Shown: positions 1 to 20,000 of the stretch, piece after piece | How the letters are laid out: every line of letters begins with the position of its first letter | Position numbering within the stretch: the first letter of the stretch is position 1 | From: an uncultured virus (IMG/VR IMGVR_UViG_3300005537_000025) | Taxonomy: Duplodnaviria; Heunggongvirae; Uroviricota; Caudoviricetes | Reading direction: 5' to 3' (one strand) | Virus record (IMG/VR): IMGVR_UViG_3300005537_000025 | Length of the DNA stretch: 20,000 bases | Notes under the pieces: model-generated | What the model saw: only the letters and a program-made list of their open reading frames with translations | What the model was told of the DNA's origin: nothing | The model's database searches: none | Position numbers and translations under genes: made by a program

Positions 1-47
1 CCGCTCTGGTGGCGCGTGATCCACCCGGCAGCGAAGTGGAGGTAGTC

Positions 48-284
48 GTGAGCAGTGAGGACGAGGCAGCCGCCGCGCCGAAGGCAGTGCGCCTGTCGGT
101 CAACATCAGCGCCGGGACGGCGGCCACGTTCCGCTCTCTCATCGCCGCTAAGGGCGTCACCGCGACCGAGGGAGTACGCCGTGCTATCGCCGTGTGGGCG
201 TTCTGCGAAGAGGAGACCGCGGCGGGGAACAGGCTCGCGGTCATCGAGCACGACGGCACCGTGCGGGAGGTGGAGCTGACATGA
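48..284 (+). CDS. Ribbon-helix-helix (CopG-like) DNA-binding protein
   Basis: GTG at 48 after GGAGG; VRLSVNIS beta-strand followed by two helices (…KGVTATEGVRRAIAVW); stop overlaps next start (ATGA). Confidence 0.75.
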   Translation: MSSEDEAAAAPKAVRLSVNISAGTAATFRSLIAAKGVTATEGVRRAIAVWAFCEEETAAGNRLAVIEHDGTVREVELT

Positions 285-688
285 GCAGCGGCGAGCAGGA
301 GTACGCCTCGCATGACGGCGACGTCGCCGGACTGTCCGGAGCGGTCGTCACCGGGCCGGGACTCCCCGGCATCACGGCCGGAAGCGCAGTGTGCTGGGAG
401 GAGGGCGGCCACGCGGCCTGCGATGCCGAGATCGTCCGCCTGGCCGCCGAGCTGGCCGGTGCGCGTTCCGCTGCCGCCTCAGACCGGGGCCGTGCCAAGG
501 CGGCCGACGCGAAGCTGGCGGCGATCGTGGCGTACTGCCAGGCGAAGGCCGACGACCTCAGCGCCTCAATGCCGATGCGGGTCCGCCCGGATGACATGAA
601 GATCAGCGCCGGGGATGTCCTGGCGATCATCAGCGGCGGGCGCGACCAGGACCCGGCACCGACCACCGAACCCGAGAACGGAGCCTGA
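281..688 (+). CDS. Hypothetical phage protein
   Basis: ATG 281 in ATGA overlap with upstream stop, GGAG upstream; GC3-rich frame. Confidence 0.65.
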   Translation: MSSGEQEYASHDGDVAGLSGAVVTGPGLPGITAGSAVCWEEGGHAACDAEIVRLAAELAGARSAAASDRGRAKAADAKLAAIVAYCQAKADDLSASMPMRVRPDDMKISAGDVLAIISGGRDQDPAPTTEPENGA

Positions 689-691
689 CCG

Positions 692-1051
692 ATGACCGAC
701 TACAGGACCGTGCAGGACGCGCTTAAGGCGGGCACCGACCCGGCGATGCTGTGCGCGACCTGCCCGTGGGACCGCAACTGCTTCTCGCCCCCGGCGCTGA
801 CTCAGGCCGATATCGACCAGCGCATAGCCGAGGCCGGGCGGGTGGACGACCAGCGAGCCGCATCTGCCGTCGCTGCCGGCCGCGACCCCGGAATGCCGAC
901 CGGGACGCTGCTGACTGCGCTCGTATTCGCCGGCAAGGACACGAGCGCGCAGGTGTGCCCCGTCTTCGCGCTGCGGCTGCGGTCCAGCGACGGCCGGAAG
1001 CTGGCCGACACGCTCAAGGGCCTGGTGCAGGAATGGGACGACCAGTCATGA
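692..1051 (+). CDS. Hypothetical phage protein with Cys motif (CATCPWDRNC…VCP)
   Basis: 119-aa ORF, GGAG upstream, coupled to next gene by ATGA. Confidence 0.75.
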   Translation: MTDYRTVQDALKAGTDPAMLCATCPWDRNCFSPPALTQADIDQRIAEAGRVDDQRAASAVAAGRDPGMPTGTLLTALVFAGKDTSAQVCPVFALRLRSSDGRKLADTLKGLVQEWDDQS

Positions 1052-1977
1052 CCGGGACTTCACCAGGCCGTGCCGCCTGCGAGGCGTACGGCGAGATCTG
1101 GGCCAACCAGGGATCAATACGATGGTCCCTCTGGGAAGACGCCGCCAGGGCCGCCATTTCGTCCTACATCAAGGCGAACGGCCGTGACCCGGTGGACGCC
1201 GCCAGCGTCATCACTGAGGCTGTAGTGCCCGAGCTGGCCGGAATCCGCGAGCAGCTCCGCGCGGTCTACACCGAGCGTGCCCGCCTCGTCGCGTTCCTCG
1301 CCGCCTGCTATCCATCAGTCATGCTCACCGACGACGCGGAACCGGACTGGCCCATCGTGTTCGTCGATACGCCGGCCGGCCAGCTCTCATGGCACGTCGC
1401 CAGGGCCGACCTCGGCCTGTTCGCGCATGTCCCGGCCACCGCAGAGCCGACGTGGGACGGCCATACGACCGAGGTCAAGTACGAGCGGCTGGCGGACATG
1501 ACCGCCCGGCTCGCTGAGGCTGGCGGCGTAGGCGGGATCGCCGCCGCAGTCGCGACGGCCCGGCCAGTGACCGCCGCCACCGGAGAAAACACGCCAGGCG
1601 CCCCGGAGGTCACGGCGCAACGCGTCTCGGAGTACTACGAGACGGTGGACGACCTGCGCCGCGAACTGGTCGAGGTGGTGCAGCAGTGGCGCCTGATCAA
1701 GGACACGCACCGCATCGCCCGTTACGACGAGAATGCGCCGCAGGTCCAGCGTGATGCCTACCTCACCGGCCTCATGGCCGGGAACTACGCGTACACCCTG
1801 GCGGCGGTGCTCGGCGTGGCGCAGCGGGAGTTCGGGAACGCGGTCGCGAGCCGGCTGACCTCCGTCGCGGCCGGGATCCTCACGAACGGCGACGGCAGCG
1901 ACCTGAACGCCGATGTAGTTCCGCAGCCAGAGCCGGAAGCGGCTGACGCCACACCAGGAGAGGTTGCGAGGCCATGA
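1048..1977 (+). CDS. Phage protein with WDGH-motif domain
   Basis: Start at ATGA overlap; YTERARLVAFL…PAGQLSWH…WDGHTTEVKYERL signature. Confidence 0.75.
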   Translation: MTGTSPGRAACEAYGEIWANQGSIRWSLWEDAARAAISSYIKANGRDPVDAASVITEAVVPELAGIREQLRAVYTERARLVAFLAACYPSVMLTDDAEPDWPIVFVDTPAGQLSWHVARADLGLFAHVPATAEPTWDGHTTEVKYERLADMTARLAEAGGVGGIAAAVATARPVTAATGENTPGAPEVTAQRVSEYYETVDDLRRELVEVVQQWRLIKDTHRIARYDENAPQVQRDAYLTGLMAGNYAYTLAAVLGVAQREFGNAVASRLTSVAAGILTNGDGSDLNADVVPQPEPEAADATPGEVARP

Positions 1978-2249
1978 CCCCCACCGGAGAGACCACGACC
2001 CCGGACCCGCTGGCTCGCGCGACAAGGCTGGCAGCACGCCAGCTGATCGCCGACCTCGCCGTCCAGCAGCGGCTGGTAGGCGAGTTGCAGACGCTCGCCG
2101 ACGAAAAGCTCCGTGACCTCTACAGCGGCGAGACGAAGCTCCGGGTGTTTCTGGAGCGTCTCGGCCTGCCCGCTGACGAAGCGTGGAAGGCCGGCGCGCT
2201 TGACGTCGATGCCGCTATGGCCCTGCTGAGCAAGGAGACCACGCCATGA
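1974..2249 (+). CDS. Hypothetical protein
   Basis: ATGA coupling at both ends. Confidence 0.7.
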   Translation: MTPTGETTTPDPLARATRLAARQLIADLAVQQRLVGELQTLADEKLRDLYSGETKLRVFLERLGLPADEAWKAGALDVDAAMALLSKETTP

Positions 2250-2794
2250 CTGCAACCCCCGACGCCGTCCCGATGACAGCGGCCCAGATCCGCGCCCGCA
2301 TGGACGGGATCGCCCCGTGGCCTGCTGCTGACGACCCGCACCCTGCCCGTTCCCTCGCACGGCACTTCGCGGTACAGGCCGAGTCCGCGTGGCAGGCATG
2401 GATGTACGAGGACTTCCCCGCGAACCTGGCCGCCCTGGACCAGTTCCGGTCCGGGTTCACGATCGTCACGCTCCTGGCGAGGATGGCGGCGGTCCCGTAC
2501 GTCGCCGCGCTGGCCGCCCGCGAGATCGGGGAAGCACTGACGGCGGACGGGCTAGCGGGAGAGCTGCTCGCCGGGCACCTGGCGGACCTCGGCATCGACC
2601 AGGACGAGATCGAGCGGCTGAACGACGCAGCGCGGACGCTGCGCCAGGCCGGGGAAGCCGAGGTGACAGCTGAGATCTTCACCGCGGAGGAGCTGACAGC
2701 GGCGATGGAGAAGCGGGCGTACAGCCCGGAGCACCGCGCGGAGCTTCTCGCGGCGATCCGCCGTGACCGCGAGACGGGAGGACCGAAGCGATGA
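2246..2794 (+). CDS. Hypothetical protein
   Basis: AAGGAG RBS, ATGA coupling at both ends. Confidence 0.7.
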   Translation: MTATPDAVPMTAAQIRARMDGIAPWPAADDPHPARSLARHFAVQAESAWQAWMYEDFPANLAALDQFRSGFTIVTLLARMAAVPYVAALAAREIGEALTADGLAGELLAGHLADLGIDQDEIERLNDAARTLRQAGEAEVTAEIFTAEELTAAMEKRAYSPEHRAELLAAIRRDRETGGPKR

Positions 2795-3465
2795 GCCGCT
2801 ACCGGGACGGCGACTACGACGACGACCCGGAGGCGGTCCTCGCCTACGGCAGGTGGGCGCACAACGCCCGGCAGGTGCTCAGGAGCAAGCGAGGCCGCAA
2901 GGCCCTCGCCGAGATCCGCGAGGCGCTCCTGGCGCTGCCTGAGCGCCGCCTGATCTCTGGGGCGATGTGCACCGTCGGCACGGTCGACGTTCGCCTGCCG
3001 GAGATCACCGACGCCGACGTCGAGCGGGACGCGGATGAGAGCCGCGAGTACATCCGGTCCTCCGGCTGGACACCCCGCGATCTGGACGGCTACCTGGAGG
3101 AACGCGCGCGGAATCTCCGCTACGAGCGGCAGGCCGAGCGGGAGGCGCTGGCCGGGAAGCAAGCCGAGCAGGGCTGCGGGGTGTGCGTCAACGGTGCCCT
3201 GCTCTGGTACCGGAAGGTCCGCGACGGCATGGACCCCGACGAGGCGTTCGCCTCGCTGCCCATCCTGATCGACGGCGAGGACGGCGGCGACCCGCTCGCG
3301 GAAACCGCCGGCCTTGCCGAGAAGGAAGCAGGCATCGCGTACACGCTGGCCTGGCAGCTGGCCTACCGCAACGACGAGACCTATGAGCTCAAGACCCCCG
3401 AGGAGCGCTGGACGGCGTTCATGGAGTGGATCGACGGCCTGCTGGCGGAAAGTGCGGCGGCATGA
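2791..3465 (+). CDS. Conserved phage hypothetical protein (…KRGRKALAEIREALLALPERRLI…NDE…TPEERW family)
   Basis: Resembles a widespread phage family recalled from its motifs; ATGA coupling. Confidence 0.75.
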   Translation: MSRYRDGDYDDDPEAVLAYGRWAHNARQVLRSKRGRKALAEIREALLALPERRLISGAMCTVGTVDVRLPEITDADVERDADESREYIRSSGWTPRDLDGYLEERARNLRYERQAEREALAGKQAEQGCGVCVNGALLWYRKVRDGMDPDEAFASLPILIDGEDGGDPLAETAGLAEKEAGIAYTLAWQLAYRNDETYELKTPEERWTAFMEWIDGLLAESAAA

Positions 3466-3896
3466 CGACCATCATCGAATGCCCGATCGCCGCCTGCCCG
3501 TGGACCCTTGCCGCCGATGCGCCGACTGTGCGGGCTTCGGCGCTGGCGGACGTGTTCGGCGTGGGCATGATGACCCTCGTATCGGCGCAGGGGCACGCAG
3601 AGAAGATCGAGCGGGAGCTGTCGGACCACTTCGGCACCCACCGGCTTGAGGAGTGGGTCGCGGAGATCACCCGGCTGAAAGACGAGGTGGCAGGGCGGCG
3701 GGACAACAGCACCAGAGCCTCCGTTGATGGTATCCATGGCGAGCTGCTCGCGGCGTCCGTGTCCTGCTCTGCCTGGCTCGCTGAGCACGAGGGCGGCGAC
3801 GAGAGCCAGCGCCACGTCGTGTGGTCGGTGCACCAGGGACTGCTCGGGTACCTGCTCCTGGTCCGCGCGCTGATGGATGCCAGGAGGGTGTCATGA
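3462..3896 (+). CDS. Hypothetical protein (CxxxxC…HxxxH)
   Basis: ATG 3462 in ATGA overlap; coupled to next gene. Confidence 0.65.
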   Translation: MTTIIECPIAACPWTLAADAPTVRASALADVFGVGMMTLVSAQGHAEKIERELSDHFGTHRLEEWVAEITRLKDEVAGRRDNSTRASVDGIHGELLAASVSCSAWLAEHEGGDESQRHVVWSVHQGLLGYLLLVRALMDARRVS

Positions 3897-4111
3897 CCTT
3901 CCAGCGCCGCGAGCAGAACGGACCCTTCTCCGGCCCGGCGGTCCTCCTCTCGGTACCCGAGATCCACCACGCCTGTACATGCACGTGGGTGCCAGCGGTG
4001 TACAAGAAGGACGGGACGTCCAGGATGACACTGAAGTACCGCTCCGGCGCGTGCCCGGCCGTCACGTTCCACCGCAGGCTGGCCAGCGCGCAGGACGGGA
4101 GCGTCTCATGA
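3893..4111 (+). CDS. Small hypothetical protein (HACTCTW…CP)
   Basis: AGGAGG RBS, ATGA overlaps at both ends. Confidence 0.7.
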   Translation: MTFQRREQNGPFSGPAVLLSVPEIHHACTCTWVPAVYKKDGTSRMTLKYRSGACPAVTFHRRLASAQDGSVS

Positions 4112-4464
4112 CCGCCGCTGATCTTGCCGCAACCCTCCGTGACCTCCGGGTCGGCCTCGGCATCTCGCAGGAGCAGGCAGCGGCCCGCCTCGGGATACGC
4201 CGGTCAGCGGTCAGCGAGATAGAGCGCGGCAACAGGCGGGTGTCCGCCGAGGAGCTGGCCGCGTTCGCCGCGCTGTACCTGACGACAGCGGATGCGCTCC
4301 TCGCAGGCCACGGTGTGCCGGCCGCTTCTCGCTGCCGGGCTGCGGAGGGCATGGTCACGGTGCCCCGTGCGGAGCTGGAGACCGTCCTGGCCGGGTTCCG
4401 GCCGCTCAGCGACGGCGAGAATGATGCGCTGAAGCGGCTGCTCGACATCGTGGAGCCGTCGTGA
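4108..4464 (+). CDS. XRE-family helix-turn-helix transcriptional regulator
   Basis: LRDLRVGLGISQEQAAARLGIRRSAVSEIERGNRRVSAEEL, a canonical HTH_3 pattern. Confidence 0.9.
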   Translation: MTAADLAATLRDLRVGLGISQEQAAARLGIRRSAVSEIERGNRRVSAEELAAFAALYLTTADALLAGHGVPAASRCRAAEGMVTVPRAELETVLAGFRPLSDGENDALKRLLDIVEPS

Positions 4465-4988
4465 TCGCCGGGCAGCCCGAGACGGCGCCGGGGCAGCCTT
4501 CCGGCATGTGGTGCGACACCTTCGACGCTGACCTCCTGGCCGTCGTGCCGGGAGCGGCTGAGGCGCTCGGCCCGGCCGGCGGATTGCGCCTGATGACTTA
4601 CAGCCGGCTGACGAACGGCAGGATCAACCACCCGTCGTGCTGGAGCACCTATGAGGGGTTCGCGGCGTTCTTCTGGACCGCAGAGGAGCACCGGCCGGAT
4701 GCATCCTGGAGCACCGACGCCCCTGTCGCGGAGTGCACGTTCCTGGAGGCAGTCCGCGACGAGTGGGTGCACTCGTGCGCCATCGTCGTGAACGGCCGCG
4801 TCGTGTGGCGCCCTCCCGTCCGGCTGATGCAGAAGCTGATGTACGACCTGCGCGGCTGGACCCCGCTCGCCGATGAGGAGCGCGAGCGGATCCGCGGGGA
4901 CGTGCGGTGCTCGCTCACATCGGCCGCCAGGCGGCTGGCCAGAGTGCCCAGCGTCCCGGCCCTCATTGACAAGGGAGCACCGTTCTGA
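4461..4988 (+). CDS. Hypothetical protein
   Basis: GTGA overlap upstream, TGATG overlap downstream. Confidence 0.65.
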   Translation: MIAGQPETAPGQPSGMWCDTFDADLLAVVPGAAEALGPAGGLRLMTYSRLTNGRINHPSCWSTYEGFAAFFWTAEEHRPDASWSTDAPVAECTFLEAVRDEWVHSCAIVVNGRVVWRPPVRLMQKLMYDLRGWTPLADEERERIRGDVRCSLTSAARRLARVPSVPALIDKGAPF

Positions 4989-5239
4989 TGATCCGCTGCG
5001 AGATGTCGGATCTTCCCCCGGAGATGTGCGGCCACTGCACTGGTGCCGAGGAACGGGCACGCGCCGGGGAGCACCACCCGGTCATGCCCGGCTCGCCGTG
5101 GTTCCGGGCCGGCTATCCGGGTTCCTGCTCCGGCTGCGGCGGCCGGATCGCTCTCGGGGACAAGATCCGCGCCGACGGCGAAGGCGGCTACTGCTGCCAG
5201 GAGTGCGGCGCTGCCAAGGCGCTTGAGGAGCTGTTCTAG
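4988..5239 (+). CDS. Small Cys-rich (probable Zn-binding) phage protein
   Basis: CEMSDL…CGHC, CSGC, CCQEC motifs; AAGGGAG RBS. Confidence 0.75.
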   Translation: MIRCEMSDLPPEMCGHCTGAEERARAGEHHPVMPGSPWFRAGYPGSCSGCGGRIALGDKIRADGEGGYCCQECGAAKALEELF

Positions 5240-5241
5240 CC

Positions 5242-6084
5242 GTGAAGCCCCCCTTTACGTATTTCGGCGGCAAGACGCGGATTGCCGCCGAGATCGCCTC
5301 GCTGCTGCCGCAGCACGAGCATTACGTCGAGCCGTTCGCGGGAAGCCTGGCGGTCCTGCTGGCCAAGCCGCAGTCGATGATGGAGACGGTCAGTGACCTC
5401 GACGGCGATCTCGTGGCGTTCTGGCGTACGCTGCGGGAACGCCCGGACGACCTTGAGCGCGCATGCTTCCTGACTCCGCACTCGCGGGCAGAGCACGCTG
5501 ACGCCATCCGGATCGCGGAAGGCACGGACGAGCTGGAGCGGGCCCGCCGCGTGTGGATACGGCTCACCCAGGGCCGGAGCGGGCAGCTGCACCACCTCAC
5601 CGGCTGGAGGCACTACCAGGATGCGCGCGGCTCGCGGACCACGATGCCGGACTATCTCGCGGCCTACGCCGGGCGGATCGCTCCCGCTGCGGCAAGGCTC
5701 GCGGGTGTCTCGCTGGAATGCCTGCCCGCGCTGGAGGTCATCAGCCGCTACGGCCGCCACGAGAACGTCCTGATTTACGCCGATCCTCCGTATCTGGAGG
5801 AGACCCGCTCGTCGGCCGGCCGCGGCCCGTCGTACCAGCACGAGATGCGCACCGAGGCTGAGCACGCAGAGCTTGCCGAGGCGCTGCTGGCGGCCCGGGC
5901 GGCAGTCGTCCTGTCGGGCTACGACTCGCCGCTGTACTCATCGGCCTACGATGGCTGGCACCGGGTCGAGTTCCCGGCGTTCACCGGCAACTCGCACGAC
6001 GGGACCGCGCGGCGAACCGAGGTTCTGTGGTCGAACCGCCCGTTCGCGCAGGGCAGCCTGTTCGACGGGCTGGAGACGGCGTGA
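5242..6084 (+). CDS. DNA adenine methyltransferase, D12/Dam-like class (orphan)
   Basis: YFGGK, YVEPFAG (SAM binding), YADPPY (catalytic motif IV), LSGY and TEVLWSN motifs; GAGGAG RBS. Confidence 0.93.
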   Translation: MKPPFTYFGGKTRIAAEIASLLPQHEHYVEPFAGSLAVLLAKPQSMMETVSDLDGDLVAFWRTLRERPDDLERACFLTPHSRAEHADAIRIAEGTDELERARRVWIRLTQGRSGQLHHLTGWRHYQDARGSRTTMPDYLAAYAGRIAPAAARLAGVSLECLPALEVISRYGRHENVLIYADPPYLEETRSSAGRGPSYQHEMRTEAEHAELAEALLAARAAVVLSGYDSPLYSSAYDGWHRVEFPAFTGNSHDGTARRTEVLWSNRPFAQGSLFDGLETA

Positions 6085-6632
6085 CCCTCCGCATCGTCAC
6101 CGTCTCCCGCGACGACGCGAAAGCGTTCACCGCGATGTGGCACCGGCACCACGGCCACGTCCTCCCGGCCAGCCACAAGTTCAGTGTCGGCGTGGCGGAC
6201 GACGCGGATGTCCTGCTAGGCGTGGCGATCAGCGGCAGGCCGAGCGGCCCGGGCAACCAGGACGGCGTGACGCTGGAGGTGACCCGCTGCACGACGGACG
6301 GCACCGATAATGCCTGCTCCATGCTCTACGGTGCCGCCGCCCGGGCCGCGAAGGCGCTCGGGTGGGGCCGGATCATCACGTACACGCAGGAAGGCGAGTC
6401 GAGGGCCAGCCTGCGGGCCGCCGGCTTCGTGCTCATCGCCGAGCGCAGGCCGCGGACTGACCACTTCGAGTCGTCGCGGCGGTACCGCGAGGACCACGGG
6501 ACCGGCGGAGTTACCCGGTACCTGTGGGAGCGGGTGCTGAACCCGTCGGCCAGGCCGTGGACGTCGGTTTCCCGGCCGGCGCAGGCTGCCTGCCGGGAGA
6601 TGCCGCTGACGCTCTGGGATGGGGCGGCGTGA
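6081..6632 (+). CDS. XF1762-family (Mom-like, GNAT-related) protein
   Basis: WHRHH, HKFSVGV, GVAISGRP, TLEVTRCTTDG, NACSMLYGAA, IITYT…ESxASLRAAGF; GTGA-coupled to the methylase. Confidence 0.8.
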   Translation: MTLRIVTVSRDDAKAFTAMWHRHHGHVLPASHKFSVGVADDADVLLGVAISGRPSGPGNQDGVTLEVTRCTTDGTDNACSMLYGAAARAAKALGWGRIITYTQEGESRASLRAAGFVLIAERRPRTDHFESSRRYREDHGTGGVTRYLWERVLNPSARPWTSVSRPAQAACREMPLTLWDGAA

Positions 6633-6637
6633 GCGGG

Positions 6638-6847
6638 CTACGCGGGAGCTTCGTCAGCAATGAGGCGACCGCGCCCCCGTGCCCACTCTTCCACGTCGGC
6701 GCGCTTCCAGACCTTCCCCATCGCGAGCGTTACCTCGGGTACAGGAAAGTCGTGGCGCTTGATGAGCTGCTGTACCCGCTGGCGGCCGACACCGAGCATT
6801 GCCCCAATCTCCTGGGAGCCGACGAGATGGTGCACGGCAAGAACCAT
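6638..6847 (-). CDS. AlpA/MerR-like HTH DNA-binding protein
   Basis: LVGSQEIGAMLGVGRQRVQQLIKRHDFPVPEVTLAMGKVWKRADVEEW; start is ATG 6847 or GTG 6835. Confidence 0.85.
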   Translation of the reverse strand: MVLAVHHLVGSQEIGAMLGVGRQRVQQLIKRHDFPVPEVTLAMGKVWKRADVEEWARGRGRLIADEAPA

Positions 6848-6859
6848 AGTCTCGATGCT

Positions 6860-6913
6860 ACTAGGCACTTGACTAGAGGGCAATGTCCGCGCAATACTAG
6901 TCACATGACTAGT
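6860..6913. promoter_or_regulatory. Divergent promoter region with two palindromic operators
   Basis: ACTAGGCA-CT-TGACTAGA (6860-6877) and perfect ACTAGTCA-CA-TGACTAGT (6896-6913); TTGACT 6869-6874, N18, AATACT 6893-6898, ATG at 6905. Confidence 0.7.
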
Positions 6914-7078
6914 GCAGCCGAGGACGACCGCTGGACGTCCGCCCACCAGAACGCCGCTGAGCGCCTGTTCGGCAAGACGGACGGTGATGTCCTCACGGAC
7001 GCGGAAGACGACGCCTGCTGCGCGGAAGCAGACCGCGAGGTCGCCGCCGAGGCGTGGTACCAGGGACAGGAGGGCTGA
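6905..7078 (+). CDS. Small acidic hypothetical protein (57 aa), probably leaderless
   Basis: ATG 6905 lies 6 nt after the putative -10; MTSAAEDDRW…. Confidence 0.6.
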   Translation: MTSAAEDDRWTSAHQNAAERLFGKTDGDVLTDAEDDACCAEADREVAAEAWYQGQEG

Positions 7079-7081
7079 TCG

Positions 7082-7270
7082 GTGACTGCCAAGAAGACCC
7101 CCGCCGACATCATCTTCGCGGCAATCGCCCCGAAAGTGGACCGGACCGAAGTCCGCGAGTTCCTGGTGAAGCACGCCAGCGCCGCAGTGCTTGTGACTGA
7201 TGAGCGCGTCGAGACCTTCGCCTGCGCGCTTGAGGAGTACATCGCTGAAGGCCCGGACGGGGAGGACTGA
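7082..7270 (+). CDS. Hypothetical protein
   Basis: GGAGG RBS, tight spacing with neighbours. Confidence 0.65.
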   Translation: MTAKKTPADIIFAAIAPKVDRTEVREFLVKHASAAVLVTDERVETFACALEEYIAEGPDGED

Positions 7271-7273
7271 CTG

Positions 7274-7843
7274 ATGGGACGACTGCACCACCTGATCGCG
7301 GACACCCTCGCAGCCGAGCTGCTCGCCCGGCGCGAGTGGGACGAGGCCCCCGCCCTGTGCTTCCTGTACGTGGAGGGCGGCAAGCCCCGGATCTCCGCCC
7401 TTCCGCTGCCCGACGAGATGTGGTCGGCGGACCGGCCGCCGGCCGTGCTCGCGCGGTTCGCCGCGATCAGCACGAGTCAGTCCTCGCTGCTGTCCAGTGT
7501 TGCGCCGGAAGGGCTCCACGGTGCCGCGTTCCGCTGCGAGGCGTGGGAGATCGACGGCGGCAAGCCCGGTACGGCGCGGCGGAGCGAGGCTCTGGCCGAC
7601 TCCATGGCGCACCGCATCGAGCAGCGCCCTGACGCGAGGGAGATCCGCTCGATCTACGCGGTTGACCGCGCCGGGATCACCTACGCCGCAGTCCAGCGGT
7701 GGGGCGAGGATGACGTCCGCCGCAGCATCGCGTTCCCGGGGGCCGGGAACGGCTTCTCCGGCACGATCCCGCGTGCGCTGGACCAGATCGTAACCGCGGT
7801 CCTCGGCGTGGCGATGCCGAACAGGGAGGGGACTGGCCGGTGA
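7274..7843 (+). CDS. Hypothetical protein
   Basis: GGAGG RBS, GTGA overlap downstream. Confidence 0.75.
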   Translation: MGRLHHLIADTLAAELLARREWDEAPALCFLYVEGGKPRISALPLPDEMWSADRPPAVLARFAAISTSQSSLLSSVAPEGLHGAAFRCEAWEIDGGKPGTARRSEALADSMAHRIEQRPDAREIRSIYAVDRAGITYAAVQRWGEDDVRRSIAFPGAGNGFSGTIPRALDQIVTAVLGVAMPNREGTGR

Positions 7844-8223
7844 CCAGTACCCGGACCCGCCTCACCCCGGTCGAGATAACCGAGCAGCACCCGTCGTTCC
7901 GCACCGGCCGGACCGAGGCTTGGGCGGCAGTCTCGAAGGACGGCGAGTACGCCTTCACGCGAGTCGAGGACACCGGAACCCCGTGGACGGTTGAGCACCT
8001 GCCGACCGGCACCGACTGCGGCCTGTTCTCCTCGCTGCCCAAGGCGCGGCGAGCAACAGCAGACGGTTCCGCGCTGGCATCCGCTGAGCGACCGCTGCCG
8101 CCGGAGCTCGCCGCCCTCCGTGCTGACCTGATCGCTTCCGGGTGGACCGCTGATTCCCCGGCCGTGCCGGACCGCGAGACCAAAGATCTTTATGCGCAAG
8201 AGCGCACCGACTACGAGGACTGA
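7840..8223 (+). CDS. Hypothetical protein
   Basis: GGAGG RBS; coupled at both ends. Confidence 0.7.
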   Translation: MTSTRTRLTPVEITEQHPSFRTGRTEAWAAVSKDGEYAFTRVEDTGTPWTVEHLPTGTDCGLFSSLPKARRATADGSALASAERPLPPELAALRADLIASGWTADSPAVPDRETKDLYAQERTDYED

Positions 8224-8402
8224 TGATGGACAAGACTGCGGCTTTCAAGCTCAGCATCGCCTTCCTGTGCACCTTCTGGGGCACAGCGGTGCTCACCCAC
8301 CAGCACCACCTGAGCGCCCTGGTCCCGACCCTGGGCTACTTCCTGCTGATCTACGGCATCGGCCTGACAATCATGTCTGTCCTCTTCGGGAGAAGGTCAT
8401 GA
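8223..8402 (+). CDS. Small two-TM membrane protein (59 aa; absent from the ORF track)
   Basis: MMDKTAAFKLSIAFLCTFWGTAVLTHQHHLSALVPTLGYFLLIYGIGLTIMSVLFGRRS; TGATG overlap upstream and ATGA overlap downstream fill the gap exactly. Confidence 0.75.
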   Translation: MMDKTAAFKLSIAFLCTFWGTAVLTHQHHLSALVPTLGYFLLIYGIGLTIMSVLFGRRS

Positions 8403-8722
8403 CCCACAAGCCCCCCACCCCGCAGGGCATCAGCGCCCTGCTGAAGCGTGCCGGTTTTGAGCGGTCCGAGTCGAGCGCGACCGGCGTCAAGGGCTGGCGC
8501 AACCACAGTGAGGGCTACGTCGTCCGCGGCTACGAGAGCGGTCGTGTGCACGTCGGGCACGAGGACGGTCGGTTCCACTCCGCTGACGCCGACCGCCAGC
8601 GCTCCGCCGAGATGGAGGAGCGTTACGCGCAGGTCATCGAGGCGGCCGGGTACGCGGTTGAGCGCAGCGGGGAGGCGGGCGGGTACTTCAGCCGCCTGAT
8701 CGTCACCGCACGGAAGGACTGA
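8399..8722 (+). CDS. Hypothetical protein
   Basis: ATG 8399 in ATGA overlap; MTHKPPTPQGISALLKRAGF…. Confidence 0.7.
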   Translation: MTHKPPTPQGISALLKRAGFERSESSATGVKGWRNHSEGYVVRGYESGRVHVGHEDGRFHSADADRQRSAEMEERYAQVIEAAGYAVERSGEAGGYFSRLIVTARKD

Positions 8723-8725
8723 CTG

Positions 8726-9067
8726 ATGGGGACCAACTATTACGTCCGCCCCGAGGGTGCGTGCGAGAAGCAGTGCTCGCGCTGGGTTCACCTCGGAAAG
8801 TCCAGCACCGGTTGGGCTTTCACGTTCCGCGCCTACCCGAACCCCGAATGGGACGGCCCGGATGTGGTTACCGAGCCGGTGAACGACTTCGCGTCCTGGC
8901 GGAAGCTGCTGGACCTCGGCGGTATCTACGACGAGCACGGCCGCCAGGTACCGGAGGCGGACCTGCTCAAGCTGATCGAGGACCGGCGCGGCGGCCGGAA
9001 CGACCTGAACCGGGGCGAGCATCTTGACGCGGAGGGAAACCGGTTCGTGCCGGGTGAGTTCTCGTGA
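8726..9067 (+). CDS. Conserved phage hypothetical protein (MGTNYY…HLGKSSxGW…F family)
   Basis: Recognisable N-terminal and HxGKSSxGW motifs; AAGGA RBS. Confidence 0.8.
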   Translation: MGTNYYVRPEGACEKQCSRWVHLGKSSTGWAFTFRAYPNPEWDGPDVVTEPVNDFASWRKLLDLGGIYDEHGRQVPEADLLKLIEDRRGGRNDLNRGEHLDAEGNRFVPGEFS

Positions 9068-9486
9068 CCGGGACCGCCCGCATCCGCTGGGAGCAGGCCC
9101 GGTACGGCGGATGGAGCGGCCACGCCGGCACCCTGGACCGGATGTTCATGATCTGGGGAGACGCCAGGTGCTGGACGCTCAGCTCGGCGTTCCCCGTCCT
9201 CTGCGAGAGGTACCGGCGGGACGAGGACCCAGAGGTGCTCAAGCTGGCCGCCGAGGAATGGCTGGAAGAGTTCGCCGTCTCGCTCGGCGCGGTGTTCCCT
9301 GGTGCCGCAGAGGCCCGCTGGGAGGCGCTGAAGGGCTACCTGACCCTCAGCGCAGAGCAGACCGAGGCCGCGCTTCATGCGGCAGAGGCTTCCGGGGAGG
9401 TCGCTGACGCGATCGCGTGGGGCACCCACACCGGAGCCGCGATGTCAGCGCTGGCGAAGATGAGCGAACTGGAGGCCGGGCAGTGA
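9064..9486 (+). CDS. Hypothetical protein
   Basis: GTGA overlaps at both ends. Confidence 0.65.
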   Translation: MTGTARIRWEQARYGGWSGHAGTLDRMFMIWGDARCWTLSSAFPVLCERYRRDEDPEVLKLAAEEWLEEFAVSLGAVFPGAAEARWEALKGYLTLSAEQTEAALHAAEASGEVADAIAWGTHTGAAMSALAKMSELEAGQ

Positions 9487-9824
9487 CCGCGATCAGGCTC
9501 AGCCACGAGACGTCTGACGACCTGGTGGTCATCACCGTCGCCGGGTCCGTGGACTTCCGCACCGCCCCGCAGCTTCGCGAACTGGCCAGGAGCATCACCG
9601 AGGAGAACATTGCCCCGCTCGTCATCGACCTGGACGGCGTCACGTTCCTCGACAACGTGGGCGTCGGCGTCCTGGTGGGCGCGATGAAACGTCAGGAGGC
9701 CCGTGGCAGCCAGTTCGCCATCGCGTGCACCGCCGAGCCGGTGCTGCGGGTGCTGCGGACCATGGGCCTGCTCGGGCGCATGGGGGTGCGCGGGAGCGTC
9801 GACGAGGCCGGGGTGAGGCCCTGA
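9483..9824 (+). CDS. STAS-domain anti-sigma factor antagonist (SpoIIAA/RsbV/BldG-like), with DNVG in place of DS[ST]G
   Basis: VVITVAGSVDFRTAPQLRE…LVIDLDGVTFLDNVGVGVLV…VLRVLRTMGL; GGAGG RBS. Confidence 0.88.
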   Translation: MTAIRLSHETSDDLVVITVAGSVDFRTAPQLRELARSITEENIAPLVIDLDGVTFLDNVGVGVLVGAMKRQEARGSQFAIACTAEPVLRVLRTMGLLGRMGVRGSVDEAGVRP

Positions 9825-10096
9825 TGAGTGCCGATCCGGCGGCCGTGCCTGCGGCAGCCGGCCCTGAGCAGCCGCTGACTTGCGAGACGTGCCGGCACGC
9901 CACCGCCACCCGGCTGGTCGTCGCCGACTGGCTGACCGGGCTGTCGCCGCAGAGGCGGACCCGGATGGAGTGCGAGGAGTGCGCCGGGTATTCGGTGCGG
10001 GCCTCAGCCGGGTTCACGACGCACGTGCGGCTCTGGGTGTACGGGCTGGAGCTGCTTGAGATGACCGCCGCAACGACAGGAGTGGACAGCCGATGA
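9824..10096 (+). CDS. Hypothetical protein with two CxxC motifs
   Basis: TGATG overlap; CETC…CEEC. Confidence 0.65.
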   Translation: MSADPAAVPAAAGPEQPLTCETCRHATATRLVVADWLTGLSPQRRTRMECEECAGYSVRASAGFTTHVRLWVYGLELLEMTAATTGVDSR

Positions 10097-10326
10097 CAGG
10101 ACCGGAGCACTTTCGCATAGCTGAGCGGTTCGCCATGGCCGCCGCGGACTACGAGGGCGAGCTTCGTAACCATCACGTCCAGGCCGGGCAGCTCGCCCAG
10201 GTGCACGCGCTGCTGGCGCTCACCGCGGCGACTGTGCTCGCTGAAGGCGTGAAGCTCGGCGTGATCCCGCTAGCCGAATACGGGCAGTGGGATGAGACAG
10301 CCGCCGTAACGGCGGGAAAGGAGTAA
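10093..10326 (+). CDS. Hypothetical phage protein (MTGPEHF…AQVHALLAL)
   Basis: AGGAG RBS; ATGA overlap. Confidence 0.75.
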   Translation: MTGPEHFRIAERFAMAAADYEGELRNHHVQAGQLAQVHALLALTAATVLAEGVKLGVIPLAEYGQWDETAAVTAGKE

Positions 10327-10329
10327 CGA

Positions 10330-10824
10330 ATGGGCCGGTCAACAGACGCGATCCTCGCCTACGGTTACGACCTGGGCAGCGCCGACGACGAGTGGAAGGT
10401 CCGCGAGGTCGGTGAGTACGGGGAGCTGGCTGTCCCCTGGCACGACGAGCGGTGCAGCCACTGGGATGACCTGAGCGCGTTCGCCGCTGAAGCCGAGGAC
10501 GAGCTTCTGGCCGCTGCCGGCTTCACTGCGGAAGACGGCTCGGCGGACTATTACCAGCACCGCGAGGAGGCGCTGGAGCTGCTCGGCGTCACGATCGTCA
10601 TCCACTGCTCGGATACCGCGCCGATGTTCATCCTGGCCGCGAAGGCGCTGGAGGCGAGCCGGGGCAACCCGCAGGACGCCGGCGGACTGCTCGGCGCGGA
10701 CGAGGCGACCCGGCGCGGCTGGGACGAGCAGCTCGCCGCCGCGCTCGGGACGCTCGGCCTGACGCCGGTCGCGGAGAAGCCGGCATGGCTGCTGTGCTCG
10801 TACGCGGACGGGTTCGATGACTGA
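10330..10824 (+). CDS. Conserved phage hypothetical protein (STDAILAYGYDL…HCS…P…W…SY)
   Basis: AAGGAG RBS; motif pattern recalled from actinophage proteins. Confidence 0.78.
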   Translation: MGRSTDAILAYGYDLGSADDEWKVREVGEYGELAVPWHDERCSHWDDLSAFAAEAEDELLAAAGFTAEDGSADYYQHREEALELLGVTIVIHCSDTAPMFILAAKALEASRGNPQDAGGLLGADEATRRGWDEQLAAALGTLGLTPVAEKPAWLLCSYADGFDD

Positions 10825-11122
10825 CCCGGCAGGGCACGCACCAGACCCCGGTCCCGTCCGTGCCGAGCTGGCCAGGATCAGGAACCGGGCCGCGCTCGCA
10901 TACGCCAGCCCGGCGGCAGCGGGTGCATCCGCCGCTGATGTCCCCCGGCTCCTGGCCGCGCTGGACGCGGTACTGGGGATGCCGGGGAAGTGGGACGAGA
11001 TCGATGACGGCCCGGTGTCGGCGCTGACCGAGGATCGCGGCTGGGTCCGCGCCGCGTGTGCCCGTGACCTGCGCGAGGCGATCACCCGTGAGCTGCTCGG
11101 GGAGGAGGGCGCAAGTGGCTGA
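10817..11122 (+). CDS. Hypothetical protein
   Basis: 8-nt overlaps at both ends; DVPRLLAALDAVL motif. Confidence 0.65.
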   Translation: MTDPAGHAPDPGPVRAELARIRNRAALAYASPAAAGASAADVPRLLAALDAVLGMPGKWDEIDDGPVSALTEDRGWVRAACARDLREAITRELLGEEGASG

Positions 11123-11411
11123 CGACCTGGCCGCCGCACTCGACGCGATCGAGCAGCGCAACGAAGAGAACATTGCGAAGCTGAGCCTGTCTGGTTCCAC
11201 TCTCCGGCGCACCGCCTACTTCGATCTCCGCCGCACCCTGGCCGCGCTGCGGGAAGCTCTCACGACCCATCCGCTGTCGGCGACCCCCGAGACAGCGCAG
11301 GACGGCACCCTGATCTGCTCCCGCTGCACGTGGGACGCGGGCCACCGGATGACCGAGGCCGAATGCGTGCTGCGGCTGGCCATGCTCGACAGGCTGAAGG
11401 AGGACCACTGA
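11115..11411 (+). CDS. Hypothetical protein (H…CxxC…C)
   Basis: GGAGG RBS before GTG 11115; TGATG overlap downstream. Confidence 0.68.
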   Translation: MADDLAAALDAIEQRNEENIAKLSLSGSTLRRTAYFDLRRTLAALREALTTHPLSATPETAQDGTLICSRCTWDAGHRMTEAECVLRLAMLDRLKEDH

Positions 11412-11518
11412 TGACGTGCTCCCTGTGCGTCTACACCCGCGAGGCGTGCCCTGACTGCGGTGAGTGCGACTGCTCGTGCACCTGCTACGACGACGAGGAG
11501 GACAGCGATGGCACCTGA
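11411..11518 (+). CDS. 35-aa Cys-rich micropeptide (8 Cys)
   Basis: AAGGAGG RBS, TGATG coupling; MTCSLCVYTREACPDCGECDCSCTCYDDEEDSDGT. Confidence 0.65.
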   Translation: MTCSLCVYTREACPDCGECDCSCTCYDDEEDSDGT

Positions 11519-11861
11519 CCAGTATCTGAAGCCGGAACCCCCGACCGGCTCCGTGGTCGCCATCGACTGGGGCGAGCCGCGTCAGGAGGTGTGGGTGTCG
11601 AACAAGGCGAACATCGGCAACTGGTACACCACCGACACCCCCTGGGATAGCCAGCACCCGGACTGGTACGACGTGCTCCGGCGAGCGGAAGGCCGCACGA
11701 TGACGCTCCTGGTGCCAGGCGACCGGGACGCCTACGCGGCCGGGTTCGATGCGGGCGTGGCCAGCGTCGGCGAAGCGGTGGGCAACGCTGTCGAAGAGAT
11801 GCGGCTCTACGTGAACGGGAGACACCCGGAGGTAGCTGGCGATGGCCCGCATGCTCACTGA
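11508..11861 (+). CDS. Hypothetical protein
   Basis: GAGGAGG RBS before ATG 11508. Confidence 0.7.
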   Translation: MAPDQYLKPEPPTGSVVAIDWGEPRQEVWVSNKANIGNWYTTDTPWDSQHPDWYDVLRRAEGRTMTLLVPGDRDAYAAGFDAGVASVGEAVGNAVEEMRLYVNGRHPEVAGDGPHAH

Positions 11862-12342
11862 CATGCCAGCTGGCAAGCCGGACGCCATGCGGGCGCTCTC
11901 GATCAGGCAGCCGTACGCCTGGGCGATCGCCATCGGGGCGAAGCCGGTCGAGAACCGCACGTGGGGAACGGCCTACCGGGGCCTTATTGCCATCCACGCG
12001 AGCAAGACCAGACCGGACCGCAGCGACGTGGAGAACTACCTCATCCTCGATGCCGTCGAGGCGTGCGGGTTCGAGATCGATGAGGCCGCATCCGGCCAGG
12101 GCGTCATAGTCGCGGTAGCCGGCCTGTCCGGCTGCCACCTGAGCCCTGACTTCGGCGGGACGTGCGGCGCGACCCGGCCGCTGTGCTCGCCGTGGGCGGT
12201 CCGCGATCAGTACCACTGGCTCCTGGAGAACGTCCGCCCGCTCGCTGAGCCGGTCCCGTGCCGGGGTGCTCTCGGCCTGTGGCGGCTACCTGATGACGTA
12301 GAGAAGGCAGTACGGAAGCAGATGGAGGGGAGCGATGGCTAG
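11842..12342 (+). CDS. ASCH-domain protein
   Basis: ALSIRQPYAWAIAIGAKPVENRTW…YRGLIAIHAS…PVPCRGALGLW (GxKxxExR motif). Confidence 0.92.
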   Translation: MARMLTDMPAGKPDAMRALSIRQPYAWAIAIGAKPVENRTWGTAYRGLIAIHASKTRPDRSDVENYLILDAVEACGFEIDEAASGQGVIVAVAGLSGCHLSPDFGGTCGATRPLCSPWAVRDQYHWLLENVRPLAEPVPCRGALGLWRLPDDVEKAVRKQMEGSDG

Positions 12343-12451
12343 CGGCAGGCCGCTGAACTACACAACCGCGATCCCGGCCGCGCAGACGGTCGGCGAATGC
12401 CAGGCCGTACTCGCTGCCGCTGGCGCTGCTCTACGACCGGCGGACCGATGA
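12335..12451 (+). pseudogene. Truncated N-terminal fragment of a conserved phage protein (LNYTTxI…TVGE.Q..LA.AGA family)
   Basis: GGAGGGGAG RBS; MASGRPLNYTTAIPAAQTVGECQAVLAAAGA, then 7 unrelated codons and a stop. Confidence 0.6.
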
Positions 12452-12657
12452 GCAGAGGAGCGCCGGCCTGTACCCGCCATGGCCAGAGGACTCGTCACCC
12501 GAAGAACTGGCACTGTCCGGGGAATGGCGGGCCCGTGCCGCCGAGATCGAGGAACGTGCGTCCTGGCCGGACGGGAAGTACAGGCATACGGCACCGGACC
12601 TCAGGTGGTAACCGCTTATTCCCTCACCGTGGCGTGATATTTCAGCCCGCACGGAAC

Positions 12658-12675
12658 GTATCACCGTGATACCTT
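12658..12675 (+). promoter_or_regulatory. Palindromic operator overlapping an extended -10 element
   Basis: GTATCAC-C-GTGATAC (12658-12672); TG-A-TACCTT ends 6 nt before GTG 12682. Confidence 0.55.
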
Positions 12676-12681
12676 GCCGAC

Positions 12682-12870
12682 GTGAAGCGCACCACCGAGC
12701 TGTGCCCCCACTGCGAGCAGCCGATGCCGGAGAGACGGACCTGCGCCCGGCCGGACTGCGGGAGCGCGTTCAGGAACCGCCGGGCTGACGCCGTGTACTG
12801 CTCGAAGGGCTGCGCGAGGGTCATGGCCCAGCGGGCTCTGCGCGAACGGCAGCGGAAGCTGGCGGCATGA
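12682..12870 (+). CDS. Small zinc-finger DNA-binding protein
   Basis: CPHC, CARPDC…F…R.DAVYCSKGC plus basic C-terminal helix; ATGA-coupled to next gene. Confidence 0.72.
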   Translation: MKRTTELCPHCEQPMPERRTCARPDCGSAFRNRRADAVYCSKGCARVMAQRALRERQRKLAA

Positions 12871-13526
12871 GCAACCGCCGCAAGCTGAAGACCGCACTGG
12901 CCATCACCGCGGCCGTCGCGAAACAGCAGCCGCGCAGGCCCTGGAACAAGGGCCTGGCCCTGACGAGGAACCCGTCTCTCAGCACAGTGCGGCGCTGGCT
13001 GGAAGCCGGCGTGGCCGAGGGCATCATCGACCGGCAGCCCATGCCGACAGGGAAGCCCGGCCGGCCGCCGATCTTCTACCGGATCTCGGAGAAGGGCCTG
13101 GAGCAGGCCAGGGAACGGCCGCAGGTCCCGGCGAAGCTCCGGATGGAGCAGCACCGCAGGTGGCTCAACGCACGGAAACGACGGCTCGACCAGCGCAAGG
13201 CAGCCGCCACGCGGGAGCTCAGGCACGCGGAAAGCGACCTGCGCATCGCCGAGAGGCAGCTGCGCGAGCTGGAGATACGCCGCGACGCCGCCGCTGAGCG
13301 GCTGGCAGGGCTGGAGGCCGTGGCCGAGATGCTGTACGACGCCTCTACCGCGCTCGACCGCGCCGGCTACGACCCGTCGGTGCTGCTCCCGGAGGAGATC
13401 GACGTGCTCACCGAGCATGGCTGCGTCGCCCCGGATGGTGACCGGCTGTACTTCACCCGGGACTGGGCCGGTGCGTACGCTGAGGCGCGAGGCGGCGGTA
13501 TCCAGCCGGTCCCGGCAACGGCATAA
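12867..13526 (+). CDS. Winged-HTH protein with coiled-coil C-terminal region
   Basis: STVRRWLEAGVAEGIIDR…GKPGRPPIFYRISEKG wing motif followed by an R/E/L/A-rich heptad region. Confidence 0.72.
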   Translation: MSNRRKLKTALAITAAVAKQQPRRPWNKGLALTRNPSLSTVRRWLEAGVAEGIIDRQPMPTGKPGRPPIFYRISEKGLEQARERPQVPAKLRMEQHRRWLNARKRRLDQRKAAATRELRHAESDLRIAERQLRELEIRRDAAAERLAGLEAVAEMLYDASTALDRAGYDPSVLLPEEIDVLTEHGCVAPDGDRLYFTRDWAGAYAEARGGGIQPVPATA

Positions 13527-13560
13527 CCGGCTCACGGCGGCCACGCCTGACGACAGGCTA

Positions 13561-13597
13561 AGCCTGCGCCGGTAGACTCCGGTGCAGGCTGTTTCTT
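13561..13597 (+). terminator. Intrinsic terminator
   Basis: AGCCTGCGCCGG-TAGACT-CCGGTGCAGGCT 12-bp stem (one G-U) followed by GTTTCTT. Confidence 0.7.
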
Positions 13598-13749
13598 GAC
13601 AAGTCCATAACCCATGGCGTGCCCGTCCGCCACTGACGGGGCGGCAGGTTCACCGCGCGCAGCCAGGCATCCCTGGCCGGCGCAGATGCGGGAGCCTGCC
13701 CGGGACAGCTCTGCTGCTGTCCGCTGTACTGAACGTCCCCCGGGCTGTC

Positions 13750-13920
13750 CGTGCGAGCGGCCCGGTGGTGCCCGGAACCCCCGGGGGCCGCTCGCGTGCA
13801 GGTCACACGGCACGAACCCTGGCTGGATTGAGCGGCGGTTAAGCCGCTAGAGGCCAGCATTCAGGACCGCTCGCAAGCCACCGCATTCCCGCAGGCCATA
13901 CCCGGTGAAAACCGGGAGCG
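13750..13920 (+). promoter_or_regulatory. CRISPR leader
   Basis: Non-coding region at the non-degenerate end of the array; inverted repeat GCGAGCGGCCC (13753-13763)/GGGCCGCTCGC (13785-13795) plus a third copy CCGCTCGC (13867-13874). Confidence 0.65.
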
Positions 13921-15054
13921 GTCGTAACGCATGCTCAGCTGCGTACCTGCTGAGACCATGTCCATGGTCGTCGCCTCCTCACGTTTGTCCTACGGTCGTA
14001 ACGCATGCTCAGCTGCGTACCTGCTGAGACCGGGATTAATGGTTGCACTCGATCTAGGGCAACGTTAAGGTCGCAACGCATGCTCAGCTGCGTACCTGCT
14101 GAGACGAACTCAAGCACCGCTTCGGCAATCCTGGCGCGCTCATGGTCGCAACGCATGCTCAGCTGCGTACCTGCTGAGACCACACGCAACGGTAAGTTAG
14201 CACTAATTTAGCGCTAGTCGCAACGCATGCTCAGCTGCGTACCTGCTGAGACCTCAGATCCCATGCGTCGGGCGGGATGTCCACTCCGCGGTCGCAACGC
14301 ATGCTCAGCTGCGTACCTGCTGAGACCACCACCACCTACCCGTGCCATGAGTGCATGCGGCGTCGCAACGCATGCTCAGCTGCGTACCTGCTGAGACGCT
14401 GTGGGTGGAGCGTGCGGCTGAAGGCACCCTGGACGTCGTAACGCATGCTCAGCTGCGTACCTGCTGAGACCCACGCCGAGGCAGCGAAGCCAGTGGCGTG
14501 TGCGCGGTCGCAACGCATGCTCAGCTGCGTACCTGCTGAGACCTCCGTTATCCCAGGAACGGTGAAGCATACCCTGTAAGAGTCGCAACGCATGCTCAGC
14601 TGCGTACCTGCTGAGACCACCACCACCTACCCGTGCCATGAGTGCATGCGGCGTCGCAACGCATGCTCAGCTGCGTACCTGCTGAGACTGAGCTGAGACT
14701 GGCCGCGGGTGGAGCCCTCGTCCTGGTCGCAACGCATGCTCAGCTGCGTAAACGCTGAGACCCGGCTGTCCCAGGTGCGCTTGTGTTCGTGCGCGTTGTC
14801 GTAACGCATGCTCAGCTGCGTAAACGCTGAGACGACGCCTACCTGGTCGGCCTGACCGCTACCCCGGTCAAGTCGCAACGCATGCTCAGCTGCGTAAACG
14901 CTGAGACGTGATGCCGACGCAACACGAGTCTCCGCCGGGCTGCGGTGGTAACGCATGCTCGGGTGCGTACCTGCTGAGACATCCACCTCAATAGCGCCTC
15001 GACCCTGGGGCCTCTGCGGCCGCAACGTCCGCTCAGCGCCGTATCTGCTGAGAC
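13921..15054 (+). CRISPR. CRISPR array: 16 repeats (36 bp, GTCGCAACGCATGCTCAGCTGCGTACCTGCTGAGAC) and 15 spacers (35-39 bp, 14 unique)
   Basis: Repeats start at 13921, 13995, 14070, 14145, 14217, 14291, 14362, 14435, 14507, 14582, 14653, 14726, 14798, 14872, 14945 and 15019; last two degenerate; 3' hairpin CTCAGC-N9-GCTGAG then AC. Orientation inferred from degeneracy. Confidence 0.98.
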
Positions 15055-15174
15055 ATCCATCTTGAGATCGCGCCGATCGCTGCGACCACGAGACGGTGCG
15101 AGTCAGTCTCCGGGCATTCGTGGATGGGGTTCTGCCTGACGGCGGCAAGCCGACTCGGCAACCCGGCGGACGGC

Positions 15175-15198
15175 GTTTCTGGGGAATTCCTGGGGACG
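15175..15198 (+). repeat. Integrase arm-type site, left copy
   Basis: GTTTCTGGGGAATTCCTGGGGACG, identical to 15438-15461; each copy contains tandem CTGGGGA. Confidence 0.8.
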
Positions 15199-15225
15199 AG
15201 ACTAGCCGTGAACGTGAGCGGATAT

Positions 15226-15245
15226 CGCTGAACGCCGCTGAACGC
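15226..15245 (+). repeat. Tandem 10-bp direct repeat (possible Xis/accessory-protein sites)
   Basis: CGCTGAACGC x2 between the left arm site and the core. Confidence 0.5.
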
Positions 15246-15347
15246 GACTTTGCCGTTGGGCCTCTGACCTGGCGAACCGAAAACGTCCTGGTCGGAACAG
15301 TGAGAACATCCTGGTTTAACGTAACCCGTGAACTTACGGCTACTTTC

Positions 15348-15391
15348 TTCGGGACGAAGAGGCCGCCGGTTCAAATCCGGCCACCCCGACC
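15348..15391 (+). mobile_element. att core: 3' half of tRNA-Pro(CGG), attP-like
   Basis: TTCGGGACGAAGAGGCCGCCGGTTCAAATCCGGCCACCCCGACC: anticodon loop, T-arm GCCGG-TTCAAAT-CCGGC and 3' acceptor strand; no 5' half or D-arm upstream. Confidence 0.88.
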
Positions 15392-17017
15392 CAGGTCAGA
15401 GGCGGTGCCCCGAGGAAACGGGAGCACCGCTTCACTTGTTTCTGGGGAATTCCTGGGGACGGCCCTGGGCCTGCGCGCCTCGAGCCGCTCCCGCAGCAGC
15501 GTGTCGAGCACCGCTGCCGGCGAGCGCTCCGACATCGCCAGCCGCGCGTCCAGCGCGCCCTCCCACGCCGCCGTCATCGCAGCCACGAGCTCGTCGCGCA
15601 TCCTCTGCGTCACGTGACGGTACCGGCCGGAGATCCCGGCGATCTCGTGGCGCAGCCGCTGCTCGCTCAGCACCTCCGGTATCCCCTCCTCCTCCATCCA
15701 CGTCTTCGCCGAGTGGCGCAGCCCGTGAGGAGTGAGCCCCTCGGCGACAGGAAGCCAGCAGAACTGCGCCCGGCCCTGCGCGTTGCGGCCCCGCACCCGC
15801 ATGCCCGGCCAGTCCCCGGCCACCGGGACGGGGCGGCGCGGCAGGGGCGCGCGGGCCGGGAGCCATCCCGATGCCGCAGCCGTGAACAGTTCCTCGAACG
15901 CGGACCTGCGCCAGTGCCACGCGGGACGGTCCGTCCCCGCCTCCCGCCGGTAGCCGCACGCGGCGATGACAGCCTCGACGTGACGGCGTGTCTGCTCGCT
16001 GACGCGGCCCGGCTTGCCGAGCACCGTCGCGACCACGGTCTCCGACACCCCGGCGAGGGCGGCCAGTTCACGCATCGACATGGAGCCGCGCGGGCCTCGC
16101 GGGATGCCCATGCCGCGGAACACGTAGGTCTTCCCGTGACAGGGGCATGGCTCCGGCCGGGTCCGCATGATGTGCTCGGCCAGCAGGCGGGCGAGGAACT
16201 GCGGCTGGTCCAGCGTCCCCCTCGATCCGTCTTTCGGCGGGCAGCGCACCAGCCGGCCGCCAGGGGCGCCGGTCCCGGGGTCTTTCCCGCCGATCTCGTG
16301 AAGCTGCCAGTCCACCCGCAGTGTCCGGGGACGCACGTACCTGCTCTCCAGGCCGACAGTCTCGCCGAGCCGCAGCGCATCCCAGAATCCCGTGACGACC
16401 ATGACGAGCTCGTCGTCGCGGCCGGAGAGTATCGCCATCCGCTCGGCGATGAGCAGGACGCCGAGCGGGTCGGTGATCATCTTCTCCTCGGCGCTGTCCC
16501 CGGCGGCGCGGCCCGATCTCTTCCCCCTGCCCCTTTTCCGGGTGGCCGGGTTCACGCTGATGTGCGTGCCTGTCGCGTCCTCCAGGCAGGTGTGCAGGGT
16601 GGCCCGCCAGGTCCTGATGCTGTCCGGCTCGTAGCCCCTGGCCCTCTCTGACCGGGCCCATTTGCCGATCATCTCCTCGCTGATGTCGGCGAGGGCTTTG
16701 TGCTGGAAATACGGCAGCAGGTGGTACACGAGGTGCTGCCGGTAGTTCTCCATCGTGGACTCGGCCAGGTCCTGCTTCCTGTACCACGCGCTGGCCCACT
16801 CCCCGAACGTGACCAGCCCCGCACGCGGGTCGATCCAGTCGCCGCCGCGGACCGCTGACTCGGCGTCGTCGGCACCATGCTCGGCGTCCAGCTTCGCCGG
16901 GTACCTTATGACCCGGCCGCCTGCGTCCCGCACGGTGAGGTACCGGCCGTCAGGGTCCTGGTACCGGCCGCGCCAGTAGTCGCCCTTCGGGGATCTCACC
17001 CGCTCCGCGTACGCCAT
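15371..17017 (-). CDS. int: Tyrosine integrase with an inserted LacI-type HTH domain
   Basis: N-terminal WRGRYQDPDG and WIDPRAGLVTFGEW; catalytic R (LRLGE), K (PPKD), HxxR (HGLRH), H (RLRH), Y (GRYRH); stop codon lies in the T-loop of the att core. Confidence 0.95.
   Translation of the reverse strand: MAYAERVRSPKGDYWRGRYQDPDGRYLTVRDAGGRVIRYPAKLDAEHGADDAESAVRGGDWIDPRAGLVTFGEWASAWYRKQDLAESTMENYRQHLVYHLLPYFQHKALADISEEMIGKWARSERARGYEPDSIRTWRATLHTCLEDATGTHISVNPATRKRGRGKRSGRAAGDSAEEKMITDPLGVLLIAERMAILSGRDDELVMVVTGFWDALRLGETVGLESRYVRPRTLRVDWQLHEIGGKDPGTGAPGGRLVRCPPKDGSRGTLDQPQFLARLLAEHIMRTRPEPCPCHGKTYVFRGMGIPRGPRGSMSMRELAALAGVSETVVATVLGKPGRVSEQTRRHVEAVIAACGYRREAGTDRPAWHWRRSAFEELFTAAASGWLPARAPLPRRPVPVAGDWPGMRVRGRNAQGRAQFCWLPVAEGLTPHGLRHSAKTWMEEEGIPEVLSEQRLRHEIAGISGRYRHVTQRMRDELVAAMTAAWEGALDARLAMSERSPAAVLDTLLRERLEARRPRAVPRNSPETSEAVLPFPRGTASDLGRGGRI
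15399..15441 (+). terminator. Hairpin downstream of the att core (likely replacement terminator for the host tRNA)
   Basis: GAGGCGGTGC…GCACCGCTTC stem followed by ACTTGTTT. Confidence 0.55.
15438..15461 (+). repeat. Integrase arm-type site, right copy (inside the int 3' end)
   Basis: Identical to 15175-15198. Confidence 0.8.
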
Positions 17018-17517
17018 CAGCTGTCACCATCCAGGATCTCCCCCGCTCTCGCGACGGCCAGGTCGAGCGTGGACGATCCCAGCTCGGCCTCCAGGTCGCC
17101 GCAGGTCTCCCGGACCCGCTCGTACCTGCTGCCGCCGCGGTCCCTCAGGGTGCGCGCGGCGGCGCGCGCGGCCGCGTCAAGCCGCGCGACCGCCCGGGCG
17201 GTCTCGTCGTGCGCCTGCCTCAGCGATGAGATGGCACCTTCGACCAGCGCCATCTCGGCAGCTTCATCGCCGGCCCAGAACAGCCTGTCGACGGAGATGC
17301 CGAGGATGTCGCATACGGCGCGGCCCTCGTACATCTCCATGCGCCGCCCCGAGTGCTCCACCTTGTAGACCGTGGACTGGAACCAGGGGAAACCCCGCTT
17401 CACCATCTCGCGGGCGAGGGCTTCCTGGCTCATGCCCCGGAACTCCCGGTACCGGCGCACGTTATCGCCGACCTCCCGCGGATGCTCCCGCTGCGGCTCC
17501 TCATCACCTGGCGACAT
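17017..17517 (-). CDS. XRE-family immunity repressor
   Basis: VGDNVRRYREFRGMSQEALAREM…WFQSTVYKVEHSGRR; TGATG-coupled to int; probable leaderless start at 17517. Confidence 0.88.
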   Translation of the reverse strand: MSPGDEEPQREHPREVGDNVRRYREFRGMSQEALAREMVKRGFPWFQSTVYKVEHSGRRMEMYEGRAVCDILGISVDRLFWAGDEAAEMALVEGAISSLRQAHDETARAVARLDAAARAAARTLRDRGGSRYERVRETCGDLEAELGSSTLDLAVARAGEILDGDS

Positions 17518-17580
17518 GTGACAAGACATTACATGATCATGGTTTCGTTGCCAATCCCGCCATAGTCGTGACAAGATGAT
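17518..17580. promoter_or_regulatory. Divergent repressor/xis promoter switch
   Basis: Minus strand TTGGCA(17554-17549)-N17-TAATGT(17531-17526)-N8-ATG; overlapping plus-strand TTGCCA (17548-17553); GTGACAAGA repeated at 17518 and 17568. Confidence 0.6.
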
Positions 17581-17625
17581 TTCAGCATGGACGGGGAAAC
17601 CCGGAACGGATGACTGGAGGTGCCG

Positions 17626-17847
17626 GTGCAGGACCGCGACGTGGCCCCGCAGAGGGAGCCGCTCATGTCGTCAGCCGAGCTGGCCGCGTACCTGGGCGGG
17701 GAGATCACGGTCAGCGCGCTGGCCGCATGGCGATCGAGAGGCACCGGGCCGGACTGGATCAAGGTCGGGCACGGCGTGCGCTACAGGCCGGCGGCGGTCG
17801 AGGCGTGGCTGAAAGCGTGCGAGCGCGCAGGAAAGAAGGCGTCATGA
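17626..17847 (+). CDS. Excisionase/AlpA-like HTH protein
   Basis: LMSSAELAAYL…ALAAWRSRGTGPDWIKVGHGVRYRPAAVEAWL; GGAGG 5 nt before GTG 17626. Confidence 0.88.
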   Translation: MQDRDVAPQREPLMSSAELAAYLGGEITVSALAAWRSRGTGPDWIKVGHGVRYRPAAVEAWLKACERAGKKAS

Positions 17848-18143
17848 CCTCCGGGGCACCCGTTCTGTTCAGCGCCGAGGAGGCGTCACCCATCGTGCAC
17901 AAGTCCGCCAACTGGCTGAAAGTCCACGCGCGGACCGGAGCGATCCCGTCAACGAAGCTCGGGCGGACGACGCTGTTCACCCCTCAGCAGCTCGCCGAGA
18001 TCGCCCGCGCCGGCGCCAGGGCGCCGGCGCCGGGTGCCTCTCTGCCGTCACGGGCGCCTCAGCGCCGCCAGGCCGACGATCCCGGCGACGGGACACTCCA
18101 GGCCAGGACTCCGCGCCGCAAGCTCACGAAGGGGTCGGCGTGA
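17844..18143 (+). CDS. Second excisionase-like (HTH_17-type) protein
   Basis: LFSAEEASPIVHKSANWLKVHARTGAIPSTKLGRTTLFTPQQLAEI; ATGA coupling. Confidence 0.8.
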   Translation: MTSGAPVLFSAEEASPIVHKSANWLKVHARTGAIPSTKLGRTTLFTPQQLAEIARAGARAPAPGASLPSRAPQRRQADDPGDGTLQARTPRRKLTKGSA

Positions 18144-18282
18144 CTGCCCGGGGTGAGCTTGCGGCACCGGCCCGGACCATCCGGGCAGCCGGACCTCAGG
18201 ACTCCCTCCCCGCCGCAACCCGGGGACGGTTACCGGAGCGCCGCCGCAGGGGCTGCGCTGCACAAACGGAAGGAAACGAGCT

Positions 18283-19125
18283 GTGAAGCTCATGCACAGG
18301 AGCAAGTACTTCTTCGGGCTGACCGCGCTCACGGCAGGCATCCTCGGCGGCGGGACCCTCGCCGCCACCGCCTACGCCGCAACCCCGTCCTGCGGGCCGT
18401 CCTGCGTGGACGTTTTCAGCGACCAGTTCGGCGACGGCGTTACCGGCCACCCGGGCTTCCTGATGGACTCCGCGAAGCAGGGTGTCGCGACTGGTACGTC
18501 GATCATCCTGTTCCGCGAGTCGAACCATGACCCGGCCGAGGACTTCGTCTTCGAGAATCAGGGCACGGTATCGGACTTCGCCCAGGCCGGCCTTGTCAGC
18601 CCGATGACCTCTCTGCACTACGGCTGCATCGCGGGCACTGTCGCGTTCCCGACATGCGTGTTCGGGACCGACGAAAGCGACGGGAACGCGAACCTGGATG
18701 CGTACGAGATCGAGTACACCCCGTTCGGTGCCGCGACCGGCGAGTGCGCCGGACTCGCCGCCACCCCTGTTGCGGGCGAGAAGGTGACGCTGCAGCCGTG
18801 CGGCGTCTCCGGCAGGACAGTGTGGATCGTCGACGCCTTCGATGGCAGCGGCGGCCCGGAGCAGTTCGGGGACAGCAACAGTTTCGGCGAGTCGACGGGC
18901 ACTGAGGACGGCGTTCCCCTGATCAACGGGGCGAACACGAACTTCTCTCACCCGTTCGTCCTCACCTACCCGGATGGCTACCCGACCGACCAGCCGCGCC
19001 CGGTCCTCCAGGTGACGAACCTGACAGGCTTCTTCCGCGGCATCTTCCCGGACAACACGACGGCGACGATGGACGTGAGCAGCAGCCAGCTGTGGGACGC
19101 GCTGACGGGGACCGTCCAGCGCTGA
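18283..19125 (+). CDS. Secreted protein, possibly ricin-B/beta-trefoil-like
   Basis: Sec-type signal (basic N-terminus, hydrophobic core, AYA-A); paired Cys; ECAG…VTLQPC…VW pattern; AAGGA RBS. Confidence 0.75.
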   Translation: MKLMHRSKYFFGLTALTAGILGGGTLAATAYAATPSCGPSCVDVFSDQFGDGVTGHPGFLMDSAKQGVATGTSIILFRESNHDPAEDFVFENQGTVSDFAQAGLVSPMTSLHYGCIAGTVAFPTCVFGTDESDGNANLDAYEIEYTPFGAATGECAGLAATPVAGEKVTLQPCGVSGRTVWIVDAFDGSGGPEQFGDSNSFGESTGTEDGVPLINGANTNFSHPFVLTYPDGYPTDQPRPVLQVTNLTGFFRGIFPDNTTATMDVSSSQLWDALTGTVQR

Positions 19126-19281
19126 CGCGGCGAAGTACGGAAGGCGGCCGTGATGGCATACACCAGGGTTCGGGTCCCTGGGCGGCGCGCATGCCGGGCG
19201 AAGTACTGCAGAGCCCGTCATACCGGCACATTATCCCGGACTCCGGGAGTATCCTTTCTGACCGTTAACAGACAACCCCGG

Positions 19282-19737
19282 ATGGTGATCACGATGGACG
19301 GAACCGGAGAGGGCGCCGCGCCTGGGACCGTGCCGATCGCGTACCGGTACCGGGTCCGGGGCCCGGTACAGGACCCGGTCATGGCAGAGGTCCGCCGCGT
19401 GCACGAGCTGGCCAACGAGGACGTCGCGGCCGAGCGGAAGTACCAGGAGGAGAAGGACGCCGCCTGGGAAGCTGACCCGCAGGTTACCCCGATCCTCGCG
19501 GCCCTCCGCGAGGCGGAGGGGGCCGCCGAGTCCGCCGGGCAAGCCCTCTCGAGGGCGAAGTCCCGCCTCGGGTACGCGAAGCGGCAAGGGAACCCGGCGG
19601 CCATCATCGCCGCGGAGGATGCGGTGCGGGCGGCGAAAGCAGCCCTTGCCCTGGCGAGGGAAGCCGCAGCTGCGGCGGCGGCGCAGCTCGATGTTCTTCC
19701 CCGGCAGGTGGTGATCCCGCTGAGCCACCCGCCGTAG
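19282..19737 (+). pseudogene. N-terminal fragment of a Cas12m (type V-M/V-U1)-like effector
   Basis: AYRYRVRG…EVRRVHELANEDVAAERKYQEEKDAAWEADPQV followed by a long Ala/Arg coiled coil resembles the Cas12m N-terminus as I recall it; no RuvC; the last ~17 codons are antisense cas1. Confidence 0.65.
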
Positions 19738-19886
19738 GAGAACCAGCACACCGGGATCTGCGCGGCCAGCGCCTTCCGCAGCGCCTGCGCGGTCACCATG
19801 GCGTTGCCGCGTATGCAGATCTGCGACACGTCCAGGACCCGGACCGACGACAGTTCCGCGCCTTTCAGGCGGACCTCGAAGCGGCG
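19673..19886 (-). pseudogene. cas1: Internal fragment of cas1 (Cas4-Cas1 fusion type), frameshifted
   Basis: RFEVRLKGAELSSVRVLDVSQICIRGNAMVTAQALRKALAAQIPVCWFSYGGWLSGIT, frameshift at ~19708, then LPGKNIELRRR. Confidence 0.88.
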
Positions 19887-20000
19887 GTGGACTCGACGAG
19901 CTCGGTCAGGCAGTCGGTACCCTGGACCGCACCCTCGAACTCGACGCCGATTTCCACCACGCACAGCTGGTAGCCGAACCCGGCCGGGGGGATGATGTAC
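19865..20000 (-). CDS. 3' part of a gene entering from beyond the window, probably truncated at the cas1 junction
   Basis: Open GC3-rich frame YIIPPAGFGYQLCVVEIGVEFEGAVQGTDCLTELVEST, which stops a few codons into cas1-derived sequence. Confidence 0.5.
   Translation of the reverse strand, partial: YIIPPAGFGYQLCVVEIGVEFEGAVQGTDCLTELVESTAASRSA

Follow-up and report, generated by a model that had tools for sequence, protein, structure and literature searches.

Why does a temperate phage without an intact cas gene carry a 16-repeat CRISPR array beside its attachment site, and from which CRISPR system does the array come? The array was recognised in a 20,000-nt stretch of DNA (the window) of an uncultured virus, IMG/VR record IMGVR_UViG_3300005537_000025. 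The full record is 135,301 bp long and was assembled circularly with a 127-bp end overlap. Its inclusion in IMG/VR, direct terminal repeats, a CheckV value of 100 % and a portal gene establish its phage status, and the source is a temperate 135-kb soil phage of the actinobacterial type, in agreement with the initial annotation, which had called it a temperate element. That annotation had also noted that the window holds no intact cas gene; this is correct and extends to the whole record, and with no intact cas12m in the complete genome the array is an orphan, as had been suggested.

The array (13921..15054, plus strand) is of the type V-M style and is composed of 16 repeats of 36 nt with the consensus GTCGCAACGCATGCTCAGCTGCGTACCTGCTGAGAC, separated by 15 spacers of 35-39 nt. 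A loop variant is present in repeats 12-14, the last two repeats on the right (15-16) are degenerate, the stem is kept in 14/16 repeats, and spacer 6 is identical to spacer 10. A covariance model of the repeat recovered 16/16 array repeats and no lone repeat in the complete 135-kb genome outside the array. The whole genome outside the array also has no exact match of at least 12 nt to the repeat or its complement that could represent an anti-repeat or tracrRNA-like sequence. The array spacers have no self-targets.

Repeats of 20 arrays in loci with Cas12m homologues, most of them directly downstream of the Cas12m gene and two several kb upstream, align with the window repeat and share with it a 6-bp stem, a 9-nt loop and a terminal GAC. 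In this alignment 97.6 % of the stem cells are paired (64.6 % in shuffles), 39 changes are double-sided, and the covariation score is 0.925 versus 0.22, a value as high being reached in 0/500 shuffles; slid stem registers are only 25-46 % paired. Folded alone, the main repeat has a minimum-energy structure without the 3' hairpin and z-scores near 0, so that the case for this hairpin comes from covariation only. Four viral contigs have the same repeat pattern, with up to 28/36 nt identical (counted against L049), and encode an intact Cas12m of 616-650 aa directly upstream of the array on the same strand.

The leader occupies about 330 nt (13591..13920, plus strand) and was delimited by homology to the intergenic regions between cas12m and the array in loci L060 and L059, with which its mean column identity is 67 %, several blocks being invariant. 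It starts with a conserved CTTGACA..CATA block and contains an inverted repeat (13753-13763/13785-13795); no sigma-70-type consensus promoter was called in it. Transcription of the array may still start from this conserved leader. The homology starts immediately 3' of an intrinsic-terminator-like hairpin (13561..13590, plus strand; a 12-bp stem followed by the tail GTTTCTTGAC) that closes the upstream gene (12867-13526), an unrelated ORF of 219 aa. The V-M-derived segment has its left boundary at this hairpin, and no remnant of the 3' part of cas12m is present upstream of the leader. The covarying 3' hairpin and the leader homology to intact cas12m loci assign the repeat to Cas12m (V-M), as originally proposed.

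The ORF at 19282..19737 lies on the same strand as the array and 4.2 kb from its end. Protein and profile matches identify it as the N-terminal part of cas12m, about 137 codons, as the initial annotation had supposed. Thirteen proteins of 506-818 aa align with it over their residues ~7-135 (best E 8e-16); one of them, P0002, matches Cas12m2 (PDB 8hhl) in its body with E 4e-42. A six-frame profile search of the 135-kb genome aligned the ORF with positions 10-133 of the 658 of the Cas12m profile (E 1.5e-33) and gave no other match. The Cas12m homology ends at ~19695, after which the frame continues for 13-14 codons into antisense cas1 sequence before reaching a stop. A V-M system requires a Cas12m effector that has RuvC-like and zinc-ribbon (TNB) domains and is at least ~600 aa long; no such Cas12m was found in the genome, and because this body of Cas12m is missing the array alone would be unable to interfere here. 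Other RNA-guided proteins encoded by the phage are a 429-aa full-length TnpB match and a 488-aa Cas12f/TnpB match, and a further protein of 382 aa has three TnpB Pfam domains.

Joined tail-to-tail to this stump within about 9 nt is a piece from the interior of a type I-G cas4g/cas1g gene (19704..19883, minus strand). Its 60 codons correspond to residues 240-299 of about 550, with a match to positions 230-294 of 546 for Cas4g/Cas1g, and 56/60 residues (93 %) are identical to P0019, which together with P0021 scores (738 and 748 bits, respectively) well above the cut-off of 560 bits of NCBIfam NF049935, the family of the type I-G Cas4g/Cas1g adaptation fusion. Unlike members of that family, the piece has no start codon and runs antisense to the adjoining cas12m stump. 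No complete Cas4g/Cas1g gene, cas2, type I-G effector gene or I-G repeat was found here, and the 155 gene calls include no other cas family. The initial annotation had proposed that the element carried its Cas12m-like effector together with a Cas4-Cas1-type adaptation gene. This part was not supported, as the piece is short and nearly identical to bona fide type I-G proteins, and Cas4-Cas1 was found neither in the 81 loci fetched by Cas12m similarity or repeat pattern nor in 5 whole viral records with cas12m and an array. The piece has the appearance of type I-G DNA that was captured, with the host as the probable source. Adjoining it is the start of an exact 678-bp direct duplication (19881..20000 in the window), whose copies at genome positions 28981-29658 and 124328-125005 are 100 % identical. 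Both stumps are free of frameshifts.

An integration module separates the array from these relics. Two 24-nt direct repeats of the sequence GTTTCTGGGGAATTCCTGGGGACG, 100 % identical and both on the plus strand (15175..15198 and 15438..15461), are read as putative arm-type integrase sites because they flank a core resembling the 3' end of a tRNA gene; the array ends 120 bp from the left copy and about 295 bp from the core. The core (15349..15400, plus strand) was delimited by contigs of the same sample (run X1) that match only these positions and diverge on both sides, one of them carrying tRNA-like 5' letters before 15348, and by a 5'-truncated match of the Rfam tRNA/tmRNA clan to the T-arm and acceptor (E 1.9e-4); no full tRNA was found at this site. 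From its sequence we read the core as the anticodon loop, T-arm and acceptor strand of a tRNA-Pro(CGG), the anticodon being our own reading. The module also has a tyrosine integrase gene (15371..17017, minus strand; 548 aa; Phage_int_SAM_3, Phage_integrase and LacI; phrog_1 integrase, E 1.4e-29), whose product has an inserted HTH of LacI type at residues 314-358, and a candidate XRE-type HTH repressor of 185 aa (17017..17574, minus strand), matched by phrog_3 (transcriptional repressor, E 9.6e-7) and, below the Pfam cut-off, by HTH_31 (E 3.4e-4). A tandem pair of excisionase-like HTH_17 genes lies on the plus strand (17620..18143, the first at 17620-17847 and the second at about 17844-18143; phrog_66 and phrog_1840, both excisionase), as does the gene for a 280-aa protein (18283..19125; GC3 0.90) with a signal-peptide-like N-terminus and no family among the Pfam/PHROG-type profile matches. 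Integrase, tRNA-3'-part core and flanking arm repeats are thus all present, as in a temperate integration module. The layout originally described, with the array about 120 bp from the left arm site and the cas12m-like and cas1 fragments beyond the integrase, repressor and excisionase genes, is confirmed by these coordinates. The prediction that array and cas relics would sit at opposite prophage ends after integration at the tRNA core is likewise supported.

The reference for comparison is type V-M (formerly V-U1), represented by MmCas12m, GoCas12m and Cas12m2 (PDB 8hhl, 8hio, 8pm4, 23vw; PMC11013384, PMC10442227). V-M systems have repeats of 36 nt in which a conserved stem-loop adjoins the spacer, and they lack adaptation genes and a tracrRNA-like anti-repeat, all of which applies here apart from the 60-codon cas1 piece. 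The locus differs from V-M in its truncated effector, in its loop (TGCGTACCT versus the common GGCTTCGTA) and in the position of the array, which is upstream of the stump with the integration module between, rather than downstream of cas12m. According to PMC11013384, Cas12m processes its own crRNA and binds DNA in a PAM-dependent manner without cleaving it.

In our view, with a probability of roughly 60 %, this temperate phage carries a type V-M (Cas12m) CRISPR locus from which the effector was lost only recently. The order leader-array-attP-integrase-repressor-excisionase-gene-cas12m would be a circular permutation of the usual cas12m-leader-array. For such an order the simplest history would be that cas12m once preceded the leader in a cassette or genome that was opened by illegitimate recombination inside cas12m, and the cas1 piece and the 678-bp duplication would be the scars of this event. 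That the duplicated copies are still identical throughout and that neither stump has a frameshift points to a recent event, which would explain why the array is still undecayed. A single-event history needs an additional loss of the cas12m 3' part, which counts against it, and no phage relatives showing the ancestral gene order were found. Recent loss and continued use account equally well for the intact leader and stems; the array either is a relic of very recent origin or relies on a Cas12m encoded outside the phage in the same cell.

The latter case, in which leader-driven transcripts are processed and used by an in-trans Cas12m of the host, a co-resident prophage or a plasmid to silence competing mobile elements or host genes by DNA binding, is possible but appears rather unlikely. 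Besides the conserved leader and hairpins, it is favoured by Cas12m genes in actinobacterial chromosomes and proviruses (19 genome loci, e.g. in Mycobacterium, Gordonia and Phytoactinopolyspora, the last on a provirus), and archaeal-virus arrays relying on host Cas proteins are described in PMC6858448. These mini-CRISPR arrays likewise reside in viral genomes without cognate cas genes; as presented there, however, they have 1-2 spacers directed at related viruses and repeats of the host's type I systems, whereas the array here has 15 spacers and a class 2 repeat, with no repeat-sharing array or spacer target in the collections searched. Against in-trans use, the 24-nt repeat core occurs in no genome (one representative for each of 185,579 species) and no IMG/VR contig, and the closest full-length Cas12m among 1.84 billion representatives has 48 % identity to the stump in its best BLASTP segment. 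Moreover, none of the 15 spacers has a target in 50,697 phage and 72,556 plasmid records, and two of them searched as exact 24-mers have none in IMG/VR.

A more speculative, and we think doubtful, extension is that cas12m, leader, array, attP, integrase, repressor and excisionase were once a self-contained integrative V-M cassette, brought into the phage through a crossover within cas12m, and that the surviving array is expressed and loaded onto a host or co-resident Cas12m, providing a borrowed, DNA-binding form of superinfection exclusion or silencing. Read-through from the cas12m stump could also give 180 nt of RNA antisense to a type I-G cas4g/cas1g gene of the host, which could dampen the host's spacer acquisition.

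It is very improbable that the assembler joined two molecules through the exact 678-bp repeat, leaving the cas stumps at a chimeric junction. The repeat does adjoin the cas1 piece and short-read contigs do end at its borders, but the cas12m/cas1 junction is 180 bp into unique sequence, and a 1331-nt contig (18528-19858) spans it without a difference at 26.3x, a depth like that of the adjoining contigs; the run is probably from the sample from which the record was assembled and so is not independent. The contig over the repeat has a depth of 49.6 compared with about 27 in its neighbours, the ~2x expected when a single genome has the repeat twice. Each side of the repeat pair has structural genes (a portal gene at 107.8 kb, and on the other arc a tail-fibre-like gene and a 1008-aa end gene), and even with two molecules the array, attP and both stumps would remain on one arc. 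That the array belongs to type I-G is scarcely credible: the cas1 piece is type I-G and arrays of that type likewise have 36-nt repeats with a 70-74-nt period, but in G006 the repeat adjacent to an intact Cas4g/Cas1g (CCATTCCTGGTCATTACGACCAGGCTCCATTGCGGC) differs from the window repeat, its hairpin being central and its 3' tail ATTGCGGC. The window repeat and its leader match those adjoining cas12m genes, and no further type I-G gene was seen among the 155 gene calls. On the two points that the initial annotation had named as able to overturn its reading, the repeat does not group with type I-G and the ORF at 19282 shows Cas12 kinship.

A phage-borne V-M locus is by itself not new, since a 2026 preprint reports one in the myxophage MV-1 (bioRxiv 10.64898/2026.09.14.751636), and the novelty here is modest. 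MV-1 resembles the present phage, as do IMG/VR contigs L036, L040, L049, L050 and L057, in being without cas1, cas2 and cas4 and in having no identifiable protospacers. All of them differ in having an intact Cas12m of 610-650 aa, followed directly by an array in L036, L040, L049 and L057, whereas the phage described here has only the stump, is temperate and carries its array beside attP. It offers a clear case of a binding-only class 2 array outlasting its effector in a temperate phage in which the scars of recombination can still be read. Useful markers for further V-M arrays that would escape protein-based CRISPR typing are the ~330-nt V-M leader, which is conserved, and the covarying hairpin of the repeat. 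If such arrays work with an in-trans Cas12m, a phage could make do with the inexpensive, programmable half of a silencing system.

By sequence comparison, the CRISPR array of the window (13921-15054, plus strand; 16 repeats of 36 nt and 15 spacers of 35-39 nt) and its leader belong to loci that encode Cas12m, the effector of V-M systems. Loci encoding proteins related to the ORF at 19282 were fetched, 19 of them from species genomes, 6 from IMG/VR and 33 from metagenomes, and 23 more IMG/VR loci were fetched by their match to a degenerate form of the repeat. Cas12m-homologue loci contain arrays, mostly directly downstream of the gene; among the arrays used, those of loci L061 and L080 lie several kb upstream of the Cas12m homologue. 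Their repeats have in common a 5' GTNGCAAY..GC, a stem of 5-6 bp around a loop of about 9 nt, and GAC at the very end. The window repeat was aligned with one repeat from each of 20 Cas12m-locus arrays, the rows being picked by hand and four of them coming from a pattern search whose pattern left the stem unconstrained. In this alignment 97.6 % of the cells of the 6-bp stem were paired, against 64.6 % in shuffles, both-sided changes occurred in five of the six stem pairs (39 cells), and the covariation score was 0.925 against 0.22, reached by 0 of 500 shuffles; when the register was slid, pairing fell to 25-46 %.

Arrays with the same repeat pattern are present on four IMG/VR contigs (L036, L040, L049 and L057), each with an intact Cas12m homologue of 616-650 aa immediately upstream on the same strand, and by manual count the L049 repeat is identical to that of the window at 28 of 36 nt. 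The approximately 330 nt upstream of the first window repeat (13591-13920) align with the cas12m-to-array intergenic regions of two loci, L060 and L059. The alignment starts just past a terminator with a CTTGACA..CATA block common to all three and includes a common GCGAGCG...CGCTCGC inverted repeat; no sigma-70-type consensus promoter was called in the leader. When the main repeat is folded by itself, the hairpin is not preferred (z-scores near 0); it is thus comparison, and not thermodynamics, that supports the V-M assignment. The initial annotation had described the array as type V-like, and its repeat fits V-M, given the stem that covaries across the 20 Cas12m-locus repeats and the leader resembling those of L060 and L059. 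In contrast, the type I-G array beside an intact Cas4g/Cas1g gene in G006, a cas12m-bearing genome, has a repeat quite different from that of the window. In the same genome (L093, 13027-16113) the reverse complement of the 3' end of the type I-G repeat (ATTGCGGC) resembles the V-M 5' end (GTCGCAAY), and the V-M and type I-G arrays are alike in their 36-nt repeats and period of about 72 nt. L060, a metagenome contig of 164,559 bp, encodes one of the Cas12m proteins nearest to that of the window. Its 32 consecutive tRNA genes and a further array, of 61-nt period, give it the look of a large phage carrying CRISPR arrays of two kinds.

Eleven repeats of the window array match the consensus except at position 5, where repeats 1, 2 and 8 have T instead of C. 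Repeats 12-14 have CCT>AAC in the loop of the hairpin, repeat 13 with T at position 5 as well. The two rightmost repeats, 15 and 16, are degenerate, as arrays usually are at their leader-distal end. Spacer 6 equals spacer 10, both lying inside an exact 107-nt duplication (14291-14397 and 14582-14688), and the array has therefore been altered by recombination and not by acquisition alone; the likeness of other spacer pairs did not exceed that of shuffles. Across the whole genome, a covariance model of the repeat recovered the 16 array repeats and one additional weak site (E 0.33). Outside the array, neither the repeat nor its complement recurs over 12 nt or more, and there is no second array in the record. 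The 24-nt repeat core had no exact match in IMG/VR or in one genome for each of 185,579 species. No spacer targets were found among phage and plasmid records with the array as blastn query, in IMG/VR for spacers 6/10 and 4, the only ones searched there as exact 24-mers, or as self-targets in the phage genome. Rfam gave nothing significant over 13400-15700, including no CRISPR-DR family, and no RNA runs were listed among the sequencing runs sharing words with the window.

The ORF at 19282-19737 (plus strand) has no Pfam, PHROG or useful NCBIfam match. A phmmer search of 1.84 billion representative proteins gave 18 hits at E <= 1e-3, one of them the product of the window itself; 13 of the other 17 are proteins of 506-818 aa whose matching part is the N-terminal ~130 residues (E 8e-16 and 47 % identity for the best), and the remaining four are short (93-189 aa). 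The C-terminal 400 residues of the best full-length hit, P0002, match the solved Cas12m2 structures 8hhl (E 4e-42) and 8hio, and also 8pm4 and 23vw ('Cas12m'). The link from the stump through P0002 to solved Cas12m structures is thus transitive, and at the sequence level it makes a strong case for a Cas12m N-terminus, in keeping with the Cas12m-like character first ascribed to this ORF. No intact cas12m emerged from the rest of the record: when all six frames of the genome were searched with a profile built from the 13 long proteins, only the stump (positions 10-133 of 658, E 1.5e-33) and a weak TnpB hit came up, and no cas12m remnant lies upstream of the leader. A further short ORF that matches only the Cas12m N-terminus, P0009 (137 aa), lies inside a long metagenome contig (147,461 bp) and may be a second case of truncation.

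The minus strand of window 19704-19883 codes for a stretch of 60 residues, 56 of which are identical to residues 240-299 of P0019, a metagenomic protein of 550 aa; P0019 and a second protein score 738 and 748 bits on the NCBIfam Cas4g/Cas1g model (cut-off 560). The genome contains no further parts of a cas4g/cas1g gene. The initial annotation had supposed that a Cas4-Cas1 adaptation gene belonged to the V-M locus, and this was not borne out. Searches by tblastn with the cas1 piece and two full Cas4g/Cas1g proteins found nothing in any of the 81 fetched loci, which have flanks of at most 10 kb, lie in many cases on short contigs and in part duplicate each other. Cas4-Cas1 is likewise absent from all five whole viral records with cas12m, and IMG/VR contains no close relative of the P0019 protein. 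According to PMC11013384, V-U-type loci typically have no adaptation genes. Cas4g/Cas1g exceeded the cut-off in 3 of 15 cas12m-bearing bacterial genomes, a count made without a control set, and therefore no conclusion on co-occurrence is drawn; in G006 the two genes are on different contigs. For the cas1 piece, the best reading is type I-G DNA that was captured, probably from the host.

The cas12m and cas1 stumps are convergent and meet within about 9 nt (19695 to 19704). To within 2 nt, the far end of the cas1 piece is also where a 678-bp segment ends; genome 124328-125005 carries a 100 % identical copy of this segment. This exact direct duplication (the first copy at genome 28981-29658, window 19881-20558) takes in part of a DUF4082-domain gene together with the beginning of the gene after it. 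Of the sampled words, 86 % occur in a single DNA run, a soil metagenome; because this is probably the source sample of the record, its support for the junction is not independent. A 1331-nt contig spans 18528-19858 with zero differences, bridging the cas12m/cas1 junction at 26.3x, the depth of its neighbours, and the duplicated segment has a depth of 49.6x, about twice that of its flanks, as expected of two copies. Contig cover from the soil run is lacking over 13934-14584, where the repeats are identical. Another contig of the run agrees with the cas1 piece as far as 19779, beyond which it has 255 unlike letters; it may derive from an intact, nearly identical cas4g/cas1g in the same community.

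The window is the minus strand of 29539-49538 within one record of 135,301 bp (69.6 % GC), the ends of which overlap by 127 bp, and which was therefore assembled as a circle; IMG/VR lists it among viruses with direct terminal repeats, at a CheckV completeness of 100 %. It encodes a portal protein (Pfam Phage_portal) to which the nearest portals of cultured phages are only distantly related (24-31 % identity), and many of its genes are of kinds typical for actinobacterial mobile elements. The same genome encodes an 876-aa FtsK-gamma-domain protein (76871-79501) and a DUF2637 protein (82315-83601), both of them characteristic of the conjugative elements of actinomycetes. With the whole window as Megablast query, nothing matched in 50,697 phage and 72,556 plasmid records, and neither the 219-aa upstream protein and the integrase as queries nor the comparison of window proteins with all fetched loci yielded useful phage relatives. 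Window 5242-6632 and 9417-9824 cover a gene for a Dam-type N6-adenine methyltransferase, after which comes a Mom-like DNA-modification gene, and also a STAS-domain (anti-sigma-antagonist-like) gene in the early region.

Soil-run contigs match 15349-15400 only, diverging on both sides, and one of them has tRNA-like letters before 15348. The segment was matched by the Rfam tRNA/tmRNA clan over the T-arm and acceptor (E 1.9e-4), ARAGORN called no whole tRNA, and we read it as the 3' part of a tRNA-Pro(CGG) gene. Since this tRNA-like core is flanked by identical 24-nt direct repeats and contains the end of the gene for a 548-aa tyrosine integrase, the segment is an attP. The integrase (15371-17017, minus strand) has an unusual architecture, in which a LacI-family HTH (Pfam PF00356, E 3.4e-9) occupies residues 314-358 as an insertion that separates the N-terminal SAM-like domain from the C-terminal catalytic motif. 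In a search for hosts, the tRNA core was not found in 401 sampled Actinomycetota genomes (at most 1 mismatch) or in five Cas12m-bearing genomes (at most 3 mismatches). On integration at attP, the array would come to lie at one end of the prophage, with the stumps about 4 kb away from the opposite end, and the location of array and cas remnants near opposite ends, as anticipated in the initial annotation, follows from this core.

From the leader onwards, the order is array, attP, integrase, repressor (17017-17574, minus strand), excisionase-like gene (from 17620, plus strand), one further gene and the cas12m stump, which is a circular permutation of cas12m-leader-array, and from this we infer that cas12m once preceded the leader. 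Illegitimate recombination within cas12m would have opened the cas12m-leader junction and left the cas1 piece and the 678-bp duplication behind as scars. With the two copies of the duplication perfectly identical and the reading frames of both stumps free of breaks, the event looks recent. No relative of the phage was found to show the ancestral gene order.

Two DDE transposase genes and three TnpB-type genes lie outside the window at genome 20498-24383, 50659-51948 and 104954-106420, the second of these regions being 1.1 kb past window position 1. The TnpB-type products were rejected as effectors of the array: the 382-aa product contains the full set of three TnpB Pfam domains, that of 429 aa is a full-length match to ISDra2-type TnpB, and that of 488 aa matches Cas12f/TnpB only in its RuvC-TNB part, where it is closest to solved Cas12f structures, while the array is of the Cas12m kind. 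PMC11013384 describes V-M effectors as binding DNA without cutting it and as processing their own crRNAs, of 50-60 nt; its supplements list 134 Cas12m variants, IMG/VR hits included, and may cover related phage loci. A September 2026 preprint (10.64898/2026.09.14.751636) reports a phage-encoded Cas12m with an adjacent array and terms it the first. In the phage studied here, the array would now be either inert or served by a Cas12m in trans.
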